Source: Rhodosorus marinus CCMP1338
Taxonomy: Eukaryota > Plantae > Rhodophyta
NCBI GenBank assembly: GCA_029953675.1
Contig: JAMWBK010000002.1
Span: 1,922,001 to 1,986,000, forward strand
Length of the DNA: 64,000 bases
Direction of reading: 5' to 3'
Part shown: positions 1 through 64,000 of the stretch, in pieces
Layout: the number at the start of each line of letters is the position of its first letter
How positions within the stretch are numbered: the stretch's first letter is position 1
Notes under the pieces: model-generated
What the model saw: only the letters and a program-made list of their open reading frames with translations
Database searches by the model: none
Told to the model about the DNA's origin: nothing
Program-made: the position numbers and the translations under genes

Positions 1-1339
1 CGGCCTTCGCGAGAGGAAGTGAGAAAGTGTTGTGAGTTGTTCGCGTCTTCGTTGGGAACGGAGACGGAAGTGGCAGATTTTGATTTCGGATGCGGCGTTT
101 GTTGTTCAGCAGGTGGATCTGACTGAAGCATTGACAACCAGTGCTTGCATGATGACGGACGCCTATTCTATCGAAAAGTATGTTTTCCTTTAGTCAGCTG
201 CGTCCTTTCGTTGCAATGGTTCGAATGGTGTCGCTTTGTTTTGCTGGTTTTATTACCGTGCTTCGTCTCACATTTTTTCTGTTCTTTCTTGTCTTTCTTG
301 GACATAGCAATGCCGAACTTACGGCTGAGAAAAAGTCCACTCCGGAGGTCCAGATGTCGTCTGCTTCGGATTTTACAGTTCCAGCTTCGCAGAACTCCTC
401 CCTGACGCGATCGTCCCGTGGAAGCATGAAGGTTGGAAACAAGCACCAAGCGGTTTTGCCACAAAAGAAATATTTTACCAAAGAGGCTAGAGAGAGTGTC
501 AGAGTCGATTCTGCACTTGTCTGGGATCCGATGCGTACCTCGAAGAGCATTGTTGATGCGTATAAATCCAAGTGCGATGAGCTTCACTTGCAGAACTTTG
601 GGGAGGAGATGGTACACGGATTTCTGCTCCACCATTTGGTTAATGTATCCATAGCTCCTTTGCGCCTGGAGGTAACTAACCTGTGAGCGTCGGACTTTGT
701 TCGCGTGGAAAGCCCCCAAAGGTTTATCAGGCCGCGATGATGTGCCTGAGGCGGCACGAATACTCTGCCGACAAAGCTCTCAAAGAATTCGAAGTAGGCG
801 ATTTGGCAGCGGCCATGCGCATGACTGAGAAGCATCCTTTCGTTCCCTTTGCTATAATCCCTGGGGAGAACAAGACTTTTGATTTTGTGGGGATTGCTGA
901 GGAACAGGAGAAAGAGTTTGCTCAGTTATTGCTCTATCTTGGCAAGGACCTGTCAGTAAGTTGCCGCTGCAGGACGACAAGCCCTGGAACTCTGCATCGC
1001 ATGTCCTAACGATTGTCCTCTGAACCACTGTTACAGTCGATAGGAGAGAGCATTTCCGCCGACTCTCCCGAGATTATCGTTCGGTATTACTATCAGCGCT
1101 ACAAGCAAGTGTCATACTTGCGAGGAGAAAAGCAACGAGACTCGAAGCTCGTCGAATACAGTTCCGAGCCACCAAATGAACAAGCGATGGATGCCAAGCG
1201 AGTGATCGCTGCGCTTCGAGTACTTGCTTTGTCTAGCCACGACTCATTTGAGGTCGACAAAAGAGTCGTGAAAGCGGTCAGCTTCTTCCGGAACAAGAGA
1301 ACATGGGTGAAGCTTATCAAGAAGGCCCAAGGGAACTGA
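1..1339 (+). CDS. ELM2/SANT-like chromatin protein (MIER/MTA-like), 5'-partial, multi-exon
   Basis: Spliced exons read ...SVRVDSALVWDP... (ELM2-like), then ...EKEFAQLLLYLGKDLS...SPEIIVRYYYQRYKQ (SANT-like). Stop TGA ends at 1339. The reading frame can be extended through introns to the window edge. Confidence 0.6.
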
Positions 1340-1399
1340 CCAAGTAGGACGGCTACGGATTGTCCGTGGGCGGAGCACGGTTTGACATTAATGGTTAGT

Positions 1400-2600
1400 A
1401 TCCCAGTTTTCAGAGCAAAGTTGCGTATCCCGAGATCGTAATGTCCATTCCTTCAAAGCCTGAGAGGATGATTGCATCGACTTGACACCTCTTGTTTGAG
1501 GGACCTTGTGTCCCGCTGAACGTAGATTTGCTTCAATTTGTATCTGATCGCTTGTCCCCCTTCGGGTGAACAGGAAATCTGAACATTGTGAAACTGGAAT
1601 CTGATGGCAGCGGATTGCTTTTTTTTTTATTGCAGGCGTCTGGAACGTTCGCCGAGATTTCTTAGCCCTCGTCCACGTTTCCCAGAATCATAGCCTTGGT
1701 CCAGCTTCAGGTTGGATGCGTTTTGGGTCACAGCACGATCGTCGTGCATAGATCCGAGAATTCAAGGATACCGGACATATCGCACGTTCCCGAAACTCTG
1801 GGTGCGTTCAAGAGGCAGGGATTGTGGCGTCGAGGTACAAACCATGTCACTAGGAGACTGGCGACGCCCGCAAATTTTTTTGGTTGCTTGAGGTACTGAA
1901 ATTTCAGGGGCACTCGTGTTCGAACGAACTTTAGGCTACCTTGTTCTCTGCTTCTACCCACGCCACTGGAAAGCTTCTGTTTGAAAGGTAGTCCTTATTG
2001 GCTCAGTTATGTAGGAGACCATGTCGGATCCAAACTTGCCATGGAGTTTCAGCAGATGTTGAGGAGGTAGTCTTAGCGCTGGGAAGTGAGAGACGGTGTA
2101 GCTGACGAGGGTAGCCTGCTTTTTCAAAATACCGATGCGCTCACCAGCTCGACCTTTTTGTGAATAAATATGTTAACGATTTATACTAATCCAATATCCG
2201 GTGCTGCGAAGACCGCTGTTGAGATGAGTGTCTTGACAATTTCTTCTGAGGTTCTAGCTCGATTCAAGTCTCAACCCCCCCCCCAAAAAAAGCTTCATTT
2301 ATTCAAATGGCCTCATGACCGCGTTTTCATTACCCTGATTGAGCCAACACCCTCGCCGTCAGACCGAGCGCATGCGAACCAAAAGTATGCTCATCATCTT
2401 CTATTCACCTTTTGCAAACATCCCGACCATTCCGCTTGCAGCTAAAGCGCCACCACTATCAAAATCGATATACCTAACCATCGCTACAATCTGTTTTTAA
2501 TTTTTGTTCAACAGCCTCTCCTCAGTCCTCAGAAACAACCCGAACAACGGCTTCAACAAACCTAGCGTTTCCACATCCCATTCCAATCCGCTACTTGCCG
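1400..2600 (-). CDS. Possible multi-exon hypothetical gene, structure unresolved
   Basis: Protein-like minus-strand segments (RTSEEIVKTLISTAVFAAPDIGL; GERIGILKKQATLVSYTVSHFPALRLPPQHLLKLHGKFGSDMVSYITEP) and a C/A-rich plus strand at 2450-2800, typical of minus-gene 5' ends here. I could not build a consistent splice model. Confidence 0.3.
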
Positions 2601-3273
2601 TGATTGCCCAGCCCGAACTGAAAAAGTCACCAAAAAACAAAACAAACGAACCCAGAAAGCCTCGGAAAACCATATGGCCCAAAATTTCTAAATTACAAGC
2701 TATCGTATACCAATTAACATCCTTTTTAAAAGAATCCGATGAAACAATTATCCAATCATGTAATTCCAAACATGTTTTATTACAAAAATCGGGACAGAAA
2801 TGAGGTGGAAAATGGACGCCGTATCGAGAGAACCTCACAAAAATAATAACAATACAAATATCAACTAATTGAATATAAAATAAAATATTGAAAGTCGAGC
2901 CTGGAGATATGAGGATGGGATAATTTTGTATTTTAAATATTTCTAGCACGTTACTGATTGTCCGTGGGAACCGTTTTTATGTGTTTCGTTTATGAAATTG
3001 TTTTGTTCATTTCTGTTGTTTTTTGAAAGATATTCAATTGGTCTGGCGAACCAAATGGATATCTTGAAAATGGATTCAGAGGTGGAGTGGCGAGTGTTGT
3101 TGAAGAGGGAAGGGGGTAGGGCTTAAGCTACTGGGGAGGGAGCATTGGATAGGTGATTAGGGAGGTGGGGGACAGTGAACAGGACTGATAAGGGAAGTGA
3201 AGTTGTTTGGTCTTGGTCCTGGTAGCTTTTGCTGTCGTAGAATTATTTTTTGGCTCGATTTGGGTCCTTCGGA

Positions 3274-5387
3274 ATGACGTCCAAGGTTTGGGCGATACGG
3301 GCGCCGGAGGTGGACAGGAGTAGTTCTGCTGCTAGCTCCCAAGAGCTGTCGAAGTATCTAAATCGGGACTATGTCGAGGTTCGGGAGGCTATTCTTGAGT
3401 ATCTCAAGGTGAGGAGTTGTTGATACGAAAAACTGTGCTGGAGGGGTTTTACTCACTTGATTCGTTCTGCTGTGTCCGCCCTTGCAGCATGACTTGTTTA
3501 AGCCGAGATACGATTTGTCCTTTTATGAGTTCCGTGATCTGACTCAGGAGAGGTTGAAGCACTTGGCGAAGGGCAACTTTATCAGCTGCTTTGACCACAT
3601 CAACGACCCTGGCCGGTTTTTTGCGGGAATGGAGGCGCTCACGTATGTAGACTACAGCATTACTATCAAATGTGGGGTGCACTATACCCTCGCTGGCGGA
3701 GCAATAGCTCTGTTAGGGACGAGAAAGCACCACAACAAGTATTTGCCCCTGATGGATTCTGGGGAACTTCCCGGATGCTTCGCTATGACCGAGCTAGGTC
3801 ATGGCAGCAACGTCATGGGGATAGAGACTACGGCAGTTTATGATCACGCAAGGAACTCTTTCGTACTAAACACGGGTTCTGACCTAGCGTCAAAGGTAGA
3901 ATTTAGCTCTACGAAACCGCATCACCATCGAGTTTTCCCCCGAGATGATTCTCACAGTGCTCTTCTTTGTTACTCATGGAAAGGTCTGGATCGGTGGTGC
4001 ATCTCAGTATGGTCGCCTGTGCACAGTGTTCGCCCAGTTGACAGTTGGAGGAGACTACAAAGGAGTTCATGTGTTCGTAATGAGAATTCGAGACGATGAG
4101 GGAAACCTCTGCAAGGGAGTGCGGATCGAGGAAATGGGTCACAAGATGGGCATGAATGGAGTGGATAACGGAAGAATTTGGTTTGACAACGTCGTGTTGG
4201 ACAAAGATTCCCTTCTGGACAGGTATGAAATCGCACCGACCACCATGCAGCAGCGCGTTTGACGTATGCTAACCGCTTTCGTGGAACAGGTATGCCTCAA
4301 TTGATGAGCAGGGCATGTACCACAGCCCGATAAAGTCAATCCCAGCTCGATTTGGAGCTATGGTTGGTGCCCTATCCACTGGTCGAGTCTGCATCGCACA
4401 ATCCGCTGTAGATGCATGCAAGCTTGGCCTGACCATTGCATGCAGATACTCAAGTGATCGTCCACAGTTTGGGAAGAGGAAAATTGGGTCCTACCTAACC
4501 CATAAGCGTCGGCTAGCTCCAGGCGTTGCGCAGACCTATGCCCTGCACCTTATGATGCTCCAGTTGAAAGGTCTCGTTAACGACCGCCACGACCCGAAGA
4601 AGATTCACAACCTCTCTAGCGGTCTCAAGGCTGCCGCCACCTGGACTAGAGTAGATGTGTTGCAAAAGTGTCGAGAATGTTGCGGAGGAATGGGACTCCT
4701 ATCTGAAAACCAGATAGGAGGCATGATTGTCGATATGAACGTGGACGTAACTTTTGAAGGCGACAACACTGTTCTCATGCAACAGGTTGTCAAGGGCATT
4801 CTCGCAAAGGGCATAAAAAAACCAGACCCGATCCAGGTTCGCAACTATTCGATTGAGGAACTACTCGAGGTACGTAATACGTTCTTGGACGGAGCCCACC
4901 CGCTTTGAGTTTGAGAAAATGAGCTGACCTCAGTGTGTTCTGCGAACAACAGGCGTTGAAGTATAGAGAGGACTTACTGAAATACAAGCTCGTACAGCTT
5001 GGTGATCTCGATGCGAACCAAGACACATGTGTTGACCTCGGATGGGCGTATGCGGATTATCTGACTGCAGAGAACTTCTTCAAGGAGGTCCAACGTGCCC
5101 CTCCGGCTCTTCGAGATACTCTTCAAGAGCTCGCAGTTCTGTTTGCGTTGGAGAAAATGGAAAGGAACGCTGTTTTCTACGTTTGCGATGGCGTCATCGA
5201 TGCAGATGGTTTGGAAAACCTGCGCCGTCGAGTTAATGACCAATGCAACGTGGTTTCAGGTGCAGATGGAGAGCGTCTGAACATCTTGTGCGAGGGATTC
5301 GGTATCCCTGAGCATCTCATCACAGCACCAATCGCAAAAGGCTGGCGCGAGTTTCACACCAGCCCCGAAATTGGCGCAAGGATGTAG
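3274..5387 (+). CDS. ACX: Peroxisomal acyl-CoA oxidase
   Basis: Motifs GCFAMTELGHGSNVMGIETTA, KVWIGGA, MGHKMGMNGVDNGRIWFDNV, CRECCGGMG and TFEGDNTVLMQQV. C-terminal ...GARM* is a PTS1-type tripeptide. First exon from ATG 3274 (MTSKVW...EYLK|gtgagg). Confidence 0.93.
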
Positions 5388-6203
5388 GTCAGAGGAATCA
5401 ACCCAGTGTTCATCTCAGACGGAGTGAAAACTCCTAAGTGCTTCTGCCCATTCCTCAGTATAGTAAATAGTACCCCATAGCATGTAAAAGGAACATAGAA
5501 CAGGGTCTATCTGTGTCACCCACCATCACAGAAACATGATGGGATTACCCCTCCAAGAAAACGTCTATCTGTCATCATCACAGATTTCTCATAGGACTGC
5601 CCTCCAAGCGAAATCTAGTCAGCACACATCGCCAACACCAATGTAAACCAAACAACGAATCCAAAACAAAGTATCTCCTCTTATCTTAGTGGTTAATTCA
5701 ATCAATATCCGATGTATTCTATCCAATCATACTTCAGTATTGCCTTGGAAGAGCTTCTGACACTTCGGAGGAACAAGTCATTTGAGATTTTTGGAAATAT
5801 TTAATTGGCCAAAAAAGAGTATCGTCAGCAAGGAGGATGGAATCTAATTTTTTTTGGCGATGCCCGCTTTCGGTGTTTTCTGTTTTAGAGAAAAAAGTTG
5901 TTGGCCGCGATGCTGGAACAATGGCCATGCCAAAAAATGAGGACGATGCCTTTGTTTCAATCGAAACGAGCATTGGGTCTATATTGACGAGGAGGGTGGG
6001 TACTTGTTTTATGAAGCAAGGCATTGGGAGCCCCCTTTTGCAGTCGCGAAGAGCTTTGTTCTAGTAAAACGTGGGTTGTGTACTTCAACTGGTTCACCGT
6101 GTGCGATATCGGCGTTTCCTGTGCTGACGAACCCTGGTTGATGAACGGGAAGGGAAGTGTTGCTGCATTCATCACAATCGTTTGCTCCTTTTGTAAATAG
6201 AGT

Positions 6204-9200
6204 ATGGCACTTTCGAAGGTGAGCATGCGCAGTTGGGCTTGTTGTGTTTGGACGTGGTTTTGAATGAGTTGTGGAACGCATCTATTCCGTGTTTTAAGAT
6301 TTTGGTCGCCAACAGAGGTGAAATTGCTTGCCGTATTATTCGAGCAGCTAGAAAGCTCGGAAAGAGCACAGTTAGTGTCTATTCCAAAGGTGGTGGAAAG
6401 CATTACGCCGTCCGGAGATGCTTAATGATACCCGCATGCTGACTGAGAAATGTTCTTGTCTATTTTCCTCCCAAAAGTCGACGCGGACTCTCTCCACGTG
6501 CGCATGGCGGACGAGGGTAAGCGTAGAATTTACGTCTTTGTTATTTGCTGGTCATCTGATCTGAAACTACGTTGATTGTGGCTCGAAAGCCGTTGAAGTG
6601 GGTCCTGCCCCCGCCGCCAAGTCTTATTTGAACATACCCAACATCATCAAAGCAGCGAAGTCCACTGGGAGCCAGGTTCGAGCGAAACTTTGCGCCCTGA
6701 TCACGAGTCAAACTGAAATTGGAAGGTCATGTTCTGAGCGAGGATTCCATCCCCCTCTATGCCCTTTGTAGGCCGTGCACCCAGGGTATGGATTTCTTTC
6801 AGAGAACGGCGCGTTCGTGTCCGCGTTGGAGCGTGAGAATATTGCGTTCATCGGACCAGATTCTAAGGCGATGAAGGCAATGGGTGATAAAATTGGATCA
6901 AAGCAGATTGCCAAGGAAGCGGGAGTGAACACTGTCCCCGGTTTCATAGGAACTATTGATTCTGCCGATCATGCTGTTTCCGTTGCCGAAGAGATCGGAT
7001 ACCCGGTGATGGTCAAGGTATGAAAAAACGGAAAAGCTGAATGACTGGAGAACAGCCATACAACTCCTTATCCCTGGACTTCAGTTCCTTGCTAAAGGTC
7101 ATTCTTTCAGGCTTCTGCTGGTGGAGGTGGGAAAGGGATGCGAGTGGCGTGGAATAAGACGGAGACCATAGAAGCTTACAAATTGTACGACGTCAGACTG
7201 TCGTCTTTGCCGAGTTCGGCAAGAACTCTAATAGATTTTTTTCTGCCTCTGTCAATCAGGTGCTCGGGTGAGGCACAGGCCTCGTTCGCGGACGGCAGAC
7301 TTCTGATTGAAAAATTTGTTGAAAAACCCAGACATGTTGAGATTCAGATCATGGGCGACAAACACGGAAATGTTCTGTACTTTCCAGAGAGAGAGTGCTC
7401 AATTCAGAGGAGAAACCAGAAAGTATGTTGTCCAATTCCTCGATAACTGCTTGGTCAATTGTGAAAGCTGTACTGTCGAGACCACCTCGACGCATTTGAC
7501 CTCAACATTTGTTTGGATGCTTTGCGCAGATCTTTGAAGAAGCACCTAGTCCGCTTGTTGATGGTCCACTGAGAAGGAAGATGGGGGAGCAAGCTGTTGC
7601 GCTAGCCAAGGTTGTACCCGAACCAGAGCAGCTTGCATACGATGTCCTGCTTTCTTCAACCCCACCTGACTATTGAAAACTGCCGTTCTAATCCTGTAGA
7701 AAGTTGGCTATTTCTCCGCTGGAACGGTGGAATTTTTGGTTTCCGAAACGGACCGCTCGTTCTACTTTTTGGAGATGAATACACGTCTTCAGGTGAGGTT
7801 GACCTAAGCGATTGTCGGCTAGATTCGAGAGCCCACCTTACTGGTTGTGGGCCCTGGAGCTGACCAGCTTAGATGTGTAGGTAGAGCACCCGATTACGGA
7901 GGCAATCAGCGGTACAGACCTCATGGAGATGATGTTTGCAGTGGCTGATGGTATGTATGAGGGCTTTTCATCGACCTCCTGAAGGACGTCTAATTTGCAC
8001 ACTGCCGGTGAACTTTCGTGAGTAGGCGAAAAGCTATCCTTACGGCAAGGAGATATTTCCCCCGTTGGCTGGGCCATGGAGTCCAGAATATATGCTGAGG
8101 ATCCCAGACAGGGTTTTGTGCCTTTTCCCGGAGCAGTTCGCGCGTATAGGGAGCCGCGGCTCAGGCCCGATCCCGAGGTAAGCTCTCACCAGCGCGCACA
8201 ACAGACTGCGGTTGCCTAAAGCGAAAAATGCTGTTCTGCATAGATACCTTCGACCATACAAGAACTTCACTTTGATCATGCCGGGGTAAGAGTTGACTCT
8301 GGGATTGACGAGGGTGGAAAGGTATGACAAACACTTGTACCGGTGGGCCGTCTTCTAGCCGTTTGAGATGACTGGAAAGGAACTCCCTGTGAACGACAAA
8401 CAGGTTCAACTGTACTATGATCCGATGGTAAGCAAGCTAGTATGCTACGGCCAAGATCGCGAGACAACGAGGCAGAAAATGGTGCGGGCCCTGGATTCGT
8501 ATGTTATTTACGGAGTCAAGAACAACCTTGAGTTTCTCCGAGCATTGATGTCGGAACCTGCTTTCATTGCGGGGAAGACGACAACGGGTAGGGGGCATCA
8601 ATCGACACGCACACAGACTAGTTGGTTTTCTGCTTACTTGACAGTCGCCCTGCATTCTCTAGCCTTCATTGATCAGACTTGGAAGAACGGATTCCACGGT
8701 GCACCGAAGGAAAAGGCCGCACAAAGGAGAGCAGAAGCGCTTGCAGTGTGGATGGTAGTCTGATCCTTCAAAAGATGTTTGAGTTCTCGTGAGAACTTGC
8801 TTCTTCTGCTGACCACGTAGCCGTGTCTTGAATATAGTATGCTCGCTCGGCTGGAGACAGTGGCCGAATATCAGTGAGGTCGGGAGACGAAGAGGTTGAG
8901 GCTGAGATCAAGGCTAGTAATGTGATTTTCTTGGATGGTACTAGAGTTTTTTTTTTTTTTCTTCTGTTGACAACGTGAAGCCGAATCCGGATCTTTGCGG
9001 GTTTGCCTAAACCAATTCCTCTATCACCGATTTATGAATGTAGGCGAGGAGAGGGAGGTCATGCACATAGACAAGGTTCAGGAAACGATTTGCGGAGGGG
9101 GAGTGGTAAACCTGGTGGAAGCTGTGGTTAACCAGAAGCCCGAATTGTTTCAGGTTAGACAGACGAGTTTCTGAACACCTCTCTCGATCAGGATTGTGCT

Positions 9201-9780
9201 GATGCAACATCATGTGCATTGATTCTTCTCCAACTCAGATCCTTGGGCGAGAGCGGAAGGGGTGGGGTGTGACGGAGATAATACACGACGGAATTCCGTG
9301 GCGCATGAACATTCGACCTAAATCCGTTGCTAATCTTGAAGAGTTCTGCGCGACTGAAGTGGATGAGCACGCCGGTGATTCCATACGTGCGCCGATGCCG
9401 GGAAGTGTGACTTCTGTTTTAATATCAGATGGGGATAAGGTAGAACCGCAGCAGGTGCGATATTATGGAACCATTCCCGCGCCCTACAAGAATCGTATAG
9501 TTTCTGTTGCTTCTAAGACTAGCCAGCCCTTTGCTTTCAGGAGCTTCTCGTTCTCGAAGCTATGAAAATGCAAAATATCCTCAGATCCGACAAGCGAGCC
9601 GAGGTCAAGGTGAGACTCATATCCGGTTCGAGTTCATAGAACTAGTACTACTAGTACTCGGACGCTGACGTTCTGAACTGCAATTTTCTGGAAGCGCAGA
9701 AAGTACATTGTCAGCCAGGTGATGTTGTCTCCCACGACTCGCTACTAATTGAGTTTATGGATAGCCAGCCGGGGACGTGA
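6204..9780 (+). CDS. PCCA: Propionyl-CoA carboxylase alpha chain (biotin carboxylase + biotin carrier), many introns
   Basis: [58 protein letters not shown] and YDPMVSKL. The biotinyl motif EAMKMQN (~9558-9578) is the PCCA-type signature (MCCA has MKMEH). Ends ...EFMDSQPGT* at 9780. Start codon uncertain. Confidence 0.88.
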
Positions 9781-10091
9781 CTTCCACCGTGTGAGGCGCG
9801 ATGTGTGAGTTTAAATGGTCTGCCACCACTCCCTCACACACTAACAAAACAAGGCATATAAAAAAAAACGCACACAGAAGACTACAGCGAAACCGAAACG
9901 AACATGAGAAGGGGAAAGCAAAGAGCTTGTCGACGAAGCTCAAGCGGAGATGTGTTGTTCTCCAATCATGTAGTCAAAAACTTTCGCGTTCGTGCGTATC
10001 GGGAAGATTGTTTGCTTTCGCATGGAGCGCATAAATTCAGATTCGTCCGTGGGGAAGAGTTGTTGCTTTCTCGGGAAGCGCGTACGTTCAA

Positions 10092-12862
10092 TCATGATGC
10101 ATGGGCGGTCACCTCTACTTGCTGCCTTTTCCTGCTCGCAAATATGTTCGCGAGATGCCTGATGAAATTCCTCCTCAAGTTGTTCATATCCGACCTCGGA
10201 TGCACAGCCGATTGGCTAAAGGATAGCTCTCTCGCGTTAGAGATAAAGCTGCTTGACTGGGCGGTAACAAACGACCTCGACAGAATTGAGCTGAGAGTTG
10301 AGAGCCTCTGAGAGCCATCATAGTCTTCGGTGGTCTCCCTCTGCCTTCCCGGGATTCCGTTGTTCACCCCTTTGGAGTGTCCTGCTCTGGCGTTCTCGGA
10401 GTTCCTGGAAAAGTCTCGATCTCCGCTCAGCCTCTGCCCATCGAAGCTATCCAGCCTCGACGCAGATGAAGGAGTTCGAGAAGCAGGCTTTCTCCTATCC
10501 AGCGTATCAGGTAGACCGCTGGGTGTCCTAATAATATCCGAGCCCGTCACGCTAGGCACAGACCTTGCGAATTTATCCTCTTCCTCTGCCCGCGCCCGAT
10601 CCTCTGCCACTAGACTTGCATCGACACACGCCCTCTCCTTCCGTAATATCTCCTCAATTCCACAGATTGCTTCACGCACGTCGATGTCTTCGTCCTGATT
10701 GAGCAGCCGCAGGGTCTTCTGAAACTGCGGCTCGTCAGCAAGCGCGCCTCCAATTGCGCCGAGGATCTTTGCAAGATGTAGCCTCACGTTGGGAACTGGA
10801 TCCGCGCCGAGCAGTAGAATCTGGGAAGCGAAGCAAGCTTTGAACAGTTTTCTGGAGTACAACGAGTGCGCTGCAAGGACCGCGTCAAGAAAAGCTATCC
10901 GCATCCAGAAAACTCCACCTTCGGCCCATTCAACGCAAAACGTTTCAACCATCTGCTCTCTCTCCTCTACTTCTGGAATGTATCTCAACCCCTTGACGAT
11001 GGCGTGCATTGAGGCCTTACGAACCTGAGAGGTGCTCTCCTCCGCTAGCTGTGAGAGCAGCGGCAAAATATTCATTTTGAGGAGGTTGCTTGGCACCAGG
11101 GTGATCAGCTCGTCCAGTTGCCTCACTAAGAGTTCCTGGGTTCTCCAGTTACCCTCACTGAGCAACTTGAGACTCCTAAATAGCGGCGACAGCTTTAGAG
11201 CCGAACAATGTTCCTGCTCCGTCGTTAGAGTCCTGACGATATCTGGAAAGTGCCGCAGTATGTTTGTCCTCACAAGCGGGTTCTCATCCCTAAGCAGGTT
11301 TTGAACCGCATTGTACAAGCTAGCGACAGTCGAGCCTCCAATGAGAAAAGGAACCGTCTTGTGAATTCCAGCGGCGAGGTTCCACCTGGCTTCCGCGTCC
11401 GAGTCCCGAGAAAGAAGCTCCGCGAGGCTGGCAACCTCTTCCGCAAACTTTGGTCCGAGACATTGCGCAATTGCAGGCATATTATACGCACAATTTCGCC
11501 TCAGAATCGGGCCATTTGCAGCTGCCATACCGCGGAACGCCCTATAGGCGTCCTCGAGTTCGTTTTCATCGTTCAAATATTTATGTATTCCCACCACAAA
11601 CTGTCCAATTACTTCGGAGAAGATCTCGAGCATCAGGTAAGAATCATCGTCTATCGTTCTCTGATCTTCCGATGCTTTTCTTCGAGAGAATAGGCACTGC
11701 TCGAGGAACACCGGTGGAAGATCCTGGCTGTAGAACGAATCCTCTCCATCAGTTTCACGATGAGCTTCGACAATGTGCGCAATGCACCGAAGCGTTGCCG
11801 CTCGAATCCTCACTTGCGGATCCCGGAAGAGTTGGACTATCTTCGGCCACAGTCTCTCCTTCATCACTCCCAGTGGCACTTTAGAGCCTATATGATCCAG
11901 CGACTCCGCAGCCATCCCACGAACTTCAACGTTCTTGTCTGAGCACAGGTAAAGAGCCCGGTGCACAATCAGCTTCTCTACGTCTGCTGCAGACAAGCTC
12001 ATGCTAAGAGCGCCCAGCAGCCTCGCAGCGAGCTTCCGGGAAGCATCGCTCGTCCTGCTGGCGTGAACATTAACCAGAGAAATTACACGAGCAAGCTCTT
12101 GTTCGTTCCAGTTTACGTTTGGCAGGACCATTACAAGAATCTCCGACCAACACTCGTGTACGGTATCTGCAATAACCCGGTTGACGACACGAAAGGAAGC
12201 AGCGGATACCATTTTTGAGACGTCAGGAGTAAGGTCATGGCGTACAAGGTCAATCAGAGCCTAACGGAAGCGCGCAAAAGGGTGACGTTCATTTTGCTGT
12301 TAGAAAAGTCAGTTGTACTTCGAAGTCGAGGGCCTAGCTTTGTGGGTACCTCTGCGGTTGCGAGCTGGAGGCCTGAGCTCCAGGTGTGTACATGGAGGCA
12401 GATAATCGGAACGAGTATTTCAAGAGTGTCCTCAAAACAGTAGTCTAGCATTTGCTGAAATTCGAACAGAACAATACTCCGTTCATGATCGTTTCCGTTC
12501 TCGAGCATTTCTGCCATCTTGTTCACACAGATCAGAGCTTCGTGGTCGAGAAATTGCTCCTCCTCCTCGTCAAAAAATTGATCGTGATCCCGTCCCTCCT
12601 CATCCTCCTCAAAATCAGGGATAGTCGACTGCAGATTATCATCAGAGAATATAGAAGCGTCAATAAAAGGAAAGCTAAACTACTACAAGAACGTACTGCC
12701 AATCTTCAATGTCAAAAAACCTACCCCTTCGCTGTTCAAACTAGCATTCGACAACGTATTCGACAGCGAGGAATAGGAATGACGTCGAGGCCGGCCCTCA
12801 TCCGCCAAGTATTCCCTCGACGTCCTCCATTTCTCCTTCTTCAATACATCTGAATACCCCAT
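10092..12862 (-). CDS. HEAT-repeat protein phosphatase regulatory subunit, PP4R4/PP4R1-like
   Basis: 706-aa terminal exon with HEAT repeats (LCSDKNVEVRGMAAESL, LFRDPQVRIRAA, RRNCAYNMPA, LGADPVPNVRLHLA). Upstream exons are joined by GT-AG introns (e.g. gaaggg|gtaggt at 12724) back to ATG 12862. Confidence 0.75.
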
Positions 12863-14663
12863 TTTTTTGTACACTAGCACAAAGACTGCATTCAAAAGCT
12901 TTCACAACATCATCCCCAATCCAATAGCTCCGAAAACCAGCGTCCAACCAAACTCATAGAGCCGCTGACTCAGAATCCAACAGCTCAAACTTCCATAGGC
13001 CTTTTCTCCAACTAGCTAATCTAATTAAGCCATCCCGTTCCCCACCAGAACAACACAATCCGTTACTCTCCCGCGCTTTTACAACAATCAACCTCAAAAC
13101 CGCACACACACCTCCCAGCGCTCAAAGCACACCCCCTCAAACAGCTTGGGACCAACGAAAACGTTCCAGGCAAACAAAATCCAGGACAGGAAAACACTCA
13201 ACAGACTAAGAACCCTCAGCTTTAAAACCAAACCCTCATGAACGTCATAAGACCACCCAAACCCGACCTATCGGTCTAATGCCGCTTAAACAAGTCGTTT
13301 TCTTACTCGTTTTCCTTCAGACCACAGGATCAGTACTGATATCCACAAAGACCATCAGGTTTTCAGATGAATACTCATCTACTAGCACTAGCCTATAATA
13401 CACAATGAAAAAAAAAAAAAAGACACTGACATTCTCTTCTCGTTGTAACAAGTCTCTCTTCACTCCCACTCAACTCGAGTCCCATCTTGCCCGTTATGAA
13501 AACCTCTTTCCAAACAAAAATCCTTCATTGCCGTTTCGTCTCAATCCAATTTCCATCTAAAATATTCAGAGAACAGGTTTTAGTCTGGATTAAAAATGGA
13601 CCCATTGTAAAGATCTCAAAAAAGGAAGGCTTTTTTCTTTTTTTTTCTCAGAGCTAAAACAAAAAAAATTTAATTTAAAACTTTTAAGTAAATTTACTTT
13701 TGTGTGCAACCGATCAACATGAGAGCGGCGAGCTCGTCGTGGGGGTAGTGTGACACTGTCTCTCGCATGGATTGTTGTTGTTGTTTTCTGAACTGGGTTT
13801 GTGGAAGCCAATTTTTGGAATTTAGTGGCAGACAGTCATGGGTGAGAGTAGTAGTGGAACAGAGGGAGTTGAAGGCCTATAGCGTCAGGGGGGTTGTTTG
13901 GTCTGAAGTTGAGCTGTCTGAAGTTCGCGGGATGGGTCTGTTTGTTTTTGAGGGGGGGAGGGGGGGAGGGGGCGTCTAACCCTGATGCATCACTCCCCGC
14001 ACTATGCTGGCCAAGAAGAGATGGTGATTGAGGCCTTGGCTTGCGACTGGCCAGTAGTTGAGTCTAGTCTAATTCTTCCGCCGTAGTTTAAGTTCCTTGT
14101 GCTGTCGAACAACCCACTGGCAGGATGAAGAACCCCGATGAGACCATTTTCCCCCACTTAAAACAAGGTTGTAAAAAAACTTTTGTAAAAAAGCTGATCT
14201 TGACAATATTGAATTTCAGAAGTAAAACATAGAGTTTTCTTCTAAGTAAAAACGATGTTCCGACATTCTCACGGTTAGGGGGGTAGGGAGGTAGGGAGGA
14301 GTTTATTAGAAAACTCGCTCACAGAAAAAGAAAAACTACGATTTTTGTGTAGGAAATATGAACATATATATGGGAAACATTATTATTAAAGCTGCTATTC
14401 ACAGAATTGCAATAAATATATCTTTTTAGTTCTCTTTTCTCTAAACCTCTAGCGAGGAGACGGTGGTATGGGGGAATTCTCACCTGTTTTGGTCTTTTTG
14501 ATTGAGCGGTTGTATTGATTGATGCTAGTCTTATGGCCGTTATCGAGTAAGCAGGATAAGCATTGGCGGGGCTGGTAGGGTAGAGCAGGACCGATGGCGC
14601 GGTTCGAGACTGGCGCTTGTTGGCTTCCAGTGCCCGCATGTGTGTGTTTATTTTTTCCTTGAA

Positions 14664-15186
14664 ATGGACAAGACTTCCTTGCCTCCAATAGGAAGTGGAA
14701 CGAGTCGTAGTTTTGTAGTTCTTGGAGTTTGGGATTTAGTTAGGTAATAAAACCTGACGCAAGTCAAAAGAGTTTAAAAGCGTGCGCACAGACGCACAGA
14801 CGCACGCTTTTCTGCGTAGGACCGCGGTCCGGTTTTCTTTGGCTTTTACTTTTCAAATGACTGTTTCTCTATGGTGTGGAGCGTTGCAAGTTACCGCCTT
14901 TTACCTGGTGGATTACCATCGTGCTCAATACGTCCAGGGGTAGATACCTGCCCCATGCTGAACTCGTACGAACCAGCTTGAAATAGATTGATCTTGCCAT
15001 TCTGAAGATGTCCAGGTCCGGCTACAAACTTCTGGTTAAGGACCATTGCAGAAGCCCTCAGGGTAACCAGAACAAACCCCCAGTGCTAAAGTAGTCGGTT
15101 TGCATTGTTCCGGCACAATTCTTGGCTGAGAACTGCAGAACGAGTTGAACCAGACGTACGGTGCTGGTGCCAGAACCGCTTCATAA
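14664..15186 (+). CDS. Small (~100 aa) four-exon hypothetical protein with a hydrophobic central segment
   Basis: ATG 14664. Three phase-compatible introns of ~68-76 nt (gtaata..cgtag 14744-14819; gtagat..ctgaag; gtaacc..ctgcag) give an open frame MDKTSLPPIG...VRTAVRFSLAFTFQMTVSLWCGALQVTAFYLVDYHRAQYVQGCPGPATNFWLRTIAEALRNELNQTYGAGARTAS*. Confidence 0.6.
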
Positions 15187-15692
15187 GCTGTTGAACAGAA
15201 CTGCAAAGAGGCGCTGTCCTCCAGCACATGTCGGATATGAGCACGTTGATGAAAACTTCTTGCTTATTATATCAATCCTTGAGAGCTTGAGAGATGCATC
15301 AGACTTTGCTTATAAGCATATAGGCAGTTGTTTAGAGACGGTTCTCTGGTTGGAGACTAATCTCAGGGGGAGACCATCGAACGCGGACCTTGTGGAGTGT
15401 TAGCCAGTTGATACAAGTGGATGTTTGGATTGCTGTCAGCTGGAATGGCCCGCGTTCTACTACGAGGGCCATTCCTTTTCGCGAGCATAACAGCATTCTT
15501 CGTTAAGTAAATGTTCGAGTCCACGGGCACGGCAAGAAAGGAAGAAATAAGAACTTGAACTAATATTTATTAAACAATTTGCGATGTTCGCCGAACTATA
15601 TCCGCCGAAGACGGATATACTTGTTTTGCCCATGAACCCATGCAATACCGGGCGGGCAGCAGGTGATCATCTATATTTTCAGTTGGAGTTGT

Positions 15693-16390
15693 TTAAGCGA
15701 CACTGAAGTGCCTACTACGATCACGGCCCAAATCCGGTTTGCCACATAACGGCCGTTCATTTTCCTGCTCGACCAGCAGGTGAGGCGGAACAAAGTTTAC
15801 CATGTTACTCTTAGAAGGTCGAATTTGCACTTCACTGGACTCCTTTCGAGGCAGCTCGGGAGCGTACTGCACATGGTCGAAGAATTGTCATCAGAACAAG
15901 TTCTTCAGATGCTATTTTTTGCACAACTGACGTGGTCTTGCTTACCGAAATTCGCCTGCGCAGAGGCTGGTCTGCCTCCGACATATCTATCATGGCCGAA
16001 GTGGCCGATACCGTACCGAAAATATCATCATCCTCATCGCAAGAAAAAACAAAATCATCCGCAAGGTGATCAAGACGTATCCGAACCACGTGTTCTTCCT
16101 CCTGAGCGTCGAGGAAATCAGTGACCGTTTGCCTGTTTTCATCTCGCTCTCCAAGCTCTATGTCCACTGGCTCAGTTAAACCACGCTCTTGCTGTAGATC
16201 ATGAAACAGACAAACGAGAACATATGAGATCAAGCGCTGACGATGCTTGTTGGCAGCTCCGAAATTCTTTCCATAGGTCAAAATCGAAACCATAACTCAC
16301 AAAGCTCACCTTGTCCTCAAGCGCCTTAATATCTTGCGCACTATGAGAGTTACGAAAACTCCATTCTGGAGTCCTCGTCTCACTCACCAT
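15693..16390 (-). CDS. Three-exon hypothetical acidic protein with a C-terminal FVPPH motif
   Basis: MVSETRTPEW...ALEDK|gtgagc..ctacag|QERGLTEP...RRIS|gtaagc..gtgcag|YAPELPRKES...NFVPPHLLVEQE...HFSVA*. Both introns are phase 0. Confidence 0.65.
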
Positions 16391-17330
16391 ACTGTAACTC
16401 GACGTGATAAAAATTGCAACTCAATCAGCCCCCCCCTTTACCCAAAAACTCCATAAAAAGCCTTATCTACCACAACACAAGAAACAAACTCTTTGTCCAG
16501 ACGGAGACGTACCAATACCTCCTCCAACCATCCGTAGATCCTCTAAAAAAAAACCCACAACCTCTCTTATCAGACCCTTATAAACCCCCCCCCCCTCCCG
16601 CGCCCTCCTCGACCGGGGACTGCTCGCCCCAAGTAAGCCCTTATATACCTTCCCCGTCCTCGTTGCTCTGTGGGAGAAAAACCCCGTTCGAAGCCCACCG
16701 AGGGGAATACACCTCAAAAAACAATTATATATGTCACCTCATATCTCAGAATGCAATCAAAATAAATCCTTTTCGTAAAACTAAGAAGGCGTTTATTTTG
16801 ACTAATAAGCTTTTTTTAAAATAAAATAGATGATGACCTATAACGATATCTTACATTCGTGAGGTCCAGTTAAGATTCCAATATTTTCAGTGTCACTAAT
16901 GAATTAATTTATTTTGTAATCTATTCGATCAAAATTGTACATATAGAAGCTTTGTTGTTGGCTTAAAAAGGGGTTTGGGACCGGGATTTTGATTGAGCTA
17001 GGTGAAACTTAACTAGAGTAGAGTATCTTCTCCGTATTCATGTTTTGGAATATTTTACGAATGGCAATAGGTGGAGTGAAACCGACGATATCGAAATCCA
17101 CTAGGAGAAAAAAAAAAGGCTTATCGGCTTGGGTAGGTTTTGTATTACGAAAAAAAAGGTTTTGGGAATGGTCGGAATTTGTTTTTTTAGAAAATGAAAG
17201 TAGTGAACGAACCCCTTTTTTTTTGATTGATTCATAATCCGGGCTACTCAGCACCGGAAAGGGTCTGGATCGGAAGCTAGTCGACGAGTGGCTGTGTTAG
17301 AGGTTGTACTAGGAGCCGATTACTCCAAGC

Positions 17331-17476
17331 ATGTCCTTTCTGATGTTAGGTGAGCTCCTTCTGGTGTAGTATCTGATCATTGACTCAAAAACACAAGTCA
17401 GTTTGTTGGCCAAAACAACTCGTCGCAGCTTTGTCCAATATCTTTGACTATGGTTGTGAGAGAGCCTCAGCATTAG
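17331..17476 (+). ncRNA. Candidate divergent U2-like spliceosomal snRNA
   Basis: Exact U2 branch-recognition 12-mer GTGTAGTATCTG (17364-17375), preceded at U2-like spacing by CCTTTCT (17335) and GCT (17354). It is followed by two adjacent hairpins positioned like stems IIa and IIb (17379-17402, 17403-17418), an Sm-like ATCTTTG (17440-17446) and a 3' hairpin. The canonical AAGATCAA linker is not conserved. Confidence 0.45.
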
Positions 17477-17899
17477 AATACTCCCTCCGCCTGATCTTTC
17501 CCGCGCCAAGAACCCGTGATAGAACCAGCAGCCGCAACACGTCAGCTCAACATAGTCAAGAAGAATAACATATCCCTCTGCAGGCTTCGACAGGAATCGA
17601 ACCGACGACCATTCAATAGTTGCCAACTCCTATTGCGTGTTGATAAAATAAACACTTACATCCTTACAATTCTTTGTATAGAAAAAATATTTTGCAGAAT
17701 AAATACGATATAGGAATTGAATATACGTTTTTATTATTGATAAATCGGATTCATTATTCGGGTGCATCGGCGGCAACCGTACCCAATGTCATTGTGGTGA
17801 GTTCTCTTTGCATACTGTGGGCTTTTGCGGTTTGCTGCTGAACGACGAACACTTCTGGTGTAGGAATGAGGAGCCGTCGAAGAAAATGAAAACTTGAAG

Positions 17900-20800
17900 A
17901 TGGCCAATATATCTGTGAAGTCTTTCGATGAGAAAGCAGGCAGATACAAGGTAAGCGTTTGTACATAGATGTGTTCTGGTTCGTAGTCTGCTTTGGTAGG
18001 AATCGAATAAATGCTTACCGCGGAGGGCAATCGTGCGTTTCGTTGCGTCTAGTTTTTGACACTGAAAGAGAGGCTCGATCGAGTAAATGTTCGACCGGCT
18101 GCACAATCTGCTGTGATGTGAGCTTGTCACTCGACCAACTCACTTTTTGAACTGGTTTAGCTGATGTCTGTTTCTCTCTTGAACTTCACAGAACTGGAGG
18201 AACAGATGATGACACATCATGGACCCATTTTAAGGAGACGCTGGATAGATGGAGAGAACTTGATCTATCGTCGGGATACAGGATCTTCTTCAGATCTGTT
18301 CAACCACTGTCTTTGTCTCTACCAGTCCTCTACTTCAATCGGAAGAAGGTATCTAGCAATCAGCCTGCAATGCGTGCATGATGCCGAGAAATTCTAGTTT
18401 TTCCTCAGAAGGCAGTCTTTCGCGACAGGTTCTAAAGAGACTCTGTGATGAAATCCGCTCACCGGGAACCAAGTCAATTCCAGCCCTATGCGAGCTTGTT
18501 GCCGCGCTCGCTAGAGATCTTGGTGCCGCAGAGTTCATGCCGTCATTCGGCGATGTCGTTGCGACTTTTAGCGCCGTTCTTCACGCGCCCAACGACGGAA
18601 CGCGTAAGTATCACTTCAGTTTTGTCCGGCGGACGCGGAGACTCATTATCACAAACTGAACTTCACATAGGAGAAAGTGTTTTCTGGGACCCAACGAAGG
18701 TTGTCCGGCCAGTGTTCGACGCTGTTGGGCGAGTATCAAGATTGTTCGCTCGGTGGATGATTAAGAACGCGAAGGGCGCTTTTGAAAGCCTCTCTTTGCT
18801 TCTCAATTCGGAAGACGAGAGATTGAGATTGCTCACTGCGGAATCTTCTATAGGCTACTTACTCCGAAAATGTCGAGATCGCGAAGAAATCTCGCCAGTT
18901 CTCGAACTGGTCTTTCAGAGTGCCGCGGCAACACTCTGCATCTTCGAGGGCATGAGGGGAGCGAAATCCCAGCTTACGTTCATCGCACCAACTCTGCTGG
19001 AGGTTGCCTTGGATATTAGCGCGGAAAACCTTGACAGGTTCTCCATTCTCTGGAACGCAATGAGCAAATTGGCCGAGCACGTACAGAGCAAAACTGACGC
19101 TGCTCCAATCACCGAAGTTTTGGTAGCTTCTACTACGTTGGCGTTGAACAGTGTTAGAGACCATCCTAGTATGTCCCCGGGAGCACTTCCGCCGCGACTC
19201 TTCCTCGTTCGGCAATGGTAAGAGGCCTGGATCAGTTATCGTTCTACTAAGAACTGCCGGGACAAGTCCTGCGAGCCTTAAACTTCTTTTGAGTCGCCGG
19301 TCCTTAGTTCGGTGTCTGTTTCTTGCCCACAACCTGGCAGGCTTTCTTATCGCGCCGGCAAGCTCGTAACTATGGAAGAGAGCGACATTTTTGTGAAGCA
19401 CCTTGTACAGTATGTGCGCGAGTACGAAGGTAGCAGTCTTGAACCAGCAATTTATGTTGTCGAGGCACTTGGAACGCTTCTCCGCTGGCATGTGGCTATG
19501 TATTTATTGTGCGCAAGAACCGTTTCTGCCGCAGTTGCGGAGCAGAGAATCAGCTGGAAACTTGGTTATCGCTTTGTATACTTGACCCGGGAATTCATGC
19601 CAGTTGAGCCTTTGGTAGGGGTGGCTTTGGAGTGCGCGAAACTCCATTCCAACGCTTTCGCTGGCGAAGCGACTGCAATCAATGAAAAACGCGATGGACA
19701 ACCTTGGAGAGCGCCTATCCACATTCTCAGGTCGATACTCCAAGAAAGGAGCGATACAGGCAAGTATGAGCAAACAAGTTGAAAGGAGGGAACTAGGCCC
19801 ACCCTTTAGAGACTCCCTTTCCCCAAACCAAAGAACAGTAGCTGACTTTTCGAGCTCTGTGTTTCATGCAACTGACTCAGACTCTACGGTGAGCAAGTCG
19901 TCAATAGAATGGACCAGCATTGTGCAGAAAGCGATCCAGTCTGGTGACCAGGAGCAACTAAAATCGGCACTCGAAGTGTGCTGCTTTGTAACGCTCTCGA
20001 ATGGCCTTGAGCTTCTCTCGAAAGCTGTTGATCACAGGGGCAGCACGGACCTGAAAGCCCTTTCCTTGAAGGCAATGGCTCGACAAGGCCACTCTGATGA
20101 TGAAAAGCTGTGCAAAGTAAGGTGCAAAAGTTGCCTCAGCGCGTGGCAAGTGCTCCCCTCTTAACCGCTCACACGTTCCTGCTCCTCTTCATTTTTCTAC
20201 GCAGTCTGCATTGAAGCTCCTGAGATCTGCACCTTCAAATTCCAACGTATTGGAGGCTTGTATTTGCTTCAATGTTTCTAAATTCATTGAAGCGGAAGAT
20301 GTGCTCAACCTTGTATACTTGAACATGCTCAACGACGATAGAGGTGTGCTCTTGTCCACTTTGAGGTACGTGCTGCAGTCTGCCTTGTAAAACCAGGAAA
20401 CGGATCCTGCTCGTTGAAGTGGGGAGGTTGCTTACCATAACAGATTCTGCGTGCAGATTATTGATGAATACTTACGAAGGAGACCGGAAGATACTATTTG
20501 AGCTGTGCTACGAAGTGGAAACAAGCGAGATGGGTCCAGCAGCAATCGACAATACAAAGCATTTGGTCTCACGCCTGCAAATGCTCGTAGACCGTGGACT
20601 GGATCCGCGAGAAGTGGAGTTTCTTGCCTGCTTCTCACTGGCAACCATGAAGAGCAGATTCACTCCCCCATGGAAGGAAGCGTCCTCTCTATGGTGCAAG
20701 TGCTATACTAAGCTCGCAGAGGAGTCATGGCGTCACATGGAGACTTTGTTGAACAAGAGCTTGCAATCGAAACTGAACAGTGGTCAATTGAGTGTTCATG

Positions 20801-23800
20801 GCCACGGAGCGGAGAATGCGGAAAACCACGGTATCGACGTGACATCAACGAAGGCCGATTCAAGCTCAACTCCCTTTAGGAAGAGAAAAACGATGGTGGA
20901 TGTGCCTTCGGAGCCAAAGAAAATGAAGCGCGAGCAGAAAGAAGCAGCGCCACTTCTGGTCGAGTTTCAAGTTCTCGGTACCCAGATCGAGACTATTGCC
21001 TACTGGAAAACCGTGGAGCAGGAGGCGGAAGATGGTACAGAAGCACTTGCCCTTCACTTGCAACTGCTCAAGACCCTTGATGGGGATGGTACTGCGCTGA
21101 AGGATCATAGCAGACACTTTCTCCGAGAGGTTTTCCTGCGGACATCGGTGAGGGGAGACTTCATTGCAAGATCTACTGCGGATAAGCTTCTTCTGGTAAG
21201 TTAGCAGTGGATATCGTACAGCCGTGAATAGCTACGCGTAGAACTCGCTCAACCTGCCTATCTGAAACTTATGCAGGCGCAAGTAAGGCTCGTGGAAAAG
21301 CTTGGCGGACTACGGGTATGCAAGCAATACGAGATGGAAGATCCTGGACTGGAGCAAGAAATCCGCGATTCGATCTTGCGTACGATAAAGAGAACACCGG
21401 CAGAATTGCAGACGGCGGCGGTAAGCATCGACTGCTCCTGTTCTGCTGAGGCCAGCGATGTCGTACCAACCGTGCGTGTCCTCTGACTTAAACCGCCATT
21501 TTCTACTTTCATGCCACCTTGTCGATGTGACTTGAACAGGTTCGGGCATTACTCGCCTCACGCTCGCATCTTGACTCCGCGAAGGGTCTGCTCTTGAGTT
21601 TATGCGGAGATCAGAGCTTTCGCGAGAGCATAACCCTTCTGTCCTCGTCGTTCGCTGAGCTTGTGAATGGGAGCGAAGTTTTCAGATCTGAGCTGATCCA
21701 GGTGCTAGTTCGAATTCTCTTCGGCAAGGTCAATCAGAAGAAGGAGGCGCAAAAGCAGAGGCGAAAAGTCTGCCTTAGATTTATGGCTGAAAACTTCCTG
21801 CCAGGTGACATCGCGAGCTATATGGAATTGGGGCTTGAACCAGTTGCATCGCAAGGCGATGAGTTTGTGGCTAAACTATCCGTAAGTGAGGGCTTCACTC
21901 AGCATGCGTTTACACATGGAAGATACTCATTGACAAGTTTTTCCTCGACCACGCAGACACTAGCAGCCAGTGGCAACCGCGCCTTGGGATTTGATATTGA
22001 CGGAAGTGTGGCGGTTATGATGGGTGTGCTGAACTCAACCTTTGGAGTCGTGCAGGAGCTTGGCGTTTATCTTGACGAAGTTTTGTGGGATAGAGTCGCG
22101 AATACAGTAGGACTCATATGCACCTTCGCGTATGAGAGGTCCTGTGAAAACGAACAGCACAATCCGTATCGCAAAGATCTTCGCACTCAGTCTATAAAAG
22201 CAATGGCCGAGATCTTGCGGAAGAATCCAAGGGCAGGGGTTAGTCAAGAGTTTTGCCTGAGATCCGCGCTTTTTGTTCTCAAGCGCCCTCCCGTGTCTGA
22301 TAATCATCCTAATTCACCCTTGCAGGCTCCAGGACTCGTGGATCACCTTCTTGGCATCACTGAGGATGGCGTTAGACGCTTGCAAGTTTCGGGGGAACGG
22401 GCTCCAGCGCTGCTTTTGCTTTTATCATCAATGAGCGAAGATCCGAAGCTCCTACAAGAATCGATTTTGAAGCGCCCTTTCGCTGCACGGTCGGTTTTTG
22501 CGTTGCTTGAATCGGACACAACGAATCCTGAAAGTGCGTCGAAAGTATTGGACTTTTGCCTTCGAGTACTATCCCTTAGGGACGAGGATTCCGCAAACTA
22601 TTTTAAGGAGGTGATCAACGGCCTCACGAGTTTCCTTGAAAAGCGGGCCAAAGACCTTGGCGAAGCTAAGGCGCTGAACAAATGGCTTCCGTCCATCACG
22701 TTAGCGATCGGTGAGGACGAAACGGTATCGAAAGTCTCGATATTGCTCTGACCACATCTGAATTTGAAAATCCTCTTGCTTCTCATCCTTAGAGGGCGTT
22801 GGGGAGCTGTGCACGAGAATCGAGGAACCGGAGCTTGCCGGACAATTGCTCAAGTCGCTGGTACCGTTCATATCAATTGTTGGTAGGAATGAGAGAATCA
22901 GCGACAAAGAGATTTCCATACTCAATCAGGCAGTTGTCTCAGTCGGGAAGCTGCTTCTCAAGTTGGACTGCAACTACGAAGCCGAGAAGTCTGTCATTCT
23001 GAGCAAGTTCTCGATGATGTTCAGCCGAGAATGGGTAAGCAACCCGTTCAGGAACACACTGGATCTCTTGCAGGCATGCTTACGTACCTGGAGCTTTTTA
23101 TGTGCTACATCGATGGTTCCGAAAACAGATCGAGAAATCCAAAATCACGGATGATCATCTCTGCGAGGTGTTTAGACGATTCTCTCGTGACGACCTGAAG
23201 GCCATCGCGGACATTCTTCAGGCTATGAGTGCCGTTGAAGAGTTGTTGGACGAAAGCGCTGACTACGGAAAGCGACTAGGAGCTTACAATGCCGTTATCA
23301 ACTCTCTGAAGGACAGCGAAGGACTTGGTATTGACTTGGACGGTGTTCGTATCGGCGAGGATGCACTGATGCCTATTCTGCACCGTTGCGCGCTAGGATC
23401 TGTTTCGGATGATCCCACGACGAGAGGAACTGCCGGGTAACGAAGACCTCCGGTTTTGCTGAGAACTTTTGTACAGAACCGAACAACGGAGCTAAATCTG
23501 TTCCTGTCGAAATTTTGTTTTTTGGTTCCTAGGCTTCTTTTGTCAACTTTCGGGCAAAAATACTGCGGGACTGGCGCGGAGGGGAGACATATTGTGAGTC
23601 AGTTGATCGATCTGCTTCAAGAAAAATCGTTGCGCATGAAGACAACGGATCAGCGACGTGAACCTGTTCGAGTCTTGGGGGAGGTGGTTCGATCGCCGAT
23701 GATTGCAGACCTCCGAGAAAATGGATATCAACCGCTCGAAACAAACGGAATGCGTTTGGAGAACCAGATAAAATTCGCAATGAGCCTGTCGCCGCTGGCC

Positions 23801-26800
23801 AGGTCTGATGATCCTGAAGTAGATTTTTTCGAGAATGCGGCACACATTCAGAGATATCGTCGAGCGCGCTCTATTAGACGGGCAATGGAATTCGTGAACG
23901 ACGGATCCATTCCTGGACAAATTGGCATCAAGTACTTGCATCCGCTCGCGTTGAGGATGACATTTGAAGACGATGCTACAAGACGTGAGCTCCCAGGTCA
24001 GCGTGACAACGACAACGAGATCGCAAACGCCTGCGCCTCACTCGCCGGCGCGGTCGCCAAGAAGCTTTCCTGGACATCGTACCGTGCTGCTGTAACAAAA
24101 GTCATTCGAATGGTTTGTTGACTCAATCGCTCTTTCTAGCGGAGGTTTCCATATTCTGCCTTTGACGTGGATTCGAAGACCTGCTAAGACTTATCTTCAT
24201 CTGCTCGTTTTTCTCTACAGATGAAATCAGCTGCGGATGACCCAAAGAAAGCGGCGACGATCTCCCAAGTCTTGGTGTCAATGCTCGACGGGTACCACTT
24301 CGAAGCCTATACACCGGTTCACGATGAGCCAAGCGAAGGAAATGACGATGACAACCTCGAAAACAGCCAGCCAGGAGAGAAGCCATTAGCTTCAAAGGCG
24401 ACTCCCGTTGGCACGTACCTCACTGACAACCTTATCCCTTCGCTCCTAAGTGAGATCATCGTTGAGGAACGTGGAGGTACAAAATTTGAGTTGAAATTTA
24501 TCCGAAAGGTCCTTCAGATGGTGACCCGAGAGCTTCTCTTTCTTAACTTGACCATATCCAGGCGGCGTGGAGTTTCTGAACGCTCCGATGGCGTCCGCAA
24601 TTGCTCATTTGATGGCTAAATTGAAGGCGTCGGAGATGGAGCCTATCCTGCCCACGCTGATATCCCCGCTCTCCAGTGCTTTTCGGTCCCGTTTGAACAA
24701 TGTCCGTGATAGCGCGAGGAACGCTCTCGGGAAGTCAGCGCTCGCTCTTGGAACTCGATACTTGAGCTACATTCTTGGTACGGCATTCTTCAGAACCCTT
24801 AAACCTGGACGCATACTGCGGACAAAAATGCTAATTAGATCCTCTGGCTTGGTTTTCTTTGCAGGCGAGATGAAGACAACGCTGGATGAGGGCTTTCGCA
24901 GACACGTGCTGACTTACTCCGTTCATTACATTCTAAACAATGTTCACCAAGAACTGTCTAGCAGCTCCTGGATGGACTCAGATGTGGTCAAGCTGGCGGG
25001 GGGTATATTCCTTGACGAATTACTGGGTCAGATTGCAGAGCAGCGGGACGCGAAGACTTCATCTACTGCGTTCAAGGAGGCGAAAACCTCAAAGGGCTAC
25101 GATGCCTTTGAGATAATCACGTGCTCAATGGATTTTGATGTTGGCGCGCCTATCGTGTTCACTGCGTGCAAGGATAGGCTGGAAAAGTAAGGATCCAATA
25201 AGGCGCGCAAAAAGCAGACACCCAATACGAGGACGGTGCTCTAAAACGTTGGATCCGTGGATGCTCAGGGCTACGTCTAGCAGAGTTGTACATATTCTAG
25301 AGGAGATTCTACACCGATGTGTAGTCGGGATGGCCAGCAATCCAGAGATGAAGATCGAGAGCGCTTTCCGTTTTATCTACAAGGTGCTTGAAGAGTTTGT
25401 ACCTCGCTGCGAAGTTGATCCGGGAAAGAAGCTGGGCAAAGGGAAAGGACAGACAACCGATCGCGATGAGAAGGAGATTCTGGGACAGAAAGTCGAGGCC
25501 ACGGCAATGGTCCGAAACGCACATGTTTTGGTGGAGTTCGCGTTGAAACTTCTTTCTCAACTTCATGTGAAGGGTCGATTTACGGAATCTGAGGAGGTCT
25601 GATGAAAGCTTCATCCTGCGATTACGCTTTTCATATTCTTACTTTGCCCTATCATCCTGCCCCTTGTCCATGCCGAGATAGAACCTATCCATGTTGGAAC
25701 CGATTATCAAGATGCTGCCTGGGAGCCTTGAGACGAAATACGATTCTTTGACTCACACGGCGCTTCGCACGGCGCAGCGCTTTATGAGAATGGACTTGGA
25801 GTCGAGGGAAGAGGTAGCTGAGACCGTGCTCACAACGGCGGTTCGGGTTGTTGCTCGGCATGGCCTTCGACACAGCACGTAAGCGTATCACCCGGAGGAT
25901 CATTTCGATAAAAACTTCTTCGCATAAGGAGCAGCATTGTGTTGAATATTCAAACATTCATAGCCTTGTGCTCGCTAATACCTGGCTTGTGCTCAAGGAG
26001 ACTAGAGAACGAGCTTTGGGGAGTCGTCGTTAACCTCGTCTCCACTTTCATGTCTTCGTTTTGTTTTTAGTGCGGGAGAAGATCTCTATCAATCCAGTTT
26101 GAGGGCCTGCACGGCGGTACTTTCGGAGCTGAAAAAGGAAGAAGAATCAAGAGATTATGCAGAACGCAAAATCAAGGCTTTGCTGGGGATCGCGATCTCT
26201 TCTTTTGAAACAGATTCAATGGAATGCAAGGTAGGCGCGTTTCAGGACCAAATTTTCATTTGCCTCTGAAGTTGCACATGTGTTGACCATCGCCTGGGAC
26301 TGCCCTTCCTTTTGTTTTACCCAGACTGCGTCCATCGCGTTCATTAGAGCGGTGATCAATCGCCGCGTGCAACTTCCTGAGGTATATGACGCCGCGGATC
26401 TCATTGCTTCCAACGCGATCAAGGCACATTCCTCGGTGATCAGAACACAAGGAATCGCGCTGTCCATGTCGTTCCTCCTCAACTATCCACTCTCAAACAG
26501 ACGATTGAAGCAGCACGTGAACTTCTTCATAACTAATCTATCCTATGAGCATCCGGAAGGACGACAGAGCGCAATAAACGCTGTTAAAGGTAGGGTCCAA
26601 AATCAGGATCACTGTGATATGGAGCAAAGCTCTTCCCATGCATCATTCCTCTGACTGTGTGATCTGAAAATCCATAGGAGTCATTGAAAAGTTTCCGCAG
26701 AGCTACATTGAAAAAGAGCTCCAGTTCCTGATGGTGCCCATTTCAGCGCATCTCTGTGACGACGATAAGCAGTGTCGCGGATCGGCCAGGGCTGCGCTTG

Positions 26801-28262
26801 TTGCTCTACTTGGGAGGCTAGATGCCCATTCCAAGGAGGCGAGCCTAGTTGGCACTATGATCCGCAAGTGGATAAACTCGCCTTCGGCTGAGCTACGAAG
26901 AACGGGTACAGGCGCACTCGCCGCCGCTGCTGAAGTTGATGCGCTTCCAGTCAATATTCTTGGCGAGCTCATAACGCTCGTGTGTCAATCCTTGGATCAT
27001 GTGAGAGACGAAGATTGGGAAGAAGCCTACAGTGCGCTCTACGCGATTGAAAAGGTCGTTACTAGCGGAGTAGGACGCCCGCTGGCGTGTAGCGAGGAGG
27101 CAGTTCTTGTCTGGAAACTCGTCTGCGGCAATGTTGAGGAGGATGGATGGCTTCTACATCCCCATGGATGGATTCGGCTCATCTCGTCGAGACTGCTGGG
27201 CCATCACCTTGCACGGGTTGGGACGCCGGAGGAGGCCATTGCTCGGCCAGCAAATACAGTGTTTTCAGCCCCAAACGATGGAATCGTGAGGGAAGTTCTT
27301 CGAACTCTCTGCAGTCAGCTGGAGGTCGCCCAACTTTCACTGAAATTGGCGGAACAGGCTGTGAAAAACATCTTGTATCTAAGCAGCGTCGTGCGGTTGT
27401 CACCCGAGCTCGGTGCAAAGAAGGCGGAAGCGAGCGTACCAAAGTCAACTCCTGCGGAGAACTCTGAAGAGCACTCGCCTGAAGCAGAGGATACTGAGCC
27501 TGGACTAAATCGGGGCTGGAGGTAAACCAGCTCACAAGATCGCATGCGGAGCTGCACTGATCAAATCGTAGTTGAAAATTGAGGAGCAGCTGAATGTTTG
27601 TTCTATTTTTGCTACTGGCAACAGGTGGCTTATCAGACGGCTTTGCGGCCTGAGTTCGAGAGCTGGAGATGCTTCATCCCTCAGGCGTGCCTCTGGAATG
27701 AAGCTGATAACTTCCATAGTCAAGTCATGTGAAAGGAGCGACCTTGCGGGGTTGGAGATTCCACTGGTCTCAATAGTGTTCCAAGTCACGGAGGCGCACC
27801 CTGTCCCAGGTTTGCTTAATCACCCGCGTTTATGTACTCCGCTTTCGCAAGGGATATCCTGGACGACAGCACTGACCGTCCTGCTGCTCGTATGTTCCTT
27901 GTGCACACGTTAAATCAGAAACTGGGTTTCCTGGAGATGATGCTGATGCTGTAGCGGCAATGCCGCAGATTACAGAAGATCTGAAAGGAGCGCTTATTGA
28001 AAAGTTGGGTGCCTCGGAATTCTTCGAGCTTTCCAGTTCAGTTCGAGATAGGCACAGCCTCCGAAAGGTGGAGAGGAAGAGGAAGCAGAAGATGCTGGCC
28101 GTTAGTAACCCGGAAATCAAGGCGAAGCGACGGATGAAGCGAAACGTGCAGAAGAAGCAGAAACGAAAGGAGGAAACCCAAAAGCGAATTCTTCGAAAGG
28201 GAAAGGCAAGGGTTTCTCGGGGATCGTTTTCGCTCAATCACGACAATCAATCCGAGATCTGA
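17900..28262 (+). CDS. UTP20: U3 snoRNP/SSU processome component UTP20 (large HEAT protein), many introns
   Basis: Spliced N-terminus MANISVKSFDEKAGRYK|FLTLKERLDRVNV...THFKETLDRWRELDLS matches the UTP20 start (YRFLTFAERL...LKWRELNL). Internal RHVLTYSVHYIL and FKEAKTSKGYD. Basic C-terminus RKRKQKMLAVSNPEIKAKRRMK. Stop at 28262. Confidence 0.92.
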
Positions 28263-28820
28263 GGGAGGGAAGAGCCCAGATTTCTGTTGGGTCTCCATGC
28301 CAACTATTTCTGGTGCTCCTGTCCAATCGATGAAAACAAGTGATACAACTAGAAAAGATCTTACCCCGGAACCTAGCCATTTCATTCTATTTAAAAACAA
28401 GAATCAGAACAAAGCATCCTGTTTCAAACTCCTTTGAGATCCTTGTCTGGTTTACAACATATACATTCACCCAGGTTGGCTTAGGCTCGCTTGTCTGGGT
28501 GCCTGCGACTAGGTTCCAAAAAACTACGTGCATCGCGTACAAGCGACAGAAACTTTCCCTTCCGCGAAATTTGCTTTTGTTATTCATCAGGGAGTCGTCG
28601 AAAGGCTGGTTTTCCTGATTCAAAAGCTTCGCTCTGAGGACTATCGTGACATCGCGCAGTCTCGACTGTATGTTCCCCAAGGTGGTTGCTCTCAGGCGAA
28701 CGGGCTTCCAAAGGTTTGTCAAAAGATTTCTCCGCCAACCCACTACCGCGCCTACTATCTCAGATCCTTCAGAAGTGAGGAGTTCAGAAATTCAGCATTT
28801 ACACTGAATTTCTGCACTCC

Positions 28821-29003
28821 TCACTTCTGTCCATCGACCGGACACTTGCAAGACCTCTTAAACTCTCGCAGCTCTCCCTCACATTTACTCAAGTCCCTTC
28901 CATTCCTCTCCAAGCAGGCCTCAAGCGCTTGATGTTCACATGACGATCCTCTCTCTTGGCCTTTTGGTAACCCATTAACAGCCTTACTTCCCTCCATCAC
29001 CAT
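28821..29003 (-). CDS. Small cysteine alpha-hairpin (CHCH-like) protein, 60 aa
   Basis: MVMEGSKAVNG...SSCEHQALEACLERNGRDLSKCEGELREFKRSCKC..., with a helix-turn-helix Cys pattern. The upstream plus strand is C/A-rich, as at other minus-gene 5' ends. Confidence 0.65.
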   Translation of the reverse strand: MVMEGSKAVNGLPKGQERGSSCEHQALEACLERNGRDLSKCEGELREFKRSCKCPVDGQK

Positions 29004-29711
29004 TCCTATCACGCCAGCGCTCCCTTTCTCACCAAACAGAACGGCAAAACCTTCTTAAAGCACTGCAGCAAAACAACACCAAGGTTCCAAAAGTCTTCCC
29101 ACTGAGTTGCTTCACGAATTTTCCAACTTGGAGAAGATAATGTGAGTCTGTCGCGAAACGCCCTCGTAATTCACTAAGCAAACTATCTCATCCAGACACA
29201 CTAACAAACCCCGTCAGGTACCTCTCACCCTCCGTCACACAACTCCACATAGAAAAACTTCCATACAGCAAAATCGGAACAAAACAAACCAAATCACCTC
29301 TCTATACCTTCTAGACCAAAACCATGTTACATCGTACTTATCAATCCTTTCAGATCCTCTTCAAAACCTTCAATCAATCGTCACCAAACATTCCCTTTCC
29401 GAACTCGCATCCATTCTCTCTCCATCCTCTCCAACCCCATCCGAGTTCCACTCAATCCATAATATATGCACTATTATAATTTTATATAGCATACGACTGT
29501 GTAAAATATCTAAATATAATTTATTCTTTAATAAAAACATGCGAAACGTACATTTTTAGTTTTGTAATAAAATAAATAAGAAATAAATTTTAGTTCTGAA
29601 TGTACTTTATGGAATATATAAAGTGCAATCATTATGGTCCTTAACGGTAAGAAGGGTTTCGAGCTTTGAAGGAGATGATGGAAAGAGAGATGGATAGAGA
29701 GGAGAGAGAGG

Positions 29712-29716
<5 letters not shown>

Positions 29717-29791
<75 letters not shown>
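29717..29791. repeat. (AG)n microsatellite, ~75 bp
   Basis: Uninterrupted AG dinucleotide run upstream of RAPTOR. Confidence 0.97.
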
Positions 29792-29795
<4 letters not shown>

Positions 29796-29936
29796 AAGAT
29801 GTATTTAAAGGTTTCATTAAGATATAGATGAAATAGTAAGAAGTAGTTTTCTCTTTTGGTAATTCGTTTGTTGTTTTTTTGTGAGGTTTTGGATGTGTGG
29901 GGTGGATTTGGGAGGAGAAAGAGAGTTGTGAGAGTG

Positions 29937-32900
29937 ATGAAATCGGATCTGAATTCTTCGATTTTGTATGGGACTCAACAGCATGAAGTATTGTCTATTA
30001 AGGTATTGAGTTTGATTCTTTGTGTTTGCTCTTTTCTGGTGTTTTGCAGTATTTGTGTTGGGCTGACGGTAGTTTTTTCTGGTTTCGTTTTTTTGAATGG
30101 ATTTTCAGGATCGGAATCACACGAAGGCGAATGGCGAAGGATATACTGATGACGTAGATGAATGCGATTTATCGGATCCAAATTCATTGAGGTCATGGCG
30201 AGTACGAGATCGGATGAAGACGGTCAGCGTAGCGTTGGTATTATGTCTGAACATTGGTGTAGATCCGGTGAGACCCTGTGAAATCTACGGACATTAATCG
30301 TTGGAACCAGAAGGCTGAATACATGCGTTGCGTCCTCTGTTTTTCTGAAACCCAGCCCGGCGTTGTAAAGCCAAACCCTTGCGCCAGAATGGAATGTTGG
30401 ATTGATCCATTGTCAATGCCAGCGCAAAGGGCGCTTGACACTATCGGCAAATATCTTCAGCAGCAGTATGAGAGATGGCAGCCTAGGGCTCGATACAAGG
30501 TATTCTTCTTTTTCATCACATTGTCCCTGTCCATACCCACATCATCCCCGCACTTGATCGACTTCTACGGCGGACACGGTTTCCCGTCTTGTTCTGCACT
30601 CCCAGCAGACCAGCAATACTGTGAGTCCTCATGAACTATTCTGGACACTTTACTTTTCGCAGATTTCAGCGGATCCAACTGTTGAAGAGGTTAGAAAACT
30701 GTGCACTGCGTTGAGAAGGAACGCAAAGGATGAGAGGGTGCTATTACACTACAATGGACACGGTGTCCCACTTCCGACGACAAATGGAGAGGTAGGAGCG
30801 AATCTCCACTTTTTTTCGTTCGATGCGCTCCTCATGCTTGCGTTGTTGCTCTTAGGCGCATTCTGAAAGCAAAAAATCATTTGCTCGAAAGGTCTGGGTG
30901 TTTAACAGGAGCTACACGCAGTACATTCCTCTCTCAATCTACGACCTTCAAATGTGGATGGGGACTCCATCGATTTTCGTGTTCGACTGCAGCGCGGCTG
31001 AACTGATCGTCTCCTCGTTCAAGACGTTTGCAAAGCATCGTGAAAAGGAACAAGAACAAACGGGCGCGGCTCAAGGGTCCAGCCCAACCCAGCCGGGAGA
31101 TGAGAACAATCCAAGCACAAACCCTTCATACAAAGAGTGTATCCTTCTGGCCGCATGTGCCTCCAACGAAATCTTACCAACGAACCCAGACGTCCCGGCG
31201 GATCTGTTCACCGCGTGCCTAACTACACCGATCAAGATGGCGCTGAGATGGTTTGCGCCAAGATCCTTGCTGGGAATTGGTATTGACCAACTAGATAAGA
31301 TCCCCGGCCGTCTCAATGATAGAAAAACACCTCTCGGAGAACTCAACTGGTACTGTTCCCCCTCGGAGCCTTCTCCGCTTCGGAGAGAATATGCTGGGCT
31401 GTATCCGCTTTTTTTTGTAACGACCAGCAAAGCCTCTGACAAAACTCGCCTTCACCGTTCTAGGATTTTCACTGCAATCACAGACACGATTGCGTGGAAT
31501 GTTCTTCCGCGAGACCTGTTCAAGAAGCTCTTCCGACAAGACCTCCTCGTGGCGTCACTATTTCGCAACTTTTTGCTGGCGGAGAGGATTATGTGGACTG
31601 TGAACTGCACTCCCGTCAGCGAGCCCGAACTCCCTAGCACCCACAGCCATCCACTATGGCAATCGTGGGACTACACTGTGGAGCAATGCCTTGCGCAGCT
31701 CCCGTCCATGCTAGCTGCTGAAGATGCTTCCCAAGAGTAAGCCAACACGCTAACATCGAGCTGGACAAAATTCCTCGAAGTTGACGGTTGTTTCCGCGTT
31801 CAACTTGTTCACTAGGCAAAGTTCGCCTGGGTTCGGAACCCGAGGAGATCCAAGAGGTCCGCGAGAGGAGGGCCAAATGTACAGCATGGATTCCGACCCA
31901 CAACCACTTCCTGAGGCCTTTCAGTACACACCCAATACTTTCTTCGAGGATCAGATGACTGCATTTGAGGTGTGGCTCGCCATGGGACCTGAAGGAGATC
32001 AGCCGCCGGAGAAGCTTCCTATAGTACTACAGGTGCGTACCTCACCGTGGGAATGGATACAGCGGTAGTTTCTTTTGCAAGGCAAGGAGGAACAGGCGTT
32101 TAACAGCTAAATTCTGTCTTGAAATAACTCTCGATCGAACCAGGTTTTGCTTAGCCAAGCGCACCGACTGCGAGCTCTACGGTTGCTCTCGAGGTTTCTT
32201 CAGATTGGTGCATGGGCGATCAATCACGCGCTGTCGGTCGGGATATTTCCGTACGTGCTCAAGCTCCTACAGAGTCAGATCCCGGAACTACGAAGAGAGC
32301 TCGTTTTCATATGGGGCAAGCTGCTTGCCCTCGACACCTCGTGCGTCTTGGACCTCGTCAAAGAGAACGGCCAAGTTCACTTTGTAGATTTCCTCATGAA
32401 CGCCTCAGCGCCACCCGTTTGCCTCGCGATGTCGGCTTTCGTGCTTTCTGTGATCACGGCAAAGTTCCCAGATCAGCTTCAGGACGTGAGTTTTGCGCCC
32501 TCCCCGCTACGACTTCATCCTTCTAGATCTGATGATCTTGCACCGTTCTCTGGATGAGATCATTAGGAAGAAGTCATAAGCGCCTGTGTTGGTGTTCTCA
32601 ACCATGAGCATCCTCTGGTGAGAAGATGGGCGTGTCTATGCTTTGCGAAAAGAATCAAATCTTCGAATGTGAGCTCCCAGCATATTGTCTTGAACCCTGG
32701 GATAAGGCAGCAACTGTTCAACCTAGCTCGATCGGATGAAGCTTGCGATGTGAGGACCTCGGCGCTCGGTGTTTTGATGCTTTTGGTCTCGAATTTATTG
32801 GCGAGCGGGAACCAGATGGAACAAGTCAAATCTGACGAGGATTTGGCGCCAAGAGCGAAGCAGATGACTATGGAGGTACGCGGTTGAGCGATTCCTGTCG

Positions 32901-35265
32901 TCAAATGTACTACCTGGCAGAAGATGGGCATCGAATTCACCGACCTATAATCCACTCATGTTTCCAAACTCGCCAAAGCAAATGAGCGTTCTCGAGGAAG
33001 TGCTTGCCTTGCTTGCCGGAATCGTTGAGAACGATGCGTCCCCCCTTGTGAGGAGAGAAATCGCGCTCGGGTTAGAGGAGGTTGTAACCGAACGAAAGGC
33101 GGACTTTGCTGCCTTGGCTGAGAGCGGCAGCAGCGAGAGCATTTTACCGGACGCTGCTCAATCGATCATCTCAATACTCTTGATACTGGAGAGCGATCCA
33201 CATCCAATAGTATCAAGCATCACGAGAAGGGCCAACACGGCGGTTAACTTTTTAGGTAGGCTTGGGGCGCGTGCCCCATCCGCATCCAGCATCGACCGGG
33301 CATCCAATGGGTTCAGCTCCCTCTCATAGTGGAAGTTTCCCGCCGGGCTGCCTTTAGGTGATAAGAACAATGCACAGCGGGAGGGGCAAAAGGACAACAC
33401 CAGCGCGGAGCCGCGAAAAGGTAAGTTGTTCCACAAGAACATATTTGAGCTCATACGTTGAGAAGTTATCACAACTGAACTTCCTCGCAAAAATCGGCTC
33501 TTCAGACAACGTTTTCGTTTCAATCTCACACATGCTCGAGGCTGTGCTGAACGGAAAGGGAGACAAGCATGGAGACCAGAGCCACGACTTGGAATCCGTC
33601 TACAACACGGTGCCATTCGTTTCTTCTGGCTCGCTCGAGCTCGTCAACCGCGCCCTGGAGGACACGCCTTCTACTTATGCTATATTTTGCCGATCGGTTC
33701 TGAACCTTCGATATGAGGGTAATGCTAGATATCCAGCCTCATGTCTCTAGAGTGGATGCCTCGGCAAAGTTTTCCTCCGAAGAAGCTGATAACTAGTCTA
33801 TGGAACAGGTCCAGGGAGCTTGGAGCCGTACATAGCTGAGGAGAAGGTAGGGGTAAAATTCACGTCGGCTCGGAAACAGCTCTTTGAGTCGGACATGAAG
33901 AGCCGTTGGACAACGGAGACGGAGGATAAGCTTCCAGCAAACCTACGGGAGGTAAGCAACCCGCGATGGCCCCGTTGGAAAGAGGACTTGCGTTTTGTGG
34001 CTTGATCTGACTACTGATCTGCACCAATTGGCGCAGGTTTTTAATCTTCGACTGGGCGTCGGTGAACTGTGGTCTTCGGCGTTTCTCCCGATGGATCCCA
34101 TGCTCGTTGCCGGTGACGCATTGGGCGTGGTGTCCATTTGGAACACTGATACCGAGGCTTTGGAGACTAAGTTTGGCATACCGAGGGCGGATCCTCAAGG
34201 AATTTGTGGTATCACTTCTCTGTGCGTTTTAGAAGGAAACATTGAGTCGCCGATCATTGCTGCTGGTGCCGGCGACGGGGTAGCTAGCATTTGGACAAGA
34301 AGAGGTAATTTAAGGCCGAAAAGGAATGAGCTTGCTGGTCTATTCGCGAGTGGGGCTGCGCCGGCTTGAGACTGCCCTCGGGATGCTTACAATCCCCTCC
34401 CAAAACTTTTGCAACAGGTTCCCGGGAAGAAGAACGGATCGTTTCTATCTGGAATGCCTCGGGTTCGATGGAATGGAGTCTGACATCCTTGAACTCTGGC
34501 CAGCAACGTACTGCTCATGGACTGAAGATGAGTTGGAACCCACATAGGCTACAACTGGTCGCGGCCGGATGTGAGGGGGGCATTCTTCGCCTGTGGAACG
34601 TCGCGTCTGAAATCTGCGGAGGGTCAATTCGGGCGTTTACTGGTGAAAGCGTTACGGCGTTGGATACCCGTATAAGCACTTGTGCAGTTGGGGGTACGTC
34701 CGGCACGGTGAGCTTGGTAGACTTGGGAATTCAAGAGCATGGTTCATCATTGGTCTTTGGCTCAAGTGAAACGTCGAATGCACATGGGTCTGCCGTAGTT
34801 GCCGTGCAACAGCAGCAGATAAACGATCATCTGGTAAACGCTACTGGCCATCGCACCTCTCAGCGTTGTATGAACTCGCATGGCTTTTGACTGAATTCGT
34901 TTCTTGTTCGTTGCGTGGTGTAGAGCACTGTCCTTTCTGCCGAAAGACAAGGAACGGTGAAACTTTGGGACGTCCGAAATCCAACCCAGGCGCTAATGGA
35001 ATCGCAACCGCTAATGGGAGAGCTCACGGACATGGTCGCCCACGACACTCTGCCAAACGTCATTGTCGTAAGCGGGAGTAGTGAGGTCAAGCTAATCGAC
35101 AGTCAAGGGAGGACCACTCGTGAACTGCAATACCACGAGGGCTTCCTAAGTCAAAGACTAAGTCCCATAACCTCCCTCTCCCTGCACTCGAGGAAGCCTG
35201 TGCTTGCTGTCGGATGTGCAGACTCTGTGGTCTCCTTGTATGAGTGCACGGACTTTGAAAACTGA
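29937..35265 (+). CDS. RAPTOR: Regulatory-associated protein of TOR (RNC domain, HEAT/armadillo, WD40)
   Basis: [82 protein letters not shown] and [17 protein letters not shown]-terminal WD40 exons end ...LYECTDFEN* at 35265. Confidence 0.96.
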
Positions 35266-35455
35266 CCAATTAACCAGAAGCGACCCTGCGGGTAGCACGG
35301 CTACTTGCACACCATGTACTAGTGCAAGCCGACGTACTCGAACAAAGGGCTTACCTCCCTTCATCGAGACTGGTCCAGCAGTTTGGGCCTCTGTAGTCAA
35401 CAGGGGCAAAGCAATTGCCTGCCTCTTACTCTATTTAAAAATCCGCTTATCAGCG

Positions 35456-37733
35456 TTATTGTATATCCGTGTGATTGAAAATTGGTGTGGACCGGAGCGG
35501 CATCGAACAGTACGGGCACCTCAGCTTGTCTGGCAACCAGTCAAATTCTTGACCTATTTGGTATATGGCCTCCGCGTCAGAGCGACACCCTATGCAGCTT
35601 CTCCCTACAGTTGTACGGAGAGGCAGAAGTGTGAGAACGCACCATCTGACCACAAGGGTGCTGCAGCTGCTGCAGACTCCGGTGTCGTTTTCTATGGGGC
35701 TCTTGCAGCACGAGCTCGTAAATGGTTTTGCTAGCCGCTGGTCCGTCCTCTGCATGGCCTGTTTGCCCAACTCCGCATTTGTTCCCGAAACGATTGACGA
35801 CATCCGCATAATGGACATCTGTTCCTTTTCACTCAGCTCACTCTCTCCGCCATCGCAAAGCTTCTTGAGCGCGGATTCGCAGTAGGCCAATCGCAAAGAC
35901 TTTCTCAGAGCATCCCGGAACTCTGAGACTTTGCTTCCGGCTAGTTGTGCATACCAGTTCGCTATATAGAAACCCGCTTGTTGTCTCCTTCCACCGCCAG
36001 TGCCTCGTCTCACTTCATCGGACAAGACCTGTCACCGCATAGTTCGCAGAGGTAATTCTCAATTAGTAACGAATTTGTCAGTCTACCAAAACAATACAAT
36101 CCTCCCCGCCATGGCCACTTTCACTCATCTAAAGGTGCTCTGACGATTCAGCTGCTTCCAGTCGCCGTTTCTCTTTTTCCGCACCTTGGATGGCGATGAG
36201 AGAGGAGTGAAAGCTATTATTTTGCGAGAAGATACCTGTGCAAGTGCATTTTCGTCCGAAAACGAGACGGCGTGGAGAACCTGCGCCAGGTCCCACATTG
36301 CGATTGGAAGGTTTTCGTCGATTGAATCGGCAAACTTAAGGCTTCGTGAAACGAGAGCGGCTTCATCCCTCTGATCATGGCTACAGCAGTCAGCATACCC
36401 CCGGAGAAAAAGGACGAAAAGTGAAGAAAAAGCAGAAGCAGAACCCAGGTGAGAGAATCTTGATTTCGGCCTCAAAATTTGACATTTGCGTACCTGGGAC
36501 GACCTACCAGCACTGCAGATCTAGGAGTCACAGTCTGGAATTTAGCTTTGCCTGCGTCGTTTCCATCGGTCTTACCGGCTGCGGCACCTCCTTGTGTGCT
36601 TTCCAGGACCGCCAGCAAAAGTCCATTGGGGGACCAGCTCAATGCAAATATTGGACGTTCCAGGTTAACCTCCCTCAGCACATGAATTTTAGTGATCTGT
36701 GGTAGCGACCAGAAGGAAAAAACTCGTCTGTTTAGTTCTCGCCAGCAACACAGCTTGCCGAGCATTTGATCCTTCCACAAACCTGCTTCTGAGTGCTCCA
36801 CAAGTAGATCGATCCATCGCAGCTCGATGTGGCGCATGTTTCATCAGAAACGGAGAATCCCATGTCGGTGACGAGCCACCTGTGCGCCTGTATAACTGAA
36901 ACGTTGCCAATGAGCTCGTAACCCTCCGCTTTTCTCACCATGCTCATTACACCAAATCCACTTCCAGCAATAAATCCTATCCTCAGCGTGTCCCGTCTGT
37001 CGATTGGCTGGTAGACCCTTATGGTCGCAATATTCCCAAAGGTGTCTGCCTCAGCACAGAAGAGCTGGTTCTTCTTATCACTGGTCCCATCACCCAGCTT
37101 CAGAACCTGCACGGTGCCATTAGCCCGGGCGATCGCGAGCTCTGCAAAGTTCTTGTCTGAGGGGCGCCGATGACGAGGTAGGAAACATACAGCTGTGATT
37201 CTGTCCAGTGCGATCGAATTGTCGAAGACCGGGGCATGAGTCCGAGAAGGACTCCACAAGCACCAGCTCAGAACTGACTCGGATGCAACTGCAATACACG
37301 TGGTGTTCTCATTGATCGCACGCGCCGCGATTGATTCAAGCTGCTCTTCGCCTAGACTGATCTCGTGGCGTGTCCAATTAAATCTCCACGTCGGAAAGTA
37401 CGCCTCCGCGCTATTCTCTTCCTGTACAAACACCGCCGCTCTGAGATCGTCAAGTGCGACTATCATCCGCCACGTTCTCAACCCGGGCACCCATTTTAAT
37501 TCTCCAAACCCACGTGGAGATTTTGTATCTGAATGTGATACCAGAGAATGGTCTACTACACCTGTAGGACCTCTACAAACATTCGTGTAGCGTACAGGAA
37601 GGCAAGACACGGTTCCACAACTTCCGATCACTAACTCGTCCTCGAAACTCCAGTCCAATCCACCTCCCCTCCTGACTTCTCTGATTATACGTCGCCTCCC
37701 AATCCGCTCCATCGCGTCTTCTTCCCATCTCAT
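35456..37733 (-). CDS. TFIIIC subunit 4 (TFIIIC90/Tfc8)-like: N-terminal WD40-type propeller plus C-terminal Cys-rich zinc finger
   Basis: N-terminal GLDWSFEDELVIG and WD-like HRWLVTDMGFS and FALSWSPNG. C-terminal CC..CSSC..RWCVLTLLPL..RSCIGC..DWL..RCPYC resembles the zf-TFIIIC pattern (recognised from memory). Confidence 0.6.
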
Positions 37734-38039
37734 CCGGAGAGGTGATAGTCTCGTATGTCATCTATTCACAAGGCTCATTCCCTTAACTGCAAACGTCAGG
37801 CTCAGACCTTCTCTCAAACACGACTAGAGACTACTTCCAAAAGCCAGTTCCATTCAAACCGTACTCAACGAACGGTCTCAACTCATACCCCAGAAACCAG
37901 TTCCAGCAAGGCCAGATCCAGATCAAGATCATCTGCATTCCACTCCGGTTGTCTCTGACACCAGATCACTACCGCCTCATTCCATCTTCTTCAGCTGCTC
38001 TCATGTTAAGGTCTCGATTCGTCCTCATAACCTTCCTCC

Positions 38040-39100
38040 GACTTAGACACCTCCTGCTCTCTCTGAGCCGAGCAAGCCTAGCAAAGGCTCAGAATGGAAC
38101 TGTTTACACGAGATTGCTCAGAATGTAAAGCTCTATTAAAGTAAGAGCGCAACAGCTTCTTCTTCGTGACCCTTTCTTGGAGACCAATCTTGCTCGACCT
38201 CCAAGGGTCTTTCATAACCGTGTCATCCTCCCTCAAAATTAGATACCTCCTGCTCTCACCCAACTGAGCACGCCTAGAAAAGGCCCAGAACGAACAGAAC
38301 GGTTTGCATGAGATTGGTCTCGACGTAAAGCTTCAACGAAGAGCAAGCTGTTGGAGACCAGTCTGGCTCGATCTCTTATTTTTAAGGGGTCCTCATCTCC
38401 CTCCTCCAATCTAGATACCTCCTGCTCTAATCGAACTGAGCGGGAGGCCTACCGATCCGTTTGCATGAGATTGTTCACGACCTAAAGGTTCTTCTTCGAT
38501 GAACTTTTTGCAGACCAGTCTGGTTCAATCTCTACTACATGTGGGTGTGCTAACCGTTTGTGGCTCCCTTGCGTTCGTGAATCGCATCCTTGACGCTGAT
38601 GCTCCCTAGTCAAGTAAATCCTTGCTTAGATACCTGCGTCAGTGCTGATGTTATTGATCATGCCAAATGATGCCACAGTCGCCTGTAGCATTCACATGCG
38701 GTAGATGGTATCATCGCCAGGTATCTCCAACGGAAACGTAGGTCCAGTACTTATGTCTCGAAGGGCTTAGATCGCCTCCTTCGATTTGTAAGTACCTCTT
38801 ACTCCGCAAAACTCGCCAAGGCAGTCGAGCGCCTTGACCGGAACAGTTTGGATGAGATTGTTCAGGATGAGGACGTGAAAGTCCTTCTTCGATGAAGTTT
38901 TTCTAGAGCAGTCTGGCGCGATCTCTAAGGGTCTTCATCACCCTCATCTGATCTAGATATCTCCTGCTCTCTCCGAACTTGGCAAAGGCTAGGCAAAGGG
39001 CCAGAACGGAACAGCTTTGAAGATGAGCGTGGGCAGGACGAGGACGTGAAGCTTCTCCTTCAATAAAGTTTTTGAAGACCATTGTGGCGATCGAAGCGGA
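38040..39100. repeat. Decayed dispersed-tandem repeat array, about 5-6 units of ~160-200 bp
   Basis: Core TAGATACCTCCTGCTCT-like at 38044, 38240, 38412 and 38954, with weaker copies near 38627 and 38790. Second motif TTTGCATGAGATTG-like at 38103, 38303, 38460 and 38847. Third motif AGACCAGTCTGGCTCGATCTC-like near 38180, 38355, 38512 and 38906. Confidence 0.85.
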
Positions 39101-39180
39101 GGTTACGGTGATACCTGCCTGCCCATAGATGATGAACAACTTGAACTGAAGCAAAGCTGAGGAGAACGGTTTGGGAATCG

Positions 39181-41355
39181 ATGATGAGCGATTCTGATGT
39201 TTTGAGGAGTCGTGAAGATCATGTGTGGCAGTCTTGCTCGAGTTTGAGAGCGTGGACAGGTGGATCAGACGGAGCTAGCTTCTGTGCGGATCCAATCGGA
39301 CCTCTTCTGAAGATCAATCCTGACGCAATCTTCTCTCTTGATGAGAGCTCTGCCAAGGCCTTCAGCAATACGTCGACTGCTCTACAACGCCTGGCTGCAG
39401 AGCAGCTGAAACGTCAAAGGCAAGTGTGGAAGCGCCGTTCATGTCAAACGGAAACCGTACCTTTTGTTTGCTCAAGCTTTGTTCTCCGGGAACTCTGTAG
39501 GTATGGTGACGCAGTACGAGTATTGAAAGCAAATGCATTGTGCCTTGAAGTTCTACAGCGGGTCAAGTACTCTGATGAACAAGTTGCGGCAGCTTCTTGG
39601 ATTCGTTCCAAGCTTCTCAACGCGATCGCAAAGGTGATGAATGGTGAGTCTTCGTGAGATAGACACGACCGATGTAGAGCTCTGCGTCGTCTCTGACAGG
39701 CTGGGGTCCGTTTCTAATCTCAGGTGAAGAGCTTTCTGCTATAGAAGGAATGGAAGAAGACATCTGGCAGGGCTTGATGAATTCGTCATCCCAAGAAGTG
39801 TGGTTCTGGGCTGTAGTCTACGGCTGGGCGAGCCTTTTTCTTGTCCTCGGCGACTTGAACAAGTCCCGACGCCTTCTTTCTGAACTGATGACCCGCAACG
39901 GATCTTATAGAGCCAAAGACGTGAACTCAATGGCGGCGAGAGTGACATTGCTCCTGTCTGAACGTAGGATAGGAACATCGATCGCTTCCATTCTCGACCC
40001 AAGGAACGAAGAGCTGAACCCCGTCTTTGCTGAAAATCTCTCTCCAGGGAACGGAGTTGGTTCAGTTGAGGAGGCCTTAAACTTTTGGGAAAGAAGCCTA
40101 GTACTCGACGCAAATCGACCAGGATCACTTTGGGCCTCATCGTCATGTCTGCAGATAGCCGGTCTGCACAAGCAGAGCGCTGATCTTCTGCTTTGTCTTG
40201 AAGACTCTCTCAAACTTGGTCAGCGTCAAACGGAGCCGTATGTGCTGGAGGTTCCGAGTAGGTTTTGCTCTCCTCGTTCACATCCCACCTCTGTTTCTTC
40301 CCGACTAACTCCATCGAACCCTTGCAGCAGCGAGAGGCAAGTTCAAGGTGGCTAGGGATTCTTTGGATGAGGAGTCAGTCCAGGAAGCAAGAGCCAGGCG
40401 TAGTGCGTGTATTTCGAGTCACGACAGCCGTTTGCAGGCTTTGCGCAGCTACAATGAGCTTCTAGGCGACCGTGAACCAGGTCCAAAAACAACTCGAATG
40501 GTGCTCGAGAGAGCTTGGTTGCAGACTTTCCTCGGAGATCATGACGCCGCTTTAGCAGATCTGGACTCGGTGGTCCCCAAGAGGTTAGCTTTACAGCACA
40601 CAAAGAACAAACACGCCCGGGTCTCTGAGAGTTTCTCGCCCACCGTCCCTTCGTGTACAGTCCCCGTGAAATCGTTATGGGAGAAATGTGCCGGGCAAAT
40701 GCTCTTGTGTGTAGAGATGATTTCACCGGAGCACACGAAGCCCTTGAGAGGGCTCAAACCGAATGTACAGCAAGCGATTTCGGTTCACCGGTGGACAGCT
40801 CGAGAAGGTACGCCGCAGTTCAAGAGCTACGCGCACTACTGAACACCAATCAGGGAGTTTTGGTGGCGTCTAATGTGCGAAGGAAGAGGAGATCGCAAAA
40901 GTTCGCAAGGGCTTCGTTCGACACAGCAACTTCGTCACTAGAAACGATTCCCAAGCAATTCAAAAGTTCGAGGACAGGTAAGAGTTTCACGTGAGCTCGC
41001 TTAGTTGATCTTCGCGCAGAACCTGCCAGGGTACTGAAGCCCAGACGCTTTCGAATCCTGTCAACGCGCAATGACAGAAACGATCAAGACAGCAGCAGAA
41101 TTCAACCGTGCAGTGCTCCAGCTGGAGGTCGACGAGATGTCAAAGACATGGCTGGGTTTCCGTGAACTCGGGACACCGGATGCGACGTCAGCATCATACG
41201 GTCTTGAACCCCCAAAGACCCGGTACCATTACCCACGGCTTACTGCTGAGAAGGTTCCCGCCAGCGAGGCTCGCTGGCTCGACGAGGTAGGAGAGGTGGT
41301 TCCCATGAAATCGGCCATGAAACCTTTTGAAGTCGACGCTTATCTTCTTGAATAA
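39181..41355 (+). CDS. Multi-exon hypothetical alpha-helical (TPR-like) protein
   Basis: Successive long ORFs (39181, 39750, 40348, 40653, 41071) can be linked by GT-AG introns (e.g. aagag|gttagc..gtacag 75 nt). Helical motifs include ERAWLQTFLGDHDAALADL and RANALVCRDDFTGAHEALERA. Confidence 0.65.
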
Positions 41356-41598
41356 TGTGAATCCTAGGTGATATTGAGGAAACTACGTGAGCAGCACTTT
41401 GACGACGAGATCCTTGCAAAACTTGAAACCTTGGAAAAGGAGTGGATCGCTGACGTCTCATCGAAACGATAGCAAGAGCATACGTCGTAAATATTTTTTA
41501 ATATCAGTTAACATTAATTAAGTATGGACAGGACAAGGTCCGCTCACCATGCCGGGTCATCTTATTAGATCTGCGACCAAAGTCGAACCTATTGCATT

Positions 41599-44312
41599 CT
41601 AATATGGGACTGGCATCATGAGAGGTGGACATTCGACCTCATGTTCAAGGCCATCTTCCAAGAAAGGCCGAAGTCGTATCGAGTTGATTGCAAAGATAGC
41701 AGCGGCATCGGGGACTTCTTCGCCAACTACCATCAAAGAGTCATTGATCAGGAGAACAAATACAAGACGCGACGTCCGCGGTGGAATCAAGACCCCCGAC
41801 GGACTCCCAGTTGAGTCTTTTCGTTGGGGTGGCCGGTACTGGCGCATGAACGGAGCAGTCACCTAGCAAGAACGCCGATGAGCTCTTCAGGCCCATGTAG
41901 TTCGGTAGAGACGAGCAGGATGTGGTTGTGCTTACCGACAATGAGACAACCTGAGCTTCCTCCTTCGCATTGCTGACCAGGAAGAACTTTGAGGAGCCCT
42001 CTCCAAAGACCTCCAATCTTGCCGATTTGTCTTCACTGTACACAGTTGTCAGCATCTGCATGCTCTTGAGGGATCTCAGAAGAACTCCAGATATGTGCTC
42101 CGTGGGTGTCGAGTCCTCATCTAATCTTTCAACCTCCACCGCCTTCGACGACAATATACTACATCCGGAATAAGATTCTCCTTCAGATGCACAAAAAATC
42201 GTTCGGGCTTCCGCATGATGCATTGACACATACCAAATACTGAGACTAAATCCTGTCGGAGTCTTGGGATCAAATGAAAATGGCCAGATAACATAGTCTT
42301 CTCCAGAATTTTCATAGGAGCTACTCGCCTCGAGCATGACCTCGAAGTGAGCATCCCGGACACACCCTCCATGTACAGTCTTCGTGACTGAAGCTACTTT
42401 CCCTTCCCTCCTCCTGCACAATGCCATACTAATCTGGGCCGATCTGAGGCAGCACCCAGCAAACAACGTAAAAAAAAAAAAAGTTAAGGCGCCTGATGTA
42501 GACTCATGTAGACGTTCAATCTTCGACTACCGCCGACGAAGCTCACCTCAAACTTCGTCCTCTGCTACTCTTTTGTACAAACATAATATAAGCCCAGGCG
42601 TTCTCCGATGCTCTCAGGACCACACACCCACCAAGTCCAACGTTCGGTACGACTGTGGACTTCCAATTCATGTGCGCCTTGCAAACATCCACCAGAGTAA
42701 ATCGGAGCAAGAAGTCAGGGTAACTCATCCAGAAAGTACCATCGTTCTTATCGCCCTTGTTTAACAGTTTTCTCAGCTTAGGCGTCCACATCTGCAGATC
42801 AAAAGTACGACGGATGGACCTGGTTTCAGCAGAATTCAGTGCAGCCCGGCCGTTTGGCATCTGCTACCTCAGAGTTGCCGCCCCATGCACCTTTCCACTC
42901 CCGCTTTCCCCACGGATTGCGGATTCGAAGTACACGAAGGGATCCGTCATCAGCTATATGATCTTCCACGTTATCTTGAGGACGAGGCTGCGAGGTATCG
43001 GCCTACAGAATCACATCGCGGAGATTTTGTTAGCATCTAGCGGTTTTTCTTTCTTCTCCAAGTTCAGTCTCATTCCGCTTCTATGAATCGTTCACCGACG
43101 GTATCCGTTTTCTAGGAAAGTACTCATGCATCTTCGTCTGAATCCCGGGCAGCAGTCCAGTGAGAGTCTTCACCTCGAGGATAGAGTAGGCGTGCATGCC
43201 AACGAGTCCGTCACCACCAGTCGCAGTTGCACATCCCATTGGAAACTGGCTGGATGAGAAAGATACCAGCCTCTCCCAAGTTTCGTTCGAGTCGAAAGTC
43301 GAAGAGGAGAAGGAAATCGTCTCCGTTGGACATGCCGTGAGCTCCAACATCGCTTCAGCTATTTCGCCTCCGGAGATTGACCAGTATGAACCATGTGCTT
43401 TGGCATAGGCCTTCTCAAGGAGAGGAACCCAAAGCTGATCTCTGCTTGTTTGTGAGAAGGCAGGCAGATCCCCTTTCATAGGGAGGTGGTCATCAATGTC
43501 GTAGACTTGCCACTGTCCGTCAATGAACAGTCGGAACGAGTATTTTCCTATGTCTGAAGGCTGTACGTATGTGTTGTTTTTTTCAGTGCTGGCTTCAGCT
43601 CTACAAGCTCTGGAGTTTACAGGCACAGACCGAGACAGGCTTACCTCCTGTGTTAATGCAACTTGGTTTATCAGGTCCGGTCTTTCGGCGAGCACAGCTA
43701 GTGCGGAGAGAAACCAACAGTCCCCAACTGATCCTTGCTTAACGTCCAGGGAACTAAATCCGATCGTAGGTTTCACTAGAGTCCATCCTTTTGACGGGGA
43801 AAACCGTTGCCATCTCATTCCTTTCCCGAAGTTTGACCGCCTCAAGACGTATGGGCCGATTGTGTTCTCAGGCGCCCACATGAAGAACCCGCACTGTCTC
43901 TTTCGGCATCCGTAGAATAGTTTTCCTATACAACAGCGAGAAGACCGAGTGAATAGAGACAGTTTATGCCCCCAACGCATAGGATCCAACTGCAGAGAAG
44001 AACAACGGAAGATGTCAGGCTCATACCCTGGTTTTTACCGTCCTTCCTAACGGTATTCAACCTGGCTTGCATCTTGCAATGGCAGCTCAGAGCTTCAGTT
44101 TTGTTTGCCTGCCGTTCAAACTCTGGGGATGTCTCCAAACCCGATAGTGAGACGCGGGAGGGGGGAAACTCTGGATCAATGAACGTAGGAGAAGCAGGAG
44201 AAGCAGGAGCGCCAACTTCCCCAACAAGCTGCTGGCAGATTGAGATCGGAAGTTCCATCCAGACACTCTCGTCCACCCCATCCGGAACAGGTGGACGTCG
44301 TTGGTCGTCCAT
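41599..44312 (-). CDS. Calpain-family cysteine protease: UBM-like motif + zf-GRF + CysPc (intact C/H/N triad) with PIP-box insert + SOL/calpain-15-like C-terminus
   Basis: PDGVDESVWMELPISICQQL (UBM-like); FIDPEFPP; CHC..A...TVRKDGKNQG|KLFYGC...CGFFMW (zf-GRF); QGSVGDCWFLSAL (Cys 43717-43719); WVPLLEKAYAKAHGSY; HAYSILEV (His 43192-43194); RIRNPWGKREWKGAWG (Asn 42916-42918); DGTFWMSYPDF. Confidence 0.9.
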
Positions 44313-45355
44313 CGAAGACCAGCAACAATAATCAAAGTCATCAACCTCTCTCCATTGCTGTTTAGGCCTCAGTACAACAGGGGGCGAGGGTTTTGCAATC
44401 TTCCATAGCCTGCGCAAGACCGCTACCTTAGGCTACAATCAAGCAAGCAAGACGCCTTCGAATCCCATGGCGCGCACGTCCGTCCGCGTGGTAACCGAGC
44501 GTCAGCTTCATAGCAGCGAGACATCCGCAAGCAAGATAAGTCCTGTGATCGGCGCTCCAACACGCCAACCCGTCATGTTCGATGAAATCTGCACACTCGG
44601 GTTTTATATCTCTGTTTGCTGCAGAAGCTTCGGAAGACTACTCCTTAGGAAGCGTCCGGAGTAAGGGGGACAAGGGTGCCTTCCGAAGCTTGCGCAACAA
44701 CAAACACGAAAGTGTTTAGAGAGTTACAATTAACCGAATCAGACCTTTATTCGAGGGCTAATAGCCCCAAGAAAGGGAGAACAGCACTCTTGAGCCTCAT
44801 GAATAAGGGTGGCTAAATTCCAGGGCAAGAATTAAACTAAGGGATGGGAAGCACAAGCAAGTTGAACCCTAAAGTACTCACGCAACCAGACGACGCAAGC
44901 ACTGTCCACAAGCACAAATCATTCAACGACGAGCGGTACAGGCGATCCGCGAGAGCCGATTTTAAGTACCCTACAGCATCGGGAAGAGCTTTAGCGTAAA
45001 CCTTCCAGCACGTTGCATTGCTCTCTAGCAGGCGCCAAGCAACTTGAATCAAGCAGTTAACTGCTTCGTATGGAGAACTGTGGCGTGAAATGTTACTCTT
45101 TTAAAATTGTCGTAGTTCTCGTCGTCTACCTCGGCAAAACGAATATTTTGTAAGCATCCTTCGCGATACACTAGTCTTGCAGTCTTATCTATTCCGCACT
45201 AATTCTTCGTCTCAGGAAGTGGCAAGACTAATCGGTTCTATTAATCTAATCAGTTATGGAATTCTCCTCTTGATCTGAGTCATAAGAAAAAAACCACGGG
45301 TGCACGGGATGCGTCAACGTCCGCACCTCGCAACTCGCTTGACAAGGGCGATCAG

Positions 45356-46059
45356 CTATAGTGGCCTACCTCGGGCGGTTCGCATAGAGCCGCTCAGGGG
45401 GGAAGCCCCCTCCTTCGCGTGCCGTAACTCATCAATATCGTGGACAGGAGGATTGTACTGCTCCCTGGAAGGTTGTCTTATCGCACGTGCAACTTTGCTT
45501 TCTAGCTCCCCTGAGTCAGCTGATCTCGACGGACGTTGAAGCTCCTCTCGTGGTGAAGACTCAAGATGTCCAACCTCGCTGCTGTGCCTTCCAACTGCGG
45601 ATCTCTTCGAGCTGTAGAGCGAATCCGTCCCGGACTCCTCCAATACCTGCGTCTTTGGGTGCGACGGTTTACCGCCAGCCGAGTTCTTCATAATGTCGTC
45701 TGCAGAGTCGAAAAACTTTCGCTCGTGCTGTAGTGGTAATAAATCAGGAAGACACAAAAGGACGCCGTTTAGCAATTTGTGTATTGTCATGAGTGCCAAG
45801 GATTCCACATAGGCCGTTGAACGAATGACTGAGTGCAGGCCATGGCTTCCCAAGTCTGTGGGGCCTACGTTCAACCTGCCCATTCCTAAATGGAGGTTTT
45901 GGACGCAGTACTAACCAAGCCGTGCATATTCAGGCGTTTCTTCACCAGCAACCTGCGCGCTTCATCTTTTGGTAAGGGACTGCCATATTTAGAGAATTGA
46001 GCCCCTTCAGAAGCCCCGGGCACTTTACTGGGGGACTTCTCATCTGAAACTTGATCCAT
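45356..46059 (-). CDS. ENSA: Endosulfine/ARPP19/Igo1 family PP2A-B55 inhibitor
   Basis: Exon 1 MDQVSDEK...KYGSPLPKDEARRLLVKKRLNMHGL|gttagt, then a ~185-nt intron ending ctacag, then HERKFFDSADDIMKN. This matches the KYG...HER.(Y/F)FDSAD Greatwall-site signature. Confidence 0.85.
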
Positions 46060-46527
46060 TGCGCTGTAGTACCCCGAAAGATCAGGACCCTTCAATAGTC
46101 GGCGCAAAAACAAGCCTACCCTGAACGAAGAAACATCGACACGAAAGGATGTCAATTTATGACGCGAGCCGTCAGTCTCGCCAAGGACGCATATGCAATT
46201 AACGCACCTAGATCAACTGTCGCTCAAAAAAGCATGACCAAACTTCTCCGTAGACCCATACCACCCCGCCCTCCTCCCCCAGAAAACACCCTGGCCTCCC
46301 AGCGCAAACCAGAAGGTACCCTCCCTCCCCCCACCCGCCCTACCTTGCAGCCAACCCCCTCTCTGCACAGTAATTCACACACTGCCAGAAATTCCCAACA
46401 CTTCCCCCCTCAGAAGAAACACAACCCCTAAAACAGCTTCTTTCCCCTCAAAACTTTTATAATCCAAAAACAAATCTTCCCCCTTCTCCCCCACCCACCC
46501 CTAAACCTTCCTTTCTGTATATCCCCC

Positions 46528-46625
46528 TCTATCTCTATCTCTATCTCTCTCTATATATACATATATATATCTCTCTATCTCTATCTCTCTATCTCTCTCT
46601 CTGTCTCGCTCTCTCTGCTCTCTCC
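46528..46625. repeat. Compound (TCTATC)n/(TA)n/(CT)n microsatellite
   Basis: Directly visible low-complexity tract in the ENSA-USB1 divergent intergenic region. Confidence 0.9.
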
Positions 46626-47696
46626 CCTTCCTCACCCTTCCCCTACTCCCCTCCCTCCACAACAAGCTCAATCGCTCATTTCCCAAAAACCCTATACCTT
46701 TTGCACCATTGTCGAACCTCCGACGTGTGGACCCCCCCTTCTCCCTCTCTCCCAAAAATAAATAAAAAATAATAATGACCCTTAGTGAGAAAATCCCAGT
46801 CATTACAAAGATGTTACAATAAAGTTCCAAAATACATATGTGTACATTAGAATTCTTTGTATCTCTTTTCTTTTCATGACGTTGGACTTGACTCTGGGTT
46901 TCTAATCTTCCACCTCGAAGAACAAAACTGAACCACAAAAATCTCATCTGGGAATGAAATGAGGTGGAGATAAGATAATAATTCATAATTTAGGATTTTA
47001 GAAGGTGGTTTTTTCCTCTGTTTTGAGTGTTTCTTTCTTTATTAAAGTATTTGTGCAATTATTTAGGGAATTGCTGAGGAGAAGGTGGCCAAAGTGAGAG
47101 TGCAACGCATCGGGTTTGGAATGGTGGAGGTTGAAGTAGACGAGTCTTTTGTGGACTGAACAACCTGGGTCACACGACGGATCAATGTTTTTAAGAAAAA
47201 CATGAGGAAAGCTGATCCATCCCCCCCCTTAGCCCGAGGAGATGATAACGTTCTCTCGCGCTTGAGATCGATAGTGGGAAAGGATTTTAGATCGAGATGT
47301 CCCAAACTAGCTTGAGGAGGGTCACGCCTCAGTGAGCGGTTTCACACCTTGTGGGCGGAGATGTCCTGGTGGGATTAGAACTGAAAATCGATCCGAATGC
47401 AGGATAGATCTCTGGTGAGTGGTTCAAGGATCCAGAATAGGAGCTTAAGAGTGAAGCAACCATCATTAGAAGCTTCAGTTGATAGAGTGCTGGGGCTCAT
47501 GGTGGCGTGGAGTTTCTAATGGGATCGCAGGATTCTATGTCGCTCACGGGGGAGTGAGGAGGCTGCGGAAAGAACATTTTGCCTAAGGGTATTCCGGACA
47601 AAAGCTCAAGATCCGGTGGAATGGCCATCGGAGAAATTTCAACGTGAGAAAAATGGGTAGCATTTGTCACCAAGAGGTTGTAGGCGCTATCCGGTT

Positions 47697-48606
47697 ATGG
47701 AAGCGATAGCTGGATATGGACTGAGCTCATCAGAGAGTAGGGACTCGGGAAGTGCATCTTCTCTTAGCGACTTTGAAGCTGGTCCTCCTGCGCCTCCTCC
47801 CCCTGAAGCTCTGATCAAGGACGAGAGTGGGAAACACAACAAGGCGTTAATCAACGAAGAGCGTTTCTTTGTTCGCGAAAGGATACCGACTTTGATATTC
47901 GTCCGGTTGCCAGATTCCTTCGCTGATCATGCGAACAAGGTAATAGCTCCACAACTTGTCGACTCGATGGGATGCTCTGAAATTTTTAACTGATGGGTTG
48001 CATTTCAATTTCCTTGTTACCTCTTTAGGTCCTGACGGAAATCTTTCCCAGTTTTAACATAACCGACATCCATTGCGTAGGAGAAGATACACCTTTGCAC
48101 GTGTCTCTTTCACGTCGGCTACGTTTAAAGCAAGAGGATGCTCATCAACTTTTGTCTGAGCTGAAAGCGAACTTAAAAAGGTCAGGCGAAGTCAGATGCA
48201 GTCTGTTCTCGGTCAGAGGCTTCAAGAATGAAGGCAACCGCCGCAGCTTTGTAGGACTACCTGTTTACGGGGGATTCACCCACTTGGTATGGAAATGGTT
48301 TCCCAATCTGAAAGTAATTCCTTATGCTAGTTGACATCCAAAAATTTACTACGATTGACGTCTGTGCCATAGTTGGAGCTTGTCAAAATCGTCAATTCGG
48401 CCCTCAAGAAGCTGAATTACAGACCGTTTCACAAGCACCCACGGCCTCATGCGTCTATTGCCTGGCAGGATGGGCCAGAACTCTACGAAAAACTGAAAGC
48501 AGGAAACCTTCGTCGAGCTGTGGAGGACCTCGGTCAGCTCGAACTTCAAGTTGCCGCTGTTGAACTTCGAATTGGAACTATTGTCCACGCAATACCACTC
48601 GGTTGA
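47697..48606 (+). CDS. USB1: U6 snRNA phosphodiesterase (2H family)
   Basis: MEAIAGYGLSSSES start; first 2H motif LHVSLSR; F.NEGNRRSFVGL; second motif PHASIAW; ends IGTIVHAIPLG*. Two GT-AG introns. Confidence 0.88.
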
Positions 48607-49352
48607 AGACGATGGTCCAAGATCACTCCCCACCTAACATTGTGATAGAACCTTTTCCGCAAACAAAAACAGTCTCGCCTTCCACGGATTGCGCGGCCAA
48701 ACTACCCCAGGTCTGAGTCTAATAAACACCACCATATACCAGCCGAAGTACTGATCCCGCGCTAAAGCCGTCCAAACGCCGACCCTACTAGCCAATCTAC
48801 TATGATAAGCAAAAGCTCCCTCTCCCCATCCACATCTCAATATCTCAATCCAATGTTGATAAGCAATAATGGCCAAACAATTTTAATCCAAATCAAACAA
48901 CAATGTATCATCGCCAAATGTGACCATGCCTACCGTGCGCGTCCCACACAATAACATTGGCCAAAAGCTTGGCCCAAAGCTTGGCCCCCAAAGGACCCCT
49001 CAAAATAAACAAAAAACTATTTAATGTCTATTCAGGGTTTTGCCATTTGGAGTCTTGGGACAGCGTGTCTGGAATGTCTTTTTTCCCGTTGTAAGAAGGC
49101 CTAGTGGAGTTGGGGAAGGGGGTGAAGATAGGGCTGGACTTTTGAGATGAGGAAGGTGAAATTTGTATAACTGGTAGAATATTTGATACTATTTGAATGA
49201 ATGGTGTAAACATGCTATGTATCTGAGGAAGAAGGAGGTGTTATTTAGTGTAGCGTTTTTAGTGTTTTGTTTGGACTGGCAATAGGTCTTTTTTGGCGTT
49301 CTCTTGTTTTTTTTTTTTATTAGACGTGCAGTGTTTGAAGGTAGAAGGAGAA

Positions 49353-50403
49353 ATGGATCTTGAATTGTCGTCTTCATCTATAAACGGGGATGAGCAGGCT
49401 AATGTGGAGGTCCTCAAGGCGCAGATCGAGAGCACGATTGAGCTTGACGATGCGTTGCGGGCGTGGTTGACTAATATAACATATGCTAGGTTTCTTCGTA
49501 AGCATTATCTTTTGCCAAGGACATGTTTTCTGACGTCATTTGTACTAGAACGCAGATTTAGCATCGGATTCGAATGTTGAATCGAAGTTACGACTTTTCC
49601 GTCCCGACCTGACCACGATCACTCGGTTTTTGCTAACTTGACTATAGGAGCACGAGATCAAAGTATTTCGAAGTCATACAAAATGCTGAGCAACACCATC
49701 GAGTGGCGAAAAAAGAAATCTCCTGAGAAAGTTGTATGCGTAGCGTGCCAGAAGAATCCGCGCTCCCACTCCCTCCGTGCGATTGGGGTATGCAAGATTG
49801 GGAGACCTGTTTTCTATTCATGCTTTCAAGTAGATAATCGGAACGTCGAAGACAACATTACCCACTGCATTCATCTTCTTGAGAAGGTGTTCGAGCTCGA
49901 GTGTACGACGGAGCAAAACTACATATGGGTGATGGACTTTTCCGGTTTTTCCGCAGCAGATTTGAATCCAAAGTTCTCAGTGAAGGCCCTGAAAATGTTC
50001 CAAAGTCATTACCCGGAGAGGTGAGAGAAAAGCGTTGCTTCTGCCCTCAAGTCAATTGTCAGAGATTTGAGTTCGGCTTGCGGTCCGATTGTTGACAGGT
50101 GTATTCGCTTGTGAATCGAATAGGATGGGGATTGCAGTTCTTTTCGATGCTCCGAGATCGTTCCAGGCTTTGTGGCGCGTTTTGAAGCTGGTAGTTGACA
50201 CGAACACGAAGAAGAAGATGCTGTTCCAAAATCCGGCCCCTGAATATCCAGAATTCGACAAACTCTTCAACCGGGACCTCACCGATCGGCTGGTGCTAGA
50301 AATCAAATCTGCGCGTGAAACGCCTCAACGTGAGTTTTGGTTGGAAGGACCTGTACCACCTATGGAGGACATGAAGATGCACGGTTCCCATTCTGAGGGT
50401 TGA
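49353..50403 (+). CDS. CRAL-TRIO/SEC14-like lipid-binding protein
   Basis: TYARFLR|ARD..ISKSYKML..TIEWRK, GRPVFY, WVMDFSGFS, FQSHYPER|MG..VLFDAPRSFQALWRVLK.VVD.NTKKK. Confidence 0.9.
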
Positions 50404-50720
50404 GACCGAACTTACACCACAACTTTGAGTTTTGCTCATTTGGAAGAGACCAGCGAAGGGAAACGCGAGGTCAGCAAAGGTTGATATTCTTTGGCTATGT
50501 CTGCCCCAGAGAGTGATGACAAAGACAAGCCCATCAGCCAGGTCCAAACTCGTGTTGATATACTTTGCACGAACTTATTCGTTTAATATTGTACATGTAC
50601 AAAAAAGGAAATGCCATGATTGATTTGTTCCAAGTTCTCAGCGCTAGCAGCGGGGGTGTAAATATTTCCCATTATTCGCTTGAAAACCGAAGAACGCGAA
50701 ACTCGGTAACCGCGACCGAG

Positions 50721-51742
50721 TCAAGCGCCTAGGACTCCGCGGGAACTCGCAAGCCTGATGATCAGGTCATGCGCTTCAGAGCGAACCACGGCATAAATAC
50801 CCTTACAGCCTTCTGTCCCAGCCGAGACCATCTCCTGAAGCTGGGAAGTGGAGCTCAATCGAGTGCTTATGTCCAAAAGACTGATACTTCCAGTTTGCGC
50901 CAAGACACCGATCTGAAAACGTACACGAGCAGGAAAAGATTTGGTTTGGGAGGTTCTCGCGACATTTCCCGTGTGGAAGACCGCTAAGGGACGACTTGGG
51001 TCTCGCGGAGTGCTCGGGCCCAATGACATACCTGAAGTACAGGTCCATCGGCGGAGGACTCGTAACCGTTTAGATCTATCACGCACATTCCATCAATCAT
51101 TCCAACCGTTGCGGCGCAGATCATGTCCTTCATCGGGACTCCGGCGTGCAACTGTCGTCACATGGAAGCAATCATTTTGAATTGTTCAGAAGAGTGACCA
51201 AGTCATTAGACGCGTACTCAGAGACGGAAAGCCTTGTACCTACCAGTGCGAGAGAAATTGCATTGACTGCTGCGCATAGAAGGCTACCGTCAGCTTGAAT
51301 GACTTCTACGCTGATGTCGAGTCTCGATTTTGGATACTGGTCTACGAGGATGACCGACCTGAACATCTGAAATCGCCAGGTGTAACAAGTCAGTCTAAAC
51401 CAAGCTTTCAGGTTTGTCTTTCCACAGGAATCTTACATTTTCCAAGAGTGGTTCAAATTCCCTTGCCGATCGACGGTCTTGTCGATTAGAATAGTTACAC
51501 TTCAAGTCCATGCCCTCCTCATTCCTATGCGTACTGCTCTTACGATCTCGGGGTCCAACGACGGTTGCCAAAACACGTGTGTTTCCCTGCTCAAAGTAGG
51601 CATTCCCATCTACCGAGTTTCCAGGGGTACCGATACGGCATGCAATGTGCCTAACCTCTTCAGGCCGTCGACCATCTACTCTCAAGCCATCCAAAGATAT
51701 GTATTCGTTTCTTCCCCCACGTCCATACCCCTTGCGTTTCAT
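50721..51742 (-). CDS. RRP41: Exosome complex component RRP41 (RNase PH family)
   Basis: DGLRVDGRRPEEVR, DGNAYFEQGNTRVLATVVGP, YPKSRLDISVEVIQADGS and AAVNAISLAL. The last exon ends ...ASSRGVLGA*. Confidence 0.92.
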
Positions 51743-52084
51743 TGTGAAACCAGATGATCCTTCTGCTGGGCCCCAAGACCTGCGTTCATTGATTTCCGGG
51801 TTGCAGCGATTTCTTGCTCGAAATGCCGAAACGACAACTCCCGTGAGTGACGAATCTGCAAGTCCTAAACATGAATTCCTCCGTTATCACTCCGACTGAG
51901 CTTGTCTTTGCGGCCCTTGATCTCCAACTGTTCATTCCACTTCGGACTGAGGTTTGCAGGTCATGCACACGCCAGGATCTTTTTAGTAGATCAGGGTGTA
52001 TTCCAATCTTCGTTGGACTCGTTTTCTTCCACATGCACAGCGTCAAGTAACGCAAATCAAATTCATGTTTGCTTCATATCAGGA

Positions 52085-52397
52085 CTGATGTTTGTACCTC
52101 CGTCGAGACTCAAGCTGGGCTCAGATTTGACATGGGATGTCGACTCTCGCCTGTTCTCCCGCTATCTTCGAATGTATCACCGGCCACGCAAACTGGGCGG
52201 GTGACCTGCAACGACTTCTTTTCTTACTGGATTTCCCGCACAATACGGTCCGTATTGTCTTGGAAGATGGCTATAGTTTCGCAGAACTAAGAGAGCTCTG
52301 TACATTCTTATACTTTAACAGTGTGCAGCCAACGGCTTGCGGTGCCCAAGTTCGCCCCCACTCAATGTCCTGGGTAGCAACATCAGACCTAATCTAG
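52085..52397 (+). pseudogene. Possible frameshifted BTB/POZ-domain fragment
   Basis: TDVCTSVE....RF, then a one-base frame change at ~52128, then HGMSTLACSPAIF...RIVLEDGYSFAELRELCTFLYFNSV. This resembles BTB consensus SDV.....F..H..VLA..S..F...I.L.D.......L..FLY. Confidence 0.35.
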
Positions 52398-53305
52398 GCG
52401 TACTTCCAATTCAAGACCATTTATCTTAAATTAATGAATATCGTAGTATAACTAGACTCGATCATAGAATAAATTTCAACCAACTGAATATCCCATCTAT
52501 CCTCCGAAATTTGGTTACAAGTGTTCATTGTTAATTGGCTATAATCCATGAAGATTTTAAAAGAAAATAAATAGTAATGACAATCATTATGTAACACGTC
52601 CCTTACAGCACCCAATTGTCATCAGTTATTTAAGTAAAACAATCAACCATTGGCCAATCCATTAAACTGTATCAAAGAAAATAAAATGAAAACGTACTCC
52701 CAAAGTACTTCTTATTTGCCTGAATTCACAGTTACTGATTGGATCCAAGCAAAAAAGTCAATGAAAAAATCAATCGCATCTAATTAAACTTCCATAATTC
52801 ATTATAATATACCCAATCAAAGGGCCCTCATCCAATATTCAGTGGATATTTTTCTTATCAATCTTTTGTTTTGAAAACATTTTCCCATCTATGGATAAAT
52901 ACCTCTCCCTATCAAGAAACGTTTTGCCACCGAAAACACTGCTCGGAGCATAAGCGAACCCAAAACAAAAATCAAAAAAACAAAACATCATTCCGCCGGA
53001 GATGATAGCAACTGTTCTTTCCCCTCCCTCCGCCCTCCCGTGAAAAAAGTTCGCGTCAGGTATCCATCGAGCAAGATCAATCTATATCTGGTAAAGTTTT
53101 CAAATAGGTATAAATTAAATCGTCATCAATCTAAAATAAAGTCAATATTGAATTTATTGGGAAAAAGATAGGGCGGGGAAACGGAGGAGAAGTAAATGAG
53201 CATGTTTCTGAAGCGCGAGTGATGGGGACAGTTCGCAAGCTGGGCGCACTGCACCCCTTCAAGATCACACTGAACTAGGTCTCGGTCTGTGCTAACTCTT
53301 CGCCT

Positions 53306-53583
53306 TCTGCTAGTCAAAGGATTTTGTGAAGGAGTTTTTCACCTCGCTCCCCGAAAAGAACCCTTTCATCATCAAGGAGAAACCAGAAGAACAAAAGCAA
53401 TCGAGGGTGGGGAGGAGAGGTGGGACTGTCCCAGACGAGACAATCGCCTCGTCTGGTATTGTACACCGCGACCGCTTATTTCAGGAGATCGGGTTGAAAG
53501 CGAATATTGCTTACCTGTCACTTATATATAGATTGAATATTGGATTGAATAATCTTTATTTCATTAAAAAGCTTAGAAAATGA
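53306..53583 (+). CDS. Possible terminal exon of a small hypothetical gene
   Basis: Branch/acceptor gctaac..ctgctag followed by an open frame SKDFVKEFFTSLPEKNPFIIKEKPEEQKQS... Upstream exons were not resolved. Confidence 0.25.
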
Positions 53584-53797
53584 ATTTAATAGATTGAAAT
53601 TTGGATGACACTTTGGAGAGTATTTTGATATGGTGATTTGCAGTATGGAGTGCTGGGGATGACGAGTTGGAGAAGTTGCGGTGTGGGCGCGCGTAAGGGT
53701 TAGCGGGAGGGGTTGGGTAGAGTTGGGCGGGAGAGTGCGGAAGAGCTGTTGGGAATTTTGGAGATTGAAGGAGGAGAGAGGGAGAAAAAAAAAATAA

Positions 53798-53822
53798 ATA
53801 TATATATATATATATATATATA
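53798..53822. repeat. (AT)n microsatellite just upstream of the IspH start
   Basis: Directly visible. It ends at tacag|aaagATG, a possible 5'-UTR 3' splice site. Confidence 0.9.
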
Positions 53823-53829
53823 CAGAAAG

Positions 53830-55516
53830 ATGGCTTTTATTGGGGGTCTGGGGTTGGGTTTAGGTGTTGGGAGAAAGATTGAGGTTAGCCGTAGAGGGAG
53901 GCTGAGGATGGCAGTTGAGGAGGAGGTGAGCAAGAGAACGAGGAGGAGGGAGATTGTTACTGGAAAGAAATTTAACAGGAAGGGTTTCCGGAATGAGAGC
54001 GAAGAGGTGGGGGAATTGTTGAACTCGGAGTTCACCTCGGATTTGTTGAAGGAAATCAGGGCGTTGGAACATACGTACGAGAGGGATGGGGTGACGATTA
54101 GGCTGGCTAAAGCGTACGGGTTTTGCTGGGGTGTTGAGCGAGCTGTGGCTATCGCTTACGAGACAAGGAGCCATTTCCCCACTGAGAAAATTTGGCTTAC
54201 AAACGAGATTATTCACAATCCGATGGTTAACAACAGGTAGGTTTTGCTTCCAGTTGTGGGATGGATGACCTCGCAGCTCGTCTTTAATTGCTAAGTGGCG
54301 GCTCTGGGATTCATGCTATCAGGCTAGCAGAGATGGGCGTATTTTTCATTCCGCAGGAGAACCTGAAGAAAGACTTTTCTGAGGTGAAGGGAGAAGACGT
54401 GGTCGTGTTGCCTGCTTTTGGAGCCACCCTGGAAGAAATGCAATACCTCAAGGACCTTGGATGCCAAGTCGTTGACACAACCTGCCCGTGGGTATCAAAG
54501 GTAATCTTTAGCGCGTTTGGAGCCGCTCGCATTTAGGCCTGTCGCAATGACCGTTCGGCTCGTTCTGACGCGACGTCCTGTTCGTTTTAGGTCTGGACTG
54601 CGTTGGATAAGCACACACAGAGGGAGTGTACTTCAATAATTCATGGGAAATGGAAGCACGAAGAAACAATCGCGACTTCTTCGTTTGCAGAAAAGTAAGC
54701 TGCTTTTTGCTCGTTCGTTCATCATTTCATGGACGGACTCCCAGCTCATCATTCTTCCAAATCCGCAGGTATCTCATTGTCCTCAATATGAAGGAGGCCG
54801 AGTATGTGTCCAACTACATCCTGAATGGCGGAGATAAGGCAGAATTCCGAGCCAAATTCAAGAATGCGATGAGCAATGGTTTCGACCCCGATGTCGATTT
54901 ACTCTCTGTTGGTGTCGCAAACCAGACTACCATGCTGAAGAGCGAAACCGAGGAAATGGCGAAGTACTTCGAGAAGACGATGATGAAGAAGTACGGGCCG
55001 CAGAACCTCAATGACCATTACGTCGCGTTCAACACGATTTGTGACGCAACGCAAGAACGACAGGACGCGATGATTGAGTTGATGGATGAGGAGCTGGATA
55101 TGGTGCTCGTCGTTGGTGGCTTCAACTCAAGCAATACGAGCCACTTGCAGGAGCTTGCCGAACACGGCGGTTTCACCAGCTACTGGGTCAACGAACCTAC
55201 ATGCATTGGTATCGACCCTGAATAACGCATGTCTCCGGTTTCCGGGGAGAATATCTGATCTTGGTCGAGCTAACACACTTTTCCACTATGAACTTGATTA
55301 GGTCCTGATAATATCATTCGCTACAAAACGAGCAACGGCGAGGACCACGTGCAGGAGAACTTTATTCCCGCCAGGCCGTTCCGTATCGGTGTCACTAGTG
55401 GTGCAAGCACACCGGACAGCGTTGTACAAGATTGCTTGGAGCGGATTTTCATGATCAGAAAGCTTCGAGCCGGAGCGGAGGAGCCCGCGCCAGCAGCTTT
55501 GGATGCAAGGACATGA
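53830..55516 (+). CDS. ispH: Plastid-targeted 4-hydroxy-3-methylbut-2-enyl diphosphate reductase (HDR/LytB)
   Basis: MAFIGG transit-peptide start; [63 protein letters not shown] and [11 protein letters not shown]. Confidence 0.96.
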
Positions 55517-55760
55517 TCTCACTTTGCACAGCTTACCCCGTATGGCAGACTTGCGAGGTCCAAAGTTATATCGAGGTTTATTCCAAGCATCAGATATCCA
55601 CTTTTGTGGATCGCTAGTTTTTTTCTGATACGGATTCAGGTAACCAAAAAAACAGAAGTCTATCGTTTTCCAGCAAAATGAACTGACCCTCGCAGTTGTG
55701 CAAAGCGAGTTGACTTTCACAATCGGAGGGTGCGAACCCAACCCTCCCTGCTGTAGGATC

Positions 55761-58202
55761 CTAATCGATTCGAACTTCAGAGTAAATCTTATGAACAAAG
55801 TAGAAGCTCGACGTGAAGCCCACAACTCCTGTGACAAGGAAGAATGCGATGGATATGATCGTCATGTAACCAAAGTAGAGGATCATACTTATGAAATGCA
55901 TTCCTTGCAGAGCCGGCTGGGAGAAAACGTAGAAGATGCTGAACAGAAAAACGTACAGCCCGGACGAGCTTGGAGCAAGGAAACTTCGCCACCACCATCT
56001 ACAAGCGAAGACAGAGAATCGCGAAGGGCCCATGAGATCAGCGGACGAACTCGATTGTCAAGCCTTCTATGGAAATCGAAAGTTATGTCTTACCTATGCT
56101 CTTCGCCAGACAGAGTCAAATAAGTTATCACTACAGATAGCTCGACGCAGACCACCACAAGAATCAGAAACACCAACGCGAGTACTCCGAACATGACGAA
56201 GACGCTGTCTTGCCATATGCTATTCATTACATAGTATAGTTCTACAAAAATTGTACAAAAGGGAATGACGCCCGCTAAGACGGTGAGGCGCGACTTCCAC
56301 CCCTACATACGAGAACAACATCATCAGCACTTCATGGACATACTGATTGTCCATTCCCTACAGCAAGGCTCAGCCCAGGACACTGTTCTTGCGATAAGCT
56401 TACCGTCGCTGATTCCGGTACTGGCCTGACAACGGCGTTCGTTCTGACCGGCAGAGCGAACGGTATCGTCCGAAGCGCGATATAGCTCCCGAGAATTGTT
56501 AGCGGGAATGACACTCCAAACGCGATTAACATCAGTAGAAGGAGGGTCAAAAAGCTAGCTGCGGCTGACGAACCAGCTAGAGTTAGGAGAAGGTTGAGGG
56601 CAAAAAACGTTCCGACGGTAAGTCCCGGGAAGAAGACGGCAGATCCAACCGTAACGAAGCGCTTTTGGGGACCATCAAAACCTAAAAAAGGAATGCCATA
56701 GCAGAAAATTCAGGTGAGCGAATGAAGAGTTCACTTGTAGCTTGTCAACGACGACTCTGAATCTTTTGCGCTTTAGCGGAGAGGCGCTCACTGTAGTATA
56801 GCCGGGAGGATACATATCCACTGATAATGGAGCTCGCCGCCATGATCAGTATCAGTCCAAGCAAAAGTGAGCCGCGGTGGGCAGGGCTGAAAAAGCCTAG
56901 CAGTGAAAACAGCAGCAGCACCGAGGTTACAACAAAAAGCTGTGCTCCAGTCCCCACGAAGATACACAACACTTGAAATAATTGTGGAGGACGAAACACA
57001 TCGCCATGTAGCTGCCAAGGACCATATTTCTTTCACAGTGAGCGAGAATAGTGGGTTCTGAACCAGGGTCCAGTCGGCGGAGGCAGGCTTACCAGTTTCC
57101 ATCCAGTTTCAAGAACCGCTTCCTCCGCATCATCAATGTTGTTGTATCGTGCAAAGTCCAGGTACACAGTTCTGAGAAGGACTGTGGCGATTATGGAGGC
57201 AAGAGCCAGAGTGATACCGCAAGCGTTGATGATGGAGATCCAAAGGACGCTCCTCACTTGTGTATCCGCATTCAGAAACTGATCAAACCGCGTCGCCCAT
57301 TGAATATCACTTCGCCGAAAATCGACGTCGTAGGAGAATATAATTTTCTGCAGGCATAAAACATTGAAAACCTTGTCAATCGCTTGAAACATGTGGCCGG
57401 CCCTAGTGAGGACTTCCAGGAACTCAAACAAGCAGGAACATACCTGGCCATCAGGGTTGTCAGAAAGATAATACTTGTGCTCGTCTTCTGGGTCTGAGCA
57501 GTCCAGGTCGCGTGCGTTCCTGTGGTTGATGCTCATCGGTGTGCCAAAGAATCCCACAACGCGGAAGAATTTTGGGCTGCCGTTCTTCTGAAAATTTAAG
57601 TCAGTGGCCCCGAACTTGGGGATATGATAGTGCACCTCGAAGCTGATGTGGTTGTACACCACAGTCCTCCCCTTCGACGCATTGGCACCAATCGGTACAC
57701 CGTTGACGTAAACTGTTTTAACGTTATCATGAGTCCTCATGACCAGCGGTAGAGTATCAATATTCATTCGGACATAGTACTCCCTCCTTATCAGCCTCTG
57801 AAATTGTAATACGTCCTTCGCGGTTAACTGTTTAGAACATAGTAACTGACACGCTTTCGGTTTTCCCATGTTAATCTTGTAAGCTGTGAGATCGTCCCTC
57901 TCACCTAGGAGAATCTCCCCTAGGTTGAGGTTGTCACTCTTTCGCCCTTCTTCTGGCTCGCAAAATTTCAGTTTGAAGTAGTCGAATGGCAGCTTCTCTG
58001 TTCTCGAGGACAACCTGTCCGCGAAGACCTCGATTGAATCACCATTCTTGTAGTCGATCGGTGAAAACCCTGGGATGTAGAAACCATACGCAGATTCTGC
58101 CATGAGCAATACTAGCAGCAAAATCGCATGACGCCATCCCTGATACGCTGCAGGGGCGCGGGTATTATATCGACGATATAGATCTACCGCGATCATGGTC
58201 AT
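55761..58202 (-). CDS. TM9SF: Transmembrane 9 superfamily protein (EMP70/TM9SF)
   Basis: Signal peptide then GFYIPGFSPIDY, LPFDYFKLKFCEP, NLGEILLGER, DIQWATRFD, ETGWKLV, VFRPPQ, WWWRSF, YFGYMTIIS and KIYSEVRID*. Confidence 0.95.
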
Positions 58203-59379
58203 CTCTCCAGCCTGAAGCTCCACCCAACAATCATACTAAGTCAAAGAAAACAGGCGCTAAAGTAGGATCAGACAAGGATCCTCCTTGCTCTCGCTGGCGT
58301 TCTTCGCGGCTTATTCGATTCTTCTCAATCACGGAGAAAACGATAGGCAGTCGTGATCAACTGTACGCCCAACCCCCAAACACCACCACCAGCGATCGAA
58401 CACAACAAAAAAAACAAATACCTCCGGAAACCAGTCGTTCCCTTCTTCAGAACCTCCAGTTTCTTCAAGAAATCCCAGAAAGACAGGCCGAAACGCTGAT
58501 CCCAAAATCACCGCCAGGAGCTTTGCCAAACACCTCAGATCACAAACACAAAGCTGACGAGATCTGCTTACAGATACTTCTCCTCTCTTCTCCTCTCCTA
58601 CTTCTACCACTCCCTTGCTCTCCACCCTCCCGACCTCAACAAGCAAACTCAGAACGAGCAAAGTACCTCAAATACTATTTTCCCAAAAGTCCAAAGTTTC
58701 CAGCAGCATTTCACACATCAATAAGCGACACCATCCGCACCATCCTAGCAAGACAAGAACTTTTCACATCCCAAAACTACCAAAATCAACAAAAACTATT
58801 TAATGAAACCATATTCCGAGAACATTTGTCAAAGGTGACAGGATTATTGTGGCAGCGTAAAAGTTTTCCAAATTCAAGGTCGTCGACCTTTGACTCGTGT
58901 CTCGAGAGAAACCGTTGTTTTGACTGAATTGTAATCTTTTTGGTGGTATTTGATTGATGAATCGGAAGATCTTGATTGACTCTTGTTCGTGCTGTTTCGT
59001 GTCGATGTAGAAGGTGAGAGTGTAAAGAGGTGGATTTTGAGAGTATGCTGGAATTTCATAGCTGTTCAAAAGCTTATGATCAAGTTTCTATCTCCCAGCG
59101 ATAAACTTATTTTTCGTGAACTGGGTTAGCCCCCCGGTCGTCTTTCCCCGTGGGCCAAGGGTGGGGTCGATGACACGCGACTCGGCAGTTGTGCTTCACC
59201 GTTTTCCGCCATCCTCATATGCTTAGTTTGTGCTAGGTTGAGATGATTGAGGATAAAGCACGAAAAAGCAGCCTTAATCTTTTCGTATTAAGCTGCAGAT
59301 TGTAATCCTCGGGCTAGGAGCATCTCCCGGCTCTTCCTTTATGTTCACCGTTACCGATCAAGTCTACCTAATGTAGTGT

Positions 59380-60945
59380 ACGAGGAAAACCAATCGCAAA
59401 GGAACCCAGCAGTTCCCGTAAAGTTAGTTGATTGTGTGGGCAGCGTCACCCCGCGAAGATTCAAGTCTTTCCTCGGCCTCTTCTTGATGGTAGACGGCCT
59501 CCTGCATCCTTTCTATTCGCTTTCTCGTGGCCACGTCGTCTACCCAGATCATAAGTGCACAAAGGATTCAAGTTTTCTGTTCAGTCACAACAAGGCAACG
59601 AGATGAACACGTGAATGAATCCACAACGCTTCTACTTACAGAACGTTTCCTGGCCAACGGATACATTGATCATAATCCATTCAACAGCCGCGCCGAACAA
59701 GAACGCCTGTTCACAAAAAAACGACAAGCATCGTATATCAGAATCCAGCTTCGGGTGACAAGAATGGATAGAAACGTCCGTTAAGGTGCTCGCCAAAGCT
59801 CACTTACCCCCGGTATGACTCTAATCAACGACTTCCTAACATGCTCACTTAAAATCGCCATGGAGACCGTTGTGATCGCAAGTCGCGACTTTTAGCGTTC
59901 CAGCAGCCCCACTCCGAAGCCGCACGGCTGAACAAACCGTGTCGCCGTCAGTAACAAGGAGTTTCTCTACATTATTCAACCACCCTTGGACTCAGAAAAA
60001 CCCTCTTCAAAGGACGGGATTACTTGCCAGAGTCAACTAGGAAGGACCTCGTCCTAGTTTTGATGCCTCAGTGTCTTCACGTTAAGGATGGCGGTTCAGG
60101 TATCAAACCTCAACTTTACTCTTTTACGTGCAAGCAATCTTCTGTTCAGAGACGTCGCCGGAAAAGCGAGGAAGAAGAGTGCGTTATTGGCGTCCACCAC
60201 GTTCGAATGTAAAATCTAAAGCCCGGGAGTGCTCCAGACGGTGACTACTACGTTGGTGAAGGGAAGCCAAAAAATTCTGAATGACCTCACAGCCCCCTTG
60301 TATACTAGGCAGTGAGTTGTGTACAAACGCTTCGGCGCCTTTCCACCAGACGATTTGAAGGATGTGGTGGAAACCTTCTCCAACGTTAGACTTTGCGTGA
60401 GAACGATTGAACTTGGGAAAACTTCGACGTTCACGTGGAGTTGACAACAGCAGATGTCGGAGTGGCAGCGCTACTGGCATCCTGGACCATGGACAACTGC
60501 TATCCGACGAATGGATGGCGGTGTTGTGGTCTGGGGGGGTGGGTAGACATCTGTCTTTTGCGACTGTTGTCACTGGTATCCCAGGAGTAGGGCCGCATAT
60601 GGGATCCGTCCGACAACCCGCAAATGACTCGTTCGAGGCAATTGGTCAATGATCAAACAGGCGGCAACAAAATGAGTCGATTAGGCCACAACCATGTGCT
60701 CAAATCAACAACCGACGCTTTTCAAGGATTGTACGGAGTAAAGCAGTCAGCTAAGACCTGGTACGACCATTTTACAAAAGACCTTGCAGAAACCCTTATT
60801 CTACACAGCGGAAGGACCCTTGTGTGTACATGAGAACGGGGGTTGTGTTGTTGGTTTATGTTGACGATATCCTCATCATGGGAATGGAAAAGCCCACCCG
60901 AGCGGCTAAGATGGATTTGGCGGAGCTGTATGAGATCAAAGAAAT
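59380..60945 (+). mobile_element. Decayed Ty1/Copia pol remnant (integrase/SH3-like and RVT_2 reverse transcriptase)
   Basis: LYGVKQSAKTWYDHF (from 60729), then a frameshift, then DPCVYMRTGVVLLVYVDDILIMG (YVDD 60857-60868). Weaker upstream traces: KSEEEECVIG and FATVV. Many stops and frameshifts. Confidence 0.85.
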
Positions 60946-61295
60946 CACGGTTCCCGAATACCCGTGCTGACGCCCCACTGTCGACCACTAGATCATGCTT
61001 GTCACTGGCCCCTCCAATGGCTAGGAGTGTATATTTCTCACTACTACCATTTGCATTAGACTTTTTCGACCGCGGGTCGAGCGTACTTTTAACGATTTTG
61101 TGGTGAATGCCCTCCACATTCATGAGCAGACCCTGAGACCGAGCTTAAGCTTGCTAGGTTCAGGTATTCGGTTACGACAGGGTCGGAGATTTATCGAGTG
61201 GATTTATCATCAAAATTACAAAGTGAACGTTCTGTCTATGAAATATACGCGACGCGACAAGACGAGCACTAGCTATGTCTATACACTAATTGGGA
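60938..61295 (-). mobile_element. Ty1/Copia gag-protease remnant in opposite orientation
   Basis: HDLVVDSGASARVFGNRDFF (DSGAS 60968-60982) matches the Copia aspartic protease motif W/LxxDSGASxH(M)xG.R..F. A degenerate zinc-knuckle trace (HECGGH) lies upstream. Confidence 0.7.
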
Positions 61296-61297
61296 AA

Positions 61298-62283
61298 CTA
61301 TGAGCTCCTCGAGGGGCCCTTTGGCATGCCAGGGATTTCCACGCTGGTCATTCTGTCTCTTTGGAAGAGAACGATAACAGCGAGCTCGCTGAAGACAAAT
61401 GCACAGACACTATCCTCAAAGGTTCGGCCCTCAAACATAACAAAGTAACCCGCCATGTTTCTCCTATCTCCATTTGCGATTACAGTTCCCTTGCCGTGAA
61501 AGAAATGCTTTGGCTTAAGACCAGGAATCACCTTGAACATAAGGTCAAGTCGCTCATCCTTGTTCGGTGCCATCAGGCTTCGGAAGGATAAATCGGACTC
61601 AAACAAGAGGTCACCCTTCTTTCCAAGCTTGTCATCTTCTGTTCTCCTGGCCATCAGCTTCAGCCCGTCCATGTAAAACTGCGCTTTGCCTTGGTTTCCT
61701 GCTCACACGAGATAACATTGCTCATCCTGAGACATTAGGTCTGATGCTCAACGAATCAAGGCTAGAGGTGCTCACCTTTCCATGCTCCGGTTAAATTGAA
61801 ATGAGGAATGTGCTTCCTTAATTCATTCATTTCATTCCGCAGCAGAATGCACTGTTTGTAGTCTTCTTCCTTCTCGCACTCCTTGAGCCGCCTCAATCTA
61901 TCCTCGTACTTCAACAGAGGGTCCATTTCCTGGACTGTCTTCATATCATCCCTCACTTTCGCAGCATCAAGATACTTCTCCTCCTTAACTAGTCTGTTCA
62001 GCCGAGCCTGCATGCGCATATACTTCACCCTCATGTCCTTCAACATATCCAGTCTCAACAGTCCCATAGGCGATACCTCACCGGTTGGCGATCCAACCCC
62101 CGTATCTACCCCCACATTCTTCAAAGGAAGTTCTCCAGACGGACCTTCACCATCGCTCTGATTCATATTCATCCTCACACCACCAACGGCCCTCCTCGCC
62201 AAACTCCGTCGGCTACAATACGACCTCCCCGAGGCAACCTCCCCGATTCCATGTCCACTCAACCCAACACCTACAAAAGCCAT
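61298..62283 (-). CDS. Plastid-targeted UVR (UvrB/C) repeat + DUF3506-like protein (EXECUTER-like architecture)
   Basis: MAFVGVG transit peptide; two UVR-like motifs (LNRLVKEEKYLDAAKVRDDM; LKECEKEEDYKQCILLRNEM); NLTGAWKG|...LKLMARRTEDD...GDLLFESDL...HGKGTVI...MAGYFVMF, ending at stop 61298. Confidence 0.7.
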
Positions 62284-64000
62284 CTTGTCAAATCGCTACA
62301 AAAATTCTCAGAAAAGCTCAACTAACCCTCCTCAACTTATCTATTACCCCCCTATCAAACTCACTTCATCCCTAACTCCCACCCTTCCGCCTCCCCACCC
62401 CTCTTCCACAAACTCTCATCCCCTCCTTTATAAACGGATCCATTTCACATGGTAATCCCGAGACATCGGGGATTATTCATATTATATATTTTTTTAGGAT
62501 TGCTAAAGGAATTGACCAATCAAAGTTATTTTTAGTTTGGATATTTTTTGATCGATTTTCAGAGGAAGTTAGATAGATATTTATTAAGACGTCATAAATA
62601 TTTGATAAGCATTTCGGGTGAGTACTGGATGGGGAGAGGCAAATATTTGGTCAATCGCCAGAATTCGGTTAGGGGTGAGCAATGGGACTGCATAAGCTGT
62701 TCTGTGGTTGTTCTCTTGAGATGCGAACAACTCTGGACAATGACTTGGTCTTGTTTTGTTCGACATCGAGCATGGGTCCGCTTCTGCTTTTGCACTTCCA
62801 TTGAAGACATCCTCACAGAAACCTTCAGAGTATCGACAAACGATGACCTCGCATTCCTACCATGAATTCTAGGAAATGCGTTCAATCCTCATCAACACAT
62901 CCCAGCCAGAACATGGATAAGTACTAGTCATACCGCGGATCAGCCGACGGCTCTCCACCAGCGGTGCGAGTTTGCGACTAACATCGGTACAAACTTTGAG
63001 TTAGTTGACTACACCACTGCTTGTGTCCATGTTCGGCCCTCAAGCTTTTAAGAAATACTGCATTACCCTTGTAATCCGCTTAGCAGCCAGCCCCACCACA
63101 CTCACATCACAAGACTAAAGCAAGATATAAATTTATAATGACGTCTTGTTTAATATCATAATGTCACATTCCTCGACTTCCGCATTGCAAAACGCCCAAA
63201 AATCTCCCCCCCTCCCCGTTTCTAGAAACAAGCAACAAATTTCCACTATACCCGTAATACATTTCTAAAATACATGATGCACTCAAGCTTCGAGCTCAGT
63301 TTTGAACCATGCAAATACTACAGCTGTCCTGTTGAGGTTTTTCTGAGCTTCCCATTGGGTAAACAACTAAAGCCACCAATACTTTGCATTGACGTCCATA
63401 TGTTGATTGAACAGAGGTGATATTTTTTTCATGGAAATTTTAGTGCTTCCTGTCATTCATTGGTGAATGCGTACAACAGTTGACACGTGGTGAAAAATGA
63501 ATGGATTTAAGGAAAAGTTAAAGAAATTGATAAGATGAAAGAACAGCTGTCTATACGGAGTTTTCTGGAAGGTGTGTACTGGGAAGACATCACTTGGGCC
63601 CGGATTTCCGTTGAGCGGTATCGCTGATGGGCGCTGGGCTACATTAGTAGGTAGGAATTCTGCACAACATCTTTTGATCTTTAGGAATCTTTTCTCCAAG
63701 GACATGGATGCACCTTTTCCCCGGAAGTCGTCTCCTAGCAGCGTCGGTCTTGCAGCTCATTGACAATGAGCAGCACCTGTCGCAGCTTTATTTTTCAAGA
63801 GCTTTCCTTTCCGCACAAAATCAGATGGCAGGAGGTTGGGGGTTACCATGTGCAGGTTATGCGCGATCATCACACTATGATTTGAGGTGATCATAGAATA
63901 AACAAATTACGAAACAAATCGCTCTGTAACAAGCAACTGAATGGATTTCTAGCTTCTTGGTGAAGCCATTCATTTGATGTTCCATCCTCCAACGGGATAC

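What the first reader, a model, noticed from the sequence alone, without database searches (positions are those of the whole stretch)
41599..44312. Calpain built like a replication-coupled DNA-protein-crosslink protease (UBM + zf-GRF + PIP-box + intact catalytic triad)
Seen: an N-terminal UBM-like motif (44223-44291), a zf-GRF (43876-44084, split by an intron) inserted just after the FIDPEFPP start of the catalytic domain, an intact Cys/His/Asn triad and a PIP-box. Established: UBMs bind ubiquitin (pol iota, REV1); zf-GRF domains bind ssDNA (APE2, NEIL3, TOP3A); PIP-boxes bind PCNA; SPRTN and FAM111A combine a protease, DNA engagement and PCNA and/or ubiquitin binding to clear protein blocks at forks. 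zf-GRF calpains are known in some protists, but I am not aware of a described function. Inference: a third protease fold, a calpain, may have been recruited convergently to DPC repair or replication-stress proteolysis.
Basis: partly seen in the sequence, partly recalled or inferred. Interest (0 to 1): 0.8.

Follow-up and report, generated by a model that had tools for sequence, protein, structure and literature searches.

The report
PCNA-, ubiquitin- and ssDNA-addressed calpain
This red-alga gene encodes an intact calpain protease carrying a ubiquitin-binding motif, a single-stranded-DNA zinc finger and a PCNA-docking motif, and because relatives across eukaryotes keep the same three address tags it probably cuts proteins at replication forks, a job not yet described for calpains.

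Summary
All four observed features are real. The gene (minus strand, 44312-41599, 8 exons) is Rhodosorus marinus NDN08_007897, 702 aa. It has a calpain core (Pfam 3.6e-64; Cys165/His312/Asn373) and a zf-GRF (4e-12) inserted in a loop of subdomain PC1.

The N-terminal motif is a diverged UBM. A profile of the homologous motif from relatives hits only Pol iota, REV1 and HUWE1 UBMs in the PDB (6e-9).

QTKMHEYF is a PIP-box at the start of a loop inserted between the catalytic His and Asn. In 138 relatives of the same subfamily, a PIP-type motif sits 18 residues after the His in 59% (strict) or 86% (relaxed).

N-terminal ubiquitin binders are exchanged across the family: UBM, or UBA-like including CUE; some members carry UIM or MIU elsewhere. 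A second subfamily rebuilds the set as zf-CCHC, PIP-like motif and UIM in its C-terminal tail. The classical calcium-switch residues are replaced family-wide.

The zf-GRF calpain architecture was already catalogued. I found no mention of the PIP-box, the UBM or a replication role. Targeting to PCNA, ubiquitin and ssDNA is well supported in silico. DNA-protein-crosslink cleavage remains an untested inference.

The parts
41599..44312 (-). Whole gene: 8 exons, 702-aa GRF-calpain (R. marinus NDN08_007897)
   Evidence: My splice model is identical to P0001. All introns are GT-AG.
44223..44291 (-). UBM-type ubiquitin-binding motif, aa 8-30 (PVPDGVDESVWMELPISICQQLV), with a central Leu-Pro
   Evidence: Family profile hits Pol iota, REV1 and HUWE1 UBMs (5.8e-9). 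Leave-out HMM gives E 0.009 at Z=20,000. AlphaFold2 predicts helix-LP-helix at pLDDT 83.5.
44160..44183 (-). FIDPEFPP, the N-terminal strand of the calpain core that precedes the inserted zinc finger
   Evidence: Aligns to YVDPEFPP of calpain-3. The FxDxxFPP...SIDGR consensus precedes the GRF across the family.
43867..44087 (-). zf-GRF zinc ribbon, aa 76-115, interrupted by the intron at 44026-43926
   Evidence: Pfam PF06839, 46.4 bits, E 4.1e-12. Matches NEIL3 GRF in the PDB at 1.4e-8. Cys77, Cys102 and Cys107 are invariant and Cys79 is at least 90% conserved; the GRxF Arg is Lys here.
42678..43836 (-). Calpain protease core PC1-PC2, aa 126-427 (spans introns 2-4)
   Evidence: Pfam PF00648, 217 bits. 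Foldseek matches calpain-1 and calpain-3 cores at target-normalised TM about 0.8.
43717..43719 (-). Catalytic Cys165 (GDCWF)
   Evidence: Invariant in 113 of 113 aligned homologues.
43192..43194 (-). Catalytic His312 (GMHAYS)
   Evidence: Invariant in 113 of 113.
43117..43140 (-). PIP-box QTKMHEYF, aa 330-337, followed by the basic PRKR
   Evidence: Fits Qxx[ILMV]xx[FY][FY]. The same motif lies 18 +/- 0.4 aa after the catalytic His in 87 homologues. Identical in two other Rhodosorus strains.
42943..43152 (-). Inserted loop, aa 326-364, between the His and Asn strands (spans the intron at 43095-43003); the PIP-box is at its start and the rest is variable and low-complexity
   Evidence: With the loop deleted, the sequence aligns straight through to mu-calpain. 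pLDDT drops to 58. Loop length varies from 26 to 139 aa in homologues.
42916..42918 (-). Catalytic Asn373 (RNPWG)
   Evidence: Invariant in 113 of 113.
41743..42662 (-). C-terminal beta-sandwich, aa 433 to about 655 (calpain domain III / CBSW-like; spans introns 5-7)
   Evidence: AlphaFold2 predicts an all-beta region with pLDDT mostly 85-98. Foldseek aligns 588 columns to full-length m-calpain 3BOW. Pfam finds no domain here.

Best explanation
The gene encodes a non-classical calpain addressed to replication forks by three separate modules built into or onto the protease.

- The N-terminal UBM binds ubiquitin. The most likely ligands are mono-ubiquitylated PCNA or a ubiquitylated protein on DNA.
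- The zf-GRF, inserted in catalytic subdomain PC1, binds single-stranded DNA.
- The PIP-box, at the start of a disordered loop inserted in subdomain PC2 beside the catalytic His, docks on PCNA.

Together they would place an intact Cys-His-Asn active site on the front face of PCNA at a primer-template junction. There it would cut proteins that block or are stuck on DNA: DNA-protein crosslinks, trapped enzymes, or ubiquitin-marked replisome and PCNA partners. This is functionally analogous to SPRTN and FAM111A, on a third protease fold.

The classical calcium-switch residues are replaced throughout the family, and the two address modules sit one in each half of the protease core. I therefore infer that joint engagement of ssDNA and PCNA (with ubiquitin) aligns PC1 and PC2 and switches the enzyme on, in place of calcium.

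Shown: the domains, the motifs, their conservation and their positions. Inferred: every binding event, nuclear location, the substrates and the activation mode.
For: Domains and triad.

UBM. A family profile hits only Pol iota, REV1 and HUWE1 UBMs. The leave-out HMM and the helix-LP-helix model agree. The UBM type occurs in Rhodosorus, the chrysophyte Mallomonas, Ectocarpus and chytrid fungi.

PIP-box.
- In 138 same-subfamily (RNPWG) homologues, 81 have a strict and 118 a relaxed PIP motif, always about 18 aa after the catalytic His.
- Among the 87 strict-motif sequences scored, the consensus is G-x-Q-x-K-[VLIM]-T-D-F-F, with Gln in 87 of 87, TD in 35 of 87, and at least two Lys/Arg within 10 residues downstream in 64 of 87.
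- The best PDB matches of the motif profile are PCNA-bound p21 PIP peptides, although the E-values are not significant.
- There is no excess of PIP motifs elsewhere in these proteins.
- Non-GRF calpains have a 19-aa hairpin here and no motif.

Ubiquitin-module exchange. Among the 138 same-subfamily sequences, the N-terminus carries a UBA-like module in 68 (this class includes the CUE domain found in the diatom Amphora, P0111) or a UBM in 20, never both. Some members carry RanBP-type zinc fingers, or a UIM or MIU inside the same loop just after the PIP.

Independent rebuild. The RNPHG subfamily lacks the loop, but 14 of 35 members with long tails have zf-CCHC, then a PIP-like motif, then a UIM in the C-terminal tail. 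Shuffles give 1.7 +/- 1.2.

Calcium switch. Against mu-calpain, R104 becomes A/P/S (never Arg), E185 becomes Gln in 92 of 113, and E333 becomes Thr in 92 of 113.

Precedents. CAPN15 is an experimentally shown ubiquitin-directed calpain (PMC12805371). SPRTN and FAM111A combine a protease with DNA, PCNA and ubiquitin contacts (PMC9240642, PMC7067828, PMC12279946). Established knowledge: zf-GRF domains of APE2, NEIL3 and TOP3A bind ssDNA, and the UBMs of Pol iota and REV1 read ubiquitin on PCNA.
Against: There are no binding, localisation or activity data for any member.

- The Rhodosorus UBM is diverged in helix 2 (SICQQL instead of the acidic DIQxEL), gives no Pfam hit and is only E 0.56 on its own.
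- The PIP motif is rigidly fixed next to a beta-strand and is modelled with moderate confidence (pLDDT about 76-86). It could pack on the domain as a structural element rather than be free to bind PCNA. I could not inspect the model's coordinates.
- No clear nuclear localisation signal is present in the Rhodosorus protein beyond PRKR.
- Calpains typically do limited, regulatory cleavage, not the bulk trimming expected of a crosslink protease.
- The statistical association of PIP with ubiquitin modules is confounded by phylogeny, because the feature classes follow the subclades of the tree.
Confidence: 0.5

Rival explanations
1. The protein is a regulatory, ubiquitin-directed calpain. It makes single limited cuts in specific PCNA-bound or chromatin-bound partners, such as polymerases, licensing factors or PCNA itself, to remodel the replisome. 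It is not a general remover of crosslinked proteins.
For: Limited proteolysis is the usual calpain mode (established knowledge). CAPN15 uses ubiquitin binding to pick one substrate, E-cadherin, and cuts it once. UBM plus PIP is the signature of translesion polymerases that read ubiquitylated PCNA. This reading fits all the motif data equally well.
Against: It does not explain why an ssDNA-binding finger is kept in every member, or why a second ss-nucleic-acid zinc knuckle (zf-CCHC) is added in one subfamily. DNA-dependent positioning is the hallmark of crosslink proteases.
Confidence: 0.25
2. The Q-x-x-[ILMV]-x-x-[FY]-F motif is a structural part of this clade's PC2 domain, or an autoinhibitory plug, and does not bind PCNA. 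The protein would then be a cytosolic ubiquitin-directed calpain like CAPN15, with a zinc finger that binds RNA or another protein.
For: The spacing from the catalytic His is fixed, and Gly plus hydrophobic residues are conserved just before the motif. pLDDT is moderate and a short helix is predicted. The PDB match to PIP peptides is not statistically significant. A 2026 review places zf-GRF calpains in a cytokinesis hypothesis.
Against: - The Gln is found in 85 of 91 ungapped homologues at that alignment column, and the p21-like TD-FF core with a basic tail is typical of PCNA ligands, not of packing helices.
- The motif opens a loop of highly variable length and low complexity.
- The subfamily that lost the loop has an excess of PIP-like motifs in its disordered tail, next to UIMs.
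- UIM or MIU motifs are placed directly after the PIP in some members.
Confidence: 0.15
3. The PIP-box acts mainly as a degron or dosage control. Chromatin-bound PCNA would recruit a CRL4-Cdt2-type ligase to destroy the calpain in S phase or after damage, and the enzyme's real work would lie elsewhere.
For: 35 of 87 motifs carry the TD pair typical of PIP degrons, and Rhodosorus has Arg at +4 (QTKMHEYF-PRKR).
Against: Only 10 of 87 have a basic residue at +4, and only 4 combine TD with +4 basic. Rhodosorus has HE, not TD. This reading explains neither the GRF nor the ubiquitin-binding modules.
Confidence: 0.07

Closest known systems
SPRTN (and yeast Wss1), DNA-dependent metalloproteases that repair DNA-protein crosslinks
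   Same: A protease joined to a DNA-binding module, a PIP-box and a ubiquitin-binding module. Both are predicted to be recruited to stalled forks through PCNA and ubiquitin (PMC9240642, PMC12279946).
   Different: The fold is unrelated (zincin SprT versus papain-like calpain). The ubiquitin reader is a UBZ in SPRTN and a UBM here. DNA is read by ZBD/BR in SPRTN and by a zf-GRF here. No p97 SHP box is evident by eye; I ran no motif scan. Here the DNA and PCNA modules are inserted inside the catalytic domain, not strung on a tail. No activity data exist.
FAM111A, a PCNA-bound trypsin-like protease that clears protein obstacles at forks
   Same: PIP-box plus ssDNA binding plus protease. It is the precedent that a second, unrelated protease fold was recruited to the same task (PMC7067828).
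   Different: FAM111A is a serine protease restricted to some animals, with its PIP at the N-terminus and no UBM. The calpain family here spans at least five eukaryotic supergroups.
CAPN15 / SOL calpains, ubiquitin-directed calpains
   Same: A non-classical calpain whose N-terminal module binds ubiquitin and directs cleavage to a ubiquitylated target (PMC12805371). JGI annotators name several of the relatives 'calpain-15'.
   Different: CAPN15 uses NZF/RanBP-type fingers, has no GRF and no reported PIP-box, and acts on E-cadherin at the membrane. Orthology of the catalytic domains was not tested here.
'UBA_4 ~ zf-GRF ~ peptidase C2' calpains of Ostreococcus and Micromonas, and the 'Zf_GRF-CysPc' calpain of Rhodosorus marinus as catalogued
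   Same: This is the same protein family. Rawlings 2015 (PMC4631099) lists the architecture, and a 2026 review (PMC13413365) names this very Rhodosorus protein.
   Different: Those papers record only the Pfam domains. Neither the PIP-box, the UBM, the exchange of ubiquitin modules nor any DNA-replication role is mentioned. The review proposes cytokinesis.
Y-family polymerases Pol iota and REV1 (UBM plus PCNA-binding motif)
   Same: The same reader pair: a UBM with a central Leu-Pro, and in Pol iota a PIP-box. In those enzymes the pair recognises ubiquitylated PCNA (established knowledge).
   Different: The catalytic activity is a polymerase, not a protease.

Membership tests
Calpain (peptidase family C2) | Peptidase_C2 profile match above the curated threshold | tested here: met
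   PF00648 scores 217.1 bits against a cut-off of 23.8, E 3.6e-64.
Calpain (peptidase family C2) | [quoted passage not shown] | tested here: met
   C165 (GDCWF), H312 (HAYS) and N373 (RNPWG) are invariant in 113 of 113 homologues.
Calpain (peptidase family C2) | Two-lobed PC1/PC2 fold, with or without a beta-sandwich domain III | tested here: met
   The AlphaFold2 model has pLDDT 82. Foldseek matches 3BOW m-calpain over 588 columns at E 2.4e-26, and calpain-3 cores at target-normalised TM up to 0.82.
Calpain (peptidase family C2) | Classical calcium-switch residues (mu-calpain R104, D106, E185, E302, D309, D331, E333; residue list recalled from the mu-calpain core structure paper) | tested here: not met
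   D156, E379 and D406 are kept. R104 becomes Ser, E185 becomes Gln, D309 becomes Gly and E333 becomes Thr. The same replacements occur family-wide. This does not affect family membership; many non-classical calpains differ here.
zf-GRF (PF06839) | Profile match above threshold, four zinc ligands, and the GRxF and FFxW motifs | tested here: met
   46.4 bits against a cut-off of 25.9. The motif reads C77-x-C79...G-K-L-F-Y-G-C102...C107-G-F-F-M-W, with Lys in place of the Arg found in 109 of 113 homologues. NEIL3 GRF matches at 1.4e-8.
zf-GRF (PF06839) | Binds single-stranded DNA | not testable with these tools
   Inferred from APE2, NEIL3 and TOP3A (established knowledge).
UBM (ubiquitin-binding motif of Pol iota, REV1 and HUWE1) | Sequence match to known UBMs | tested here: inconclusive
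   The single sequence gives no Pfam hit and E 0.56 against Pol iota UBM1. An HMM of four known UBMs gives E 0.26 at Z=20,000. However, the family profile gives 5.8e-9 to Pol iota, and also hits REV1 and HUWE1, and the leave-out family HMM gives E 0.009.
UBM (ubiquitin-binding motif of Pol iota, REV1 and HUWE1) | Helix-turn-helix with an invariant central Leu-Pro | tested here: met
   L21-P22 is invariant in 18 of 18 aligned motifs. AlphaFold2 predicts helices at positions 11-16 and 19-28 of the 34-residue segment (protein aa 14-19 and 22-31), flanking the LP, at pLDDT 83.5.
UBM (ubiquitin-binding motif of Pol iota, REV1 and HUWE1) | Binds ubiquitin | not testable with these tools
   Needs NMR or a pull-down.
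PIP-box (PCNA-interacting peptide) | Q-x-x-[ILM]-x-x-[FY]-[FY] consensus | tested here: met
   QTKMHEYF at aa 330-337.
PIP-box (PCNA-interacting peptide) | Conserved in orthologues while the surroundings drift | tested here: met
   81 strict and 118 relaxed matches among 138 sequences, at a fixed offset, with a downstream loop of variable length and sequence. The motif is identical in three Rhodosorus strains while the following loop differs.
PIP-box (PCNA-interacting peptide) | Lies in an accessible, flexible segment | tested here: inconclusive
   The segment is an insertion at a hairpin tip. pLDDT is 76 over the motif and 58 just after it, with a short helix at 333-336.
PIP-box (PCNA-interacting peptide) | Binds PCNA | not testable with these tools
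SPRTN/Wss1-type DNA-protein-crosslink protease (functional class) | Homology to the SprT/WLM zincin domain | tested here: not met
   Only calpain and GRF domains were found. Any relation is analogy, not membership.
SPRTN/Wss1-type DNA-protein-crosslink protease (functional class) | DNA-dependent proteolysis of crosslinked proteins, and damage sensitivity of mutants | not testable with these tools
   Experimental.
SOL / CAPN15 calpains | N-terminal RanBP2/NZF zinc fingers and a SOL-homology C-terminal domain | tested here: not met
   There is no RanBP finger in the Rhodosorus protein, although a few relatives have one. The C-terminal domain resembles calpain domain III.

The most novel reading that the evidence does not exclude
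GRF-calpains would be an ancient, widely distributed class of replication-coupled protease. They are found in red and green algae, stramenopiles, alveolates, rhizarians, euglenids and chytrid fungi.

In this reading the calpain's two catalytic lobes are each fitted with a fork-recognition module: zf-GRF for ssDNA in PC1, and a PIP-box for PCNA in PC2. Coincident binding at a stalled fork, reinforced by ubiquitin, would replace calcium as the switch that assembles the active site. The enzyme would then remove DNA-protein crosslinks or other protein roadblocks. This would be a third independent protease fold recruited to the task solved by SPRTN/Wss1 and FAM111A.
Probability: 0.3. Interest if true: 0.9.

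Novelty: new variant of a known kind. Interest (0 to 1): 0.78.

Why it matters
Protease-based repair of protein blocks on DNA is known from a few unrelated enzymes: SPRTN/Wss1, FAM111A, DDI1/2 and GCNA. How most eukaryotic lineages handle such blocks is poorly mapped.

A calpain carrying conserved PCNA, ubiquitin and ssDNA address tags would add a new protease fold to that list. It would give the widespread but uncharacterised zf-GRF calpains a testable job. It would also extend the recent finding that a calpain (CAPN15) can be ubiquitin-directed.

The prediction that ligand binding to modules in the two catalytic lobes replaces the calcium switch is a concrete, testable idea about calpain activation.

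The family occurs in genetically tractable organisms, including Ostreococcus, diatoms and chytrids, so the hypothesis can be tested directly.

Tried and rejected
1. Pfam scans of the N-terminal 43 aa, of the PIP loop and of the C-terminal 276 aa gave no hits at E up to 10. The UBM had to be established through a family profile instead.

2. Foldseek with the 34-residue UBM model gave only meaningless matches (E above 7). The segment is too short for the method.

3. The PIP-loop profile against PDB sequences put p21 and another PCNA-bound PIP peptide on top, but at E 0.07-1, which is not significant. I use it as a hint only.

4. An alternative donor site at 43173 (GAG|GTGAAG) would splice the PIP-box out. 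I rejected it because both transcript-derived Rhodosorus proteins contain the segment.

5. A different C-terminus is suggested by transcript protein P0002, which reads through intron 7 and stops near 41741. I rejected it as intron retention. Homologue P0106 aligns to the annotated last exon (GVFVPPQSSRVLLILV against GVLIPPRTSRLVFVLL), and AlphaFold2 predicts confident strands there. P0003 likewise retains intron 4.

6. The canonical PIP-degron reading is weakened: a basic residue at +4 occurs in only 10 of 87 motifs.

7. The 2026 review states that all Plasmodium species share the Zf-GRF-CysPc layout. Its own table lists CBSW for Plasmodium, and the Pf-calpain paper mentions no zinc finger. 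I did not use this as evidence for nuclear localisation.

8. Whether Rhodosorus lacks SPRTN or Wss1 could not be addressed, because no searchable Rhodosorus proteome or genome is available in these tools.

9. No tRNA genes and no Rfam families were found in the window.
Full report
**What is there**

The window is eukaryotic DNA at about 49% G+C. On the minus strand between 44312 and 41599, eight exons with GT-AG introns encode a 702-aa protein. It is identical to the NCBI entry 'hypothetical protein NDN08_007897 [Rhodosorus marinus]', a unicellular red alga.

Pfam finds Peptidase_C2 at aa 126-427 (E 3.6e-64) and Zn_ribbon_GRF at aa 76-115 (E 4.1e-12). The first in-frame ATG is at 44312, and the two transcript-derived Rhodosorus proteins P0002 and P0003 start at the same place.

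**Gene model checks**

The GRF is split by the 101-nt intron at 44026-43926, and the transcript proteins read straight across it.

P0002 reads through intron 7 and P0003 reads through intron 4. Both are intron retentions. A more distant homologue, P0106, aligns to the annotated last exon, and AlphaFold2 predicts confident strands there.

**Catalytic domain**

Cys165, His312 and Asn373 occupy columns that are invariant in 113 aligned homologues. The AlphaFold2 model (mean pLDDT 82, pTM 0.82) matches calpain cores. Over 588 columns it matches full-length m-calpain, so aa 433 to about 655 form a domain-III-like beta-sandwich that Pfam does not detect.

FIDPEFPP (aa 44-51) aligns with the YVDPEFPP strand that opens the calpain-3 core, and the profile match resumes at aa 126. 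The zinc finger with its linkers is therefore an insertion in a surface loop of subdomain PC1. The same order, FxDxxFPP...SIDGR, then GRF, then WxRF, is the family consensus. The finger also matches the NEIL3 GRF domains in the PDB (1.4e-8).

**The UBM**

On its own the Rhodosorus motif (PVPDGVDESVWMELPISICQQLV) is weak. Pfam gives nothing. phmmer against the PDB gives E 0.56, although the only hits are Pol iota UBM1.

The same motif recurs in front of the calpain core in relatives, with consensus P-x-G-[IV]-D-x-x-V-W-x-x-L-P-x-D-I-x-x-E-L. These include the chrysophyte Mallomonas, Ectocarpus, several uncultured lineages and chytrid fungi, which carry two copies.
- A profile of 18 such segments hits only UBMs of Pol iota, REV1 and HUWE1 below E 0.001 (best 5.8e-9).
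- A profile built without the Rhodosorus sequences still finds aa 7-23 at E 0.009 for a 20,000-protein search space.
- AlphaFold2 with this focused alignment gives helix, Leu-Pro turn, helix at pLDDT 83.5.

I conclude it is a genuine UBM with a diverged second helix.

**The PIP-box**

QTKMHEYF (aa 330-337) begins a loop inserted at the tip of the hairpin between the His and Asn strands. When I removed aa 329-362, the sequence aligned straight through to mu-calpain.

One match in one protein means little, so I tested conservation in 223 homologues. These were 120 from the word-index search and 103 further representatives from the exhaustive search, which found 989 calpains at E up to 1e-30.

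GRF-calpains fall into two subfamilies.
- **RNPWG subfamily (138 sequences, including Rhodosorus).** 81 have a strict and 118 a relaxed PIP motif, always 18 +/- 0.4 residues after the catalytic His.
- **Motif consensus (the 87 strict-motif sequences scored).** [LV]-V-G-E-Q-x-K-[VLIM]-T-D-F-F. Gln is present in 87 of 87 and the p21-like TD pair in 35. The motif is followed by a low-complexity stretch with at least two Lys/Arg within 10 residues in 64.
- **Loop variability.** The downstream loop ranges from 26 to 139 residues.
- **Specificity.** There is no excess of PIP motifs elsewhere in these proteins (10 observed, 12.7 expected). Non-GRF calpains have a 19-residue hairpin here.
- **PDB comparison.** The motif profile's best matches are PCNA-bound p21 PIP peptides, though not significantly.
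- **Within Rhodosorus.** The PIP and its PRKR tail are identical in three strains while the rest of the loop varies.

**Ubiquitin binding as a family theme**

In the RNPWG subfamily the N-terminus carries either a UBA-like three-helix module (68 sequences; Pfam UBA_4, and CUE in a diatom) or UBMs (20 sequences), never both. A few members have RanBP-type fingers. Several place a UIM or MIU directly after the PIP in the same loop.

The RNPHG subfamily (44 sequences, dinoflagellate-like) lacks the loop and the N-terminal module. It has a C-terminal zf-CCHC in 16 and UIMs in about 20. In addition, 14 of 35 members with long tails carry a PIP-like motif between the knuckle and the UIM, against 1.7 +/- 1.2 in shuffles.

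The combination of ss-nucleic-acid finger, PCNA motif and ubiquitin binder is therefore kept in two different physical arrangements. That argues for function rather than chance or pure structure.

A rough neighbour-joining tree shows that these classes follow ancient subclades. Brown algae have both a UBM-type and a UBA-type paralogue. The co-occurrence counts are consequently not independent observations.

**Activation**

I aligned the protein to mu-calpain and checked the calcium-switch positions, which I list from memory of the mu-calpain core structure paper. R104 is never Arg in the family. E185 is Gln in 92 of 113 and E333 is Thr in 92 of 113. D106, E302 and D331 are mostly kept.

The GRF sits in PC1 and the PIP in PC2. 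From this I infer that coincident ssDNA and PCNA binding may align the two lobes. This is a hypothesis, not a result.

**Comparison with the literature**

The architecture 'UBA_4 ~ zf-GRF ~ pC2' is listed for Ostreococcus and Micromonas (PMC4631099). A 2026 review names the Rhodosorus Zf-GRF-CysPc calpain and folds it into a cytokinesis hypothesis (PMC13413365).

Searches combining calpain with zf-GRF, PIP-box/PCNA, DNA-protein crosslink or SPRTN found no paper that links a calpain to PCNA docking or crosslink repair.

CAPN15 was recently shown to be a ubiquitin-directed calpain (PMC12805371). SPRTN and FAM111A supply the functional template.

**Verdict**

The targeting logic (ubiquitin plus PCNA plus ssDNA) is strongly supported by comparative evidence. 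The substrate class and the activation mode remain inferences.

The domain family is known. The PIP-box, the UBM and the replication-fork reading appear to be new.

Noticed in passing
Homologues P0035, P0061, P0068, P0072, P0118, P0140, P0183, P0191, P0197, P0214 and others (C-terminal tails, about aa 700-1000): The RNPHG subfamily of GRF-calpains lacks the PIP loop. Its C-terminal tail carries zf-CCHC, then a PIP-like motif (for example GRQQALSSWLK), then a UIM. 14 of 35 members with long tails have the motif, against 1.7 expected by shuffling.
   Followed up: partly
Homologues P0084, P0100 (UIM) and P0029, P0066, P0070 (MIU-like), inside the His-Asn loop: Some relatives place a UIM (EEQQIEHAIRMSLAQ) or an inverted UIM (DEMLALALQREE) directly after the PIP-box in the same inserted loop. 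This tandem of PCNA and ubiquitin readers resembles the one seen in translesion polymerases and SPRTN.
   Followed up: partly
window 41863-41935 (intron 7) and 42792-42867 (intron 4): Transcript-derived proteins from other Rhodosorus strains retain these introns. P0002 reads through intron 7 to a stop near 41741, and P0003 reads into intron 4. Intron retention therefore seems common for this gene.
   Followed up: yes
Family-wide, aligned to window codons for S154, Q231, G386 and T408: The residues that form the calcium switch of classical calpains (R104, E185, E333) are replaced in nearly all GRF-calpains. This suggests a different activation trigger.
   Followed up: partly
Homologues P0018 (Ectocarpus fasciculatus, UBM type), P0096 (Ectocarpus sp.) and P0088 (Pylaiella), both UBA type: Brown algae appear to carry two GRF-calpain paralogues with different ubiquitin-binding modules. 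This points to an old duplication.
   Followed up: no
window 45359-45883 (minus strand), the gene just upstream of the calpain: An ORF with a weak endosulfine/ARPP-19 match (19 bits, below the cut-off) contains KFFDSADD. This resembles the FDSGDY site of these mitotic PP2A-B55 inhibitors.
   Followed up: no
window 41641-41814 (plus strand): A 57-codon ATG ORF lies antisense to the calpain's last exon and has no Pfam match. It overlaps the poorly modelled C-terminal tail (aa 655-702) of the calpain, which has no support from homologues.
   Followed up: partly
window 29684-29799: An (AG)n microsatellite of about 58 copies.
   Followed up: no
window 49638-50021 (plus), 34366-34887 (plus), 36735-37733 (minus): Other neighbouring ORFs: a CRAL/TRIO (Sec14-like) domain fragment (E 1.7e-8) and two weak WD40/beta-propeller fragments. 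None has an obvious link to the calpain.
   Followed up: no
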